The position numbers were made by a program, and so were the translations under genes. The notes below the pieces were generated by a model. That model made no database searches. It was given only the letters and a program-made list of their open reading frames with translations, and was not told where the DNA came from. 64,000 nucleotides of DNA from Rhodospirillales bacterium (GTDB taxonomy: Bacteria; Pseudomonadota; Alphaproteobacteria; Rhodospirillales; UBA2165), in the NCBI GenBank assembly GCA_965207535.1, contig CBDBMR010000010.1, positions 65,400-129,399 on the forward strand. Reading direction: 5' to 3'. Shown one piece after another: positions 1 to 64,000 of this stretch (positions within the stretch are counted from its first letter, which is position 1; every line of letters starts with the position of its first letter).

Positions 1-203
1 CGGCCTGCATGCTGCGCTACAACTTCTCGTTTCCCATGCTGCTGGACGGCATGGATAACGACGCCGAGCACAAGTATCAGTCCTGGCCCGACCGGCTGTA
101 TATCATCGGCGGCGACGGCAAGATCGCCTATCGGGGCGGCATGGGGCCGCTCTATTTCAACGTCGACGAATTCGAACAGGAACTGAACGAGTTGGCGAAC
201 TGA
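1..203 (+). CDS. thioredoxin-fold, iodothyronine-deiodinase-like protein (C-terminal fragment; 5' end outside the window)
   Basis: ORF 9..203 stays open to the window edge. The C-terminal sequence SWPDRLYIIGGDGKIAYRGGMGP resembles the C-terminus of bacterial deiodinase-like/thioredoxin-fold proteins. The active-site region is not in the window. Confidence 0.45.
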   Translation, partial: ACMLRYNFSFPMLLDGMDNDAEHKYQSWPDRLYIIGGDGKIAYRGGMGPLYFNVDEFEQELNELAN

Positions 204-460
204 CCGCCGGCCGCGTTCCGGCGATGAGGACGGTGCTGGGTGAGGGGGCGCCGAGTGGTGCGGCAACCGATTGGTACGGCGTTCGGATGGCGGACGAAAC
301 GATTTGCGAACTTCGTGCGCGTTCGGCGTTGAGCAATGATGAGGAAGTGAATGTACAAGGCATGTGGCCTGCGCCATAATAAATCTCACAATATGAAGAA
401 TTGAACAATTCTCGAAATACGGGCAGTTCAGGCTTCACGGATTTAATAAAGGGAGAACTT

Positions 461-1477
461 ATGATGTCCAGAACGCTAAAGACTACGCTTGTTGCCGGCC
501 TCGCCGCCGGTGTGATGGCGCTTGGCGCGTCGTCCGTTTCGGCGCAGGGAATTTTGAAAGGCGACACGGGCGGAGTGGGGACGGTGAACCACTCCTTCAT
601 GATCATTCTGTCGACGACCCTGCAGAAGAAAATCGGCGTCAACTTGCAGGTCAACGAGGGCCAGACCCTGACCCGTTCGGCCCTCAAGCTCGGCCAGGGC
701 AAGATCGACGTATCGATCGTGCCCCCGGTCATGGTGCCTTGGATGCACAAGGGAACCCGCTTCTACAAGGCCAATCCGGAAACCGCCAAGAAGGCCATCG
801 ATAAAATCCGCCTGATTATCGCCTATGGGGCGGGCGTCCGCCACTACATGGTCTGGGAGGATTCAGGCATCAAGACCTGGGCCGATCTCAAAGGAAAGCG
901 TATCTTCGTCGGACCGCCGCGGGGCGGCGCCTCCCCGGTCGCCATTCAGGCCATCAAGCTGAACTCCGGTCTCGTGCCCAAAAAGGACTACAAGGAAATT
1001 CGCATGCCGTGGAACGCCGGTATCCAGGCCATGGCCGACGGTAAGCTTGACGTGTTCGTCCGTCCGGCGGGCGTGGGCGCGGCGTCCATCGACCAGCTTG
1101 GCGCCAAGCGGAAGTTCCGGCTTCTCCCGGTCAATCCGAAAGCGATGGCCAAGTTCATGGCGAGAGATGATCGGGTGTACGTGACGATTCCCGCCGGGGT
1201 CTACAAGAACCAATCCAATAACGACAAGGACGTCGTCGCGGACGGTTTCCGGCATCAGTTGGCCGTGCGGAAAGATATGAGCGACGAACTGGTCTACAAG
1301 ATCACCAAGACGCTTTTCGAAAACTTGCCCGCAATGAAGAAAACCGCCGTTACGTTGCAGGATATAACCCTGGAAGATCCTTTTTCCGGCGGCAATATCC
1401 CGCTGCATCCGGGCGCCGTCCGGTACTACAAGGAACAGGGTAAGAAAATCCCTGCCAACCTGATGGCCGGCGGCTAG
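461..1477 (+). CDS. TAXI-family TRAP transporter solute receptor
   Basis: ORF 401..1477 trimmed to ATG 461, preceded by AAGGGAGAA. It has a signal-peptide-like N-terminus (MMSRTLKTTLVAGLAAGVMALGASSVSAQ). TAXI hallmarks are GQTLTRSALKLGQGKID and the C-terminal IPLHPGAVRYYKEQG. Confidence 0.85.
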   Translation: MMSRTLKTTLVAGLAAGVMALGASSVSAQGILKGDTGGVGTVNHSFMIILSTTLQKKIGVNLQVNEGQTLTRSALKLGQGKIDVSIVPPVMVPWMHKGTRFYKANPETAKKAIDKIRLIIAYGAGVRHYMVWEDSGIKTWADLKGKRIFVGPPRGGASPVAIQAIKLNSGLVPKKDYKEIRMPWNAGIQAMADGKLDVFVRPAGVGAASIDQLGAKRKFRLLPVNPKAMAKFMARDDRVYVTIPAGVYKNQSNNDKDVVADGFRHQLAVRKDMSDELVYKITKTLFENLPAMKKTAVTLQDITLEDPFSGGNIPLHPGAVRYYKEQGKKIPANLMAGG

Positions 1478-1526
1478 ACCGATCCAGCCGGGATCAACAC
1501 CGGCGCAGGAACTTGGATATGGGGGT

Positions 1527-1547
1527 GGCCGCGCGGACGGCGCGGCC
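1527..1547 (+). other. intercistronic GC hairpin between the TAXI receptor and the fused permease
   Basis: GGCCGCGC-ggacg-GCGCGGCC, an 8-bp perfect stem. Confidence 0.45.
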
Positions 1548-1635
1548 GCCCCGTCCGGGATCGGAATTCTCACACTTTCAAACTGCCGTCTAAACCCGGG
1601 CCGGACCGGTTTCTACGCGCGATAGCGGGGTATTG

Positions 1636-3606
1636 ATGAACGCACAGGTTTCCCAGGGCCAAGGACAACTCTTGATCCGCATCGCGGCGTTCGCCGTTGC
1701 CCTGGTCATCGCCTTGACCGGCATTGTCAATTCCATGCCGACCTATGGGTTCTTTACGCCCATCGGGCCGTTTCCCGCCATCGTCCTCCGCCCCATCTTC
1801 GTCGGCGCCGCCGTCTTCCTGGTTCTTGCCAACAGTTCGTTCACCAGCACCTTTGCCGAACGGTGGCCGGGCCGTAAATGGCTCGGCACCGTCATCGACG
1901 TCGTCTTATTGCTGCTCGCCTGGTGGGTTCTCTGGGAATATTACGACCTCCAGATTTCCGAAGAGCAAGGCGGTTTCATCGAATTCGGAATGTTCCAATT
2001 TTGGGTATCGCTGATCGCCGCGGGCGTCTTCATCGTACTGAGCTGGAAGATCTGGGGCGCGCCCCTGTCGATCATCGGCATCCTGGCCCTGGTCTACTTC
2101 TATAGTGGCGAATATTGGCCGTGGATTTTCGAGACCGCCCGCGTCACTCTGCCGGAGACTTCCGAGGACCTCTGGTACAACCAGGGGGACGGTATTCTCG
2201 GCACCATCATGGGGATCATCATCTTCACGGTGTTCCCGTTCATCATGCTGGGCACCATGCTGGAGCGGACCGGCGGCGGACGTTCGCTGATCAAGCTCGC
2301 GGTTCATATCACCAAGGGATTTCGCGGCGGTCCCGCCCATTCCGCCATCCTGGCGTCCAGCCTGTTCGGCACCATGTCGGGCGGCTCGGTCACGAACGTG
2401 GTGGCGACCGGCGTCATTACCATCCCGATGATCAAGCAGCGGGGCTTCTCGCCGTCGTTCGCGGGCGGGGTCGAGGCGACCGCATCGAGCGCCGGACAGA
2501 TCATGCCGCCGATCATGGGTGCGGCGGCGTTCGTGATGTCGGACCTGACCGGGATCAGCTACCTGACCATCATTATCGCTGCCCTGGTGCCGGCATTGGC
2601 CTATTATGCCAGCCTGTTCACCAGCGTCGTGTTCGAGGCCCGCCGGTTGGGGGTGGAGGTCGGCGGCGAGGACCTCGACCGGCCGGAGCTCAAGGTCACT
2701 TCGCAGGACTACGTCAACCTCGTCATGGTCGTGGTGCCCATCGCCGTGGTGGTCTTCTCCCTGTTGGAGGGGCTGTCCGCCGCGGGCGCCGGCATGACGG
2801 CGTTCTTCGCCATCATTCCATTGAGCTTCTTCAACCCCGAAGTCCGCAGGCGGCCGTTCATTATCATCGACGCCCTGTCCCAGGCCGGGCTCACCTTCGG
2901 CCGGTTGTTGATGGCCATCGCCGTCGTCGGCATCGTCGTCGCGGTCCTGGGCGCGACCGGGCTGCCCAAGGATTTCGTCATCCTCATCGACGCGGTATCC
3001 GGCGGCAACCTGTTCCTCACCCTGTTTGTCACGGGCATCGCCGCCCTGATGCTGGGGATGGGCATGCCGACGCTGCCGGCCTACCTCACCATCGTGCTGA
3101 TCCTGGGCCCGGCGATGCAGAACCTGGGCCTCACGGTGCTGGCCGCGCATCTGTTCGTCCTCTACTACGCGGTGGCGTCGTCGATCACGCCGCCGGTCGC
3201 CGTCGCGGCTTATGCCGCCGCGTCCATCGCAGATGCGCCGCCGATCCGGACGGCCATGATGGCGCTCCGCGTCGGTCTGGTGAAATTCGCGGTGCCGTTC
3301 ATTTTCGCCTACTACCCGGTGATCCTGATCGTGCCGGTGGTCTTCCCGGAGGGTCAGAGCTTCGCGATGGTTGATTTCGTGACCGTCCTGTTCCGGGTGC
3401 TGGTGTTCATTTATTTGATCTCGAGCGCGGTGATATCCTTCGATCAACGGCGGTTGCCGGCTTGGGAAGCGGGCTTCCGCATCCTCCTCGCGATACTGGT
3501 TTTGGTGACGTTGCCGGGCATCCACTGGCCGGCGACAGGGGTGGCCTTGGCCTATATCGCATGGCACCAGTTTGTTTACGGAAGGAAGGCCGCCGCCGCC
3601 GCGTAA
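1636..3606 (+). CDS. TRAP transporter fused 4TM/12TM permease (TAXI-associated)
   Basis: A 656-aa, extremely hydrophobic multi-pass protein lies directly after the TAXI receptor. This is the typical fused DctQM-like permease of TAXI systems. Confidence 0.85.
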   Translation: MNAQVSQGQGQLLIRIAAFAVALVIALTGIVNSMPTYGFFTPIGPFPAIVLRPIFVGAAVFLVLANSSFTSTFAERWPGRKWLGTVIDVVLLLLAWWVLWEYYDLQISEEQGGFIEFGMFQFWVSLIAAGVFIVLSWKIWGAPLSIIGILALVYFYSGEYWPWIFETARVTLPETSEDLWYNQGDGILGTIMGIIIFTVFPFIMLGTMLERTGGGRSLIKLAVHITKGFRGGPAHSAILASSLFGTMSGGSVTNVVATGVITIPMIKQRGFSPSFAGGVEATASSAGQIMPPIMGAAAFVMSDLTGISYLTIIIAALVPALAYYASLFTSVVFEARRLGVEVGGEDLDRPELKVTSQDYVNLVMVVVPIAVVVFSLLEGLSAAGAGMTAFFAIIPLSFFNPEVRRRPFIIIDALSQAGLTFGRLLMAIAVVGIVVAVLGATGLPKDFVILIDAVSGGNLFLTLFVTGIAALMLGMGMPTLPAYLTIVLILGPAMQNLGLTVLAAHLFVLYYAVASSITPPVAVAAYAAASIADAPPIRTAMMALRVGLVKFAVPFIFAYYPVILIVPVVFPEGQSFAMVDFVTVLFRVLVFIYLISSAVISFDQRRLPAWEAGFRILLAILVLVTLPGIHWPATGVALAYIAWHQFVYGRKAAAAA

Positions 3607-3621
3607 CGACAGGAGGGAATC

Positions 3622-4200
3622 ATGGCATCGGAAGGTTATCACGACCGGCAGAACTTCGAGATGGAGCACTGGCCCGAGTTGAGGGAGAAGATGAACAGCG
3701 TCTTCAAGCTCGTGTTCCCCGGCCGGGAGATTCCGGGTGAGCTCAAGCAGTTCGTCTTTACCGCGGCGAGCATGTCCCACGGCAGCCTTCACTGCCAGTC
3801 GCATGGGTCATACCACCTCCACCGGATCGACGTGCCGGATGAGAGGATTCAGGCGCTGTGGGACTACGACGAGTCCGATCGGTTCTCGGACGCCGAGCGC
3901 GCCGCGCTCGACCTGGCCTTCGCCGCGGGCTCGGCGCCCAGCACCGTCAAACCGGAGCATTTCGAGGAGCTTCGCAAGCATTACTCGGACATGCAGATCA
4001 TCGAGATATTGGCGGTGATCGCCGTCGGCGGATTCCTTAACCGCTGGAACGACACCATCGGCACGGTGACCGACAACGAATCCATCGAGTTCGCCGACCG
4101 GGTGCTGAGACCGGTGGGCTGGGAGCCGGGGAAACACGTCGGCGCGCCCGAGGAACAGCGCAAGGCCCATCCCATCACCCTGGGCTGGACCAACAAGTAG
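3622..4200 (+). CDS. carboxymuconolactone decarboxylase (CMD)/AhpD-like family protein
   Basis: SD AGGAGGG lies upstream of the ATG. The CMD-like segment reads FVFTAASMSHGSLHCQSHGSYH, a C-x-x-H-x-x-x-H variant of the CxxCxxxH motif. Confidence 0.7.
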   Translation: MASEGYHDRQNFEMEHWPELREKMNSVFKLVFPGREIPGELKQFVFTAASMSHGSLHCQSHGSYHLHRIDVPDERIQALWDYDESDRFSDAERAALDLAFAAGSAPSTVKPEHFEELRKHYSDMQIIEILAVIAVGGFLNRWNDTIGTVTDNESIEFADRVLRPVGWEPGKHVGAPEEQRKAHPITLGWTNK

Positions 4201-4260
4201 GCCCCTGGTGGCTTATTTGGCGGCCAATTCAACGGCCAATTCAACGGCTTGGCGGTTCTC

Positions 4261-5865
4261 ATGGCTGAAGAGTTAGCGTTCGATTACGTCATCGTCGGCG
4301 CCGGGTCGGGCGGATGCGTCATGGCAAACCGTCTGGTCGGGGACGGAAGATATTCCGTGGCGCTGGTCGAGCGGGGCCGGATGGACGACAACCGGTGGAT
4401 TCACATCCCCGCGACCTATTTCAAGGCCCACCAGTCCCAAGACATCGACGCGGTGCTCTCCGAACCCGACGAGACATTGGACGGGAAACGGTTCGCCGTT
4501 CCTCAAGGGAACGTCGTCGGCGGCGGATCGTCGGTGAACGCCATGATCTACATGCGCGGCCAGGCCCAGGACTACGACGAATGGGACGACCTCCACGGGT
4601 GCACCGGCTGGCGGTACGAGGACGTGTTGCCCGTCTTCATGCGCCACGAGAGGAACATGGATCTGGGCGCGCCCTATCACGGCCGGGACGGGCAGCTGGT
4701 CGTCGCCGATCCCGAATACAAACATCCGATCAATGAAATCATGTTGGATGCCGCCCAATCGGCCGGGTTGGGGTGGTCCGACGATTTCAACGGCGAAATT
4801 CAGGAGGGCGCCGGATGGTATCAGGCGACGGCATATGCCGGACGCCGGCAGTCGGCGGCCACCTGCTTCCTGAAACCCGTTATCGGCCATGAACAGCTAA
4901 CGGTAATGACAAACGCCATCGCCGGGAAAATCCGCTTCAACGGACGGCGTGCGGAAGCGCTGGAAGTCAAACGGGACGGCCAGGAAATTGTTCTCCGAGC
5001 CCGCAAGGAGATCATCCTGACGGCGGGGTCATTCCATAGTCCGAAGCTCCTGATGCTGTCGGGCGTCGGGCCGGCCGCCGGCCTCGATCGTCACGGCATC
5101 GGGACCGTCCATGACGCGCCGGAGGTCGGCGCCAATTACCACGATCACGTCGGCACCCCGGTCACCTACAAGCTCAAGAACGCCAAGGGCTATCACAACG
5201 CCGATAAAGGCCTCGCGGCGATGAGGCATGGGATCGAGTACTTCCTGTTCAAGCGCGGGTTGCTCACGTCCAATCTGCTGGCGGCGGGCGCGTGCGTGGA
5301 TACGGACGGAGACGGCCGGGCCGACGTGCAATACATTTTTGCGCCGTTCGCCCCGGGCGCGCCGGGGGAGGGGCCTCTCCCCATCCAGTCCCTTCACCTC
5401 CATCCGCTGACCATGCGGCCGGCCTCCCGGGGCCGGCTGGTCCTGGCGTCCACCAACCCCGAAGACCCGCCGACTTTCGAGGCGCAGGTTCTGCAGACCG
5501 AAGAGGATTTGGACACGCTGCGCCGCGGTATCCGGTTCGTCCGGGAGATTTGCGACCAGCCGCAGCTCAAGGAAATCCTGGGGGACATGATTTGGCCGGG
5601 GCCCGACATCTCCGTCGCCGTCGGGTCCAACAATCTCGACGACGCGATCAGGAAGCAGGCGCGGACCGCCTACCATCCCGCCGGCACCTGCCGGATGGGC
5701 AGCGACCGGGGCGCCGTCACCGACGTGCGGCTGAAGGTCAACGGCGTCGACGGCGTCCGGGTCACCGATTGTTCCGTCATGCCTCAGCTGGTTTCCGGAA
5801 ACACCAATGCGCCGACCATGATGATCGCCGATCGCGGCGCCGACTTCGTGCTGGAAGACGCGTAG
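4261..5865 (+). CDS. GMC-family FAD oxidoreductase (choline dehydrogenase-like)
   Basis: N-terminal FAD fold DYVIVGAGSGGCVMANRL. GMC signatures GGGSSVNAMIYMRG and the C-terminal HPAGTCRMG...VVD..LKV.GV..LRV.D.S.MP are present. The start is ambiguous (TTG 4249 or ATG 4261). Confidence 0.9.
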   Translation: MAEELAFDYVIVGAGSGGCVMANRLVGDGRYSVALVERGRMDDNRWIHIPATYFKAHQSQDIDAVLSEPDETLDGKRFAVPQGNVVGGGSSVNAMIYMRGQAQDYDEWDDLHGCTGWRYEDVLPVFMRHERNMDLGAPYHGRDGQLVVADPEYKHPINEIMLDAAQSAGLGWSDDFNGEIQEGAGWYQATAYAGRRQSAATCFLKPVIGHEQLTVMTNAIAGKIRFNGRRAEALEVKRDGQEIVLRARKEIILTAGSFHSPKLLMLSGVGPAAGLDRHGIGTVHDAPEVGANYHDHVGTPVTYKLKNAKGYHNADKGLAAMRHGIEYFLFKRGLLTSNLLAAGACVDTDGDGRADVQYIFAPFAPGAPGEGPLPIQSLHLHPLTMRPASRGRLVLASTNPEDPPTFEAQVLQTEEDLDTLRRGIRFVREICDQPQLKEILGDMIWPGPDISVAVGSNNLDDAIRKQARTAYHPAGTCRMGSDRGAVTDVRLKVNGVDGVRVTDCSVMPQLVSGNTNAPTMMIADRGADFVLEDA

Positions 5866-5885
5866 TTCGCCGCTTACTCGGCCGC

Positions 5886-6905
5886 CTATTCAGCGACTTG
5901 GCGGCTGTTCTCTTCGTGGAGCCGTTTGACGATCCTCCGGACGGCCATCAGGGCGCGGTCGGCCTGGATGGGAATCGGCTTCAATTCGCCGCGCGAAGAG
6001 ATGATCCTTTGCTGGGCCTCGATCATCTCCACGTCTTCCATGATCACCTGGGTGTTCTCGACGATCGCCTGTTCCGTGAGCTCGTCCTCGTCGAGCCGGA
6101 AGTCCCGCGCCCAGCCCAGCCAGAAATGCGACGTCGTCTCGGTCTCGGGCGTGATCGGGTTGATCACTTTGGCGGTCAGTTTCTTGGTGGAATCTATGAA
6201 TTTGGATTCAATCTCCAGCACCGAAGGCGGCCACCAGATGTAGTCGGTGCATCGGTCGATCAAACCGGTAAACCCGCCCCAACCGACGATAAACGGCCCC
6301 GGCTCCACGCCGTAGATGTAGCGCCGTCCCCTGACCATATTGCCCTCGACGGTGAATTCCATTTCCGGCGGCGCATCCTTGGACGACGCCGAGCCGATGG
6401 ACTCCTTGTGGGTGAAAGCCAGATGGCTCAAATCGAGCAGGTTGTCGACGAAGAGCTGGGCCGCCCCCTTGACGTAGAAATACTTGTGGAATCCCGACCA
6501 TTCGCTGCTGTCGAAGTAGGGCAGGCTTGGGATTTCGGAGACCGGCTTGGGTACGCCCCGGCCGATCCACACCCACACCCATCCGTCGCTTTCGGCGACC
6601 GAATAACTCTTGATTTTGGCCGCTTCCGGGGCGGTGTCCTGACCCGGCACCTCGATGCACTGCCCGGTGTGATCGAATAGCATCCCGTGGTACTGACAGC
6701 GTAGGCAACCGTCTTCGACGGTTCCCAAGGATAGGGGCGCATACCGATGGGCACAGCGGTCCTCCAATGCCCGAATCTCTCCCTCCGGGGAGCGGAAGAA
6801 CACGATTTCCTCGCCGCAGATTGTCCGGGCAAAGGGCGCGTCCGCGGTGATTTCATTGGAAAGCGCGGCGGCGTACCACTGTTCCTGGAGAAATGTGTCC
6901 GTCAT
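5886..6905 (-). CDS. Rieske [2Fe-2S] oxygenase, VanA-like (aromatic O-demethylase/monooxygenase oxygenase component)
   Basis: Rieske motif CAHRYAPLSLG...CQYHGMLF. Length (339 aa) and architecture resemble vanillate O-demethylase oxygenase-type enzymes. No reductase gene is adjacent. Confidence 0.8.
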   Translation of the reverse strand: MTDTFLQEQWYAAALSNEITADAPFARTICGEEIVFFRSPEGEIRALEDRCAHRYAPLSLGTVEDGCLRCQYHGMLFDHTGQCIEVPGQDTAPEAAKIKSYSVAESDGWVWVWIGRGVPKPVSEIPSLPYFDSSEWSGFHKYFYVKGAAQLFVDNLLDLSHLAFTHKESIGSASSKDAPPEMEFTVEGNMVRGRRYIYGVEPGPFIVGWGGFTGLIDRCTDYIWWPPSVLEIESKFIDSTKKLTAKVINPITPETETTSHFWLGWARDFRLDEDELTEQAIVENTQVIMEDVEMIEAQQRIISSRGELKPIPIQADRALMAVRRIVKRLHEENSRQVAE

Positions 6906-6939
6906 GACGGCCTCGGTCTAGCGCCTGCTGTACATCATA

Positions 6940-7698
6940 TCACACGAACGCGATGCCGCCATTCACCGGCAGGTTCTGCCCGGTGATGAACCCGGCCTCG
7001 TCGGAGGCCAAAAACAGCGCCGCCCCGACCAAATCTTCCGGCACCTCGACGCGGGGAATCGCCTGACGCGGGACGACATTGTTCCGGCGGTTCTGCTGGG
7101 TGATCTCGTTGGTCGTATTGACCTCGGTTTCCGTCGAGCCGGGCAGGATGGCGTTGACGGTGATGCCGTCGTTTCCGAGTTCGCGGGCGAGTGCGCGGGT
7201 CAAACCCACGAGCGCCGCCTTGCTGGTGATGTAGTGCGCCATGCTGATCGGCGGCGGCAGCAGGACGGTGTCGGACGAAAGGTTGATGATGCGGCCCCAC
7301 CCGGCGTCCCGCATGGCCGCCACGGTCGCCTTCACGCAGTTGAAGGCGCCGGTGACGTTGACCTTGAGAAGCCGCTCCCACTCATCGTCTTCGAGTTCGT
7401 CGACGGGTACGCGCCGAATGCCCGTCAACAGCGCGGCGTTGTTGATCAGCACATCGATGCGGCCGTACTCGTCGAGAACCTTCCGGGCCATCGCCCGCAC
7501 CGAGGCGGGTTCGGCTACGTCGGTTTCGATTGCCATGGCCTTGCCGCCGGCATCGGTGATTTCGCGTTCGACGTTCCGAGCGTTCTCGCCATTGATCTCG
7601 GCGATTATCGCGACCGCGCCCTCATCGGCGAAGCCTTTTGCGAATGCCCGTCCCAAACCTTGGCCGCCGCCGGTCACAATCACCACACGTCCGTCCAT
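6940..7698 (-). CDS. SDR-family oxidoreductase
   Basis: TGGGQGLG cofactor motif, NAA, and the catalytic Y-x-x-x-K (YITSKAAL). SD AGGAGA lies upstream. Confidence 0.9.
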   Translation of the reverse strand: MDGRVVIVTGGGQGLGRAFAKGFADEGAVAIIAEINGENARNVEREITDAGGKAMAIETDVAEPASVRAMARKVLDEYGRIDVLINNAALLTGIRRVPVDELEDDEWERLLKVNVTGAFNCVKATVAAMRDAGWGRIINLSSDTVLLPPPISMAHYITSKAALVGLTRALARELGNDGITVNAILPGSTETEVNTTNEITQQNRRNNVVPRQAIPRVEVPEDLVGAALFLASDEAGFITGQNLPVNGGIAFV

Positions 7699-7711
7699 GA
7701 TGAATCTCCTA

Positions 7712-9415
7712 CTACGGCAGAATGGCGTTGATGATCATGGTGCGGCCTTCGGCGTTTTCGGCCTGGGCGTCCTCGAGGGCCTGTTTGAACTCCTGGTAGC
7801 TCTCGGCCCGGACACCCCGCGCGCCCAATGGTGTCCCCAGCTCTTCGAAGACCGGCGCCTCGATCTGGAAGCCGTAGGTCAGGTCGGTCTCTTTCACCAT
7901 GCCCTCCGAATAGTAGAGTTGGTGCCCTTTCAGCATCGCCTGATAGCCGTTGTTGTTCATGACGACGATGGTGATGGGAAGGCCGTAATCGCGCGATGCG
8001 CCGAGGGCCTGGGTGATCGGATTGTAAAGAAAGCTGCCATCGCCGACGAACGCCACGACCGGCCGCTCGGGCGCGCCGAGTTTCAGCCCAAGCGCCACCC
8101 CAAGCCCCTGTCCCAGGCCGCTGACTGTCTGCTTGTAGAGGGAGTTGGGCCGGGTCACGGAGAGGTGGTTCCGCATCATCAGGAAATGGGTGATGGTTTC
8201 GTCGACGAAAACCGTATCCGGCGGCATCACCTCTTCGATGGCCGCGCTGACGGATATGGCGTTGAGGGCGCCATCCTTGGCGGCGGCGTCCCGTTTGGCC
8301 TTCAACTCCGACATGAATTCATCGTGAACCTCTGACCATTTGTCGCGCCGCGCCTTTTTGACGGCCTCGTCCGGCCCGCCGTCACCGAGCATCCTCGTCG
8401 CGGCGCTCAATGTCGCGGCCAAATCGCCTTCGAGATAGGTGTCGGCATGCATGTCCTGATAGACCAGCCATTCCTTGTGAGGCTGTTCCCCGATGGCGAC
8501 GATCTTGGCCGATGTCGGACAGTTGAAGGGCGGATACCAGGGCGTCCGGGATCCTACCAGAAGGACAAGATCGGCATCGGGCAGGTGCTCGTAGCTCTCG
8601 ATGCCGAGCCACAGGCCGTTGTCGGTCGGGAAGTTGCCGTAGGTCGACGTGCGCCCGCCGATGACCGGGATGGCGGCCGCTTCGGCGAACGCCGTCAGCG
8701 CCTCGAACGCACCGGGAACTCGGCCGGCGAACTCGGTAATGATCACCGGGTTTCGCGCCTCGTTGATGTCGGCGATCAGTCCTTCCAATTCGGCGGCGAC
8801 CGCCTGTGTCCGGGAGGGGGGCGGTACCTCGGAGAGTTCGCGGTCCGGAACCCAGTCCTCGATCATGTATTCCAGAGGGACGTCGAGAAACACCGGGCCC
8901 TTGGGGGCGCGCTGGGCCATTTCGCCGGCGCGGACGATGCTCCGGTAAAGGGTCGGCGCGCTGGGCACCAGGCTGGACCACTTGACCGAGTTGGAGACCA
9001 GCTTGTCGATGCCGCCGGGGCTGACGCCGCCGTACCACTGCGCCTCTACCTTGAGGTCGGGATCGGCGCCGAGGGAGACGGATTCGCCGGCCAGCACCAG
9101 CATGGGCACTTCGGACTGCATGGCGGCGTGCATCCCCATGACGCCCTGAAGCGGACCGACGCCCGCATGCAGCATGACGGCCTGGGGCTTGCCGGTCATG
9201 AAGGTGTAGCCGGTCGCGATGTTGACCGCCAAATTCTCATGCCAAACCTGCATGTAGGTGGGGCCGGGAATGTTTTCGTGGCGCTGTCGCGTGAGCGCTT
9301 CCCAGACCGGTGACCATTCCGAACCGGGAGACATGATCACATTCTGAATGCCGAGATTGCGGATGGCCTCAAGGACGGCCTCGCCGCCGTCCCGCGTGTT
9401 GGCGCGCGTTACCAT
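7712..9415 (-). CDS. thiamine-diphosphate-dependent enzyme (acetolactate synthase large-subunit-like family)
   Basis: Three-domain ThDP enzyme layout with the GDGSFLYN ThDP-binding motif. The start was trimmed to ATG 9415, preceded by GGGAGGA (track start 9433). Confidence 0.85.
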   Translation of the reverse strand: MVTRANTRDGGEAVLEAIRNLGIQNVIMSPGSEWSPVWEALTRQRHENIPGPTYMQVWHENLAVNIATGYTFMTGKPQAVMLHAGVGPLQGVMGMHAAMQSEVPMLVLAGESVSLGADPDLKVEAQWYGGVSPGGIDKLVSNSVKWSSLVPSAPTLYRSIVRAGEMAQRAPKGPVFLDVPLEYMIEDWVPDRELSEVPPPSRTQAVAAELEGLIADINEARNPVIITEFAGRVPGAFEALTAFAEAAAIPVIGGRTSTYGNFPTDNGLWLGIESYEHLPDADLVLLVGSRTPWYPPFNCPTSAKIVAIGEQPHKEWLVYQDMHADTYLEGDLAATLSAATRMLGDGGPDEAVKKARRDKWSEVHDEFMSELKAKRDAAAKDGALNAISVSAAIEEVMPPDTVFVDETITHFLMMRNHLSVTRPNSLYKQTVSGLGQGLGVALGLKLGAPERPVVAFVGDGSFLYNPITQALGASRDYGLPITIVVMNNNGYQAMLKGHQLYYSEGMVKETDLTYGFQIEAPVFEELGTPLGARGVRAESYQEFKQALEDAQAENAEGRTMIINAILP

Positions 9416-9566
9416 ATGATTGCGTCCTCCCAAACGTCAGTAAATCCGCCCCGCCCAATATGGTTCTGGTATGTTCGCCGACTGAGCAAAATCCAGGGTA
9501 CCCGCTGCCTGAGGAACGGAAAAGCGCGAGTTCTCGATTCGGTGATAGTTGTTCCGCCGAGAGATT

Positions 9567-10748
9567 TCATTCGCCGCCGATCGGAACCATCGAGAGTTGC
9601 GGGTCCGCTGCGGGAACGTAGACCTCGTCCAGGCCCAGTTCCTTTCGGACGATGTTCGCACCGCGTACCAGGGAAACCATTTTGAAAAACGCGTGAGCCC
9701 GGCTGCCCCCTTGGCGTCCAAATCCACAATCGCTGGACAAAATCAGCCGTTCCGGCTCAATAAATTCGAGCGCCTTTCTGATGAGTGCGGCAACTTCCTC
9801 GGGCCGCTCGATTTGCAGTGTCCTGTGGCTGACGGCGCCGATGGCTATTTTCTTGTCCTTGGAGATCATCGAGCCATAGTGCTCAAAGTCTTGTCCATTG
9901 TTTGACGCGCCCTCCAAGGTCAGGACATCGACATCCAGCTGATCGAGATATGGCAGCGCTTGCTCATATGAAGCGTCGGCATCGAACATGCGCTGCGCAC
10001 CCGGCGATCCCCAGCAGGTATGGCACCACACTTCGGTTTTTTCCCGAAGGCCGGCAACCTCGATATTGAAAGCCTCCACATACGTGGAAGGGTCGATTTC
10101 CTGCCCCTCGATCTGACCGGACTGGTGGATGGAGGGCTCCTCGATTTGAACGATGGGTGCGCCAGCATCGGCCAAGGCGTGATACTCGCTGTTGAAAGCC
10201 TCGGAAAGAGCCATCATCAGTTCTACTCGGTCGTCGTAGAAACTGTTTTCGACCATATGGCTAAGCAACTGGGCCGAAACCGAACCAATCTTTACGGGCT
10301 TGTCGGTGAAGGGAGATGCGGCTTTCCATGCCCGGTCCAACTGAAGCCGGGTCTTCCCGATTGGACCGTCAACCGTGGGCGTGAGCCGGGCTTCGATGAC
10401 TTCCCAAATAAAGTCGCCGGGTTTCTTACCCGCCATCGCAGCATATGGCTGAACCGAAACATCGGGATTCGCAATACCATCGACCCTCTCGTGGGCATAG
10501 CTGACCCAGCTCCCGCCCGCGACATCGTCATCCAGGCGGGCATCCCCGTCGACAAATATATCAATTCCGGCTTTTGTCTGCGCCGCGACATGACACGCCA
10601 GACAATCCAAATGCTGCTCCCGGTAAGCGGACTGGGAGAACCCTTTCGAGAGTGGTTGGCCTCTCAAATTCTCAGTATACCAGCTCGGCCGGGGCAGCGC
10701 CCCGGTCGTGGTGGTCTGCAATGCCTTGTCCTTCGTGACCGTAAACAT
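9567..10748 (-). CDS. cobalamin-independent methionine synthase (MetE C-terminal/UROD-like) family protein
   Basis: 393 aa. The N-terminus TTTGALPRPSWY and the C-terminal SSDCGFGRQG match the MetE catalytic-domain-only family. Confidence 0.7.
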   Translation of the reverse strand: MFTVTKDKALQTTTTGALPRPSWYTENLRGQPLSKGFSQSAYREQHLDCLACHVAAQTKAGIDIFVDGDARLDDDVAGGSWVSYAHERVDGIANPDVSVQPYAAMAGKKPGDFIWEVIEARLTPTVDGPIGKTRLQLDRAWKAASPFTDKPVKIGSVSAQLLSHMVENSFYDDRVELMMALSEAFNSEYHALADAGAPIVQIEEPSIHQSGQIEGQEIDPSTYVEAFNIEVAGLREKTEVWCHTCWGSPGAQRMFDADASYEQALPYLDQLDVDVLTLEGASNNGQDFEHYGSMISKDKKIAIGAVSHRTLQIERPEEVAALIRKALEFIEPERLILSSDCGFGRQGGSRAHAFFKMVSLVRGANIVRKELGLDEVYVPAADPQLSMVPIGGE

Positions 10749-10972
10749 GGTTGAACCTATTGTCGCCCAGTCCTCGATATCTCGAATATCCGGCTTCTTG
10801 AATTATTTGACAAATTCATACTCGCGCCGGCCATCCCGTGGGTCGAGGCGGCGGTGATTGCCGCGCTGAAGGGGCAGGCGCCAAAATACGTGGTCAACGA
10901 GGAGGCGCTGCCCGCATGGCAAAAGCGCTTCGGCGGCCGTTCCTTGATCTAGGTGTGGAGCTTCCTGGCCGC

Positions 10973-11002
10973 CCGGGCGGCAGTTATGAAGCTGCCGCCC
11001 GG
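10973..11002. other. perfect 11-bp-stem hairpin just downstream of the TctC-like gene
   Basis: CCGGGCGGCAG-ttatgaag-CTGCCGCCCGG. There is no clear U-tract on the minus strand. It probably acts as an mRNA 3'-end/stability hairpin. Confidence 0.45.
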
Positions 11003-11020
11003 TGTTCACTTTCGGCCGGT

Positions 11021-12103
11021 CTATTTCTTGCCGGGCGCGACGGTCTTCTTGAGGAACGCCAGGGCCGCGGGCGAGATTTTCTTATGGGTATCGATGACCA
11101 CCGCCGCCGCTTCCCCGGTGCGGAAGATCGGGATGTCGCGGAACTGCTTAGTCCAACTCTCCTTGAACCCCGGATCATTGGGCACCTTGGCATGGGCCGC
11201 ACGGAGCGCCTCGACGGCCGCCTTCGGCGTGCCCTCCGGCGCGACAATGAAATAGGGCCAGGTTTCGTAGCTGGCGAGCCACTTATAGGCTTCCCATGCC
11301 GTACCCGACGGCGAGCCGCCCTTGATGTCCTTGTAGGCATCGACGAAGTGCTTGATGTTCGCCGGATACCGGCCGGGCAGGCGGATCGGCTCGCCGGTTT
11401 TGGGATCGAACGGCGAATGGTAGTAGAGCGGCAGCGCCGTCCCGTCCTTCAAAAGAGTCTCCCGGTAAAAAGCATGATAACCGGGATGGCCCGTCGTCAG
11501 TGCCTGAATTTCCTTCGAACGGATGGCAGCGTTCATTTTCGGCTGCCCCCGGAAGCCCGTGACGTGACGGTAGGTTATGCCGAGGGCGTCAAAGGACAGC
11601 TGGTGGAGCATGTCCAAAAGACCGCCGGGCCGGATCCCGCCGGTGACCACGTTACTCGCCTTGGTCAGATCACTGACGGCCTTCATGCCCGGCGGGGTGT
11701 CCGCCCGGATGATGGTGACGAAGGAACTGTTGCCGGTGCCTATGATCTCGAACTTGGACGGGTCATAGCGGACGCCGGGACCGCCCGCCATCACAGTGGC
11801 GAAAAAAAGCGGGCCCCACATGATGGTCAAGCCGTCCGGTTTCGCCTTCTCGGCCATGAAATTGTGGCCTTTGGTGCCTCCCGGGATATTCCGGATCACC
11901 ATGTCCGGCTTGCCGGCGATGTGGTTCTTCATGAAATTGGTGAATGTCCGCGCCGACCGGGTGAGACCGCCGCCCGCCCCGGCCGGGACGATAACGTCAA
12001 CCGTCTTCCCGCTGTAGAACTGGGCTTGTGCGGGCAGCGCCCACACCGCGGCGGCTGCCGTGGCCACAATGGTGCTTCTGATCAATACCTTCCCGGAAAT
12101 CAT
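11021..12103 (-). CDS. Bug/TctC-family tripartite tricarboxylate transporter substrate-binding protein (orphan)
   Basis: Trimmed to ATG 12103, preceded by GGGAGGA. It has a signal peptide (AAAAAVWALPAQAQ). The motif VDVIVPAGAGGGLTRSARTF is typical of Bug receptors. No tctA/tctB gene is adjacent. Confidence 0.7.
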   Translation of the reverse strand: MISGKVLIRSTIVATAAAAVWALPAQAQFYSGKTVDVIVPAGAGGGLTRSARTFTNFMKNHIAGKPDMVIRNIPGGTKGHNFMAEKAKPDGLTIMWGPLFFATVMAGGPGVRYDPSKFEIIGTGNSSFVTIIRADTPPGMKAVSDLTKASNVVTGGIRPGGLLDMLHQLSFDALGITYRHVTGFRGQPKMNAAIRSKEIQALTTGHPGYHAFYRETLLKDGTALPLYYHSPFDPKTGEPIRLPGRYPANIKHFVDAYKDIKGGSPSGTAWEAYKWLASYETWPYFIVAPEGTPKAAVEALRAAHAKVPNDPGFKESWTKQFRDIPIFRTGEAAAVVIDTHKKISPAALAFLKKTVAPGKK

Positions 12104-12163
12104 CGGATTCCTCCCTTGGTGGTTAGTTTGTAACCCTTTGGCCGTTTTGAATCGTTGCTTCGC

Positions 12164-12191
12164 CCGCTGCCCGTGAGGCACCGGCTTTTTT
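12164..12191 (+). terminator. plus-strand terminator-like hairpin with a T6 tract, with no plus-strand gene upstream
   Basis: CCGCTGCC-cgtga-GGCACCGG forms 8 bp with one C-C mismatch, followed by C and TTTTTT. It lies in the GST/TctC intergenic region. Confidence 0.35.
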
Positions 12192-12273
12192 GCGGCCTAA
12201 TTCAATGGTACGTGATTACCGCCGACAATACACCGGGAATCTGCCGGCCCGCGGACGCCCGCCGATTTGGAAA

Positions 12274-13086
12274 TCATGCGGTCTTGGCGTCGCCCGGAAT
12301 GGTCGGATCGCTGCCCGCCGCGTACGTCGCTTGTTTACGCCACTCGATGACCGCCTTTTCGAACTGCGGGCGCTGCAGGATGCGCTCGTACCAGTCCCGG
12401 ACATTCGGATACGGACCGAAGTCGAAGCTGCCGGCCAAGAGGGTCGTGTAGGTGGGCGACCAGGAAATATCCGCCAGCGTGTAGGCGTCGCCGACTATCC
12501 AGCCGCCATCCCCAATCGCCTCCTCGATCTCGGCGAAGGTTTGATTGAGCAGGCCGATCGCCCTATTTGCGTCCTCTTCGGTAAAGCTCCTGCCGTGACT
12601 GTGCTTGGCATGGAACGCGGCGAGGTCGGGATCGGTTTGAAGCTTGTCGTACAGCGCCTGTTCTTCGTCGGTCTTCGAAAGCAGCGCCGCGTTTACCTTG
12701 TAATACTGATAGGTCTTGATCGCCGGCAGATGCAGATCGCCGGACAGCTTGAGCCAGCGGTCGATCTCGGCCTGGCGGTCGGCGGGGACATCCCGGAACC
12801 CGGGCTCCGGAAATTTCTCCTCGAGATGGAGCATGATGTCGTTGGACTCGGTGATGACCGTGCCGTCATCCACCAGGGCCGGGACCACGCCTTTCGGGTT
12901 GATCCCGAAATATTCCTCCGAGATGTTTTCCTTCTTGCCCAGATCGATGTGGTGGCTGGTCCAGGGCAGTTCCTTCTCTTCCAGCAGCAACCGCACCCGG
13001 GCCGAGCAGTTCGAGCGGTTGGTGTGATAGAGGTGAAGACCCTTGAACTCGAGAACCGAAATGTTGGTGGGGGTGATGAATACCAT
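12274..13086 (-). CDS. glutathione S-transferase family protein
   Basis: The N-terminal thioredoxin-like domain carries an SNCSARVRLLL active-site region, followed by a GST C-terminal domain. 270 aa. Confidence 0.8.
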   Translation of the reverse strand: MVFITPTNISVLEFKGLHLYHTNRSNCSARVRLLLEEKELPWTSHHIDLGKKENISEEYFGINPKGVVPALVDDGTVITESNDIMLHLEEKFPEPGFRDVPADRQAEIDRWLKLSGDLHLPAIKTYQYYKVNAALLSKTDEEQALYDKLQTDPDLAAFHAKHSHGRSFTEEDANRAIGLLNQTFAEIEEAIGDGGWIVGDAYTLADISWSPTYTTLLAGSFDFGPYPNVRDWYERILQRPQFEKAVIEWRKQATYAAGSDPTIPGDAKTA

Positions 13087-13098
13087 ATTGCTTCCCGC

Positions 13099-14205
13099 TT
13101 ACATCTCATCCGGATAGTGGGTGCGGCTGTAGACCGACGTCCGGAAGTCGTTGATCCCGAGCTCGGCCCGGATGTCCTTGGAATTCTTCAACATGGGTAG
13201 TTCCGACGGAATGCCGGTGCCGTTCGCCAACCGGTCATTCTTGGTGAATGTCGCGGCAATGGCGGATGCGGCCGAGACCGCCTTCGGGCCCAGGGTCTCG
13301 GCGACGTCGGCGCGGGCTCGGTCCAGCGCCGGCCGGTCCGGTCCGATCGCCGCATCGGCGAAGGCCAGAAGCTCCTTGCCGCCCGGAACCCCGCTGTCCC
13401 GGGACGGGTCGATCAGGGCCTGCAGGTTGATGTCGAGACCGGTTTCGCGTCCACTCTCACGGAGGAACCAGGCATGGCCGGCGGTTCAGTAAAAGCACTC
13501 GTTGATGGCGGAAACCCGGCCCGCGATAAGCTCCACCTGGGACCGGCTGAACCCCTCATGATGCTGGTAATCCTTGATCATGATGTTCTTCATCGGCAGG
13601 TACTGCGCCTCTTCCAGCTCCACCGCCTGACGGAACTCGTCCGGCACCAGGCTGACGGAGCGCAGGATGTAGGGCCGGTAACCCTCGCCGAAGATGGCCT
13701 TGGCCTCCTCGCCGCCTTCCGGGAGGTTGGGGACCGTCGGCACCCAGGCCAGCTCCTTCTTGGCGACGCCGGGCCGCGCGCCCGAGGCCTTGCCCTCCCG
13801 CGCGGCCGGCAGGGGGCGCAGCGGCACGCCGATGCTGCGGGCGAAGACATCCATGCAGGTCAGCCGCGAAACGATGCCGACGATTTCGACATACTCCTCG
13901 TCGCTCAGGCCGCCCGATCTGGCGTCCTCGTAGGATTGTTGATCGAAATCCTGCGGCGAGACCGCGAGATGCCGGATCATCTCGCGGGCGGCCTTGGGCA
14001 ACTCGACATCGCTCTCCGGCCCGGCGCCGTCATGCTTTTCCTGAACGCCCGCCTCGTAGCAGGCCTCGCGAATTTCGCGCGCGACCGCCAGGCGCTGCGC
14101 GGCGCCTCCCCAGGTGCCGGGATCGGCGAGGTGATCCAGTTGCGCCGCGTGAGCCTCGTCGATCTCGGCCCGGACCGGATATTCGGAATCTGCGTAGAGT
14201 GTCAT
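13099..14205 (-). CDS. two-domain AhpD/CMD-family peroxidase-related protein with an in-frame TGA (candidate selenocysteine; alternatively a nonsense pseudogene)
   Basis: Track ORF 13486..14205 ends ...RVSAINECFY followed by TGA (13486-13488). Hand translation of the same frame continues TAGHAWFLRESGRETGLDINLQALIDPSRDSGVPGGKELLAFADAAIGPDRPALDRARADVAETLGPKAVSAASAIAATFTKNDRLANGTGIPSELPMLKNSKDIRAELGINDFRTSVYSRTHYPDEM. There is no further stop until TAA at 13099-13101, 13 nt before the GST start. C-F-Y-[TGA]-T-A-G-H reproduces the CMD/AhpD CxxCxxxH motif. Confidence 0.6.
13441..13469 (-). other. candidate bacterial SECIS-like hairpin downstream of the in-frame UGA
   Basis: The minus-strand RNA GGUUCCUCCGUGAGAGUGGACGCGAAACC starts 17 nt after the UGA. 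Hand-folded outer pairs are GGUU/AACC and inner pairs are UCCG/UGGA (with G-U pairs). The apical loop is purine-rich and contains G and U. It was folded by eye only. Confidence 0.3.
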
Positions 14206-14336
14206 TTTCGAAGCTCTCCCCTAAAACTGCCCGCCTTGAGGCCGGGTCCGGCACTCAGCATGGGGCCCGGTGTCCGGCGCGCCACCCAAATTTTCCGAAT
14301 GTCCACCCTGTGGAAGGCAATTCATGCCGGTGCCCC

Positions 14337-16037
14337 CTACCGGACGGACATTCCGAACCGGCCTATGGTCCCCGCGGTCTCGAATTTCGAGAAGAACGCC
14401 GTGACGTCGGCCGGCTCGCCGTCGAGGGATACGTCTCCCGTCCCGATGCCGTCTTCGAAGCTCACCGATCCGCCGGCCCACTTGCTGAGGAACGCCCGCT
14501 CGAAGGTCAGCGTCGCGTCGCGCTCCTCCGGCAGCCGGTCATGGAACTGGCAGACGCCGCGCCGGATTTCCAGGCCGCACGCCTCGCCGGTGTCCGACGA
14601 GACGAAACCCAGGGTCAGACGGGTGTCGAGCGCGTCTTCGGCCCTCAGCTTGCAGCACATCATCTCCAGCAGGCCGCCGGTCGGATAGTTGCGGGCCTGG
14701 TTGGACTGGATGGCGTGTCCGCCCTTCTGGGCGCCCAGCTTGTCCTCGAGCTCGATCGCCTGGCACAGGCCCCAGTTGCGCCAGGTGGAATTCTTCTGTC
14801 CGTAGGCCCAGCCGCGGAGCGCTTCCGCCTTCAGTTCGCGCGCCTCCCTGTCTTCGAGGTCGCTCCGGACCAGCCAGGTCAGGATGTCCGCCGCCCAGCG
14901 GTAATCTTTCGCGTCCAGGGCCTCGGTCGCCTGATCGATGACGCTCTTCCGCCCGCCCATCGCCTGTACGTAGCGCGCCGCCCGTTCCCGCCACGGGTGC
15001 GGGTCGAGTTCCACCGCGTCGCCCTGAAACCAGCCCACATAGCCGGCGTAGACGCTGCGCACCGAGTGCTTGTAGCTGCCGTAGAATTCGCCGAGCCAGG
15101 GGTGCGACTTCAGGTGGTCCGGCATGGTGACCTTGTCGGCGAGTTCGTCCCAGGTGTAGCCCTGGTTAATCCACCGGACGCACTGATCGTGGAGATATTG
15201 AATGGAGTCCCGGTAGGCGGTGAGCACTTCCTCGACGTTTTCCGCGCCCTCGACGGTCGGTCCATGGTGCGGAATCAGCGTCTCGGCCTTGAGGGAGCGC
15301 AGCGTGTCCAGTCCCTTGGCCCAGATCATCGGGTTGCGGAACTGGGTGCCCCGCAGCGCGTAGACGTTGGGGAACGTCATGCCCTGAACGGCATCCGCCG
15401 AGATCAGCACCTTTTCGGCCGGCAGCCAGACGACGCACTGATCGTCCGTTTCGCTCGGCACGTGAATGACCTGCAGCCTGATCCCGGCGAGATTCAGGTC
15501 GAACCGGTCGTTGAATGTGGTGGTCGGCTCAATGAACCCGGATTTGCCGCGGCGGGGCGGGGCGCCGATGGCGCTGCCGTAGCCGCCGGTTTCGCCGTAA
15601 TCGAGATGGGCGCCGAACTGAAACGGCCCGCGCCGCGTCCGGATGGGGGCAAGCAGGCCCCAGTCCCGCAGCATGGCCCCGGTCAGCTCCTCGTGGGCGA
15701 TGAGGTCCACCTTGCCGCTGCGGATGTCCTCTTCCGCCACGAAACTGAAGATGCCGCTGACGTGATCGCCGTGATTGTGGGTCAGGATCACCGCCTTGAT
15801 GGGCTTGTCGGTGATTTCCCTGAAAGCGGCCGCCGCCTCGTCGCCCGGCAACTCGCCGCTCAGGGTATCGACGAGGATGACGCCGTCGGTTCCCTCGATC
15901 ATGGTGCAGTTGGAGCCGGTGTAGCAGTAGGCCGTGTGGATATTGCCGCGGGTGGTCAGAATTTTCGGCTGCTGGTACAGCGCCATCTGCGCTGCAAGCT
16001 CGGGATTCACCGAGGGTTCGATCCGGGGGCGGGACAT
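14337..16037 (-). CDS. alkyl/aryl-sulfatase, metallo-beta-lactamase fold (SdsA1/Pisa1-like), no signal peptide
   Basis: Trimmed from the track start 16460 to ATG 16037, because the upstream part overlaps the IlvD-like gene. It has the MBL motif THNHGDHVSG and a C-terminal SCP2-like tail typical of alkyl sulfatases. Confidence 0.8.
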   Translation of the reverse strand: MSRPRIEPSVNPELAAQMALYQQPKILTTRGNIHTAYCYTGSNCTMIEGTDGVILVDTLSGELPGDEAAAAFREITDKPIKAVILTHNHGDHVSGIFSFVAEEDIRSGKVDLIAHEELTGAMLRDWGLLAPIRTRRGPFQFGAHLDYGETGGYGSAIGAPPRRGKSGFIEPTTTFNDRFDLNLAGIRLQVIHVPSETDDQCVVWLPAEKVLISADAVQGMTFPNVYALRGTQFRNPMIWAKGLDTLRSLKAETLIPHHGPTVEGAENVEEVLTAYRDSIQYLHDQCVRWINQGYTWDELADKVTMPDHLKSHPWLGEFYGSYKHSVRSVYAGYVGWFQGDAVELDPHPWRERAARYVQAMGGRKSVIDQATEALDAKDYRWAADILTWLVRSDLEDREARELKAEALRGWAYGQKNSTWRNWGLCQAIELEDKLGAQKGGHAIQSNQARNYPTGGLLEMMCCKLRAEDALDTRLTLGFVSSDTGEACGLEIRRGVCQFHDRLPEERDATLTFERAFLSKWAGGSVSFEDGIGTGDVSLDGEPADVTAFFSKFETAGTIGRFGMSVR

Positions 16038-16040
16038 GTC

Positions 16041-16079
16041 GGTTCCTTTGGGCAGTTCCTTTGGGCGGTTCCTCTGGGA
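16041..16079. repeat. three tandem 13-nt units in the 5' leader of the sulfatase gene
   Basis: The plus strand reads GGTTCCTTTGGGC AGTTCCTTTGGGC GGTTCCTCTGGGA. On the mRNA each unit reads ..CCCAAAGGAAC.., which gives three SD-like AAGGAA/GAGGAA motifs directly before ATG 16037. Confidence 0.8.
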
Positions 16080-16194
16080 ATTAAATTTTACTAATCCATC
16101 TCCCGTCAAATTATCCGAATATGGAAAGCGCGATAAGCGATTGTTTCTAACCGGACAGATTAGAAAATCTGATGTGAGCGGATGAGGCCGGACC

Positions 16195-18045
16195 CTAATC
16201 CCGGTACTTGTTTCGCACCACGAAGCCGGACGGCTCGGCGGGGCGCGGATCCCGGACCCAGATGTCGCGGTTGGGATGAAGCCCGCCGCCCCGGGTCGCC
16301 GGCACCGCCGAGTGCCGCGCCCGGTGCAGCAGCCGGGTATCGGCGATGCCGCAGTTGGGATGCACGCCGCCGTTGCCGGCGACGGCCTCGTCCCAGGCGG
16401 CCTTGCGCGCCTCCAGCGCCCGGGCGTCGTCCAGGGCCGGGCAGTTGATCTCGTTGGCATCGAGGTCGACGACGATCTCGTCGCCGTCCTCGATCAGCGC
16501 GATGGGTCCGCCGGCCGCCGCTTCGGGCCCCACATGGCCGATGACCAGTCCCACCGACCCGCCGGAGAACCGGGCGTCGGTCATCAGCGCGACGACGATG
16601 CCGCGCTCGCGGCAGAGCGCGGTGATCCGCGACGTCGGGTCGAGCATTTCCGGCATCCCCGGCGCGCCGCTCGGGCCCTCGTAGCGCACGATGATCATGT
16701 CGTGGTTTTCGAAACTGTCCGGCGTCTCGTCGAGCGCCTTCAAGAGGCCGGCTTCGCCCTCGAACACCCGGGCCCGGCCGCGGAACAGATTGTCCTCGAG
16801 GCCGCCTTCGACCCCGGCGAGTTTGAGAATGGCGGAATAATCCGGCGACAGGTTGCCGCCCAGCATCCGAAGGCCGCCCGTCGGCTTGAACGGGCCGCTC
16901 ACCGGAAAGATCACCTCGCCGTCGGGGGCGGGCGGGTCCAGATGGTTGATCTGTTCGGCGAGCGTCCGTCCGGTGCAGGTCATCATTTCGCCGTTCAGCA
17001 GGCCGGCCTCCAGCAGCTCGCGGACGATCACCTGAACCCCGCCGACCCGGTCGATGTCGAGCATGGAATAGGCGCCGTAGGGCCGGGCGTTGGTCAGCAC
17101 CGGCACAACGTCGCGGGACAGGATGTTGAACTCGTCCGGCGTCATCACGTCCCGCCAGAAATCCCCGTAGCCGGCGGCGCGGGCGATCTCGGGGGTATGC
17201 AGCACCACGTTGGTCGAGCCGCCGACGGCCATGGCGACGACGACCGCGTTGCGGATCGAATCGCGCTGGACGATGTCGCGGGGGCGGAGCCCGGCCGCCA
17301 TCATGTTCGCCAGATGCTCGACCAGCTCGGCCGGAAATTCGTTCAGGCGGCGCGGATCGTCGGAGGCCGGGGCGACCATCTGCAGCGGCTGCAGCCCGAC
17401 GACGCCGATGAAGGTCTGCATGGTGTTGTAGGTGAACATGCCGCCGCAGCTGCCGATGCCGGGGCAGGCGTGGCAGGCGATCTGGTCCCGGTATTCGGGG
17501 TCCGGGTGCCCGGCGGCCTGGTAGGCGCTGACGATGTCGAGGGGCTCGCCGGTCCGCGGGTCCTTGCCGGGCCGGATGGTGCCGTCGGACATGATGATCG
17601 CCGGCTCGTTGTGTTCGAGAACGGCGGCGAGCGTGCCGACCGGCGGCTTGTCGCAGGCGACCACGGCGATGGTGCCGGCGAGCCCGGTGGCCTCCAGGTG
17701 CTCGCAGAGGGAATCGTTGGTGACCTCGCGGCCGATCAGCGAATAGCGCATCTCGGCCGTGCCGTTGCGGATGCCGTCGGACGTGGCGATGGTGTATTCG
17801 GGCTGGACGAGCCGGTACTTCAGTTCCCCCTCGGCGGCGCCGATCCGGCCGAGCAGGCGGTCGTGGATCGCCCGGACCTTGGGCTCGACGCCGATGTAGC
17901 ACTGGCTGTCGCCCTTGGTCCCGACGACGCCGACCGAGGGTTCGTGAATCAGGGCGGGGTCCGTGCCGAGCTCGTTGGCGAGACCGATGGATTGGGCCGA
18001 GCGCCCGGGATGGCGGTCGATCAGGACGGCATTGGATTTAGGCAT
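16195..18045 (-). CDS. IlvD/Edd-family dehydratase (dihydroxy-acid/sugar-acid dehydratase)
   Basis: Trimmed to ATG 18045 (MPKSNAV...). Family motifs are ACDKPPVG and CPGIGSCGGMFTYNTMQ (Fe-S cluster cysteines). The N-terminus is non-canonical for housekeeping IlvD. Confidence 0.85.
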   Translation of the reverse strand: MPKSNAVLIDRHPGRSAQSIGLANELGTDPALIHEPSVGVVGTKGDSQCYIGVEPKVRAIHDRLLGRIGAAEGELKYRLVQPEYTIATSDGIRNGTAEMRYSLIGREVTNDSLCEHLEATGLAGTIAVVACDKPPVGTLAAVLEHNEPAIIMSDGTIRPGKDPRTGEPLDIVSAYQAAGHPDPEYRDQIACHACPGIGSCGGMFTYNTMQTFIGVVGLQPLQMVAPASDDPRRLNEFPAELVEHLANMMAAGLRPRDIVQRDSIRNAVVVAMAVGGSTNVVLHTPEIARAAGYGDFWRDVMTPDEFNILSRDVVPVLTNARPYGAYSMLDIDRVGGVQVIVRELLEAGLLNGEMMTCTGRTLAEQINHLDPPAPDGEVIFPVSGPFKPTGGLRMLGGNLSPDYSAILKLAGVEGGLEDNLFRGRARVFEGEAGLLKALDETPDSFENHDMIIVRYEGPSGAPGMPEMLDPTSRITALCRERGIVVALMTDARFSGGSVGLVIGHVGPEAAAGGPIALIEDGDEIVVDLDANEINCPALDDARALEARKAAWDEAVAGNGGVHPNCGIADTRLLHRARHSAVPATRGGGLHPNRDIWVRDPRPAEPSGFVVRNKYRD

Positions 18046-18261
18046 GGCAGCTTCCCCGGTGACGAAACGCGCCCCAACGCTGCGGCGGGCCGACGCCCGT
18101 CCCGCCGTCGGGCCGCTCTCTTCTATTCCACGGCAACCCCCGAATCCAGTCATGAATCCAGCAGGATAGGGGGGCGGGTAGACGGCAAACCGTCATGGCC
18201 AGACTTGGAAACTGTTTCCAACGAAAATTTCGGATTCGGCCCGATCGTGTGCGCCGGTATA

Positions 18262-18292
18262 GGCATTTATGGGCATTTATGGACATTTGATG
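18262..18292. repeat. three direct 10-nt repeats with helical periodicity
   Basis: GGCATTTATG GGCATTTATG GACATTTGATG lies in the AT-richer region upstream of the IlvD-like gene. Confidence 0.7.
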
Positions 18293-18432
18293 ACTTGGTT
18301 AAATTCCAATTCGGTGCCTTTGAGCGCATTTTTGTGCGCGGGAATCCCCGCAGCGGCGCCCGCGGACGGTGCTTCCCTATCAATGTGTGCGATTTGCCGC
18401 GCTTTGCCAGTCCCGCACTCTCATTATCCTAT

Positions 18433-18572
18433 GACCCCCTCACCCTGACCCTCTCCCCCTGGAAAAGGGGGAGAGGGGACTACTCCCTAACCCTCGCCCC
18501 CCTCTGGGGGGAGAGGGATGCGGAGGCTTTGCGAAGCGGCAGCTGAGCTTAGCCGAAGCTGGGTGAGGGGGG
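18433..18572. repeat. family A nested palindromic intergenic repeat (core TCTCCCCC-N6-7-GGGGGAGA; outer CCCCCTCACCC/GGGTGAGGGGG)
   Basis: The copy reads gaCCCCCTCACCCtgaccCTCTCCCCCtggaaaaGGGGGAGAGgggac...GGGTGAGGGGGG and has two internal hairpins. Confidence 0.8.
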
Positions 18573-18702
18573 CTAACCCGCTTCCGTCATACGGACGGAT
18601 CGGATTTTCCGCCCAACCGGGGCCGATCGCCGCTGGCCCGCCGTCCGCGGGCCGGGGTATCCTTGGTCCATCGAATATCAATACGAGACAGGAGGCTGTT
18701 CC

Positions 18703-19764
18703 ATGTTTTCCCTTCGCACCGTAAGTATCGCCGCGCTGATGAGCGCCGCGCTGCCCGTGGCCGGCTGGGCCGCCGGCCCGACCCTGACCCATGAATTCGC
18801 CCAGGCCGGCGGCGGCGGCGACCTGTCGTCCCGGCACCTGGCCGAGGTCGCGTCCGCCCGGAAGATCGCCACCATCCAGGTCCAGGGCGGCAAGACCCTG
18901 ACCCGTTCCGTTCAGCAGGTGGCCGAGCGCAAGACCGACATAACCTCCATGCCGCTGGTCCTGAGCTTTCTGATGTCCAAGGGCCTGGGGCCGTATTCGG
19001 GCCTGGGCAAGGAGAACGGCGCCAAGCTGGCCGCCAACCTGCGGCTGCTCTATCCCTATTGGGGGACGACGTCGTTCTACCTGATCGCCTACGCAAACAC
19101 CGGGATCGACAACTGGGACAAGATCAGGGGCAAGACCATCTTCAACGGCCCGCCCCGGGGCGGCGCGCTCAACACGTCCCGCGCCATCGTCCGGCTGACC
19201 ACCGGCATGGGGGACGGGAAGGGCTATACGGGCAAGCAGATCGCCTGGGGCCAGGCGAGCGCCATCTTCCTCGACGGTTCGGTGGATGCGGCCGTCCGCC
19301 CCGGCACCAACCCGGCGTCCTGGATGCCGGTCCTGATGGCGGCCGGGAAGATCAACCTGGTTTCCATTCCCAAGGCGAAATGGGAAAGCGCCGCCTTTCA
19401 GAAGTTCCTGAAGGCGCCCGGCAACGCGCCGGCGCTGTTTCCCGTCGGCGAGTTCGGCCACTACGGCGACGGCGTCAACGTGATTTCCGAAGACGGCATG
19501 TTCCGGGGCGTGTCGGCGACGTTCGGCGACGGCGTCCACAAGGACATGCCGAAAGGCCTCGCCAAGGCGCTCACCAAGGCGTTCATCGAGACCGTCGGGG
19601 ACTTGCACAAGAAGGCGCCCTTCGCCAAGGGCCTGCTGTTCGGCAAGACCGACGACAAGCTCATGGGCCTCTGCAACGCCAAGGTGGTGTATCATCCGGG
19701 CGCGGTGGAGGCGTGGGAGGAAGCCGGCCACAAGATCGCCGACTGCGCCAAACCCAAGTCGTAG
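18703..19764 (+). CDS. TAXI-family TRAP solute receptor (orphan paralogue)
   Basis: It has a signal peptide. The motifs GGKTLTRSVQQVAERKTD, GKTIFNGPPRGGA and YHPGAVEAWEEAG parallel those of the receptor at 461..1477. No permease gene is adjacent. Confidence 0.7.
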   Translation: MFSLRTVSIAALMSAALPVAGWAAGPTLTHEFAQAGGGGDLSSRHLAEVASARKIATIQVQGGKTLTRSVQQVAERKTDITSMPLVLSFLMSKGLGPYSGLGKENGAKLAANLRLLYPYWGTTSFYLIAYANTGIDNWDKIRGKTIFNGPPRGGALNTSRAIVRLTTGMGDGKGYTGKQIAWGQASAIFLDGSVDAAVRPGTNPASWMPVLMAAGKINLVSIPKAKWESAAFQKFLKAPGNAPALFPVGEFGHYGDGVNVISEDGMFRGVSATFGDGVHKDMPKGLAKALTKAFIETVGDLHKKAPFAKGLLFGKTDDKLMGLCNAKVVYHPGAVEAWEEAGHKIADCAKPKS

Positions 19765-19872
19765 AAGACAGGTTGCGGCTTTACGGATCCGGGCGTCCCC
19801 CGCGGGGACGCCTGGACCCAACCGGTTCCCGCGCCCGGCCAAGACGCTTTGGCGGCGCACTATATCAAGCCC

Positions 19873-20004
19873 GTCATGCCCCGCCGATAGTGCGGCGCAT
19901 CCACGTTGTTCTGGATTACCCGGACAAGCCGGGTAATGACGAGTTTCTTTGATTCAGCATCACGCGTCATGCCCCGACTTGCTCGGGGCATCCACGCTTG
20001 GCGG
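19873..20004. repeat. family B REP-like hairpins (unit GTCATGCCCCGA-N5-TCGGGGCATCCACG), three units
   Basis: The three units are gtcatgccccgccgatagtgcggcgcatccacg (degenerate), ATTACCCGGacaagCCGGGTAAT and ATGCCCCGActtgcTCGGGGCATccacgcttggcgg. Confidence 0.8.
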
Positions 20005-20116
20005 ACGGCTTTATCGACGGTATCGGCCCAAGGCGGCTAATATCAATTCAGCTTCGAATGGATTGCCGCGAGGTGAACTTCATCCAAGGCAAACCAAATT
20101 CATTGGGGAGATCGAG

Positions 20117-21235
20117 GTGACGGAAAGGCACAAAGCGCAAACGCCGGATAATGTTTTCAAGATAGGCTTGTTCGCCGCCAACTGTTCCGGGGGAATTGCC
20201 GCGACCAACGTGAAAGAGCGGTGGCAGCCGACATGGCAAAATAATCTCGAATTGGCCCAAATGGCGGACAAGGCCGGTTTGGAGTTCATGCTGCCGTTGG
20301 GCCGATGGGCCGGTTACGGGGGAGAACATGACCACAACGGTTTGTCGTACGAAACGCTCATGTGGGCGGCGGGTCTGCTGGCCGCGACCAAAAGGATAAT
20401 TGCCTTTTCGACACTCCACGTCGCCATGATCAATCCGGTATTCGCGGCCAAACAGATGGTAACCGCGGATCATATTGGCGCCGGGCGGTTCGGCCTCAAT
20501 ATCGTTTGCGGCTGGAATGCGAAGGAGTTCGGCATGATGGGCATTCCGCTCGATGAGCATGACCGGCGCTATGAGCTTGGACAGGAGTGGCTGGACGTTG
20601 TCGGCAAGGTCTGGCGGGAGAACGATCCTTTCGATTTTGACGGAACGTTTTTTCGGTTGACCGGCGTCCAGGCCAATCCGAAGCCGGTCTCCCGACCAAG
20701 ACCGCTCGTCATGAATGCCGGTCAATCGGGTCCCGGATTGGATTTCGCCGTTCGAAACGCGGATTACCTGTTTCGGGCCATTCAGGGCCTGGATACCGCG
20801 AAGGCCGAGACCGATCGGGTCAAGGCCCGGTCAAGGGCGTTGGGCCGAAGCGTTGGCGTTTTCACCAATGCGTATTGCGTGTGCCGTCCAACCGTCAGCG
20901 AGGCCGAAGAATTTCATCATTACTATGCCGTTGAAAACGCCAACGAAGAAGCGGTTGAAAGCATGTATGTGGGGCGAGGCATTAGAGACAATCGGGAACT
21001 CTCCGATGAAGTGAAAGCCGATATCCGCCTGAGAATGGCGGGAGGCAACAGCGCCTATCCGCTTATCGGCGATCCGGATACGATAACCGGGAAAATACGA
21101 ATGCTGAGTGAAGCGGGTTTTGCCGGAATTGCCATGGGTCTGGTGAATTATCTCGATGAGCTTCCCTATTTTCGCGATGAAGTGCTGCCCCGGCTCGAGC
21201 GAGCGGGTTTGCGCCGAACGGAACCGAACGTGTAA
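20117..21235 (+). CDS. LLM-class (luciferase-like) flavin-dependent oxidoreductase
   Basis: The track ORF 19949..21235 begins inside a repeat element. I trimmed it to GTG 20117, preceded by GGGGAG. The N-terminus FKIGLFAANCSGG and overall pattern are typical of luciferase-like monooxygenases. The start is uncertain. Confidence 0.7.
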   Translation: MTERHKAQTPDNVFKIGLFAANCSGGIAATNVKERWQPTWQNNLELAQMADKAGLEFMLPLGRWAGYGGEHDHNGLSYETLMWAAGLLAATKRIIAFSTLHVAMINPVFAAKQMVTADHIGAGRFGLNIVCGWNAKEFGMMGIPLDEHDRRYELGQEWLDVVGKVWRENDPFDFDGTFFRLTGVQANPKPVSRPRPLVMNAGQSGPGLDFAVRNADYLFRAIQGLDTAKAETDRVKARSRALGRSVGVFTNAYCVCRPTVSEAEEFHHYYAVENANEEAVESMYVGRGIRDNRELSDEVKADIRLRMAGGNSAYPLIGDPDTITGKIRMLSEAGFAGIAMGLVNYLDELPYFRDEVLPRLERAGLRRTEPNV

Positions 21236-21258
21236 CCGCGACGACGGAGGACACCGCC

Positions 21259-22005
21259 ATGGAAATGGAAAACCAGGAATTCCCCCTGGGCTGGCGGGCG
21301 AAAATCGGCGTCATTACGCCCACCGAGAATACGGTTACCGAACCGGAATTCAACGCCATGAAACCGCCCGGCGTGACCGTTCATTTCACCCGCATGCCGA
21401 TCCATTTTCATCCCGAAGAGGATAACTATGCGGGCCTGATGGATGATCTGGAGTTGCGCCTGCTGGAACTCCGCAACTGTGCGGTCGATACGGTCGCATA
21501 CAATTGCACCGTCGGCTCCATGGCGTGTCCATCCGATCTTCTCATCGGCAAATTGGAAGAGACGTCCGGCGTAAATGCGGTAACGACGGCAGGATCGATC
21601 CTTGCGGCGCTGAATGCATTGGGTGTTTCGCGTATCGCGTTGGCGACCCCGTATTCCCGAGCGACCAACGAACACGAAAAAGCATATCTCGACGGCCACG
21701 GCATCGAAGTGGTGGACATGATCGGGATGGATTTCAATGAAACGGGCGCCGCCCTGGGCCGGCAATTCGGCGCCGTTCCTCCCAAAAGAATATTCGAACA
21801 CGCGCTTTCCGCCGATCGCCCCGAGGCGGAAGCGATTTTGATCAGCTGCGCCAATTTCGGCTCGGCGGGCGTTGTCGCGGCGTTGGAAAGCAAACTCGAA
21901 AAGCCGGTGATAACCAGCAACATCGTCACTTTATGGGCTGGATTGCGCGCCGCCGGCGTCAACGAACCCATTCAGGGATTTGGCAGTCTGTTGTCGGACA
22001 AATGA
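21259..22005 (+). CDS. Asp/Glu/hydantoin racemase superfamily protein (maleate isomerase/arylmalonate decarboxylase-like)
   Basis: SD GGAGGA lies upstream. Two catalytic-type cysteine motifs are present (YNCTVGS and ISCANFGS). 248 aa. Confidence 0.75.
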   Translation: MEMENQEFPLGWRAKIGVITPTENTVTEPEFNAMKPPGVTVHFTRMPIHFHPEEDNYAGLMDDLELRLLELRNCAVDTVAYNCTVGSMACPSDLLIGKLEETSGVNAVTTAGSILAALNALGVSRIALATPYSRATNEHEKAYLDGHGIEVVDMIGMDFNETGAALGRQFGAVPPKRIFEHALSADRPEAEAILISCANFGSAGVVAALESKLEKPVITSNIVTLWAGLRAAGVNEPIQGFGSLLSDK

Positions 22006-22247
22006 AATGAGTTTCGATTCGTACGGATAGGGTATCCGCCCGACAGCCGCCGCTTCCGGCCGGGACCGGTTCAGGCGGCTATTTGCCGAACGCCGACCCC
22101 CGCCTTGACCCATCCTCCCCCCGTACTACCTTGGTGGTTCACCGCCCTACGGACACTACTGATATGTTGAGGGGGCGGTGATTTACGTTCAGGGCGGAGC
22201 CATGCAAAATCGAGGGAACGGGCGGAAAGAGACGGGAATCGGAAACC

Positions 22248-23579
22248 ATGAGCGATAGGAAACTGCACTTGGGCGCCTTCATGCGGCCGGTCACCATCCA
22301 CACCGGGGCGTGGCGCTATCCGGGCGCCCGGGCCGACGCCAATTTCAATTTCGAGGTCATTTGCGCCATGGCCCGGAAGCTGGAGGAGGGGAGGTTCGAC
22401 GCCTTCTTCATGGCCGATCACCTGGCCGTCCTCAACATGCCCATGGAGGCCCTCAAGCGGTCCGGCACGGTCACCTCGTTCGAGCCCATGACGCTGCTGC
22501 CGGCGCTGGCCATGGTGACCGAGCATCTGGGGCTCGTCGCCACGGGCTCCACCACCTACGACGAGCCGTTCCACGTCGCCCGCCGGTTCTCGTCGCTGGA
22601 TCACATCTCCGGCGGGCGGGCCGGGTGGAACGTAGTGACCACCGCCAACCCGGACGCGTCGCGGAATTTCGGCCGCGAGGACCACATGGATCACGCCGAG
22701 CGCTACAAGCGGGCGCGGGAGTTCTACGACGTGGTCACCGGGCTGTGGGATTCGTGGGCCGACGATGCGTTCGTCCGCGACCAGGAGAGCGGCATCTTCT
22801 TCGATCCAGAGAAGCTCCACGTGCTCGACCACCGCGGGGACTACCTCTCGGTCCGGGGGCCCTTGAACATCGGCCGCCCGGTGCAGGGCTGGCCGGTGAT
22901 CGTCCAGGCGGGCTCCTCCAACGACGGGCGGCAACTGGCGGCGGAGACGGCGGAGGCGGTGTTCACCTCCCACACGGACCTCGCGGCGGGGCAGGCGTTC
23001 TACGCCGACATCAAGGGGCGGATGGTAAAGGCCGGGCGCGACCCGGACGGCATCCGCATCCTGCCCGCCTGTCTGGTGATCCTCGGCGACGATTTGGCCG
23101 AAGCCAAGGCCAAGCGGGCGAGGCTCGACAGCCTGGTCCACGCCGAGAGCGCCATCGCGTCCCTCTCCATCGCCATCGGCACCGACGCCTCCAAGTTCGA
23201 TCCCGACGCGCCGCTGCCCTCCGACATCCCCGAGAGCAACGCCAGCAAGTCGGGCCGCGAGCGGGCCCTCCGCATGACCGAGGCCGAAGGGCTCACGGTC
23301 CGCCAGCTCGCCCAGCGCCTCGGCGGGTTCTCGGGGCTCTGCCTGATGGGCTCGCCCGAAACGGTCGCCGGCCAGATGGAGGAGTGGCTGGAAACCCGGG
23401 GCAGCGACGGGTTCACCATCATGTTCCCCTACGTGCCGGGCGGGGTGGACGAGTTCGTCGACGGGCTGGTCCCGGTGCTCCAGGAAAGGGGGCTGTTCCG
23501 GACCGAATACGAGGGCGTAACTTTAAGGGAAAATCTCGGCCTGCCCCGGCCCGAAAACCGGTTCTTCGATGGGCCGTAG
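22248..23579 (+). CDS. LLM-class flavin-dependent monooxygenase, NtaA/SnaA/DszA family
   Basis: The N-terminus KLHLGAFMRPVTIHTGAWRYPGA is characteristic of the NtaA/DszA family. 443 aa. Confidence 0.85.
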   Translation: MSDRKLHLGAFMRPVTIHTGAWRYPGARADANFNFEVICAMARKLEEGRFDAFFMADHLAVLNMPMEALKRSGTVTSFEPMTLLPALAMVTEHLGLVATGSTTYDEPFHVARRFSSLDHISGGRAGWNVVTTANPDASRNFGREDHMDHAERYKRAREFYDVVTGLWDSWADDAFVRDQESGIFFDPEKLHVLDHRGDYLSVRGPLNIGRPVQGWPVIVQAGSSNDGRQLAAETAEAVFTSHTDLAAGQAFYADIKGRMVKAGRDPDGIRILPACLVILGDDLAEAKAKRARLDSLVHAESAIASLSIAIGTDASKFDPDAPLPSDIPESNASKSGRERALRMTEAEGLTVRQLAQRLGGFSGLCLMGSPETVAGQMEEWLETRGSDGFTIMFPYVPGGVDEFVDGLVPVLQERGLFRTEYEGVTLRENLGLPRPENRFFDGP

Positions 23580-23600
23580 AGGCCGGATTGGCCGGATGCG

Positions 23601-23751
23601 CTCCCCCCCCCCCACCCTCACCCCAACCCTCTCCCAGAGGGAGAGGGAGCTTGCCGTGCGTCCCCTCTCCCCCTTCTTCAGGGGGAGAGGTCGGTCATTT
23701 CCCGCAGGGAATTGACCAGGGTGAGGGGGCCACAAAAACGGGTGAGGGGGG
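23601..23751. repeat. family A palindromic repeat (rearranged copy, with a C11 run)
   Basis: It contains CCCTCACCCC, CTCTCCCagagGGAGAGGG, CCTCTCCCCCttcttcaGGGGGAGAGG and two copies of GGTGAGGGGG. A run of 11 C lies at 23603-23613. Confidence 0.75.
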
Positions 23752-23797
23752 AAAGCTTGAAACACAAATCCGCGCCGCGGCGGAATGGGAGCAAGGA

Positions 23798-25714
23798 ATG
23801 CCTGACCACACGATAACCGAAGCAGAAGACCGGTCGCGCGAGTTCGATCCGGTGGAGGACGATTTCGACGAGTTCCATTTCCCGCGCCCGGAAGAGACCG
23901 ACTTCGCGGCCCTCGCCCGGCAGGAGATTTCGCGCAGGGGCTTCATGGGGGGCGCGGCCGCCGCCGGGGCCGCCGCGTTCGTCGCCGCCACGGCGCCGGC
24001 GTCCGTTCTCGCCAATGAGGACCGCTTCGGCTTCAAGCCGGTCGCCGCCAACACCATGGACACGGTCACCGTGCCGGAAGGCTATAGCTGGCACGTGGTG
24101 GCCCGCTGGGGCGATCCCCTGTGGTCCAGGGGCGCCGAGTTCGACCACGCCACCAGGGGCACCGGCGAAAGCCAGGAGCTGGCCTTCGGCGACAACACCG
24201 ACGGCATGGAGCTGTTCACCGCGGAGGGCCGCTCGATCCTCGCGGTCAACAACGAATATGTGAACTACAAGCTGTTCTTCACCCGGGGCGACAAGGCCGC
24301 CGGCCCGGATGACGTCCGCCGGGGCAAGGCCGCCCACGGCGTTTCCGTGTTCGAGATCGCCCAAGCCGGGGGCAGGTGGCGCATGGTCAAGGACTCGGGG
24401 TACAACCGGAAGATCACCGCCGATACGCCGATGGAGATCACCGGCCCGGCCCGGGGCCACGAACTGATGAAGACCGAGGCCGACCCCGCCGGCGTCACCG
24501 CCAACGGCACCTGGAACAACTGCGGCAGCGGCCGGACCCCGTGGGGCACCTACCTGACCTGCGAGGAGAACTTCAACGGCTACTTCTCGTCGAGCGACCC
24601 CGATTACAGGCGCTCGGACGAACTCAAGCGCTACGGCGTCAACCTGAAGGACCGGGGCGACGGCTGGGCGATGACCGACGAGCGGTTCGACATCTCCAAA
24701 CATCCCAACGAGCCCAACCGCTTCGGCTACGTCGTCGAGATCGATCCCCTGGACCCCGCCTCGACGCCCAGGAAGCGCACCGCCCTCGGCCGCTTCAAGC
24801 ACGAGAACGCCGAAGTGGCGCTGGCCGCCGACGGCCGGGTGGTGGTCTATCTCGGCGACGACGAGCGGGGCGAGTTCCTCTACAGGTTCGTCTCCGAGCG
24901 CCCCTACGCGGAAGGCGGCGGCAACGCGGACCTGCTGGAGAGCGGCACGCTCTATGCGGCGAAGTTCCAGAACGCCGGCCGCGGCGAGTGGCTGGAGCTC
25001 AACCCCCGGACCACGGGGCTAAAGTCCCAAGCGGAAATCTGCATCCACACCCGCCAGGCCGCCTCGGCGGTGAAGGCGACCACCATGGACCGCCCGGAGT
25101 GGGTGGCCGTCAACCCGCTCAAGGCCGAGGCCTATTGCTGCCTGACCAACAACAAGAACCGGGGCAAGAAGCCCAACGCCGGCGGCGACGCAACCCCGGT
25201 CGGCGGGCCCAACCCGCGCGAGGCCAACGATTACGGCCAGATCGTCCGCTGGGTCCCCGACGGCGGCGATCACCTGTCCGACACGTTCGCCTGGGACCTC
25301 TATGTGGTCGCCGGCAACCCGGCGGTCCATTCGGACGCCAATGGGGGCTCCCCGAACGTGACCAAGGACAACATGTTCAATTCGCCGGACGGCCTCAGGG
25401 TCGACACCCGGGGCATGCTGTGGATCCAGACCGACGGCGACTACTCCAACGCCAAGGGCTTCGCCGGCATGGGCAACAACCAGATGCTCGTCGGCGACCC
25501 GGCCACCGGCGAAATCCAGCGCTTCATGGTCGGGCCCAATCAGTGCGAGATCACCGGGCTCGCCTGGAGCGCCGACCGCCGGACCATGTTCGTCGGCATC
25601 CAGCATCCGGGGGAAAAGGGCCCCGGCAACAGCCACTTCCCGGACGGCGGCGATTCCACGCCCCGCTCGGCCATTATCGCCGTCACCCGGGACGACGGCG
25701 GCGTCATGGGGTAG
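23798..25714 (+). CDS. phoX: PhoX-family alkaline phosphatase (Tat-exported)
   Basis: The real start is ATG 23798; the track's 22310..25714 frame runs across the previous gene and a repeat. It has the twin-arginine signal SRRGFMGGAAAAGAAAF. PhoX/DUF839 body motifs include WNNCGSGRTPWGTYLTCEEN and FNSPDGL. Confidence 0.85.
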   Translation: MPDHTITEAEDRSREFDPVEDDFDEFHFPRPEETDFAALARQEISRRGFMGGAAAAGAAAFVAATAPASVLANEDRFGFKPVAANTMDTVTVPEGYSWHVVARWGDPLWSRGAEFDHATRGTGESQELAFGDNTDGMELFTAEGRSILAVNNEYVNYKLFFTRGDKAAGPDDVRRGKAAHGVSVFEIAQAGGRWRMVKDSGYNRKITADTPMEITGPARGHELMKTEADPAGVTANGTWNNCGSGRTPWGTYLTCEENFNGYFSSSDPDYRRSDELKRYGVNLKDRGDGWAMTDERFDISKHPNEPNRFGYVVEIDPLDPASTPRKRTALGRFKHENAEVALAADGRVVVYLGDDERGEFLYRFVSERPYAEGGGNADLLESGTLYAAKFQNAGRGEWLELNPRTTGLKSQAEICIHTRQAASAVKATTMDRPEWVAVNPLKAEAYCCLTNNKNRGKKPNAGGDATPVGGPNPREANDYGQIVRWVPDGGDHLSDTFAWDLYVVAGNPAVHSDANGGSPNVTKDNMFNSPDGLRVDTRGMLWIQTDGDYSNAKGFAGMGNNQMLVGDPATGEIQRFMVGPNQCEITGLAWSADRRTMFVGIQHPGEKGPGNSHFPDGGDSTPRSAIIAVTRDDGGVMG

Positions 25715-25760
25715 TGCTCGTGGGAGACGGCGGCATCCCCCCCTCACTCTTATTTCTTAT

Positions 25761-25855
25761 GACCCCCTCACCCTGACCCTCTCCCCCTGAAGAAGGGGGA
25801 GAGGGATGCGGAGGCTTGGCGAGCTTGTGAGCCTTAGCCGTAGCTGGGTGAGGGG
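25761..25855. repeat. family A palindromic repeat
   Basis: The copy reads gaCCCCCTCACCCtgaccCTCTCCCCCtgaagaaGGGGGAGAGggatgcggaggcttggcgag...agctGGGTGAGGGGG. It is near-identical to the 18433 copy, including the ggatgcggaggct segment. Confidence 0.85.
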
Positions 25856-25885
25856 GATTTCGAAGCGTCTCGCTCCAATAGAAAA

Positions 25886-25914
25886 CCGCCGCCCCCGCGA
25901 GCCATGGGCGGCGG
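25886..25914 (-). terminator. intrinsic terminator of the minus-strand Mo-oxidoreductase/PhyH operon
   Basis: On the minus strand, the stem CCGCCGCCC...GGGCGGCGG (9 bp, GC only) is followed by UUUUCUAUU. Confidence 0.6.
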
Positions 25915-26006
25915 GGACGGCGGTCGAGTGGAACGTCAGGTGAGGCCGGGGCTGTTATCGATATTCCGCCGGCCGTGAAGATTTCACCCGATGGAGAGAT
26001 ACGCTC

Positions 26007-26072
26007 TCAGCAGCCGCGGCAAGGTGCCGATGCCGCCCGGGCTACTCTCGACTTCACCATAGCGTTAGACAT
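26007..26072 (-). CDS. 21-codon small ORF (MSNAMVKSRVARAASAPCRGC) with an unusually strong SD
   Basis: The minus strand reads AAGGAGGTGATCC-G-ATG. That is 13 nt of perfect complementarity to the canonical 16S 3' end, with a 7-nt GGAGG-to-ATG spacing. The ORF lies between the PhyH stop (26178) and the terminator (25886-25914). It is too short for the ORF track. Confidence 0.3.
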   Translation of the reverse strand: MSNAMVKSRVARAASAPCRGC

Positions 26073-26177
26073 CGGATCACCTCCTTTCCGTTGTTGCGCC
26101 AATCAGGAAAGATCAGCAGGCTTGCGCCCGGAAATCAAGAGGCTCGAATAGCGCGCCGGTTTCCAGGGCGGGGCCGC

Positions 26178-27026
26178 CTACCGGAAATTGAACACCGGGT
26201 AGGTCTCCCCGCCGAGCGCCTGACCGTCTTCGTGGGGGGTGGGCCCGTCGCCGACGGCGTCGCGCAACAGCGGCTGGGTCTCGGGGCGGGGGTCGAACGC
26301 GGCCTCGCCGCCGATCCATCGGATGGCGAGCCCGCGGCGGCGGATATCGGCGGTGTTTTCCGGCGCGCCGTGAACACTCATGACGTGGTGGGCGACGAGA
26401 TCGCCGGGCTCCAGGTCCCACGACAGGATTTCATAGCCGTCCCGGTTGCCGTCGATATCGGGCAGCTTCTCGATATCGTCATGGCCGGAGAACCGGCCGT
26501 CGGAGGAGAACGATTCCGGGACGTAGTACTTCCCCCATTTGTGGGAGCCGGCGATATACTCCACGGCGCCCGACTTGATGGTCACCGGATCGAGCGCCAC
26601 CCAGGTGGAACAGATGTGATCCGCGCCGCCGCCCTTCAGGGGATAGTACAGCCGGTCCTGGTGCCAGGGCGTCCTGTTGGACCCGCCCGGCTCCTTGGTC
26701 AGGATGAAGTCGTAGAACAGCTGCGCGAAATCCGTGCCCATCAGCCGCGCCGCCACCGCCGCGATGGGGCTCTCGAAGAGGAACGCCTTGAACGCCTCGT
26801 TCCGGGTCCACAGATATTGGCCGCCGAAGAACTGCCCCTCGCCGCCGGTGGTCAGGTCGGTATCGTAGGGCCCCGGGTTCTTCTGCACCCAGTCGGCGGC
26901 GGGCCGCAGCCTCTCGACCCACTCCATGGAAATGGCGCCCCGGATACAGACCGCCCCGTCCCGGCCGTAATCCGCCACATCGGCGTCGGCGACGGGCACG
27001 TCATCGAGTTTGAACGCGCCGTCCAA
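26178..27026 (-). CDS. phytanoyl-CoA dioxygenase (PhyH) family Fe(II)/2-oxoglutarate oxygenase
   Basis: Trimmed to TTG 27026 (SD GGAGAAGG, 7-nt spacer), 2 nt after the upstream stop. The N-terminus F.LDD...RDGAVCIRGAIS and the motifs WHQD...H are typical of PhyH. The track's long N-terminal extension overlaps the molybdoenzyme gene. Confidence 0.8.
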   Translation of the reverse strand: MDGAFKLDDVPVADADVADYGRDGAVCIRGAISMEWVERLRPAADWVQKNPGPYDTDLTTGGEGQFFGGQYLWTRNEAFKAFLFESPIAAVAARLMGTDFAQLFYDFILTKEPGGSNRTPWHQDRLYYPLKGGGADHICSTWVALDPVTIKSGAVEYIAGSHKWGKYYVPESFSSDGRFSGHDDIEKLPDIDGNRDGYEILSWDLEPGDLVAHHVMSVHGAPENTADIRRRGLAIRWIGGEAAFDPRPETQPLLRDAVGDGPTPHEDGQALGGETYPVFNFR

Positions 27027-27028
27027 GG

Positions 27029-29110
27029 CTAGGCCTTCTCCCCTTGGGCCTTCTCCACCTGGCAGAGGGACGACTTGAAGCTCGGATAGCCCGAGACCGG
27101 ATCGAGATTGTCGTCCGGGTAGAGGGAGTTGATGTTGGCCTCGCGCCAGCCGTGGGGCGCGTGCACCACGCCGTCCAGGATGATGTCGGTCACCCAGGCC
27201 TTCATCCGGATCGAGTTGACCGGCGAGGAGATCACCACGTCGTCGCCGTCCGAGATGCCCCGCGCCTCCGCATCCTTGGGGTTCATCTGGATTCGCGGAT
27301 GGGGCTCGCGCTTGCGCAGGGTCTCCAGGTTGCGGCCCTGGGAATGGGTGAAGTTGTTGCTCCGCCCGCCCGACGTCAGCACCAGGGGATAGTCCTTCGC
27401 CACATGGGGCGCGCTCACCGGCGACCACTTGGGCTCGCGGTAGACGGGGAGCGCATCCTGGCCGATCCCGTCGAGCTCGGTCGAGGAGAACTCCACCTTG
27501 CCGGTCGGGGTCTTGAAGCCGACCTCCTCGTATTCCCGCTCCCGGCGTTCGCCCAAATCCTCGTTCATGCTCTTGCCGTTCTTGGGCAAATCGTCGAAGC
27601 CCATGGTGAGGGGCGTCATCCGTTCGGCGTAGCTGGCATGAATGTCGCCGCCCCAGAACTGATCGCCGTGACCCAGCGCGGCGGCGAGATCGAACAGCAT
27701 CTCCGTATCGCCGTGGGCCGCGCCCCGCGGGCTGACCGCCGCCGGGCGGTACTGCACCCGGCCGGCCAGCGTGGTCACCAGGTCCTGGCGCTCCAGGTGG
27801 GTGGCCGTCGGCAGGAACACCGAGGCCGCGTCGACCGTCGGCGTATCGAAGAAGTCGGCGACCAGGAACACGTCCAGCGTCCTCAGCGCCTTCTCGAGCC
27901 GGTTGGAGTTGGGCCACATCATCAGGTTGGTGCCCATGGCGACCACGCCCTTGATTTTGCCCTGCTCGATGCTCTCGGCCAGCAGCATGGCCTGGCCTTC
28001 GTTGTAGTGATCGACGAAGAGCGGGAACCGCTCATGGCCCATCCGCTTGCCGGGCGCGTTGTCGACGCCGCTGCCGGCGGCGATGCCCTTCTGCTTGAGG
28101 CGTTCCGGCCAGGGCCGGTTGCCGCCCTTGACGTCCAGGTTGCCGGTGAGCGCCGACAGCAGCATCACCGCCCGGTGGGTCTGCAGGCCGTTGGTGTGCT
28201 GGACCAGCGCTTCTTGCGAAATGGTGATCTGCGCCGGCTTGGAGGTGGCGTAGAGCCTCGCCGCGGCAACGATCTTGTCGGCCGGTACCCGGGTGATTTC
28301 CTCGACCCGCTCGGGCGTGAAGTCCTTCACGTACTCCCGGTACTCGTCGAAGCCGTGAGCGTACTCATCGAGGAAGGCCGTGTCCTCCAGTCCCTCGTCC
28401 AGGATCACGTGCGCCCAGCCGAGGGCCAGCGCGCCATCCGTGCCGGGGCGCGGCTGAAGATGAATCTCGGCCGCCTCGGCGATGGAGGTGCGGCGGGGAT
28501 CGACGACGATCACCGGCACCTTGCGGGATTCGGCGAGCAGGTAATGCCGGCTGTAGGGGATCAGGCTGTCCTTGGGATTGTTGGACCACACCACCCGGCA
28601 CCTGGCCTCTTCGTGGCGCATGCGGCCGGCCTGGAAGAAGTGGTTGTAGTCCTCGCCGAAGGTGAGTTCGGAGGCGACGAACGTGGCGCCGAAGCAGCAG
28701 CTCGACTCGGTGATGTAGTGGGGGGAGCCGAAGGCGTTGGCGATGCGCCGCATATAGGGCCGGGATTCCTTGGTGTAACCGACCACGAAGGCGACCTTGT
28801 CGGCGCCGTCGTTCCTGCGGATGGCGTCGAGCCGCTCGGCCGCGTTGGCAATGGCGTCGGCCCAGTTGACCATTTGCCAGTCGTCCCCGGCGCGGTCACG
28901 GATCATGGCGTGGACAAGCCGCTGATCGCTTTCCCGCTGCTCCAGCATGGCGGTCGCCCGAACGCATTCGGGGTGCGAGATGTCGAGAATCTCGTCCCCC
29001 TGGCTCACCACCGTGATCGGACAGTTGGTGGTGCACATGTAGCAGGTGGAATAGGTGGTCTTGGTCTCGTTCAGGCCCTCGGCCGCGGGCCGTGTGACGA
29101 CATCATCCAT
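27029..29110 (-). CDS. molybdopterin-dependent oxidoreductase (DMSO reductase superfamily), cytoplasmic, stand-alone
   Basis: Trimmed to ATG 29110 (MDDVVTRP...). The N-terminal 4Fe-4S motif is C-YM-C-TTN-C...C. The size is about 693 aa. There is no Tat signal and no adjacent FeS or membrane subunit. Confidence 0.85.
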   Translation of the reverse strand: MDDVVTRPAAEGLNETKTTYSTCYMCTTNCPITVVSQGDEILDISHPECVRATAMLEQRESDQRLVHAMIRDRAGDDWQMVNWADAIANAAERLDAIRRNDGADKVAFVVGYTKESRPYMRRIANAFGSPHYITESSCCFGATFVASELTFGEDYNHFFQAGRMRHEEARCRVVWSNNPKDSLIPYSRHYLLAESRKVPVIVVDPRRTSIAEAAEIHLQPRPGTDGALALGWAHVILDEGLEDTAFLDEYAHGFDEYREYVKDFTPERVEEITRVPADKIVAAARLYATSKPAQITISQEALVQHTNGLQTHRAVMLLSALTGNLDVKGGNRPWPERLKQKGIAAGSGVDNAPGKRMGHERFPLFVDHYNEGQAMLLAESIEQGKIKGVVAMGTNLMMWPNSNRLEKALRTLDVFLVADFFDTPTVDAASVFLPTATHLERQDLVTTLAGRVQYRPAAVSPRGAAHGDTEMLFDLAAALGHGDQFWGGDIHASYAERMTPLTMGFDDLPKNGKSMNEDLGERREREYEEVGFKTPTGKVEFSSTELDGIGQDALPVYREPKWSPVSAPHVAKDYPLVLTSGGRSNNFTHSQGRNLETLRKREPHPRIQMNPKDAEARGISDGDDVVISSPVNSIRMKAWVTDIILDGVVHAPHGWREANINSLYPDDNLDPVSGYPSFKSSLCQVEKAQGEKA

Positions 29111-29232
29111 GGTCTTCAATCCCCCCGGAAAACCCGGTCGCTCGAATGTGGATTCAACAGTGCCGAATACCGGCGTCTGACTGTGAAGCCCGAGTTGACC
29201 ATATCGTTGCAAATGCATCAAGTTGAGAAGGT

Positions 29233-29242
29233 GGGGGGGGGG
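29233..29242. repeat. G10/C10 homopolymer in the intergenic region upstream of the molybdoenzyme gene
   Basis: I counted ten consecutive G on the plus strand (gtGGGGGGGGGGcaacg). Confidence 0.8.
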
Positions 29243-29307
29243 CAACGTGACATGGAGGTGATCCAGGCTCTGCCGGACGCCGGAGCCAACGGGATCGATG
29301 CCGGGCC

Positions 29308-31161
29308 TTATCGCTTGACCCTCGCCTTGTCCGGGTCTTCCCACCAGGTTTCGACCACGATCCCGTAGAGGGGCGTGACCTCGGGCCGGCCGAACCTGTC
29401 CCAATAGGCAACCCCGTCGTCCTCCTGATGATAGAGGGGAATGAAGTAGTGTCCCCATAGCAGCACCCTGTCCATGGCGCGGACGATGTCGACGAAAGCA
29501 TCGCGTTCGCGCGCCTTGGTCATGCGGTCGATCAGCTCGTCGACGACCGGATTCCGTATCCCGGGATAGTTGCGCGTCCCTTCCTGTGCGGCCGCCTGGG
29601 CGCCCCAATAGAACGCCTGTTCGTTCCCCGGGGACAGGGACATGCCCCAGCGGTAGACGATCATGTCGAAGTCGTAGTCGGTCAGCCTGTATTGATACTG
29701 CGACGTGTCGACGGTGCGGACCCGCGCCTCGACGCCCAAGCGCTCGAGATGGCGGGCGAAGGAGAGGGCGATCTTTTCGTGCGCCGGATTCACCAGCAGG
29801 ATCTCGAACGCCATGGGCAATCCGTCCTTGGCCCGCCGCAGCGATCCGTCCCGCACTTCCCAGCCCGCCTCGGCCAGCAATCGCGTTGCCGCCTTGAGGT
29901 TTGCCCGTGGGCGGCCGCCGGCCCCCGGCGGCCGGTATGGCGCTTCGAACAGCTCGTGGGGCAGCTGCTGCCGGAAAGGCTCCAGAAGACCGCGTTCACG
30001 GGCTTGGGGAACGCCGCGCGAACCGAGTTCCGAATTGTCGAAGATGCTGCCCGTGCGTTTGTAGGCGCCATGCAACAGCGTCTTGTTGATCCAGGCGAAG
30101 TCGAACGCATGCGCGAGCGCATACCGAACCTTGCGGTCGGCGAATATCTCCCGCCGTGTGTTGAAAACCAGGGCGGACAGGCCCGAGGGCCGGCCGTGCG
30201 GCAGCCGTACCAGCTTCACGCGGCCGTCCGCAACCGCCGGAAAGTCGTACGCGGTTGCCCAACGCTTGCCGGAGATCTCCAACCGAAGGTCGTACTCGCC
30301 GGCCTTGAAGGCCTCCATCATCACATTGCCGTCGCGGTAGTAGTCGTAGCGGATGCGGTCGAAGTTGTGCTGCCCGCGGTTGATAGGCAGGTGCCGTCCC
30401 CAATAGTCGGGGTCACGGCGATAGGTGATGCCACGGCCCGCGTCCACGCTCTCGACGCGATAAGGGCCGGTGCCGACCGGTGGAACGAGCGTCGTACGCT
30501 CGAACTCCACCGATGCGTAGTAGGACTTGGACAGGATCGGCATCAATCCCATAATCAGCGGCAGCTCGCGATCCGGCGACGCGGTGTCGAAGACAAACCG
30601 TATCGAGCGTGCGTCGGGCCGCTCGATGCGTTGGACCTGCCGGTAATACAGCCGGTGATTGGGCCGTCCGTGTTCCTTGAGGGTCTCCCAGGAGAAGACG
30701 ACATCGTCCACGGTGACCGGCCGGCCATCATGAAAGCGCGCTTCCGGCCTCAACACGAACGTGACGGACGAACGGTCATCCGGCACCTCGATCGACTGGG
30801 CGATCAGACCGTAGAGCGAGAACGGCTCGTCCCACGCCCGCTTCAGAAGGCTCTCGAAGACCAGGTGACGTCCGCGCGCCGGCACGCCCTTGATGATGAA
30901 GGGGTTGAGGCTGTCGAAGGTCCCGGTCACCGCACGCCGAAGCTCGCCGCCCTTCGGCGCGTCGGGATTCACGTAGTCGAGATGGCGGAACCCGGAATCG
31001 TATTTGGGTTCCCCATGCATGGCGATGCCGTGGCTCTGCGCCGCCGCGGGATGCGCACCGCCCGCGGCCAGAACCACGAGGAGCCAGACGAGCGCCGGCG
31101 TCACGCGCCGGAGCAGTTTGGCCAGATGGGTCTTGGCTTCGAATGCGCCGATCTCGGTCAT
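29308..31161 (-). CDS. ABC transporter substrate-binding protein, family 5 (YejA/peptide-opine-nickel type), orphan
   Basis: 617 aa. The motif HGIAMHGEPKY...YVNPDAPKGGELR is typical of YejA-like receptors. No permease or ATPase gene is adjacent. Confidence 0.8.
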   Translation of the reverse strand: MTEIGAFEAKTHLAKLLRRVTPALVWLLVVLAAGGAHPAAAQSHGIAMHGEPKYDSGFRHLDYVNPDAPKGGELRRAVTGTFDSLNPFIIKGVPARGRHLVFESLLKRAWDEPFSLYGLIAQSIEVPDDRSSVTFVLRPEARFHDGRPVTVDDVVFSWETLKEHGRPNHRLYYRQVQRIERPDARSIRFVFDTASPDRELPLIMGLMPILSKSYYASVEFERTTLVPPVGTGPYRVESVDAGRGITYRRDPDYWGRHLPINRGQHNFDRIRYDYYRDGNVMMEAFKAGEYDLRLEISGKRWATAYDFPAVADGRVKLVRLPHGRPSGLSALVFNTRREIFADRKVRYALAHAFDFAWINKTLLHGAYKRTGSIFDNSELGSRGVPQARERGLLEPFRQQLPHELFEAPYRPPGAGGRPRANLKAATRLLAEAGWEVRDGSLRRAKDGLPMAFEILLVNPAHEKIALSFARHLERLGVEARVRTVDTSQYQYRLTDYDFDMIVYRWGMSLSPGNEQAFYWGAQAAAQEGTRNYPGIRNPVVDELIDRMTKARERDAFVDIVRAMDRVLLWGHYFIPLYHQEDDGVAYWDRFGRPEVTPLYGIVVETWWEDPDKARVKR

Positions 31162-31200
31162 GGCCTATGCCTCTCAAGAAAATCCGTCGAAATTATGCCA

Positions 31201-31246
31201 GACCCCCTCACCCTGACCCTCTCCCCCTGAAGAAGGGGGAGAGGGG
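31201..31246. repeat. family A palindromic repeat (left half only)
   Basis: The copy reads gaCCCCCTCACCCtgaccCTCTCCCCCtgaagaaGGGGGAGAGgggac and lacks the right outer arm. Confidence 0.8.
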
Positions 31247-31265
31247 ACTTGTGGCACACTCCAGT

Positions 31266-31304
31266 CGTCATCACCGGGCTTGACCCGGTGATCCACGCTT
31301 GGCG
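31266..31304. repeat. family B REP-like hairpin
   Basis: gtcATCACCGGGcttgaCCCGGTGATccacgcttggcg has the same tail, ccacgcttggcg, as the 19966 unit. Confidence 0.8.
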
Positions 31305-31316
31305 TATGCCGCTTCC

Positions 31317-31997
31317 CTACATCCCGCTGAACACCCGGAGCGTCGCGGCCCGGGACGCCTTGTGGGCGGCCTCCTGGTAGCCCGGCTTGGCGGGCATGGC
31401 GAAATTATGCTCGGCCCCCGGGTGAACGACGATCTCGGCGTTGTCGTGGGAGGCGTACGACGCGATGATCTTCTCCACGCTCTCCATGGACGTCGCCGGA
31501 TCCTGGTCGCCGAAGTGGAAGGTCACCGGGCATTTGACGTTGGGAGTCTCGTCCAGGTGCTCCTCGATCTTGGTGCCGTGATAGGACGCGGCGGCGTCGA
31601 CGCCGAGGCGGGCCGCCGAGAGGTGCGCATAGCGCCCGCCGAAGCAGTAGCCGATGACGCCGACCTTGCCGTTGCACTCGGCCCGGCCCTTGAGGTCGCC
31701 GATGTAGTCCTCGATATCGAGCATGCCCTGCACCGGATCGAACTTTTCGTAGCGGCCGAAGGCCACTTCCCTGTCCGCCGTCGGTCCCGGCAGGACCCGC
31801 CAGAAGACGTCGGGGACCAGGACGACGAACCCGTCGTCGGCCCAGCCGTCGGCGATGTCGATCATTTCCTGATCGGTGCCGAAAATGGCGGTGATGAGCA
31901 GAATGCCCGGAAACGGGCCGTCCCCCGCGGGCCGCGACAGATAGGCGTCGAGTTCCTCGCCGCCGCGGGTCTTCAGTTTCAATTCGCTGCCGGGCAT
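31317..31997 (-). CDS. dienelactone hydrolase family protein
   Basis: Trimmed to ATG 31997, preceded by GGGGAGG. It carries the DLH pattern GILLITAIFG...GVIGYCFGG (nucleophile Cys)...H. Confidence 0.85.
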   Translation of the reverse strand: MPGSELKLKTRGGEELDAYLSRPAGDGPFPGILLITAIFGTDQEMIDIADGWADDGFVVLVPDVFWRVLPGPTADREVAFGRYEKFDPVQGMLDIEDYIGDLKGRAECNGKVGVIGYCFGGRYAHLSAARLGVDAAASYHGTKIEEHLDETPNVKCPVTFHFGDQDPATSMESVEKIIASYASHDNAEIVVHPGAEHNFAMPAKPGYQEAAHKASRAATLRVFSGM

Positions 31998-32168
31998 GGT
32001 GCCTCCCCTGATCCCATGGATTTGCGTTGGGAGGTATTGTGCGCAAGCGCCCGGGGAGTGCAAGGGGAGAGGGTGGGCCGCGCCCGCCGGCAACCCGTCA
32101 CATAACGCGCCGCATATTGACAAGGGCCGATTTTACCCATAGCAAAAAATTGAAGATTTTCCGCTTCC

Positions 32169-32837
32169 TTGGAGAAACCTTTGTTTAGTCTATTTAATGA
32201 TGACGAGGGTACCGTCGTCGGGCTTCTGGCCGAACGCGTCCGCCAGGATATTTCATTCGGCGAACTGGCCCCGGATACCAAGCTGAAGATCGAAGAATTG
32301 CGGCGCGCCTACGGGGGAAGCGCCCATTCGATCCGTGAAGCCTTGATGATTCTCGCGGCCGACGGGCTTGTGGAAGCGACCGCCCAGAAGGGATTTCGGG
32401 TGACGTCGGCGACCCAGGCCGACCTCGAGGACATCACCAGGCTGCGCGCCGAAATCGAGACCCTCGGACTCCATTGGTCGATGGAGAAGGGCGATGTCGA
32501 GTGGGAGGGGAACATCATCGCATCCCACCACGCGCTCACCCGCGCCGAAGCCGCGGTGGAAGCGGACCCCATCGAGCAGGCGCTGGATTGGGACGATGCG
32601 AACCGGGCGTTTCATTCGGCGCTTATCGCTTCCTGCGAATCCAGGGGCCTGCTCGAAATTCAGAATCGCCTGTTCATCCAGGGGCGCCGGTTCAGGCTCG
32701 CCGCGCTGCGCGAGGGCCAGATCGACTTCGCCGGGAACAAGAGGGCGCTCGCCGACATCATGGAGCACTCGATTTCCAGAAATGCCAAAGAGGCCGTGAA
32801 GGCCCTGAGAACGCACATCATGAGACAATGTACATAA
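32169..32837 (+). CDS. GntR-family transcriptional regulator (FadR/FCD subfamily)
   Basis: An N-terminal winged-helix segment (SIREALMILAADGLVEATAQKGFRV) is followed by a C-terminal helical FCD-like domain. The TTG start is uncertain. Confidence 0.8.
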   Translation: MEKPLFSLFNDDEGTVVGLLAERVRQDISFGELAPDTKLKIEELRRAYGGSAHSIREALMILAADGLVEATAQKGFRVTSATQADLEDITRLRAEIETLGLHWSMEKGDVEWEGNIIASHHALTRAEAAVEADPIEQALDWDDANRAFHSALIASCESRGLLEIQNRLFIQGRRFRLAALREGQIDFAGNKRALADIMEHSISRNAKEAVKALRTHIMRQCT

Positions 32838-32866
32838 GCCACACGGAAAACATGGAGGAAGACCCA

Positions 32867-33901
32867 ATGCCGTTAATCAGTCGTAGGCAATTCAAGATTT
32901 TCGCCGCATCCGCGGCGATTGCGTTGGCCGGCCTTACCGGATTCGCCGAGCAGGCGGCGGCCGCCGACAAGATCAAGGTCGGCGCGCTGCGCTTCACTTC
33001 CCATTCGGCGAGTTTCGTCGCTTTCGAGCGCGGCTACTTCAAGGAGCAAGGTCTGGACGTCGAGTTCGTCTTCTTTCAGGCGGCTCAGCCCATGGCCGTT
33101 GCGATCGCATCCGGCGACGTCGATTTCGGCGTGACGGCGATCTCCGGCGGCCTGATAAACCTGGCCGAGAAGGGCGCCGTCAAGGTGATCGGCGGCGCGC
33201 TGCATGAAGAGAAGGGCATCGACGGCCAGAAGATTCTGGTCTCGAAGGCGGCATTCGACGCCGGCGTGACTCATCCCTCGAAGCTCAAGGGCCGCTCGTA
33301 CGGCATCACCCAGGCAGGCTCGTCCTTCCACTATATGGCCCACAAAATCGCCCAGAAGGAGGGCTTCTCAGGCGCCGAAATCAAGCTCAAGCCGCTGCAC
33401 AAGGTCGGCGCCATAATCGGTGCGCTGAAGTCGGGCCAGATCGACGCCTGGTCGATCGTTCCGCACATCGCGAAGGCCCTGGCCAAGAGTCCGGCCATTC
33501 ACGTCATCGGCGACGTTGCCGATTACATTCCCGACTATCAGGTGACGACCGTGTTCACATCCGCCAAAAACGCCAAAGGCAACCGCGATCTGGTCAAGCG
33601 TTTCCTGGCCGCGTTTTCAAAAGGCGCCGATGATTTCAATGCCGCCCTGGTGGACAAGTCCGCCGGCGCCAAAGCCGACGAAGCCATGGTCAAGCTGATC
33701 CACAAATATGTCTACACCAACCGGCCGTTCGAGAAGGCCGCGCCCTCGATCAGGAACGGCTCCATGCGCATCAACCAGGGCGCCAAGCTGAATCTGAAGA
33801 GCGTTCAGGATCAATTGGACTGGTTCAAATCCGAGAAGCTGGTCTCGAAAGCGGTGACCATCGACATGCTCGTCGACAAGAGCTACGTCCAGATCTACTA
33901 A
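32867..33901 (+). CDS. ABC transporter substrate-binding protein, NMT1/THI5-like (NitT/TauT family: sulfonate/nitrate/taurine type)
   Basis: ATG 32867 is preceded by GGAGGAAG. It has a Tat/Sec-like signal (SRRQFKIFAASAAIALAGL). The start IKVGALRFTSHS matches the SsuA/TauA-like fold family. Confidence 0.8.
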   Translation: MPLISRRQFKIFAASAAIALAGLTGFAEQAAAADKIKVGALRFTSHSASFVAFERGYFKEQGLDVEFVFFQAAQPMAVAIASGDVDFGVTAISGGLINLAEKGAVKVIGGALHEEKGIDGQKILVSKAAFDAGVTHPSKLKGRSYGITQAGSSFHYMAHKIAQKEGFSGAEIKLKPLHKVGAIIGALKSGQIDAWSIVPHIAKALAKSPAIHVIGDVADYIPDYQVTTVFTSAKNAKGNRDLVKRFLAAFSKGADDFNAALVDKSAGAKADEAMVKLIHKYVYTNRPFEKAAPSIRNGSMRINQGAKLNLKSVQDQLDWFKSEKLVSKAVTIDMLVDKSYVQIY

Positions 33902-34018
33902 CGGTTATACCTTCCGCGGCCGGCGGGCGCCGCTCCCTTCGGGGAGCGGCGCCTGTCGGGTATTATCGGGTAGTATCTGCCGGTCCGAATTTCGAGCGGC
34001 ACGACGGAGGGTATATTC

Positions 34019-34792
34019 GTGGAGATCAGACTCAAGGGCATTTCCCATAGCTACCGGGACGGCGGGCTGACGGTCCTCTCCGACATAAATCTGTCCATCC
34101 GGGAGGGCGAAATCGTTTGCCTCATCGGCCCGTCGGGGTGCGGCAAGTCGACGCTCTTGCGGATCATCGGCGGGCTCGAGTTGCCCAGCGCCGGGGCCGT
34201 CCTGCAGGTCGGCGATCCGCCGCCCAAATCACTAAATCCGCTGACCTATATTTTTCAGGATTTCGCCCTGCTGCCGTGGAGAACCGTCGAGGGCAACATC
34301 AGCCTCGCGCTGGAGGACCACTCCATCGGCCGGAAGATGCGAGGCGAAATCATCGATGACGTTCTCGCCCGGACCAGCCTGACGGAGTTCCGAAAGGTAT
34401 TCCCCCGCCAGCTCTCGGGCGGCATGAAGCAGCGTGTCGCCATAGCCCGCGCCCTCAGCGTGAATCCGGCCGTCATGCTGATGGACGAACCCTTGTCGGC
34501 GCTCGACAGCCAGACCCGGGAAATCCTGATGGCCGACCTGATCGAGCTGTGGTGCCGGGAAAAATTCACCGCCTTCTACGTGACCCACAACCTGGCCGAA
34601 GCGGTCCGCCTCGGACACCGGATCGCCGTTCTTTCCCGGCGGCCCGGAAAGATCAGGGAGATCATCGAAATCGAGACGCCGCTGGACCGGCGGTCCGTCG
34701 ACAGTCCCGAACTGGGCCGACATCAACAACATCTATGGGAACTGCTTCGCGACGAAGCTCGCGCGGCCGATCTGGAGCTTGCCAATGTCTGA
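34019..34792 (+). CDS. ABC transporter ATP-binding protein (NitT/TauT family)
   Basis: Walker [10 protein letters not shown], signature LSGGMKQR, Walker B LLMDEP. Confidence 0.9.
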
Positions 34793-35603
34793 TGCAACCG
34801 TTGTGCTGAACGCGCCGGCCGAGAAACCCGTCCGTTTCCGGGGCGGCGGATTCAGAACCAAGCCGCTGGGCATCATTTCGCCCATCGTGTTCGTTGTCGT
34901 CATCGGCCTTTGGGAGCTTGGATCCCAGTCGGGGCTGATCGACAAGCTGATCCTGCCCGCGCCGTCGGAAGCGCTGCAGGCGCTGCTGGAACTGATCGAG
35001 ACCGGCAACCTTTGGAAACATTTGGGTGCGTCGCTGCAACGGCTGATCGTCGGCTGGACCGCCGGTACGATTCTCGGGATCGGCATGGGATTGGCCATCG
35101 GATTGTTTTCCTATGTCCGGGCCGGCGCCCAGCCGCTGGTATCGGCGATTTTCCCGATTCCCAAGATTGCGCTGCTCCCCCTGTTCATCATCTGGTTCGG
35201 AATCGGCGAAGGTTCGAAGATCGCGACGATCCTTTTCGGAACTTTCTTTCCGACCGTCATCGCGACCTACGGCGGCGTCGATAACGTCGACCGGACCCTC
35301 ATCCGAATGGCTCAATCCTTCGGTGTGTCCTGGTCGTCCATCGTCCGAAAAATCATCATTCCCGGCGCCATGCCGGCCATACTTTCGGGCTTCCGCATAT
35401 CCATCGCCATCGCAATCGTGCTCCTGGTCGCCGCCGAGATGATCGGGGCGGAATTCGGGGTCGGCGCGTATATCCTTCTTGCGGGCAGCCTGGTTGCGAC
35501 CGATCAACTCATTGCCGGGGTCGCACTTCTATCCGCCTTGGGGCTGATTATCGCCTGGCTCATCGGCAAGGCGGAATCCTATCTGTTGCGCTGGCGGACC
35601 TGA
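34785..35603 (+). CDS. ABC transporter permease (NitT/TauT family)
   Basis: A multi-pass membrane protein with an EAA-like loop. It overlaps the ATPase stop by 8 nt. Confidence 0.9.
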   Translation: MSDATVVLNAPAEKPVRFRGGGFRTKPLGIISPIVFVVVIGLWELGSQSGLIDKLILPAPSEALQALLELIETGNLWKHLGASLQRLIVGWTAGTILGIGMGLAIGLFSYVRAGAQPLVSAIFPIPKIALLPLFIIWFGIGEGSKIATILFGTFFPTVIATYGGVDNVDRTLIRMAQSFGVSWSSIVRKIIIPGAMPAILSGFRISIAIAIVLLVAAEMIGAEFGVGAYILLAGSLVATDQLIAGVALLSALGLIIAWLIGKAESYLLRWRT

Positions 35604-35684
35604 TCGGTCCCCAGCCCGCTTTCGGGCATGGCGCGGACGCTGTACGATCTGCCTCTTTCCATTTCACAGCAGGCAGGTAGCGAT

Positions 35685-36074
35685 ATGCCCGTACGATTCT
35701 TTGACCCTGAATCCGTTGCGTCCCCGATGAACCCCTATAGCCATGGCGCGGAAGTCGAAGCCGGATCCAAGCTGCTCTACATGGCCGGACAGGTCGGCCG
35801 GCGCGGCCCCAACCGGGAAATTCTGCCCGACTTCGAGGATCAGGTTCGCCAGACCTACGCGAACATCCAGGAGATCCTCAGGGAATCGGGCATGGACCTC
35901 ACCAATCTCGTCAAGGTGACGACCTATTTGACGGACCGCAGGAACCTCGAACAGATGCGCGAAATCAGGAAGGAAATTCTCGGCGGCCACAAACCGGCGC
36001 ATACGCTGATCATCGCGGCCGGGCTGGCCTACGAGGAATACATGATCGAGGTCGAGTGCATCGCCGCCGCCTAG
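35685..36074 (+). CDS. RidA/YjgF/L-PSP family protein
   Basis: Trimmed to ATG 35685. The 129-aa product has the typical RidA C-terminus (EVECIAAA). Confidence 0.8.
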   Translation: MPVRFFDPESVASPMNPYSHGAEVEAGSKLLYMAGQVGRRGPNREILPDFEDQVRQTYANIQEILRESGMDLTNLVKVTTYLTDRRNLEQMREIRKEILGGHKPAHTLIIAAGLAYEEYMIEVECIAAA

Positions 36075-36080
36075 AGCGAG

Positions 36081-36161
36081 ATACCCCGAACAAGTCGGGG
36101 CATGACGCGTGGTGCTGAACCAAAGAAGCTCGTCATACCCCGGCGCAAGTCCGGGGTATCC
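36081..36161. repeat. family B REP-like hairpins, two units
   Basis: The two units are ATACCCCGAacaagTCGGGGCATgacg and gtcATACCCCGGcgcaagtCCGGGGTATcc. Confidence 0.8.
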
Positions 36162-36179
36162 ATATTTTAATTTCTTGAA

Positions 36180-36251
36180 CCACAGAGACGGAGAGACAGT
36201 GAGATAGTAGGAGTTAATCATTCCTCCTCTGTGAACTCTGTGTCTCTGTGG
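36180..36251. repeat. 72-nt imperfect palindrome between the two family B arrays
   Basis: The outer stem CCACAGAGAC (36180-36189)/GTCTCTGTGG (36242-36251) is a perfect 10 bp. Inner partial pairing is ..TAGGAG/CTCCT.. around an AT-rich centre (ttaatcatt). Confidence 0.6.
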
Positions 36252-36261
36252 TGAATATCCT

Positions 36262-36351
36262 GGATGCCCCGAACAAGTCGGGGCATGACGGTTTTGACAT
36301 GTTTCACCGCCAAAACGTCATGGCCGGGCTCGGACAAGCCGGGGCATGACG
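36262..36351. repeat. family B REP-like hairpins, two units
   Basis: The two units are ggATGCCCCGAacaagTCGGGGCATgacgg and gtcatggccgggctcggacaagccggggcatgacgg. Confidence 0.8.
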
Positions 36352-36398
36352 GCTTGCGGTCTGACCGTTCATCAGCTTCCCGATTGAATCATCGCGCT

Positions 36399-38804
36399 CT
36401 AGGTTGTCTCATCCCGGCCGGCGGCCACCTTGCCCAGCGCCCGTAAAATCCGCTCAGGCGTGAAGGGCATCCGGTTGACCCGCGCGCCCAACGGGCGAAG
36501 CGCATCGTTTATGGCGTTCATGACCGCCGCCGGGGCGCCGCCGGTGCCCGCTTCGCCGGCGCCCTTGGCGCCGAGGTCGGTTTCCGATGTGCGGGACACC
36601 ACGTGGGCGACCTGGATATCCGGCATTTCGGCCGCCATGGGCACCAGATAGTCGGCCAGATTGCCGTTGAGCATCTGGCCTTCTGAATTGTAGATGCACT
36701 CCTCGAACAGCACTCCGCCCAGGCCCTGGACCACGCCGCCCCGGATCTGTTCGTCCACCAGCAGGGGATTGATCACCGTGCCGCAATCCTCGACCACCCA
36801 GTAGCCGAGGATCTTCACCAGGCCTGTGTCCACATCCACCTCCAGGTGGGCCGCATGGATGCCATTGGTGAAGGCGAAGGGAAACCCCTTCGGCACGTAG
36901 TGGCGGGTCGCGACCAGTTCCGGCTGGTAGCCGTCCGGCAGCGTGTCCTGCCGGTAGTGGGCGATCCGGCCAAGCTCCGAAAGCGAAATCCGTTCCTTGC
37001 CGTCCGACTTGTCGACCACGGCATTCCGTCGGATATCCAGCGAGGCGGGCGGCGACTGCAGCATGGCGCCCGCGAGATCGAGAATATTGTGCCGCAGCGC
37101 CTTGCCGGCCCGGTTGACCGCCTCGCCGGCGATGCCGGTGCCCCGCGATCCCCAGGTGCCGCCGCCATAGGGCGTCACCGAGGTGTCGCCGGTGATCACC
37201 TTGACCCTGTCCGGGGTCACGCCGACCGCCGTCGCCGCCACTTGGGAAACCACGGCCTCCGCGCCCTGGCCCTGCTCGGTGACGCCGGTCGAGCAGACCA
37301 CGGCCCCGTCCGGGGTGAGGCGGAGCGTGCAGCCGTCCTGGGCCGAGATGGGCGCGCCGCCGGCGCCGTAGAAAAGCGGCGACGGGTTGCTGACCTCGAC
37401 CAGGGCGCCGAAGCCGATGCCGCGATAAAGACTGTCCGCGCGCGCGGCCTTCTGGTCCTGCCGCAGTCCGGCATAGCCGATCATTTCCTCCAGCCGGGCA
37501 AGGGCCGCCTGGTGGGACAGGTTCTCGAACGGCATGCCGTTCACCGAGGCGCGCGGGTACGAATCGTCCGGCGCCATGTTGCGCCGTCTCAGCTCCAGCG
37601 GGTCCATGCCCAACTCGGCGGCGGCCAACTCCACCAGCCCCTCGGTGACGGCGGTGGCGATCGGGTGGCCGACGGCGCGGTAGCCGCTGATCATCGCCTT
37701 GTTCTGAAAGGCGATGCGGCCCCGGGCCCGGTAATTGTCGATCATGTAGCAGCCGCCGGAGAGGTTGACGATCTGGTTGGTCTCGATGGTGCTGGAGCGG
37801 GGGAACATGGAGAACGGACCGGCGCCGGTGAGGCCATCGAGTTCCAGGGCGGTGATCCTGCCCTCCGCCGTGAGCGCCATCCTGGCCTTGGCCCGGTAGC
37901 CCCGGGCGTGGAGGTCTCCGGTGAACGACTCCAACCGGTCGGGCGTGAACTTCACCGGCCGCCTGAGCAGGATCGCCAGCCCGGCGGCCGCGAACTCGTC
38001 GCCATAGACGTGCGCCTTCATCCCGAACGCGCCGCCCACATCCCCTGAGATCACCCGGACCTTGTGCTCGTCGATCCCGAAATGGGTCGAGAAGTGGGAC
38101 TGCATCTGGTGCGGGGTCTGGGTCGATTGATGGACGGTGAGCGCCTCTTCGCTGGGATCGAAATCGGCGATGATGGTCCGGGTTTCCATGGTGACGCCGG
38201 TGTGGCGACCGAACACGTAGCTCTCTTCGACCACCACCGCCGCTTCGGCGAAGGCCTTGTCCACGTCTCCTTCGTCGATCAGCCGTTCCCAGAGGAGATT
38301 GTCGCCGAGTTCGGGGTGGATCGGCTCGGCGCCCGGTTCCAGCGCCGCCGCCTCGTCGGTGAGGGCGGGCAGTTCCTCGAATTCGATCTCGATCAGTTCG
38401 AGAGCGTCTTCGGCCAGCGCCCGGCTCTCCGCGACAACGGCCGCTACCGGCTCGCCCTGCCAGCGCGCCCGGCCGACGGCGAGCGGGTACTGGGGCACGG
38501 ACTTCATCCCCGGCAGATGGCTGAGAATGCCGGTCCAGGGCCGGCAGATTTCGGCAATTTGCTCGCCGTCCACCACCGCCACCACGCCGGTCGCCTGCTC
38601 GGCGGCGGATGTGTCCATGCGCACGATGTCGGCGTGGGCGTAGGGCGAGCGCAGATAGGCCACATGAACCATGCGCGGCAGTTTGACGTCGTCGGTATAG
38701 ACGCCCCTGCCTTCGATCAGCCGTTGAACATTGGGCCGGGGCAGGCTCCTGCCGAGATAGCTCTCGGCGCGTTCGCGAATACTCTCGTCGGCGTCATCGC
38801 TCAT
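36399..38804 (-). CDS. xanthine dehydrogenase/CO dehydrogenase family molybdopterin-binding large subunit (CoxL-like), no adjacent small or medium subunits
   Basis: Trimmed to ATG 38804. The N-terminus PRPNVQRLIEGRGVYTDDV and the motifs GGAFG, GQG and E-rich C-terminal active-site region match the molybdenum hydroxylase family. Confidence 0.85.
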   Translation of the reverse strand: MSDDADESIRERAESYLGRSLPRPNVQRLIEGRGVYTDDVKLPRMVHVAYLRSPYAHADIVRMDTSAAEQATGVVAVVDGEQIAEICRPWTGILSHLPGMKSVPQYPLAVGRARWQGEPVAAVVAESRALAEDALELIEIEFEELPALTDEAAALEPGAEPIHPELGDNLLWERLIDEGDVDKAFAEAAVVVEESYVFGRHTGVTMETRTIIADFDPSEEALTVHQSTQTPHQMQSHFSTHFGIDEHKVRVISGDVGGAFGMKAHVYGDEFAAAGLAILLRRPVKFTPDRLESFTGDLHARGYRAKARMALTAEGRITALELDGLTGAGPFSMFPRSSTIETNQIVNLSGGCYMIDNYRARGRIAFQNKAMISGYRAVGHPIATAVTEGLVELAAAELGMDPLELRRRNMAPDDSYPRASVNGMPFENLSHQAALARLEEMIGYAGLRQDQKAARADSLYRGIGFGALVEVSNPSPLFYGAGGAPISAQDGCTLRLTPDGAVVCSTGVTEQGQGAEAVVSQVAATAVGVTPDRVKVITGDTSVTPYGGGTWGSRGTGIAGEAVNRAGKALRHNILDLAGAMLQSPPASLDIRRNAVVDKSDGKERISLSELGRIAHYRQDTLPDGYQPELVATRHYVPKGFPFAFTNGIHAAHLEVDVDTGLVKILGYWVVEDCGTVINPLLVDEQIRGGVVQGLGGVLFEECIYNSEGQMLNGNLADYLVPMAAEMPDIQVAHVVSRTSETDLGAKGAGEAGTGGAPAAVMNAINDALRPLGARVNRMPFTPERILRALGKVAAGRDETT

Positions 38805-39030
38805 GGGGACGTCCCGTGATTGGCGTGAAGATTGTCCGGGACATTCCGGCGCCCTTGCTTCCCGGCTTGGTGACTTGCGGGGTATTTTGCCCAAGCCGCG
38901 CGCCGGCGCAAGGCGGTCGATCCGGAAAGCGGCAACGGCGGTCCTTCGCTTTAATGGTGAAAAATCGGTGACTGTTCACATAAATACTTGTTAGAGTGTT
39001 TGGGAAGCCGAAAACCGGGACAAGACCTTG

Positions 39031-39531
39031 ATGGACGCCCAAGCAAACACACTCACAAAAAGCCGCGATGAGGATGAGTTCGGCGCATATCACGGTATGC
39101 ACTGGCCGACATTCTTCATCGCCAACGTCGCCAACCGCCACACCCGCAACATGACCAACAACCTCCGCCAGTTCGGGCTGATTCCGCCCATGTGGCGGGT
39201 GCTGTCGTTCCTGTGGGATCACGAAGAGCTGAGCATCGGTCATCTCGCCGACGTCTGCGGCATCGAGCGCACCAACCTTTCCAAGGTGGTCGACCGCATG
39301 ACCAGCGAGGGGCTTGTGGCGCGGGTTTCCGATCCCCGGGACGGACGGACCACCATCGTCCGGATGACCGGCGAGGGCGAGGCGCTGTTCCGCCGCGCCG
39401 CGCCGATGGTCATCGACTATCTCGGCGAGAGTGTCGCCGGTTTCTCGGAAAACGAGGTCGCCGAGTTCATCGGCTATCTCAAACGCATCCAGGCAAATCT
39501 CAACAACGTCGCGGGAACCGCCAGCCGGTAA
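39031..39531 (+). CDS. MarR-family transcriptional regulator
   Basis: It has a winged-HTH core (LSIGHLADVCGIERTNLSKVVDRMTSEGLVARVSDPRDGR). It is divergent from the CoxL-like gene. Confidence 0.85.
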   Translation: MDAQANTLTKSRDEDEFGAYHGMHWPTFFIANVANRHTRNMTNNLRQFGLIPPMWRVLSFLWDHEELSIGHLADVCGIERTNLSKVVDRMTSEGLVARVSDPRDGRTTIVRMTGEGEALFRRAAPMVIDYLGESVAGFSENEVAEFIGYLKRIQANLNNVAGTASR

Positions 39532-39578
39532 CCGCCAAAGATCGCATACGGTTCGAATTAACCAGGGAGGACACGCAA

Positions 39579-41165
39579 ATGACCAGACGATTGACCAGGA
39601 GCTACCTGTTCGCGGGGGCGGCGCTATTTGCCGGTGCCGCACTGTTGACCAGCGGCGCGCAAGCCGCGGATATGCCGAAGCGGGGCGGCAAGCTGACCGT
39701 CGCGGTTCAGCAGGACGTCGCCGGCTTCGACAACTTCCGGGTGCTGAGTTTCGCCCACTTCCGGCAATACATCCTGCAGGCCATCTACGAACGCATGTTC
39801 GAGGTGGACGGCGACACCCGCGAAATCAAACCCGTTCACGCGCTCGACGCGACCCCCAGCGACGATTTCAAGAGCTGGCGGGTGACCTTGCGCAAGGGGG
39901 TCAAGTTCTCGAATGGCGAAGACCTGGACGCGGATGCCTATGTCACGCACTTCACCCGGCTGCTGACCGGCAAGAAGGGCCGGTTTGCCGGCCGCTATCG
40001 GCGGCTGATGGGTCCGCATCTCGTGGGCGTGGAGAAAGTCGACAGCCACACGGTCGATTTCAAATTCCGCGTCGCCAACCCCGGGTTCAAGGACATGGCG
40101 GCCCAGCCCAACATGTCCTGGTGGGTGACCGCGCCCAAGTACCTGGCCGAGAACCAGGCCAAGCCCGAGTTCAACGAAAAGCCCGTCGGCGCCGGCCCGT
40201 ACATGCTCAAGGAATGGCGCGACGGCGCGTTCATCCGGCTGGTCCGGAACCCCAATTACTGGAACAAGAAGGCCCAGCATCTCGACGAGCTGACCTTCCT
40301 GTTCATCCCGCCGGAGGTCAACCGGGTCAACGCCCTGAAGGCCGGCAACGCGGATATCATCTACGTCAGCCGGGGCTTCATCCCTGAGCTCAAGAAGGAT
40401 CCCAACATCACGGTGGTTTCCGGTCCCCGGCTCTCGGTCGGTCAGTCCATCGGCTTCAACCATTCGAAACCGCCGTACAACGATATCCGGGTGCGCAAGG
40501 CGCTGATCCACGCCCTCGACCGGCAAAAGATCACTTGTGCCCATACCGGCATTTGCCGGGACCGGGCGGAGAACGACATGTACGGCGAGGGACATCCCTG
40601 GCACTGCCCGGCGGTGAAGTGGCCCGAGTACAACCCGGCCAAGGCCAAGGCGCTGATCGATGAGTATGTGAAGGAAACCGGCAAGCCGATTACCTTCAAC
40701 GTCGATCACTTCCCGAACGCCCAGGCCGAGAAGACGGTGACGGCGATGATCGACATGTGGCGCAAGGTCGGTATCAGCGCGACCCAGAAAGCGGGTCCGC
40801 GGGGCCCCGGATTCATCCGGCCCCTGCTGAGCGGCAAGTTCGACATTTTCACCTTTGTCGAAAACTTCTCCAATGCCGACCCGAGCCTGGTGGCGACCCG
40901 CTTCCATTCCAAGCACCCGTCGAGCCGGCAGTTCCACCTCAAGAATCCGCGCATCGACGCGGCGGTGGAGAAGGTCAATGCGGCGACCGGCACCGCGGAG
41001 CGGAAAAAGGCGAGCTGTGCGTATCAGCAGGTGCTGGCGGACGAGGCAGCGCTGATCGTCTACGACCATCCGCAAATGCACATTGCCCACCGCAACCATG
41101 TCAAAGGCGTGAAGAAGCCCTTTGGCTACACATTTGACGCCCACCGCCTGTGGGTCGATAAATAA
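39579..41165 (+). CDS. ABC transporter substrate-binding protein, family 5 (peptide/nickel/opine type)
   Basis: ATG 39579 is preceded by GGGAGGA. A signal peptide is followed by the family-5 start PKRGGKLTVAVQQD. Confidence 0.85.
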   Translation: MTRRLTRSYLFAGAALFAGAALLTSGAQAADMPKRGGKLTVAVQQDVAGFDNFRVLSFAHFRQYILQAIYERMFEVDGDTREIKPVHALDATPSDDFKSWRVTLRKGVKFSNGEDLDADAYVTHFTRLLTGKKGRFAGRYRRLMGPHLVGVEKVDSHTVDFKFRVANPGFKDMAAQPNMSWWVTAPKYLAENQAKPEFNEKPVGAGPYMLKEWRDGAFIRLVRNPNYWNKKAQHLDELTFLFIPPEVNRVNALKAGNADIIYVSRGFIPELKKDPNITVVSGPRLSVGQSIGFNHSKPPYNDIRVRKALIHALDRQKITCAHTGICRDRAENDMYGEGHPWHCPAVKWPEYNPAKAKALIDEYVKETGKPITFNVDHFPNAQAEKTVTAMIDMWRKVGISATQKAGPRGPGFIRPLLSGKFDIFTFVENFSNADPSLVATRFHSKHPSSRQFHLKNPRIDAAVEKVNAATGTAERKKASCAYQQVLADEAALIVYDHPQMHIAHRNHVKGVKKPFGYTFDAHRLWVDK

Positions 41166-41237
41166 GGATCGGGGGATGGCCGGGGCCGCAAATGACGCGG
41201 TCCCGGCCCGCCGCCGGCTTCAAGGGGGAGAAGTGGC

Positions 41238-42815
41238 GTGCTGCACGAACTCATCCTGAAAAACGGCAAAATCCATACCATGGACGATGCGGGGACGGTG
41301 GTGTCCTCGGTCGCCATCGAGAGCGGGCGCTTCGCGGCGCTCGGTGACGACATTCAGCCCAGGGGCCCGGACGCCCAGGTCATCGACCTGAAAGGCAGAA
41401 CGGTCATCCCGGGACTGATCGACAACCACATTCATTTCCTGCGGACCGCGCTGCTGCCCGGCTACGATATGCGGCTGATGGAGACCGCGTTCTCCATCGA
41501 GGACGCGCTGAACGTAATCCAGGCGATGGCAGCGGTCGTGCCCGACGGCGAGATGCTCAGTGCCGTCGGCGGCATTCACCCCGGTCAGTTCGCCGAGAAC
41601 CGTTATCCGACGCTCGCCGAGCTCGACGAAGCGGCGCCCAACCATCCGGTTTATCTGTCGATCTCCAACTGGGGGCCCGGCGCGACCAACTCGTTGGCCA
41701 AGGCGCGGCTCCGGGATGCCGGCGCGCCGGTGGGCGATGACGGCATCGTCGGCAAGGGCAAGGATACGATCGCGGCGTGGGAAGCGCTGAGCGCGCTGCA
41801 TTCCTACGACGACACGCTGCGCCAGACGGCGAGCCAAATGGACTTCGCGCTCTCCATGGGGCTGACCAACGTATTCGACATGGGCGGTACCATTCCCGCC
41901 GGCGGCTGGCTCGACCCGGCAACCGGCTACAACCCGATTCTCGAATTGATGCGCGACGACAAGGTGCCCATGCGGGTGCGGATTTTCCTGCCGGTGCTCG
42001 ACACCGACGCGGAACTCCCCGACCTCATGGCCCGCCTCGACTATTCGTTCAACGAGTTCGGCAACGACGTCGTCCGCATCGTCGGGATCGGCGAGTGGCT
42101 GATCCCCAACAAACTGCAACGCCAGCAGCCGCTGCCCGATTTCTACACCGATTCCGTGCGCGCCGTCGCCGAGCGGGGCTGGGTCTACAAGCAGCACCTG
42201 ATCAGCCTCGCCGAGCAGAAGGAGCATCTGCGGGTCTGGGAGGCGGTCAACAAATCCACGCCGATCGCCGATCTCCATTGGTCCATGGATCACTGCTATG
42301 GGATCGACCAGGAGACCATCAACCGGGCGATCGACCTCGGTGTTGGCCTCAGTTCCCACAGCTCCAACTACCTCGAGGGCAAGCTCCAGCCGCCGGGCAA
42401 CCCGCCGTTCCGGATGATCATGGACAGCGGCATCGTCATGGGCGGCGGCTCGGACGGGGCGAGGGTCTCGCCGATGAATCCCTGGGTGATGCTCTATTAC
42501 GCCGTCACCGGCAAGAACCACGCCGGCGAACAGATCAATCCCGGCCAGTGCCTGACCCGCGAGGAAATTCTCCGCATCTGGACCACGCCGCAGGGGTGGT
42601 TCTGCAAGGAAGAGAAGAACATGGGCGGCATTGCCGTCGGGCGTTACGGCGACCTGGCCGTATTGAGCGACGACTATTTCGACGAGCAGGCGGTGTCCGA
42701 TGACGACATCCGGCACATCACCTCGCTGTTGACGGTGGTCGGCGGCCGGGTGGTCCACAATACCGGCACGCTGGGTGAGGCCGTTCCCGCGATCGAGACG
42801 ATCCCGGCGCAATAG
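41238..42815 (+). CDS. amidohydrolase family protein (Amidohydro_3/YtcJ-like metallo-hydrolase)
   Basis: GTG start with SD GGGGGAGAAG. Metal-binding motif IDNHIHFL. 525 aa. The gene sits between the receptor and permease genes. Confidence 0.8.
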   Translation: MLHELILKNGKIHTMDDAGTVVSSVAIESGRFAALGDDIQPRGPDAQVIDLKGRTVIPGLIDNHIHFLRTALLPGYDMRLMETAFSIEDALNVIQAMAAVVPDGEMLSAVGGIHPGQFAENRYPTLAELDEAAPNHPVYLSISNWGPGATNSLAKARLRDAGAPVGDDGIVGKGKDTIAAWEALSALHSYDDTLRQTASQMDFALSMGLTNVFDMGGTIPAGGWLDPATGYNPILELMRDDKVPMRVRIFLPVLDTDAELPDLMARLDYSFNEFGNDVVRIVGIGEWLIPNKLQRQQPLPDFYTDSVRAVAERGWVYKQHLISLAEQKEHLRVWEAVNKSTPIADLHWSMDHCYGIDQETINRAIDLGVGLSSHSSNYLEGKLQPPGNPPFRMIMDSGIVMGGGSDGARVSPMNPWVMLYYAVTGKNHAGEQINPGQCLTREEILRIWTTPQGWFCKEEKNMGGIAVGRYGDLAVLSDDYFDEQAVSDDDIRHITSLLTVVGGRVVHNTGTLGEAVPAIETIPAQ

Positions 42816-42849
42816 CGTCCGAGCCCGGCACCTTCATTCGAGGTCTCAC

Positions 42850-43818
42850 GTGGCCTATCTGCGAAAGCGTCTTTTCCACCTCGTCCCGGTCTTCTTTCTG
42901 GTGACGTTCGCCAGCTTCATGCTGGTGAACCTGCTGCCGGGCGACGTGGTCGACGCCATCCTCGCCGATGACGACGCGGCGGTGATCAACGATCCGGAAA
43001 TCCGCCGTCAGATCGAGATCGAACTCGGCCTCGATAAGCCGCTGGTGGTGCGCTACGTGGTGTGGCTCGGCGATCTCATGCAGGGCGACCTCGGCCGCTC
43101 GTATATCACCCGCAAGAAGATCAGCGATCTCCTGGCGCAGCGCATTCCGGTCACCTTCCAGCTGATGGTCATGTCCCTGGGCTTCGCCCTGGTGATTGCC
43201 GTTCCCCTTGGCGTGCTCAGCGCCTTTCGAAGTAACACCGCGCTCGACCGGTGGATATCCGCGACCGCCTTCGGGATTGTGGCGACGCCGCCCTTCGTGA
43301 CGGCGATCCTGTTCATCTGGTTCTTCGCGGTGGTCCTGAAGATTCTCCCGGCGGCGGGCCACGCGCCCCTGTTCCTGGGCGTCTGGGAAAACCTGAAATA
43401 CTTCATGCTGCCCATGCTGGCCATCGGATTGAGCGAGGTGCCCATCTTTCTCCGGGTGCTGCGGGTCGACATGATCACCACCCTGCAGGAGGACTACATC
43501 GCGCTCGCCAAGGCCAAGGGCATGTCAACGCGCTACATCCTGTTCCGGCACGCCTTCCGGCCTTCGTCATTTACGCTGGTGACCGTCCTCGGCCTTCAGG
43601 TCGGCCGGCTGATCAGCGGGCTGGTGATCGTCGAGAACATTTTCGCGCTGCCCGGTGTCGGCAAATTGCTGATCGACAGCATCGATGCCCGGGACGTGCT
43701 GGTGGTGCAGGCGGTGGTGACGTTCGCGGCCATTGCCTATGTGGGGATCAATCTCACCGTGGACATCATCTACGCCATTCTGGATCCGCGGGTGAACCGC
43801 CGGGCGGCGGAGGCCTGA
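42850..43818 (+). CDS. ABC transporter permease (DppB/OppB-like)
   Basis: Trimmed to GTG 42850. The typical N-terminus is YLRKRLFHLVPVFFLVTFASFML. Confidence 0.9.
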   Translation: MAYLRKRLFHLVPVFFLVTFASFMLVNLLPGDVVDAILADDDAAVINDPEIRRQIEIELGLDKPLVVRYVVWLGDLMQGDLGRSYITRKKISDLLAQRIPVTFQLMVMSLGFALVIAVPLGVLSAFRSNTALDRWISATAFGIVATPPFVTAILFIWFFAVVLKILPAAGHAPLFLGVWENLKYFMLPMLAIGLSEVPIFLRVLRVDMITTLQEDYIALAKAKGMSTRYILFRHAFRPSSFTLVTVLGLQVGRLISGLVIVENIFALPGVGKLLIDSIDARDVLVVQAVVTFAAIAYVGINLTVDIIYAILDPRVNRRAAEA

Positions 43819-43820
43819 GC

Positions 43821-44720
43821 ATGGTCGAGCTGGTCCGAAATCTCTTCCGCCTCCCGCCGGCCGCCGACGCCGGCAATCAACAGGACGTGGTGCGCCCGTG
43901 GTGGGCCCGGGTCGGCATTCTGTTCTGGCTCTGCGTCGGCTGGCTGCTGCTGATCGGGCTGAGCGCGATCTTCGCCGGCGTGCTTCCCATCCAGGACCCG
44001 CTCACGACCAACCTGGACGGACAGTTCCTGATGCCGTTCGCGGACGGCTACATCCTCGGCACCGACGGCGTCGGCCGCGACATGCTGTCCCGGATCGTCC
44101 ACGGGGCCCGCATCTCCATGCTGCTCGCCTTTACGGCGCCGTTCCTGAGCCTCCTCGCCGGGCTGGCCCTCGGCATGTCGGCGGGCTATTTCCGCGGCCG
44201 GGTGGATGCGGCGGTGGGCATTTTCACCGACTCCATTCTGGCGTTTCCCAATATCGTCGGCGTGATGGTGGTGCTGTTTTTCCTCGGCGCGACGCTGCCG
44301 GTGATGATCCTGGCGCTGGCGTTCTTCGGCATCCCCGCCGAGGTGCGCGTCGCGCGCGCCAACACCATCCTGTTCGCCGAGCGGGAATTCGTCCTGGCGG
44401 CGCGGGCCCAGGGCGCATCCCATTTGCGGATCATGGTCCGCGAACTGCTGCCCAACGTCATCGTGCCCATGCTGTCGCTGGTCCTGTTCGGCATGTCCAT
44501 CGTGATCATCATCGAGGGCGGCTTGGCGTTTCTCGGTGTCGGCTTCCCGCCGCCGACGCCGAGCTGGGGCAAGATGATCGCCGACGGCTTCGAGGAGATC
44601 GCCCGGGCGCCGCAGGTCACCTTCGTTCCGGCGGGCGTGATGTTTCTCACCATCCTGTCGCTGAACATGATCGGCGACCGCCTGCGGGCGCTCACCGACG
44701 TGAAGGCGAGTGCCGTCTGA
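43821..44720 (+). CDS. ABC transporter permease (DppC/OppC-like)
   Basis: ATG 43821 lies 2 nt after the previous stop. It carries the motif GTDGVGRDMLSRIVHGARIS. Confidence 0.9.
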   Translation: MVELVRNLFRLPPAADAGNQQDVVRPWWARVGILFWLCVGWLLLIGLSAIFAGVLPIQDPLTTNLDGQFLMPFADGYILGTDGVGRDMLSRIVHGARISMLLAFTAPFLSLLAGLALGMSAGYFRGRVDAAVGIFTDSILAFPNIVGVMVVLFFLGATLPVMILALAFFGIPAEVRVARANTILFAEREFVLAARAQGASHLRIMVRELLPNVIVPMLSLVLFGMSIVIIIEGGLAFLGVGFPPPTPSWGKMIADGFEEIARAPQVTFVPAGVMFLTILSLNMIGDRLRALTDVKASAV

Positions 44721-44770
44721 GTTTTCCCGTGCTACGCTTACCGGAAACCGAACAGCCGCCGGAACCCGCC

Positions 44771-45607
44771 ATGCCCGACGCCGCCGAATGGACCGACCAG
44801 CTCGACTACGTCGAGGCCGAGCTGAACTACATCATCGATACGGGCGTGCCGCCGATCACGTACGTCGATTGGCCGGAGGAAGAGCATAAGGCCAACCGGC
44901 CGCGATATGAGGCGCATACCTGCCGCATTTACGACGCGCGGCCGATCGCCGATAGGTTCGATATTGCGGCAAACGGCATCGAGATGAAGCGAATTCCGTC
45001 GAAGGTCGTGGATTTCTACGACCGGGATGAAGTGGAGCGCGTCTATAACGCCGAGGTGGCCGGCATCATCAAGAACGCCATGGGCGCATCCAGGGTGGTG
45101 GTGTTCGACCATACTTTCCGCACCTACAACGACGCGGTCCGGGAGGCCAACAATACCCGCGCGCCGGTGAAGGCGGTCCACAACGACTATACGGACAGAT
45201 CGGCGCGCCAGCGATTGAAGGACATCATGGGCGATGAAGAGGCCGGGGAACTGCTCAAGAAACGCTTCGCCATCGTCCAGACCTGGCGGCCTATCAACCA
45301 TCCGGTGATGACCGAGCCCTTCGCCCTTGCCGATGGGAGGACGGTTCCGAACTCGAGCTTCGTGGAATTGGAGCGGCGGTACCGGTACCGGACGGCGGTC
45401 ACCTATCACTGCGCCTATGACCCGGGCCACAGGTTCTACTACCTCAAGGAAATGACCCCGGAAGAGACCTACATTTTCAAGGTCTTCGATACCGACGAAT
45501 CCGCGGGCGTGAAATTCACCTGCCATACGGCCTTCGAAGACCCCGCGTCGCCGCCCGGCGCCCGTCCCCGGGAAAGTGTCGAAACCCGCGCGCTGGTTTT
45601 CTTCTGA
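44771..45607 (+). CDS. CmcJ/NvfI-like family oxygenase (putative non-haem-iron hydroxylase)
   Basis: 278 aa. The segment VKAVHNDYTDRSARQRL and the overall pattern resemble the CmcJ (cephamycin 7-alpha-hydroxylase component)/AsaB-like family. Recognition is by memory only. Confidence 0.55.
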   Translation: MPDAAEWTDQLDYVEAELNYIIDTGVPPITYVDWPEEEHKANRPRYEAHTCRIYDARPIADRFDIAANGIEMKRIPSKVVDFYDRDEVERVYNAEVAGIIKNAMGASRVVVFDHTFRTYNDAVREANNTRAPVKAVHNDYTDRSARQRLKDIMGDEEAGELLKKRFAIVQTWRPINHPVMTEPFALADGRTVPNSSFVELERRYRYRTAVTYHCAYDPGHRFYYLKEMTPEETYIFKVFDTDESAGVKFTCHTAFEDPASPPGARPRESVETRALVFF

Positions 45608-45670
45608 GCCGCTGCTGTTGCGGCACGTTATGGGCTGGCATCGGGACATAAACGGCAGGAGGCAGAAGTG

Positions 45671-46006
45671 ATGTCACGTTCAACCTCCACATTGATTGGG
45701 GCGTTGGCCGCCTTTTCCCTTTTGGCCGGGGCAGGCGGCGCGGCTCTCGCCGAACCTCTGGATCAGTCCGAAAACTCCGTCGTCGACTGCATCGCCTATC
45801 AGGCGCAGCGGGTGGGGGGCGCGCTGGTGATCGAAGAAACCACCGCGGTCGAGGCGTGCGAGGCGGCCATCCGGGAGCTCGCGGGACAGCTTGCCGGCGA
45901 TGGCCTGCCGCCGAGCGCGGCCCATGACCGGGCCGAGGACTTCGCCCGGGAGGCCTACCGGGCGTATGAGCGCAACCTGCCGCCCTGTCCGCTGCCGTCG
46001 GTTTGA
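45671..46006 (+). CDS. small secreted hypothetical protein (4 Cys)
   Basis: SD AGGAGG lies upstream. It has the signal peptide MSRSTSTLIGALAAFSLLAGAGGAALA. I recognised no family. Confidence 0.5.
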   Translation: MSRSTSTLIGALAAFSLLAGAGGAALAEPLDQSENSVVDCIAYQAQRVGGALVIEETTAVEACEAAIRELAGQLAGDGLPPSAAHDRAEDFAREAYRAYERNLPPCPLPSV

Positions 46007-46205
46007 GGCGGGCCGCCGATCAGGCCCGGAACTGCCTGCCCGGTGGAACGGGGCCTAGAGCGCGGATTTGAGCGGCCGCTTGGTCCGGGTATTCCGGAAT
46101 AGTGAAGGCGCCCGCACGAAAAGAATGTAATGATCCGACAAACTGGTCCGCGCATCGCCTCCATGATATTGGAACTGACGCCCATGCTTCCTGAGAGATA
46201 CAGAA

Positions 46206-48539
46206 ATGAGTGAACAGCCCCTCGGCAGTCCGGACGATGCGTCTGCCGCGCCGTCGGCGGGATTTGCGTCGACGGTCATCCGCAATCCCATCGATCCCCA
46301 GCACTTGGGTTCCGCCGCCCTGACGCCGGCGGGCGAGTTTGCCGCCGGGTCCTACCAGAGCTTCACGCTGGTCTACACGGTGGGAAAATACGGCATCGAC
46401 GACTCGGGCTCGCTCCGCGTCTGCTTCCGGTTTGCGTCCGATCAGACGCGGCCTCAGTTTGAAAACCCGGAAGGTCCCAACTACACGATCATCGAAGCAT
46501 CGAACAATGCGGTGCTGGAGTACCGCTATGACCCCAAGGGCAATGTCCGGCCGTGGGACCGAACGCTCTACATCAAGGTCGTGCATGGGTTTCTGAAGGA
46601 GGGCGATACGATTTCCGTGCGGTTCGGGGTGACAGATCACGGCTCTCCCGGCATGCGCCTTCAGACGTTCTGCGAGGACTCGTTCGAGTTCCACGTTCTG
46701 GTCGATCCCATCGCCACCTTCACCTATCAGCCGCTCCTCGAGCAGCCGAAGATCAAGATCGTTCCCGGCGAACGGGAGCGGTTCCTGGCGGTGATCCCCA
46801 CCCTCCGGAGAGTTGGGGAAACATTCGCGCTGAAGTTCAAGGGCGAGGACCGGTGGGGCAATCCGTCGGACAAGGGCGGCGGCGCGTTCACCCTGCGCGC
46901 CAATGTTCCGGTGTCTGGATTGCCGGAAACGGCCAGCCTTCCTGCCGGCTCGTTCGGCGCCGAAATCCCGGGTCTGTCCGTGACGGAAGCCGGAGATCTC
47001 GTGATCGAGCTGCTGGACGAGGCCGGAAACACGGTCACCGAGACCAACCCCCTTCGGATCGTCGAAGACGCCGACAAGGTCCACTACTGGGCCGACCTTC
47101 ACGGCCAGTCGGAAGAGACCATCGGCACCGGCGATGCCGGCGACTATTTCGCCTTCGCCCGGGACCGGGCCTTTGTCGACGCGACGGGGCACCAGGGCAA
47201 TGATTTCCAGATCACCAACCGGTTTTGGCAGCGGTTGGACGACCTCTCGGCCCGGTTCGAGGAAGACGGAAAGTTCGTCGTCCTCCCGGGCTACGAATGG
47301 TCGGGCAATACCGGTCTCGGCGGGGACCGCAACGTCTACTTCTCCGAGGAGGGACGCCAGATCAGGCGGTCGTCCCACGCGCTGGTCGAGGACCGGTCCG
47401 ACATCGCGACGGACTGCACCACCGCCGCGGAGCTGTTCGAGACCCTGGCCGCCAATCGGGAATGGGACGTGGTGGTCTTTGCCCACTGCGGCGGCCGGTA
47501 CGCCGATGTGAAGATGGCCCATGACGGCCGCTTTGAAAAATCCATGGAGGTCCATTCCTCGTGGGGCACCTTCGAGTGGCTTCTCCAAGACGCGCTGGAG
47601 ATGGGCTACCGGACCGGGATCGTCGCCAACTCCGACGGCCACAAGGGCCGTCCCGGGGCCAGTTACCCGGGCGCCTCGCTGTTCGGCGCCATCGGCGGGC
47701 TTACCTGTCTCATTACCGGCGAACTGACCCGGTCGTCGGTTCTCGATTGCCTGCGCAAACGTCACCACTACGCAACGACCGGCGGGCCCAACGGCCGGGT
47801 GTATATGGACGTCGCGGCGGCGTTCAGCCGGGACGCGACGATCTATCACGACGATCCGGCGATCGGCCCCGCCGAGGGCCGGCCGGGACGCTCCGCGATC
47901 ATGGGCGACGTCGTGCATCTGCCGGACGGCAGCGCCGAGATCAGCGTCGATATTCACGCCGCTTGCCCCATCGAACGGGTAGACATCTTCAACGGGCTGG
48001 ACCATGTGGAGACCATCCGGCCCTATGGTTCGGACGAGCTCGGCAATCGCGTACGCGTTCTGTGGGAGGGCGCCGAATATCGCGGCCGGTTCCGTCAGGT
48101 GATCTGGGACGGCAGCGCCTTGCTCTCGGACAATCGCATCGAGGACGCCGCTCCGATCAATTTCTTCAACCCGGACAAGACCCTGGATCGTCTCGGCGAC
48201 AACGGCCTCGAATGGAAGGCCCTGACCACCGGGAACATCGGCGGCTTTGACGTCTGGCTGGCCGATCCCTACGGCGGCACCCTCAAACTGGAAACCCCGC
48301 TCGTACAGTGCGGCATTCCCGTCGAGGAGATCGGATACGAGGACGAGATATTTGACCGGAGCGGCGTGTTGCCCCGCTATTTGAAGGTGTACCGCCTGCC
48401 GGCCAAGAACCCGCACCGCCGGATGACCTTCAAACGAACCATCGGCCTCAAGGACGACGGTGACAATCCGGTCTACATCAGGCTGACCCAGGAAGACGGA
48501 ACGCTGGCCTGGACGAGCCCGATTTACATCTATCGCTAG
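46206..48539 (+). CDS. large hypothetical protein, possible PHP-like/DUF3604-type metallo-hydrolase
   Basis: A 777-aa uninterrupted ORF with good coding character. Motifs YWADLHGQS, GYEWSGN, VFAHCGG, EVHSSWG, NSDGHKG and HHYATTG suggest a His/Asp metal site. An N-terminal region of about 290 aa belongs to no family I recognise. Confidence 0.5.
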   Translation: MSEQPLGSPDDASAAPSAGFASTVIRNPIDPQHLGSAALTPAGEFAAGSYQSFTLVYTVGKYGIDDSGSLRVCFRFASDQTRPQFENPEGPNYTIIEASNNAVLEYRYDPKGNVRPWDRTLYIKVVHGFLKEGDTISVRFGVTDHGSPGMRLQTFCEDSFEFHVLVDPIATFTYQPLLEQPKIKIVPGERERFLAVIPTLRRVGETFALKFKGEDRWGNPSDKGGGAFTLRANVPVSGLPETASLPAGSFGAEIPGLSVTEAGDLVIELLDEAGNTVTETNPLRIVEDADKVHYWADLHGQSEETIGTGDAGDYFAFARDRAFVDATGHQGNDFQITNRFWQRLDDLSARFEEDGKFVVLPGYEWSGNTGLGGDRNVYFSEEGRQIRRSSHALVEDRSDIATDCTTAAELFETLAANREWDVVVFAHCGGRYADVKMAHDGRFEKSMEVHSSWGTFEWLLQDALEMGYRTGIVANSDGHKGRPGASYPGASLFGAIGGLTCLITGELTRSSVLDCLRKRHHYATTGGPNGRVYMDVAAAFSRDATIYHDDPAIGPAEGRPGRSAIMGDVVHLPDGSAEISVDIHAACPIERVDIFNGLDHVETIRPYGSDELGNRVRVLWEGAEYRGRFRQVIWDGSALLSDNRIEDAAPINFFNPDKTLDRLGDNGLEWKALTTGNIGGFDVWLADPYGGTLKLETPLVQCGIPVEEIGYEDEIFDRSGVLPRYLKVYRLPAKNPHRRMTFKRTIGLKDDGDNPVYIRLTQEDGTLAWTSPIYIYR

Positions 48540-48893
48540 GACCGCCGGCCGACGGAGCGCCATGCCATGGAGCCGTTGGCTTCGAGTCTGATCGAGGAAT
48601 TTGATCTCACTTCGGCGCGGGATCACTTGGCCGTTGCCATATTCGGCGACCGCGTTTCCTTGACCGTCGGCGTAGCTGTCGCGGGCGCGACGGAATCCCG
48701 GCCGGATTTGGAGAACTTGGACCCATGAGCATTACGTCGGAGGAAAAGCCGGTTCTACGTCGTTACGGACCAACCAGCAGGGAAAGCAGCCGGTCCATCT
48801 CATTGGCGGACATTGAAGGCAAGGTATCTAACGGGCGTCCGAGGCGGAAAATCCGATCCTTGTGACAGTCTGATTGGCCGGACCGGCTCAATT

Positions 48894-49934
48894 CTAGGCA
48901 TTGCGGGGCGGAGCGCTTGTGCCTCGGACTATAAGATTAGCCTCCAGTTCGGTGAAGGTCGGACCGGATTCTTCGTTGACGCAGGCCAAGAGATAATCAG
49001 CCGCACGCTGCCCCATTTCTTCTGAAGGCACGTGCATCGTGGTGAGCGGTGGATGGAAATGTGCAGACAGCGGCAAATCGTCAAATCCGGCAATCGAAAT
49101 GTCATCGGGTACAATCCGGCCGCTGGCCTGGCATTCCAGAATTGCGCCGTAGGCCAAGACGTCGTTGCCGCAGATCACCGCGGTCGGCGGCTCGTTCTGG
49201 GCGAGTAGCCGTTTCATCGCCTGACGGCTGACCCCGATTTCGTAGGGACATTCGATCACCATACCGTCTGGAACACTCAAGCCGCGGTCCGACAGGGTCT
49301 TCCGAATGCCCCGCAGACGATCGGCGGCCCGGTCGTTGCCTTCGGTCACACCGGCGATGATCCCAAACCGATGATGCCCAATATCGAGTAAGTAGGTGGT
49401 CAAACGGACCATCGCATCGAAGTTGTCAAACCCGATACAGGGCTCTTTCGAATCGCGCCTAAACGACCAGGTGTTGATGTACGGCAATCTTTTTTGTCTC
49501 AACCGCTTGTAGAGTTGATCGTGATGGTCATATCCGACGAGCATGATGCCGTCCACGCCACGGGTCAGCAGCGCCTCGGCCTCCGTCCGCTCCTCGTCGT
49601 GCGAATAATTCGAGCTGGCCACGAGCAGGGTATAGCCGGCGTCCTTCAGTCTTTCCTGGAAGGCCTGAATACCGGTGGCGAAGATCGCGCTGTCCAATGT
49701 CGGTACAATTGCCCCCATGGTCCGCGACCGCTGGGAAGCCAGCGCGCGCGCGGCTCCATGCGGGATGTAGTTCAGTTCGGTGATCGCCGATTCAATTCGC
49801 TGCCGGCGTTCTTCCCGAACCTGATCCGGGTTCGCCAGATAACGGGAGACGGTCGCCGTCGACACGCCGGCGGCTGCCGCCACATTCTGCAATGTCGGCG
49901 CCCCATTGGCCTCTTTATGTAATCGCTTACGCAT
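48894..49934 (-). CDS. LacI-family transcriptional regulator
   Basis: HTH TLQNVAAAAGVSTATVSRYL plus a periplasmic-binding-protein-like effector domain. It is divergent from the TRAP/hps-like operon. Confidence 0.9.
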   Translation of the reverse strand: MRKRLHKEANGAPTLQNVAAAAGVSTATVSRYLANPDQVREERRQRIESAITELNYIPHGAARALASQRSRTMGAIVPTLDSAIFATGIQAFQERLKDAGYTLLVASSNYSHDEERTEAEALLTRGVDGIMLVGYDHHDQLYKRLRQKRLPYINTWSFRRDSKEPCIGFDNFDAMVRLTTYLLDIGHHRFGIIAGVTEGNDRAADRLRGIRKTLSDRGLSVPDGMVIECPYEIGVSRQAMKRLLAQNEPPTAVICGNDVLAYGAILECQASGRIVPDDISIAGFDDLPLSAHFHPPLTTMHVPSEEMGQRAADYLLACVNEESGPTFTELEANLIVRGTSAPPRNA

Positions 49935-50101
49935 CAATTTACGCTATGGATGACCTACGATCTCAAAACTTGCCGGCGACCCAAGGTAGAAAAAATAGTC
50001 AAAACTGAATTCTGAATTGGCCGTTGGTTTAGAAACCTCGATTGCTCACTCGATAATTCCCTTGACGCCTATCTTAAACAGGTTCATAAACATAATACCA
50101 G

Positions 50102-50119
50102 AATGTAAGCGCTTACATT
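50102..50119. promoter_or_regulatory. probable LacI-family operator (perfect 18-bp palindrome)
   Basis: AATGTAAGCGCTTACATT is its own reverse complement and has the central CG typical of LacI/GalR operators. It lies in the AT-rich divergent promoter region between the LacI gene and the TRAP operon. Confidence 0.6.
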
Positions 50120-50183
50120 TTATCGTGATTAAATCAATCGCCAAAAACAACTTCAGTGATCCAGCTGGGCAGGGAGGCATGAA

Positions 50184-50444
50184 ATGTCCGATGCAGAATC
50201 CAAAGACTCGGCCAAAAAGCCGAAACCGGGACGCTATCTACTTTATTCGTCGATAGCGGTATTCGCTGTTTTGGCCGTGAATATTGTAGTCGGGAAAATT
50301 GCTGTCCTGAACGGGGCGACCGAGACGGTCGGCCTTGGCGATGTCGGAGAGTTCATCACCCTCTTCATAGCCATGGTTCTGTTCATCGCCGCCTGCCTGG
50401 CACGCGAACGTCACTCAGAAAATCAATCACATCCATCCAGCTAG
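50184..50444 (+). CDS. small two-TM membrane protein of unknown function, first gene of the TRAP operon
   Basis: SD AGGGAGG lies 6 nt upstream. It has two hydrophobic helices (LLYSSIAVFAVLAVNIVVG and FITLFIAMVLFIAACLA). Confidence 0.5.
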   Translation: MSDAESKDSAKKPKPGRYLLYSSIAVFAVLAVNIVVGKIAVLNGATETVGLGDVGEFITLFIAMVLFIAACLARERHSENQSHPSS

Positions 50445-50460
50445 AAATACGGAGGTTAGC

Positions 50461-51618
50461 ATGACTACAAAAAAACATAATACGGACGAGCCCGTCTCCA
50501 TGGAGCGTCGCCGCTTTCTCGAGTTGTCGGCCAAATACGGTTTCACCGCGGCCGTCGTCGCAGGGGCGTCCGGAGCGCTCTTGAGTTCAGAAGCCGCCGC
50601 GCAAACCGCGAAGGAGGAGCGTGACAGGCGAAAGGCCGCCAAGCACACCATGACGGTCGCGACCGCGTACGTCCTAGGTGCTTCGCGGAGCTACCCGATC
50701 ATGCAATTGGACTTCAAAGAGAACATCCAGAACGCCACGAACGGCAAGGTTTACGTCAAGCTCGCACCGGCTGGCCAGTTAGGCGCGGGTGGCGCATTGG
50801 CGCAGAAGGTTCAGAACGGAACCATTCAAGCTGCCCAGCATTCGCTGTCCAACTTCGCACCCTTTGCGCCGGTGGTTGACCTCATCAACCTGCCATATTT
50901 CTGTGGAGCCAATCAGAAATTCGTTAATCTCGTGAACTCGGATGCATGGCGCTCTGCCGTCGATCCGAAGGTCGAAGCCAAGGGCTTCAAACCGCTCTGG
51001 TATGTGGTCATCGACCCGCGGGTTGTCGCAATGCGAAAGGGCGGCAAGGGTCCGATCAAGACTCCCTCCGACCTGTCCGGCGTCAAATTCCGGGTCCCTG
51101 GCTCGAAGATGCTGCAGCAATATTATCGGATGATCGGGGCCAACCCAACGCCGGTGGCATGGGGCGAAACGCCTTCCGCGATCAAACAAGGTGTCGCCGA
51201 CGCTCTCGACCCCGCAGTTGGCGCTCTGCACGTGTTCGGATTCAAGGATATCCTGTCATGGGTGACGTTCTCCCAAGCGGTGCCCGATAGCCAGGTGTAT
51301 TCCTGCAATCTCGAATGGTTCAAGGCTCTGCCTTCCGACGTTCAGGCCGGTATCGAGTTCGCCTCTGAAATCTCCGCTCAGCAGAATCTTGCCAAGGTCC
51401 CGGCAGCGCGCAACTACGCGATGGCGGAAATGCGCAAAGCCGGCGTTCAGTTCTACTCGCCGAGCAAGAGCGAGCTTGGTGAATGGGCGAAAGCTGGCGG
51501 ATATCAGCGCGGGGAATGGGACGGCTTCAAGAAGGATCTGGCAGGTTCCATGGACGCGTTCGGCAAACTTGAGCAAGCGGCCAACACGACCGGCCGTCTG
51601 TACGTGCACGACGCTTAG
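50461..51618 (+). CDS. hpsK: TRAP transporter substrate-binding protein, DctP family (putative DHPS receptor HpsK)
   Basis: SD GGAGG lies upstream. It has a Tat-type signal (MERRRFLELSAKYGFTAAVVAG) and a DctP-family body. The symbol is assigned by gene order only. Confidence 0.6.
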   Translation: MTTKKHNTDEPVSMERRRFLELSAKYGFTAAVVAGASGALLSSEAAAQTAKEERDRRKAAKHTMTVATAYVLGASRSYPIMQLDFKENIQNATNGKVYVKLAPAGQLGAGGALAQKVQNGTIQAAQHSLSNFAPFAPVVDLINLPYFCGANQKFVNLVNSDAWRSAVDPKVEAKGFKPLWYVVIDPRVVAMRKGGKGPIKTPSDLSGVKFRVPGSKMLQQYYRMIGANPTPVAWGETPSAIKQGVADALDPAVGALHVFGFKDILSWVTFSQAVPDSQVYSCNLEWFKALPSDVQAGIEFASEISAQQNLAKVPAARNYAMAEMRKAGVQFYSPSKSELGEWAKAGGYQRGEWDGFKKDLAGSMDAFGKLEQAANTTGRLYVHDA

Positions 51619-51633
51619 GCCCAATAAATTTCC

Positions 51634-51670
51634 AAGACCGTGGGGATGGAGTTTCCGTCCCCGCGGTCTT
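51634..51670 (+). terminator. intercistronic hairpin after the TRAP receptor gene (attenuator/mRNA stabiliser)
   Basis: AAGACCGTGGGGA...TCCCCGCGGTCTT forms a 13-bp stem with one G-U pair, followed by CTTCTTC. This is a typical receptor/permease stoichiometry hairpin. Confidence 0.4.
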
Positions 51671-51744
51671 CTTCAGAATAGAATCAGGCGTCACGTCACA
51701 GCCGTGGCGCCGGCATCTGAACTGCGACTCGCGGGGAGGAAGAC

Positions 51745-52269
51745 ATGGACGAAGCTAAACCATTCTGGAAGCAATTGGACGAAAACGCCGAACGGTGGAT
51801 GTTGCTCGGCTTTTACGCGATGATCGTCGCAACGATCGTAATTGAGGTCGTCCGGCGGTTCGTCCTCTCCTACTCTTCGATTTGGGGGGAGGAAATCGCC
51901 CGCTACGCCTTCATCTATCTGGCTTGGGTGGGTGCATCCGCGGCTGTTCGGGATCGAGCCCATATCCGTATCGACGTCCTCCTCAACTACCTGTCGACCC
52001 GCGGCAAGGCCCTCATCTATCTATTTGGCGATTTCTGCATGCTGGCCTTGGCGATACTCGCCCTGTTCACGGCCCTCGAGTCCATGCAGGTCTCCCTGAA
52101 ATACGACTCGGTCACGCACGGTCTTCGGATAAGCCTCGCGTGGTTTTTGGCCGCCGTGCCGCTTGGCTTCACCCTTATGACGTACCGTTTGGTGCAATCG
52201 ATATGGCGCGACGTCGGCGATTTCCGCCGCGGTCAACCCGTATTCGAAGGCACCAAGATGTTCGATTAG
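51745..52269 (+). CDS. hpsL: TRAP transporter small permease, DctQ family (putative HpsL)
   Basis: 174 aa, 4 TM helices, SD GGGGAGGAAG. Confidence 0.6.
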   Translation: MDEAKPFWKQLDENAERWMLLGFYAMIVATIVIEVVRRFVLSYSSIWGEEIARYAFIYLAWVGASAAVRDRAHIRIDVLLNYLSTRGKALIYLFGDFCMLALAILALFTALESMQVSLKYDSVTHGLRISLAWFLAAVPLGFTLMTYRLVQSIWRDVGDFRRGQPVFEGTKMFD

Positions 52270-52279
52270 GGGGCCGGTC

Positions 52280-54920
<2,641 letters not shown>

Positions 54921-55010
54921 CCTGTAGATTCCGCCTGCAATGGACAGTACAACCGGTCATGTAGGGCAGAGGCCTTACAAAGCAAGCCAGAGGGATGCGC
55001 GAGATTGGTA

Positions 55011-55775
55011 ATGAGAGAGCTTTTTGATTTGACCGGCAATGCCGCTCTCTGCACGGGTGCATCTTCGGGTATCGGGAGACGCATGGCCATCGCCCTGTCT
55101 CAGGCCGGCGCGGACGTCGTTTTGGTGGGCCGCCAAATGGATGAGCTGGAACACACGGCGGAAACAGTTCGCAAACATGGTACCGGTAAGGCGGCAATCG
55201 TCGCCGCCGACTTGCTTGAACGGGAGCGGTTGCCGGAAATCGTCGCCGAAGCCCGATCGAAGTTTGGCGCGCCGACGATTCTAACCAACGCGGCCGGCAT
55301 CAACCTTCGCCAACCGGTGGATGAGGTCTCCTTTCGGACCTGGGACGATACACTCAACCTCAATCTCGGGGTCCCGTTCTTTCTGGCCCGGGAGTGTGTG
55401 CCCGGCATGCTGGAGAAAGGCCGCGGCAAGATCATAAATGTCGCCTCCCTGCAGTCATTCCGGGCGTTCGCCAACTCTATCCCTTACGGCGCGTCAAAGG
55501 GCGGCGTGGTTCAGTTGACCCGGGCGATGGCCGAAGCGTGGTCGAGCCGGGGTATTCTAACCAATGCCATTGCGCCGGGATTTTTCCGGTCGAGGCTGAC
55601 GGCGCCGGTTTGGGACGACCCGGAAATCCTCGAGCACAACGCCAAAATGACGGCCATCGGGCGCAATGGGCTGGATGAGGATATCGACGGTGTGACGGTG
55701 TTTCTGGCGGCGCGGGCGTCCGACTACATCACCGGTCAGGTCATAGGCTTGGATGGCGGATATTCGGCGAAGTAG
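55011..55775 (+). CDS. hpsO: SDR-family oxidoreductase (putative DHPS 2-dehydrogenase HpsO)
   Basis: TGASSGIG motif, NAAG, and catalytic YGASKGGV. Confidence 0.5.
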   Translation: MRELFDLTGNAALCTGASSGIGRRMAIALSQAGADVVLVGRQMDELEHTAETVRKHGTGKAAIVAADLLERERLPEIVAEARSKFGAPTILTNAAGINLRQPVDEVSFRTWDDTLNLNLGVPFFLARECVPGMLEKGRGKIINVASLQSFRAFANSIPYGASKGGVVQLTRAMAEAWSSRGILTNAIAPGFFRSRLTAPVWDDPEILEHNAKMTAIGRNGLDEDIDGVTVFLAARASDYITGQVIGLDGGYSAK

Positions 55776-55785
55776 GGGGAACACC

Positions 55786-56787
55786 ATGAAAGCACTTGTC
55801 TATACCCAACCGTCCGAGGTGATTTACCGCGAAGAGAGCGAACCGGTACCCGGTACCGGTGACGCAATGGTGCGGGTCGGCGCCGTCGGCATCTGCGGTT
55901 CCGATATTCACGCATTCCTGGGACACGATGAACGGCGAATTGCGCCGCTCATCTTGGGCCACGAAGCCTCCGGCACCGTCGTTGGCGGCTCCATGGACGG
56001 AGAGAGAGTTGTCATCAATCCCCTCGTGACTTGCGGCGTGTGTGAAGATTGCCTCTCCGGACGGTCCAACATCTGCGCCAAACGCGAGATCATCTCCATG
56101 GCGCCGCGCCAGGGCGCGTTCGCCGAATTCGTATCGATCCCCGAGCGCAACCTTGTTGTCCTTCCGGCGGAGATGGATTTGTCTCATGCGGCGTTGGCTG
56201 AGCCGATCGCGACTGCGTGGCACGCGGTGGCCAAAGCGGCAGGATTGGCCAGCCGCCCCCTGGCCGAAGCGAAGGCCTTGGTGTTTGGCGGCGGCGCGGT
56301 GGGGTTGTCGGCAGCCTTGTCCCTCCACGCCCAGGGGTGCCCCGAAATATCATTGGCGGAGACGAATGCCGCGCGCCGGGAGACTGCGTCCAAGGCGTCC
56401 ATCTGTACCCCGTTTGATCCGATCAACGAATCCGTGGTCGATGACAATTCAATCGATGTCGTCATCGACTGCGTCGGCGGCAAGGCAACTCGGGCGGGTT
56501 CGTCATCCGCCATTCGGCCCGGCGGCGTCATCGTACATGTGGGGCTGCTGGACCGGACGGAGGGTCTCGATGTCCGCAAACTAACCCTGCAAGAGGTCAT
56601 GTTCTGTGGCTCCTACACCTACACCATGGAAGATTTTAAGGCGGTGGTCTCGGCCATGAGCGCGGGCGAGCTCGGCGATCTCGACTGGTACGAAGAGCGG
56701 GCGCTGTCGGACGGCCCGCATGCCTTCTCCGACTTGGTCGAAGGGCGCACCGCCGCTGCAAAAATTGTACTCAAACCGGAAGAATAA
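55786..56787 (+). CDS. hpsP: zinc-dependent alcohol dehydrogenase, MDR family (putative HpsP)
   Basis: Trimmed to ATG 55786, preceded by GGGGGA. Catalytic-Zn motif GICGSDIH..GHE and structural-Zn cysteines C-x2-C-x2-C-x7-C. Confidence 0.5.
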   Translation: MKALVYTQPSEVIYREESEPVPGTGDAMVRVGAVGICGSDIHAFLGHDERRIAPLILGHEASGTVVGGSMDGERVVINPLVTCGVCEDCLSGRSNICAKREIISMAPRQGAFAEFVSIPERNLVVLPAEMDLSHAALAEPIATAWHAVAKAAGLASRPLAEAKALVFGGGAVGLSAALSLHAQGCPEISLAETNAARRETASKASICTPFDPINESVVDDNSIDVVIDCVGGKATRAGSSSAIRPGGVIVHVGLLDRTEGLDVRKLTLQEVMFCGSYTYTMEDFKAVVSAMSAGELGDLDWYEERALSDGPHAFSDLVEGRTAAAKIVLKPEE

Positions 56788-56843
56788 CCCCGGGTGCGCT
56801 GGGACGCATCCCGATACAAAACCAAAATGAGGAGAAAAAGAAC

Positions 56844-57131
56844 ATGGATCACCCGGATTTTCTCGTCCACGACTCGACCGATACCGTCGGCGTGATCGTG
56901 GTCGAGGGTGTCGAAGCGGGTCAAAAGTTGACCGGCTGGGTCATGGACACCGATGAGACCATCACCGTGGACTCGCTGGACCCGATCCCACTGGGCCACA
57001 AGGTCGCCCTGAGCGACATCGCCGACGGCGATACCATCATCAAGTATGACGCGGACATCGGCAAAGCGATCTCGGACATCGCCAAAGGCGGGCACGTCCA
57101 TGTCCACAACATCAAGACCAAGAGGTGGTAA
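56844..57131 (+). CDS. suyA: UxaA-family N-terminal (SAF) domain protein, small subunit; putative (2R)-sulfolactate sulfo-lyase subunit alpha
   Basis: A 95-aa stand-alone SAF domain (...[18 protein letters not shown]...G.A...I..G.HVH.HN) is followed 1 nt later by the large subunit. The split altronate-dehydratase architecture is that of SuyAB. Confidence 0.55.
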
Positions 57132-57132
57132 A

Positions 57133-58302
57133 ATGAGTAAACCAAAGTTCTGGGGATACCGCCGGGAGAACGGACGTGTCGGGGTCAGGAATCACGTGAT
57201 CCTGCTGCCCCTCGACGATCTCTCGAACGCCGCGTGCGAAGCCGTCGCCAACAATATCCAGGGAACGATGGCCTTGCCGCACGCCTATGGACGTCTTCAG
57301 TTCGGTGAAGACCTCGAATTGCATTTCCGCACGCTAATCGGTACCGGAAGCAATCCGAACGTTGCAGCGGTGGTGGTGATCGGAATTGAGCCCGGTTGGA
57401 CCAGCCGGGTTGTCGAAGGAATCAAGAAGACCGGCAAACGGGTCGAAGGTTTCGCCATCGAGCAGAACGGCGACATCAACACCATTGCCGCCGCTTCCCG
57501 GGTCGCCAAGGAATATGTTCAATGGGCGAGCGAGCTATCCCGCGAAGAGTGCGACGTCGGCGAACTTTGGATGTCCATGAAATGCGGTGAATCCGATACC
57601 ACGTCCGGGCTTGCCTCAAACCCGACGGTCGGAAACCTGACCGACAAGATGAGCGAATGGGGCGCGAACCTGTGTTTCGGAGAAACCTCGGAACTGACGG
57701 GCGCCGAGCAGGATTGTGCCGCCCGGGGTGCCGACAATACGGCAAGCAGGAAATTCCTCGACACCTGGCAGGCCTATATGGACGAGGTGATCGAACCCCA
57801 CAAGACCTCCGATCTGTCGGACAGTCAGCCGACCAAGGGAAACATCGAAGGCGGGTTGTCGACGATCGAAGAGAAGGCTTTTGGCAACCTCCAGAAAATT
57901 GGCAAGAAGACCAAGTTCATTGATGTCCTCAAGCCGGCTGAAGAGCCCACCAAGGGCTCGGGTCTTTACTTCATGGACACGTCATCGGCCGCCGCCGAGT
58001 GCGTGACCCTGCAGGCGGCCGCGGGGTACGTGGTCCACTTGTTTCCGACCGGTCAAGGCAACATCATCGGCAATCCTATCGAGCCGGTGATCAAGTTGAC
58101 CGCCAATCCGCGGACCGTTCGCACCATGGGTGAGCACGTGGACCTGGACGTCTCGGGCATTCTTCGCCGTGACATGAATCTCGATGAGGCGGGGGACGCC
58201 CTCATCGATATCACCATTCGGACGGCGAACGGGCGGATGACCGCAGCCGAAGCGCTCGGTCACCGGGAGTTCGTCATGACCAAGCTCTATCGGAGCGCCT
58301 AA
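57133..58302 (+). CDS. suyB: UxaA-family hydro-lyase large subunit; putative (2R)-sulfolactate sulfo-lyase subunit beta
   Basis: ATG 57133. 389 aa. The N-terminus [21 protein letters not shown] is typical of the altronate dehydratase C-terminal domain family. Confidence 0.55.
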
Positions 58303-58381
58303 ATGACATTAGTGGGTGCCATATACCGTCGTCGAATCTGATTCGATATTGCTGACCCATTTCGAGACTAAGCGTGCATAT

Positions 58382-58405
58382 CGGCGGGTCGAGATCGGCC
58401 CGCCG
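58382..58405 (+). terminator. weak terminator-like hairpin after the suyB-like gene
   Basis: CGGCGGG-tcgagatcgg-CCCGCCG followed by TTTCG. The U-tract is short. Confidence 0.3.
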
Positions 58406-58611
58406 TTTCGCCCTCGGCCGGGAAATAGGTACGTGATGTAAAACCCGGCTTCCCTCCGGTCACGGGGAGAGTCCGGTTTCAAAACGTCGCCCTGCGCGGG
58501 CGGGACCAGCTTCTTCCCGCGTCACGGATTTGTTGACACCAACTATATACAAAATAATCTAACTAAAATTTGCGATTTTTGGGTAAATGGTAAGCAGTAC
58601 TTTCAGAAATA

Positions 58612-59487
58612 ATGTCCATACGTAACCTAAAGACGCTGATCGCGATTGCGGATCACGGCAGCTTCACGGCCGCAGCCGGCGTTGTTAACGTCACCCACGC
58701 AGCAGTGAGCCACCAAATGAAGGCTTTGGAGGAGGAATGGGGCGTTCAACTGTTCAATCGCTCCACCCGGACCCCTGAACTGACGCCCATCGGGCGGGCC
58801 CTGGTCTCGAAGGCGCGTGACGTCGTTGCCGGTTATGATGGGATGGTCCTGTCGGTCACCAGTGAGATCGGATTCAGAGGGAATCTTTCCATTGGCGCCG
58901 TTCCCACAACGCTTTCCGGTTTGATGCCGGCGATCCTTCGGCTGTTGAGAGAGGAACACCCCGCGCTGTTTGTTCGCGTGGTGTCCGGTCTGACTACCGA
59001 ACTAATTGCCCAGGTTGAACGCGGCGCCCTGGATGCCGCAATTATTTCACTCCCCATGGTCATTCCGAGAACGTGCAATTGGCGAGAGATCGCTGTCGAA
59101 CCGATGGAGCTGATCGCCTCCAAGGACGCCGAGGGTGACGACCCGGTGGAGTTGCTGAAGTCCTATCCGTATATCCGATTCACCCGAAGGGCGGTTGTGG
59201 GCGCGATGATCGAAAACTGGCTACGGAAACAGGATTTTGACGTGGGCGACAGCATGGAGCTGGAGACGCTCGATGCCATCGGAAGCATGGTCTACGAAAA
59301 TTTAGGCGTCGCGATCGTTCCCAGACAATGCGTTCCGGCGAAAGCAGCACATCCGCTAAGGCATTTGTCGTTTGATCCGCCACCGCCATCACGGGTACTG
59401 GGGCTTCTGTCGTGGGGTGACACGGTAAAACCCAAAGTACTGGACGCCGTGTTCGACAAAGCGGTAGAGGCGGTAGAGGCAGCGTAA
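58612..59487 (+). CDS. LysR-family transcriptional regulator
   Basis: N-terminal HTH (LKTLIAIADHGSFTAAAGVVNVTHAAVSHQMKALE) plus a LysR substrate-binding domain. Confidence 0.9.
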   Translation: MSIRNLKTLIAIADHGSFTAAAGVVNVTHAAVSHQMKALEEEWGVQLFNRSTRTPELTPIGRALVSKARDVVAGYDGMVLSVTSEIGFRGNLSIGAVPTTLSGLMPAILRLLREEHPALFVRVVSGLTTELIAQVERGALDAAIISLPMVIPRTCNWREIAVEPMELIASKDAEGDDPVELLKSYPYIRFTRRAVVGAMIENWLRKQDFDVGDSMELETLDAIGSMVYENLGVAIVPRQCVPAKAAHPLRHLSFDPPPPSRVLGLLSWGDTVKPKVLDAVFDKAVEAVEAA

Positions 59488-59508
59488 AAAATGCCGGCCC
59501 GGTAGCGT

Positions 59509-60189
59509 TCAGCCGATTACCTCGTCTTTCCTATCGTCGGTTTCGCCGAAGCGTTTCAGAACCGCGGGCTTGGTGCCTTCATAAATTTCGTCCAGACGGT
59601 GGGCAATTTTCTCGTTCTCGCGTTCGAACAAGCATTTGCCCTCCAGATCCGAGGCAACAATGAATGGGCCCATTCTTTCGGCCTCTATCACCCACATGGC
59701 CTGCGCAAGACCGACTTCTTTCTCCCAATGGATATCGACGACCCGCTTGATGCCCCGCCCCAATAGCGCGCCGGTTCCGTATCCGACGGTGGAGAGATAA
59801 ACCGCACCATGAGGTACGAAAATGCTCTTGTAGAGCTCGCTTGTCATTCCGCCTTTTCCGATAATGATTTTGGCGCCGGACTTGTCCATCCATTCGGACA
59901 GCCACTTGGCGAACCGGAAGGAGGCCGTCGCGGTCACTGCACCCATGTTGAACGTGCCGTCCTCGTTGATTGAGGCTGCGGGGGAGCAATGGAAATTGGT
60001 CGCGCTCTGCTTCGGCAAGTCCATGGGAATATTCGCCTTCTGCTCTAACGCGCGCATATAGACGCCCTCGCGGGCGGTATAAATCAGCCCGTCGAGATAG
60101 ACGATGTCGCCAAGCTGCAATTCAGCAAGCGCATCATGGGTTGGGGTGGTGCTCAGGCTGATTTCGCGTGGCTTGGCGGGGCGTCCCAT
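59509..60189 (-). CDS. Fe-S type hydro-lyase beta subunit (class I fumarate hydratase/L(+)-tartrate dehydratase C-terminal-domain family)
   Basis: Trimmed to ATG 60189, which overlaps the alpha subunit by 37 nt. Motifs LQLGDIVYLDGLIYTAREG and IIGKGGM are characteristic of the beta subunit. Confidence 0.8.
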   Translation of the reverse strand: MGRPAKPREISLSTTPTHDALAELQLGDIVYLDGLIYTAREGVYMRALEQKANIPMDLPKQSATNFHCSPAASINEDGTFNMGAVTATASFRFAKWLSEWMDKSGAKIIIGKGGMTSELYKSIFVPHGAVYLSTVGYGTGALLGRGIKRVVDIHWEKEVGLAQAMWVIEAERMGPFIVASDLEGKCLFERENEKIAHRLDEIYEGTKPAVLKRFGETDDRKDEVIG

Positions 60190-61121
60190 TCCACTGTCTC
60201 CCTGCGCTGATAATCGGTGAACCAATCGGGATCGGTGCGGTATTCGATCTGGCCGTCGGCCCAGATGCGCGCCACAGCCCTTCGCGAGCTCAGGCAAAAG
60301 GCGTGCACGCTCATTTGCATCCCGCCTGTGTGGCAATAGCCAACCTCGATATTGCAATCGATAACCATGTGCTTGCCGACGAAGCCCATGGCACCCATTC
60401 CGATACTGTTGCCAAGCTCGGTCAGTTCGTCCTCCAGCTCGGCAATTTTCGGATCCGCATTACGTGAGCCGACGGTACGCAGACAAGCGGCGCGCTTGCC
60501 AAGCACCATGCAGGTGTCCTTGCAGCCGCCGAGTCCGATGCCGATTATCGCCGGCTGGCAGGCGAGCCCACGTTTGCCAAATGCCACCAGACTGTCCAGG
60601 TAAAAGCGTTTAATGCCCTCAATGCCATCCGAAGGGAACAGCATCCGGTAGTCGGTGCCAAATAACCCGCCCTTGTGGACCGTGGTCAGGTCTATCCATT
60701 CGCCTTCGGGGGTCGGCTCGAAGCCGTATTCGATTTCCGGGGCGCCGATGCCGACATTGTTGTCATGATCGGTCCGCCATAACGGGTGAACCCGGTTTGG
60801 GCGTAGCGGCAATCCCACCGTTCGGTTTGCTGTTGCCCGCCGCAGCGCCGCTTCCAGAGCGATGGGACCACCCTCGACCTGTGCGGTATTGCTCATCTTC
60901 ACATACCAACGAGGCGTGCCGGTGTCGCCGCACATGGCGCGCCCATCCTCCTTGGCGACCTCGTAGTTTTCCAGCATCGCCTGCAAGACAAATGAGGCCA
61001 AATCGCCTTCCTCTGTGTTCGCGGCAGCCCTAAGTCCGTCCAAATAGTCTTGAGGTATCTCAACGGCGGCTTTGTCCATCAGGACCTCAGCCGTCTTTTC
61101 AATGAGGTCGATCGATATCAT
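60153..61121 (-). CDS. Fe-S type hydro-lyase alpha subunit (class I fumarate hydratase/tartrate dehydratase N-terminal-domain family)
   Basis: 322 aa. The cluster-binding motif is MCGDTGTP, with later Cys residues. Its ATG overlaps the flavoprotein stop (ATGA). Confidence 0.85.
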   Translation of the reverse strand: MISIDLIEKTAEVLMDKAAVEIPQDYLDGLRAAANTEEGDLASFVLQAMLENYEVAKEDGRAMCGDTGTPRWYVKMSNTAQVEGGPIALEAALRRATANRTVGLPLRPNRVHPLWRTDHDNNVGIGAPEIEYGFEPTPEGEWIDLTTVHKGGLFGTDYRMLFPSDGIEGIKRFYLDSLVAFGKRGLACQPAIIGIGLGGCKDTCMVLGKRAACLRTVGSRNADPKIAELEDELTELGNSIGMGAMGFVGKHMVIDCNIEVGYCHTGGMQMSVHAFCLSSRRAVARIWADGQIEYRTDPDWFTDYQRRETVEWDAPPSHAKSA

Positions 61122-62917
61122 TGTGCGGCCTCCTGTGGTTGTCCGGGCGGACCCGGCGGTGCTTCGACCAAAGTTTCCGGCTCACCCTCCGGCAATACGG
61201 TCTCGCCCGGGCGAACAATGGAAAACTCGACCGGTTCACGCGAAACGTTCAGCATATCCCCCTCTTGTTGGATGACGGTGAAATACGACGTGTCCAGATC
61301 TCCCTGGTCAGGGAAATCCTCGCGATAATGCGCGCCGCGAGAGTTCTCTCGTGCGAGCGCCGCTTTAGCGATTACCTCCGAGATATCGCAAAGGCTACGT
61401 AAATTAAGCCAATCATGCCAAGAGAGGTTGAACGCTGGATTCTCCCCCGCGACGCCGGTTTCCATGAGCTCGTCGCTGATATCCTGAATTTGGACGATCC
61501 CATTCTCCAACCCCGCTTGGTCGCGTATGACGCCGACATCGTCCCACATCGCGTTCTGCAACTTCGTCCGAAGATGCTGGGTGTGACCTACCGGTTTGGA
61601 AAATGGATGCTCGGCCCGAACTATCTCGGCGGTCAACACCTCTTCATCGGGATCGCGCAGTGTTGCCGTTTTCCGGACATCCAATCCCATTGTATCGCCG
61701 GCGACCCCGCCATAGACGGTGGAGTTGGCGACCCCGTTGCCGCCCAACCTGTTGGAGCCGTGCGCGCCGCCCGCATCCTCGCCGGCAATGTAGAGCCCTT
61801 CCATCGCGGTCCGGGTATCAGGATCGACCACCACGCCGCCCATGAAATAATGCGCGGTCGGCACAACCTCGACCTTGTCCCCCGCAAGATCAAAGCCGCA
61901 ATCGGCGCAGCGCTTGACCATGCCGGAGAAATTTTGCCGTACTTTTTCGACGCCAAGATGCGACATGGAGATAAAAACACCGCCATTGGGCGAGGAGTTG
62001 TTTTTGCGCATCTCCGAATAGATGCCCCGGCTGACCACATCACGGGTCGCCCGCTCGCCCTTGTCGTCATAGTCGAACATAAACCTATGTTCCGAACCAT
62101 TGAGCAGGTGTCCACCGGCACCGCGCAGCCCTTCCTCGAGCACGGTTCCGGTCATCTTGGTGCCCTCGCCGCCGAGCAGACCGGTGGGATGGAACTGCAC
62201 CATTTCCATATCCCGCAAAGGCAAACCGATGCGTAGCGCCATCGCCAGCCCGTCCATCGTCTTGTCGCCCGACGGCGTGTGGTATTTGTACATGGTCGGA
62301 CCGCCGCCGGTGGCCATTAGGACCGTCTTGGCCCGCACAAATCGAAACTGACCGGTCCGCATGTCGACAAATAGTACTCCGGCCACGGCCGATCGGTCCT
62401 TGGTCGGGATCAGCGCTATGGCCCGGTGTTCCTGCAACTTCTCGGCCGGGCGCGCGAGAACCTGCTCCATGAGCCGGTTGATGATCTCGATCCCGGTTAG
62501 ATCGCCTTTGTGTACGGTGCGGTCGGCAGTCTGGCCCGCGAATGCCTTGTGGTCCAACGTGCCGTCATCCTTACGATCGAAATAGCACCCGATCTCATTC
62601 TCCAATTCCTGCACCCGTATCACCGCCTGCTCACACAGCCTCCAGGCCATGTCTTGGTTTGGCAGCCACTTGCCGCCGACGATCGTATCCATGAAATGAC
62701 GCTCGACGGAGTCACCTGGACCCAGCGCAACGTTATAGCCACCCTGCACCATTCGGGTGCAACCGCATTTGCCGATCAGACCTTTCACCGCAATGGTGAT
62801 TTTCGTGCCGGCAGGAGCCGAATTTTGCGCATGGAGCGCCGCGAACAGACCCGCGCCTCCGGTCCCGAGAATGAGAATATCCGTGTCGTGTCGGCCGATA
62901 TCGGCTTTCGGTGCCAT
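61118..62917 (-). CDS. succinate dehydrogenase/fumarate reductase-type flavoprotein subunit (non-canonical)
   Basis: Trimmed to ATG 62917. Family motifs are GTGGAGLFAA (FAD), FHPTG, LRGAGG, AHYFMGG and SRGAHYREDFP. At the position of the covalent-FAD His (S-H-T-x-x-A-Q-G-G in SdhA/FrdA) the sequence reads G-C-T-R-M-V-Q-G-G. Confidence 0.8.
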   Translation of the reverse strand: MAPKADIGRHDTDILILGTGGAGLFAALHAQNSAPAGTKITIAVKGLIGKCGCTRMVQGGYNVALGPGDSVERHFMDTIVGGKWLPNQDMAWRLCEQAVIRVQELENEIGCYFDRKDDGTLDHKAFAGQTADRTVHKGDLTGIEIINRLMEQVLARPAEKLQEHRAIALIPTKDRSAVAGVLFVDMRTGQFRFVRAKTVLMATGGGPTMYKYHTPSGDKTMDGLAMALRIGLPLRDMEMVQFHPTGLLGGEGTKMTGTVLEEGLRGAGGHLLNGSEHRFMFDYDDKGERATRDVVSRGIYSEMRKNNSSPNGGVFISMSHLGVEKVRQNFSGMVKRCADCGFDLAGDKVEVVPTAHYFMGGVVVDPDTRTAMEGLYIAGEDAGGAHGSNRLGGNGVANSTVYGGVAGDTMGLDVRKTATLRDPDEEVLTAEIVRAEHPFSKPVGHTQHLRTKLQNAMWDDVGVIRDQAGLENGIVQIQDISDELMETGVAGENPAFNLSWHDWLNLRSLCDISEVIAKAALARENSRGAHYREDFPDQGDLDTSYFTVIQQEGDMLNVSREPVEFSIVRPGETVLPEGEPETLVEAPPGPPGQPQEAAQ

Positions 62918-62918
62918 T

Positions 62919-63260
62919 TTATATCGCCTGAAGGAGGAATGTTCCGGAAACCAGTATCGAAACGCCGACGGCCGCGGCGGCGGCAGTTTTCTGGCGCGAT
63001 GTCCAAGGCAAAAACTCCAATGCCAATAGCCGCAGTCCCCCGAAAATATGTACCGCGAGGAGAAACACGAGGCCAAATTCGGCTAATTTTACAACCGCGT
63101 TCTCGGTGAGGAGAAGAAACCCGTCCAGCCGTTCCCTGTCGGTCAGCATCAGGGACAATACCCAGAAGTGGACCGGCAGGAAGAGCGCGAGCGCCAATCC
63201 CGATATCCGATGCACGATGAACGCCAGCCAGAGCGGATGGGAACGGTGCGGCCGGATCAT
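62919..63260 (-). CDS. SdhC-like membrane anchor subunit (3 TM)
   Basis: Trimmed to ATG 63260, which overlaps the upstream stop (ATGA). It carries the motif HRISGLALALFLPVHF, like the SdhC HR.SG haem-ligand region. 113 aa. Confidence 0.55.
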   Translation of the reverse strand: MIRPHRSHPLWLAFIVHRISGLALALFLPVHFWVLSLMLTDRERLDGFLLLTENAVVKLAEFGLVFLLAVHIFGGLRLLALEFLPWTSRQKTAAAAAVGVSILVSGTFLLQAI

Positions 63261-63598
63261 GTTGCACCTACCGCCGTGACGGCCCAAACGGCGCGCGCGC
63301 CCATAAAAAAAAGCCCCAGGAAGATTGCCCAGGTCAGCGAATTTAGTGCGAAGCCTTTCAACTTCAACGTTTCGAAGACGATCACGCGCAGCCCAATTGC
63401 CGCATGGACGGAGACGGCCACGACGAAGGTTCCGTAGAACAGCGCCCATCCAAAGCTGCCTTGCGTGCGGGAAAGAATTTCCTCGGAGGTCAGGCCGTTT
63501 TGCACGGCAATGATTATGACCGCGAGGTGCCCCAGCACGAGGGGCGCCATCACCAACGCCGAAAGCCGCTGCAACAGATAGAGCTTGAGATCGAGCAT
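63257..63598 (-). CDS. SdhD-like membrane anchor subunit (3 TM)
   Basis: 113 aa. The segment LLQRLSALVMAPLVLGH resembles the SdhD ..QR.TA....PL motif. Confidence 0.5.
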   Translation of the reverse strand: MLDLKLYLLQRLSALVMAPLVLGHLAVIIIAVQNGLTSEEILSRTQGSFGWALFYGTFVVAVSVHAAIGLRVIVFETLKLKGFALNSLTWAIFLGLFFMGARAVWAVTAVGAT

Positions 63599-63601
63599 TT
63601 C

Positions 63602-64000
63602 TCAGCTCCCCGGCCTAAGAATGGATAGCGCCGTAGCACGTTTAAGGCCGGCGATAGATGTCATCGGGCTTAACTCGTTTGGGCAAAAGTGTGCGCAGTT
63701 GCCCATGGAATGGCAGTTGTGGCAGCCACCCCCCTGACTGACGGCGGCCAAGATGGACTGCGACCCGCAATCCCTTGTGTCGTTCAATAGGGTCCAAGCG
63801 CGGTTCAGCGCGGCGGGGCCCAAGTAGCCCGGGTTCCCGGCCACCACATCGCAGGCTGCGTAACAGACCCCGCAATTTATGCACTCGATGCCAGCATTCG
63901 CGTTCCGGCGCTCTTCTTCGAGGGGACTGATCTCCTCGACAGGGTCGTTACGGGACTTGGTTGGGTGAAACACACCTCCCGCCTTGCCCCATTTGTCAAA
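63602..64000 (-). CDS. succinate dehydrogenase/fumarate reductase iron-sulfur subunit (C-terminal part; 5' end outside the window)
   Basis: Cluster motifs are CINCGVCYAACD and CHNCHSMGNCAHFCP, with YLGPAALNRAW between them. The frame is open to the window edge. Confidence 0.8.
   Translation of the reverse strand, partial: FDKWGKAGGVFHPTKSRNDPVEEISPLEEERRNANAGIECINCGVCYAACDVVAGNPGYLGPAALNRAWTLLNDTRDCGSQSILAAVSQGGGCHNCHSMGNCAHFCPNELSPMTSIAGLKRATALSILRPGS

Follow-up and report, generated by a model that had tools for sequence, protein, structure and literature searches.

The minus strand of the window (the whole 64-kb stretch of DNA that was analysed) carries a predicted selenoprotein gene followed closely by a glutathione S-transferase (GST) gene (Table 1). 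The first gene begins with an ATG, upstream of which lies a Shine-Dalgarno-like element, and opens as a 239-codon ORF that ends ...S-A-I-N-E-C-F-Y and runs into an in-frame TGA. Past this TGA the same frame reads T-A-G-H-A-W-F-L-R-E-S-G... and stays open for 128 codons up to a TAA at 13101-13099, an arrangement that had been described in the initial annotation and was borne out by translation. Within 13099-13485 the ORF list contains no ORF of at least 60 aa initiating in this frame, and the open stretch of about 390 bp behind the TGA is therefore start-less, as had also been proposed. The GST gene reported to lie right behind the TAA has its ATG at 13086, which leaves a gap of 12 nt.

Table 1 Coordinates of the predicted selenoprotein gene, its internal features and the adjacent gene.
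Feature	Position	Strand	Description
Predicted selenoprotein gene, complete	13099..14205	-	368 codons plus TAA; AhpD-related (seleno)protein, family NF041238; from translation
Shine-Dalgarno-like GGGGAGAG	14221-14214	-	Upstream of the ATG; read off the sequence
Start codon ATG	14205-14203	-	Part of 14203..14221; read off the sequence
Redox motif C237-F-Y-U240-T-A-G-H244	13474..13497	-	TGC 13497-13495, CAT 13476-13474
In-frame UGA, codon 240, predicted selenocysteine	13486..13488	-	Second-Cys position of CxxCxxxH
128 post-UGA codons	13102..13485	-	C-terminal helices of the AhpD-like domain
Predicted bacterial SECIS core	13449..13468	-	5'-GUUCCUC [CGUGA] GAG (U) GGAC-3', 7 bp
Glutathione S-transferase (GST) gene	12274..13086	-	12 nt downstream; GST-family NCBIfam matches

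The read-through translation, scored against NCBIfam with U replaced by C, matches NF041238 ('AhpD_rel_CFYUT, alkylhydroperoxidase-related (seleno)protein'), a curated model whose name carries the C-F-Y-U-T motif itself, with a score of 367.9 bits where 175 is the cutoff (E=5.7e-110). The match runs end to end, with residues 11-355 of the protein covering positions 1-356 of the 357 in the profile. The Pfam CMD family (PF02627) is matched with 26.7 bits (gathering score 23) over residues 216-252, which span the CxxCxxxH motif, and the ahpD_dom model (TIGR00778) scores 27.7, marginally below its cutoff of 27.8. Scores for AhpD sensu stricto (TIGR00777, 20.5 against 191.95) and for the peroxidase-related family TIGR01926 (41 against 81.8) fall far under the cutoffs, so the protein is related to both but belongs to a separate family. 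The window gene is typical of that selenoprotein family, which is already catalogued; the initial annotation was made unaware of this, and its observation was correct but ordinary. Query coverage is exactly 65% for the best 120 database homologues, almost all of them 239 aa long, and therefore gene callers halt at the same TGA. More than 100 public clusters consist of such 239-residue 'hypothetical proteins', gene calls cut at the UGA, and the C-terminal part frequently appears in the annotation of other genomes as an ORF of its own of 110-150 aa.

Profile positions 180-330 of the family align with residues 40-188 of the AhpD-like structure 6k40 with E=5e-15. The motif C-F-Y-U-T-A-G-H, present in the window as N-E-C-F-Y-TGA-T-A-G-H at 13503..13474 with U contributed by the in-frame TGA, aligns residue for residue with the CxxCxxxH motif of 6k40 ('LNRCVYCAVSHGAALRE' of 6k40 against 'INECFYCTAGHAWFLRE') and is also aligned with that of the AhpD-like PDB entry 2oyo, in agreement with the earlier proposal that it represents the CxxCxxxH of the AhpD/CMD family. 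An AF2 model of the Cys-form homologue P0206 reached a pLDDT of 89.4 and a pTM of 0.91; its best PDB matches are 2prr, 6k40, 3c1l and 2oyo (TM 0.62-0.72, target-normalised), and the structural matches also include Bmp8, a debrominase of the CMD family. An additional helical domain of about 150 residues is predicted to precede the AhpD/CMD-type domain. P0206 is 31% identical to the window protein over a full-length alignment, and by homology to this model the C-terminal half of the window protein (roughly residues 150-368) is predicted to form an all-helical AhpD/CMD-type domain.

The codon-240 column is TGA in 88/88 independent homologous loci, whose identity to the window is 35-97% and whose assemblies come from different projects and technologies. 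The patterns used to find these loci stopped short of codon 240, so the search was not biased towards TGA. Among them are six MAGs, the matches of a protein search of genome contigs, that are 93-97% identical to the window. In alignment A3 the C, the F and the U/C column do not vary. Cys occupies the codon-240 column in five full-length homologues of 336-402 aa (P0154, P0185, P0206, P0222 and P0261), which read CFYC and align on either side of the column; these Cys forms are rare and distant within the family. Of the two residues to be looked for in homologues at the UGA position, Cys is encoded in some and Sec is predicted in others. TGA also terminates ordinary genes, 8/38 in the window and 17/79 in the family, and the genetic code is therefore not reassigned; a code with TGA as a sense codon was ruled out because family-matched genes of the window, as well as of related loci, end in TGA. 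Further in-frame TGAs with coding-like flanks, looked for across the window, amounted to antisense or out-of-frame noise only, and no second selenoprotein candidate came to light.

The predicted SECIS core begins 17 nt past the UGA, has its apical loop at 13461-13457 and contains a bulged U at 13453. All seven pairs are formed in 61/77 sequences and at least six in 76/77, no alternative offset exceeds 21% in the per-sequence register analysis, and the loop consensus in the family is C-G-U/G-G-N. Across the family the hairpin occurs in two registers, which the per-sequence analysis and a subset alignment resolved; either register alone gives about 80% pairing in fixed columns, and RNAalifold, run on the 77-sequence alignment, recovered no more than the three inner pairs that are invariant, the outer stem being split between the two registers. 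The outer pairs vary (UA, GC, CG, UG and AU). In the subset without the bulge, 93.8% of cells are paired compared with 82.9% in shuffles (0/500) and 31-53% when slid, and double-sided changes occur at three pairs; part of this covariation goes with amino-acid changes in the codons that the stem overlaps and the sequences are related, so that the shuffle statistics overstate independence. Leu248 is encoded by CTC in 69/69 sequences, Arg249 by CGT in 63/69 and by CGG in 6/69, whereas the 39 other conserved degenerate codons have entropies of 0.86-2.46 bits, making synonymous-site freezing unique to these two among 41 conserved degenerate codons. The pattern TGA-N21-CTCCGKGNGRG occurs once in the window, with 0.01 occurrences expected. 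Of the hairpin originally drawn at 13469..13441, the start 17 nt past the UGA is confirmed, for a stem-loop that is conserved in the family, and the extent is not, the family element being 13468..13449: the outer GGUU/AACC stem (13469-13466 with 13444-13441) is found in the window clade only, hence is not conserved, and was dropped. The core CUC-CGUGA-GAG with covarying outer pairs could be used as a simple search pattern for the family. With its frozen Leu-Arg codons, the core is also an example of an overlapping RNA signal that constrains protein sequence.

The bSECIS model specifies a loop of 3-9 nt, an upper stem of 4-16 bp, a UGA-to-loop distance of 16-37 nt, a G among the first two loop positions and an MFE of at most -7.5 kcal/mol. 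The geometry of the hairpin agrees with this model (7 bp, a distance of 24 nt and a 5-nt loop in which U follows the G at position 2), and in the window sequence the hairpin is thermodynamically marginal. Folded alone, it is reproduced by the MFE structure at -5.9 kcal/mol (z=-0.2 against shuffles), weaker than the threshold; the hairpins of other subfamilies reach -9.4 to -12.1 kcal/mol. An extended fold that includes it has -15.1 kcal/mol compared with -18.9 kcal/mol for a competing alternative, and in longer contexts ViennaRNA favours competing folds, with a pairing probability near 0 for the hairpin. In the folding check proposed at the outset, the isolated hairpin was recovered, and the MFE fold of 13400-13500 is unremarkable (z=-0.57), with the UGA itself drawn into another hairpin that is not conserved. 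Rfam contains no SECIS family match, either in the whole window at the gathering threshold or in 13380-13520 at E<=10, where the hit was a chance snoRNA (E=7).

This marginal stability is one of the points that favour recoding of the UGA to something other than Sec, in which a UCA-anticodon or near-cognate tRNA would insert Cys or Trp, or to operation of Sec machinery of an unusual type, with the hairpin stimulating read-through generically in both cases. In some bacteria, unusual tRNAs have been reported to recode UGA to Cys, and standard Sec machinery is not seen within the window: as the initial annotation had stated, selA, selB, selC and selD are missing from the 64 kb, in which ARAGORN detected no tRNA, Rfam likewise gave no hit, and no SelA, SelB or SelD occurs among the 28 gene-like ORFs with Pfam/NCBIfam matches. 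ARAGORN also found no tRNA-Sec in 31 longer homologous loci. Nevertheless, a generic stimulator sits poorly with a hairpin of bSECIS geometry that includes G-U/G at loop positions 2-3 and the 24-nt spacing. The site is a redox-active Cys column, which makes it a classic Sec/Cys pair, the family is curated as a selenoprotein, and TGA still stops other genes in the window. We consider non-Sec recoding very unlikely.

The sequence behind the UGA bears on a second alternative, in which the TGA is a true stop, the product is a 239-residue protein and the trailing 384 nt represent either a decaying remnant or some small, unrelated gene. This is how automatic calls in more than 100 public clusters and the separate C-terminal ORFs of other genomes present the locus, and the absence of Sec machinery from the window fits it as well. 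A remnant would gather stops and frameshifts, yet the post-UGA frame is open over 117-159 codons in 78/79 complete loci across the 35-97% identity range. The post-UGA part of these 78 loci is 33-96% identical to that of the window, and its substitutions are dominated by third, synonymous positions in the same pattern as those before the UGA; the 128 codons are under protein-coding selection. Similarity through the C-terminal 128 aa, which the initial annotation had called for, is therefore found, and the Cys-form homologues run unbroken through the site. In addition, the stretch in the window has no usable start codon, and a product of 239 residues would break off midway through the AhpD-like domain without the second catalytic residue and the His, consistent with the earlier argument that a true stop would cut the domain at its active site. 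A genuine stop is accordingly extremely unlikely. The chance that the organism has the Cys form, its TGC or TGT turned into TGA by faulty sequencing or assembly, is close to nil: Cys forms of the family do exist, and a related long-read assembly (L011) has an apparent frameshift in the gene, but the same TGA stands in all 88 independent assemblies, including the six closely related MAGs, and always with the downstream hairpin and frozen synonymous sites for which a Cys form has no need.

Our preferred reading, to which we assign a probability of roughly 0.93, is that 14205..13099 is one gene encoding a 368-residue NF041238 selenoprotein in which UGA codon 240 is read as Sec. The candidate AhpD/CMD-family selenoprotein of the initial annotation is upheld by the NF041238 and Pfam CMD matches, the conserved TGA, the Cys forms, the coding selection and the stem-loop. 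In the mechanism that we propose, a ribosome reaching the UGA would encounter the stem-loop 17 nt downstream acting as a bacterial SECIS (7 bp, loop CGUGA, G-U at positions 2-3), which would recruit SelB·GTP·Sec-tRNA(Sec), and this complex would outcompete release factor 2. The product would carry a Cys237-x-x-Sec240-x-x-x-His244 centre within the all-helical AhpD/CMD-type domain. By analogy with AhpD, this centre may cycle between selenol/thiol and selenenylsulfide, and the protein may be a peroxide- or disulfide-reducing oxidoreductase, possibly with the GST encoded 12 nt downstream as a partner.

The GST gene is probably co-transcribed with the selenoprotein gene. Its NCBIfam matches are all under the curated cutoffs, the best being maiA with 80.5 bits against 171. 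In L009, L012 and L013/L014 a GST orthologue of 73% identity directly precedes the selenoprotein gene, and in L037 one lies at most 2.5 kb away; GST is thus a recurrent neighbour, adjacent in two different gene orders. Because Sec is predicted at 88/88 loci, the few Cys forms are distant, and GST is adjacent in two orders, one may speculate that the family carries out glutathione-coupled chemistry impossible for Cys, such as reductive dehalogenation of the deiodinase/Bmp8 type, and not generic peroxide reduction. The specific support for such chemistry consists of gene neighbourhood and fold-level resemblance, and we regard it as improbable. Elsewhere in the window, the molybdopterin oxidoreductase at 27029-29608 was considered as a Sec-type formate dehydrogenase and ruled out, its ORF being uninterrupted.

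The main value of the selenoprotein assignment is for annotation, as gene calls cut at the UGA hide a complete CxxU redox centre. The gene marks its Rhodospirillales-type genome as a probable selenium user and predicts that selA, selB, selC and selD lie elsewhere in that genome; current understanding of selenoproteins is unchanged.

Compared with the bSECISearch consensus, whose prototype is the E. coli fdhF SECIS, the predicted element is likewise a stem-loop within the coding sequence with a small apical loop bearing G then U/G, its spacing is within 16-37 nt, and in the window clade its stem has a bulged U. It differs in that the minimal hairpin of the window is weaker than -7.5 kcal/mol, and its binding by SelB is putative. 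Relative to the fdhF SECIS, the loop lies about 6 nt farther from the UGA. AhpD and the peroxidase-related AhpD-core proteins (PF02627, TIGR01926; 6k40, 2prr, 3c1l and 2oyo) are all-helical like the predicted domain and have CxxCxxxH in the same place. Those proteins have about 180-200 residues and two Cys, whereas the window protein has 368 residues, a predicted Sec for the second Cys and, at its N-terminus, the additional domain of about 150 residues; its peroxidase activity is putative, by analogy. The 'AhpD-like 1/2' and 'CMD domain-containing' selenoproteins of the GOS and Sargasso collections (COG2128/PF02627) share the superfamily, the CxxU centre and the marine origin; unlike the window protein they are single-domain. 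In the GOS and Sargasso surveys, AhpD-like/CMD selenoproteins rank with the most abundant families of marine selenoproteins, and the table of a 2026 review enters them under TIGR01926, PF02627 and NF041047, distinct from NF041238, which is listed there as a CxxU selenoprotein (PMC13188914). NF041238 itself goes back to the Sargasso Sea selenoproteome of Zhang, Fomenko & Gladyshev (2005, PMC1088965), where it was predicted from ocean metagenomes as 'hypothetical protein 1' and drawn with a SECIS. Our literature search found no experimental evidence for Sec in the family. The two-register 7-bp/CGUGA core, the freezing of the Leu-Arg codons and the recurrent GST may or may not figure in these earlier descriptions. 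The window gene resembles NF041238 in an HMM score twice the curated cutoff, an identical C-F-Y-U-T motif, the CxxU centre, a SECIS-like hairpin past the UGA and marine or metagenomic alphaproteobacterial sources, and it differs from the family in nothing substantial.

Direct translation of the minus strand gave 239 codons ending in S-A-I-N-E-C-F-Y and then TGA at 13488-13486, beyond which the same frame reads T-A-G-H-A-W-F-L-R-E-S-G... for 128 codons up to TAA at 13101-13099. An ORF scan found no ORF of at least 60 residues that starts inside this post-TGA stretch. The initial annotation had described a 239-codon ORF stopping after ...NECFY, a start-less frame open for 128 more codons and a GST gene close behind the TAA; all of its statements on the sequence are correct. 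TGA 13488-13486 is, by our estimate, a real Sec codon with a probability of about 0.93. The proposed AhpD/CMD-family selenoprotein is supported by a match to the family model NF041238, a conserved TGA, Cys homologues and a conserved hairpin.

For family assignment the read-through protein was searched with U written as C. It matched the NCBIfam equivalog model NF041238 ('AhpD_rel_CFYUT, alkylhydroperoxidase-related (seleno)protein') end to end, residues 11-355 on profile positions 1-356 of 357 (E=5.7e-110; 367.9 bits, where the curated cutoff is 175). Pfam CMD (PF02627) is marginally over its gathering score at residues 216-252 and the stricter AhpD models in NCBIfam score far under their cutoffs; judged by these profiles, the protein is AhpD-related but no AhpD proper. 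A profile built from both Sec and Cys forms matched Deinococcus AhpD 6k40 (E=5e-15; positions 180-330 on residues 40-188) as well as further 'peroxidase-related' AhpD-core structures, and single-sequence alignment sets C237, U240 and H244 against CxxCxxxH in AhpD-core proteins, the motif that had been read from C-F-Y-[UGA]-T-A-G-H. The AlphaFold model of P0206, a Cys-form database protein, is all-helical (pLDDT 89.4, pTM 0.91); these AhpD-core proteins lead its PDB matches (TM 0.62-0.72 on target), with two-domain Sestrin2 and the CMD-family debrominase Bmp8 ranked lower. Since profile, motif alignment and P0206 model agree on an AhpD core, residues ~150-368 are predicted to make up a whole AhpD-like domain, in whose middle the UGA falls, preceded by a predicted extra helical domain of ~150 residues. 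In this N-terminal part, distant Sec members and most Cys forms carry C-x-L-C followed by R-K-x-x-L-S-P (columns ~54-57 of the Sec and Cys protein alignment); carriers are loci L074, L076, L081, L084 and L085 and proteins P0154, P0185, P0206 and P0222. The window's clade has lost C-x-L-C and has REACYEAG in its place. The N-terminal domain may formerly have housed a redox or metal site of its own.

Among 5.8 billion predicted proteins, 264 matches were found. Of the 120 best, almost every one has a length of exactly 239 residues and covers 65% of the query, meaning that gene callers across the board halt at the same TGA. With the 128-residue tail as query, a profile-free scan of 1.84 billion representatives returned 585 proteins, most of them fragments of 110-150 residues that represent the missing halves of split gene calls. 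A handful run the full length (336-402 residues) with C-F-Y-C at the recoded site; their alignment with the Sec forms extends to either side of that column, which makes this a classic Sec/Cys pair. Unusual recoding of TGA 13488-13486, set beside this pairing, is unlikely.

At the nucleotide level we compared 91 genomic loci, from six Rhodospirillales MAGs (93-97% identity to the window), five exact-protein look-ups and 80 metagenome contigs (35-75%), the last fetched with peptide patterns that stop short of the recoded codon. The recoded column is TGA in 88 of the 88 loci that reach the motif, and in 78 of the 79 complete loci the frame beyond it continues for 117-159 codons without a stop, encoding peptides 33-96% identical to the window's. 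Third-position changes dominate the nucleotide differences in the 128 downstream codons and equally so in the 235 upstream codons (against locus L007, 63/107 downstream and 106/174 upstream). Whether homologues hold Cys or Sec at this column and align past the TGA had been named as a check, and on both counts they do. A true stop at the position where gene callers halt is very improbable; a product cut at 239 residues would have neither the second catalytic residue nor the His, nor the helices of the C-terminus. That the TGA is a sequencing error has a negligible chance, given beside its presence in 88/88 loci. A reassigned genetic code was rejected: TGA still acts as a terminator, closing 8 of the window's 38 gene-like ORFs and 17 of the 79 genes of the family. 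The one exceptional locus, L011 (6706-7612, on a 6.1-Mb contig of a long-read assembly), loses similarity ~50 codons past the UGA while its frame continues for 301 codons; the apparent frameshift is probably an assembly indel error and not biology.

Public collections (P0001-P0120; P0121-P0270) mis-annotate the AhpD_rel_CFYUT family systematically. The 239-residue N-terminal fragments go under the name 'hypothetical protein' or 'alkylhydroperoxidase family enzyme', and the C-terminal fragments of 110-150 residues are separate gene calls from fortuitous start codons. The selenoprotein itself is already known and curated. The family is 'hypothetical protein 1' of the 2005 Sargasso Sea paper, presented there as a new family of CxxU selenoproteins with four Sec sequences, Cys homologues and a drawn SECIS (PMC1088965). 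Related AhpD-like families rank among the most abundant marine selenoproteins. Our literature search found no report of experimental verification or a defined reaction for AhpD_rel_CFYUT.

Coordinates of the features discussed (window positions unless a homologous locus, L, is named)
Feature	Position	Strand	Remarks
Selenoprotein ORF start	ATG 14205	-	Shine-Dalgarno-like GGGGAGAG ahead
Predicted SECIS core	13468..13449	-	5'-GUUCCUC[CGUGA]GAG(U)GGAC-3', begins 17 nt past UGA
Next gene, GST family	12274-13086 (ATG 13086)	-	Downstream of selenoprotein gene, 12 nt past TAA; family hits all below curated cut-offs
GST orthologue (73% identity)	L009 5159-5968; L012 229-1035; L013 2159-2965		Directly upstream of selenoprotein gene
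GST orthologue	L037 381-1175		At most 2.5 kb from selenoprotein gene
192-aa CMD gene	7276-7854-like position, L007 and L009	opposite	
Molybdopterin oxidoreductase, 859 residues	27029-29608	-	PF00384 + PF01568, uninterrupted ORF

The window has 62% G+C, and its closest relatives are Rhodospirillales MAGs. The neighbours of the selenoprotein gene are metabolic: the GST, a 386-residue protein without family assignment, a MetE-like protein, a metallo-beta-lactamase-fold protein of 707 residues, a dehydratase of the IlvD family, TAXI/TRAP transporters and luciferase-like monooxygenases. Directly upstream GST orthologues occur likewise at L013/L014. Because the GST adjoins on opposite sides in different lineages, gene order hints at a functional link between GST and selenoprotein over inherited synteny. 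Loci L007 and L009 have a separate, convergent CMD-family gene (PF02627; 192 residues) ~550 nt downstream of the selenoprotein gene. As initially noted for the sel genes, the 64-kb window holds no SelA, SelB, SelD or tRNA; a scan of it for other in-frame TGAs gave no second selenoprotein candidate. Sec is commonest in the molybdopterin oxidoreductase superfamily; the window's member was rejected as a Sec-containing formate-dehydrogenase-type gene because its ORF is uninterrupted. In small samples, stop codons are TAG 21, TAA 9 and TGA 8 for the 38 gene-like ORFs (401-63598) and TGA 37, TAG 37 and TAA 28 for ORFs of related loci. Counted as trinucleotides, TGA far outnumbers the other two in the window (1806 vs 528 and 356), and an alphaproteobacterium of 62% G+C is expected to favour TGA and use TAG least.

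When 77 distinct sequences were aligned without gaps around the UGA, a nucleotide-invariant island, C-U-C-C-G-(U/G)-G-N-G-(A/G)-G, emerged 22-32 nt past it. The island forms a hairpin with a C-G-U/G-G-N pentaloop on a stem of seven pairs, the inner three invariant (CUC/GAG, or GGG) and the other four outside them. This stem occurs in two registers: in 43 sequences, the window's among them, a nucleotide bulges out behind the third pair, and in the remaining 34 none does. With the better register for each sequence, all seven pairs form in 61/77 and at least six in 76/77; at other offsets the template gives at least six in at most 21%. Outer-pair identities vary (pair 2 UA, GC, CG, UG, AU; pair 4 CG, GC, AU, GU). 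Among the sequences without the bulge, changes on both sides occur in three pairs, and 93.8% of cells are paired, against 82.9% when shuffled (0/500 reach it) and 31-53% when slid, statistics that come from related sequences and a structure derived from those same sequences. The cleanest of the RNA-signal evidence is frozen synonymous sites: Leu248 is CTC in 69/69 sequences and Arg249 CGT in 63 and CGG in 6, these codons making up the hairpin 5' arm and loop, while the other 39 of the gene's 41 conserved columns with four- or six-fold degenerate codons have codon entropies of 0.86-2.46 bits. With 0.01 occurrences expected, the window contains TGA-N21-CTCCGKGNGRG once. No SECIS family of Rfam matched, either in the whole window at the gathering threshold or in 13380-13520 at E<=10, where a chance snoRNA hit (E=7) was all that came up.

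The hairpin folded by hand in the initial annotation (13469..13441) overlaps the conserved element, and its outer stem is restricted to the window's clade. Folding, also suggested there, gave a mixed outcome: the conserved hairpin fits SECIS geometry and, in the window's own sequence, is marginal in stability (-5.9 kcal/mol, z=-0.2 vs shuffles), and ViennaRNA with longer context favours other folds, leaving it a probability of almost nil. These competitors rest on sequence conserved solely within the window's clade. Within 13430-13488 (-), one pairs GAACCG, right after the U of UGA, with CUGGUUC and another GUGAGA with UCUCG-AC downstream; the predicted stability of each exceeds that of the SECIS stem, and a ribosome paused on the UGA would cover part of one of them. 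Hairpins of other subfamilies are stronger (-9.4 to -12.1 kcal/mol). The bacterial SECIS model, as quoted in a 2026 review (PMC13188914), has a loop of 3-9 nt, a stem of 4-16 bp, 16-37 nt from UGA to loop, a G within the first two loop positions, usually then G or U, and an energy of -7.5 kcal/mol or lower. The window hairpin falls short of this energy but agrees with the model in geometry, with a loop of 5 nt that begins C-G-U, a stem of 7 bp and 24 nt from UGA to loop.
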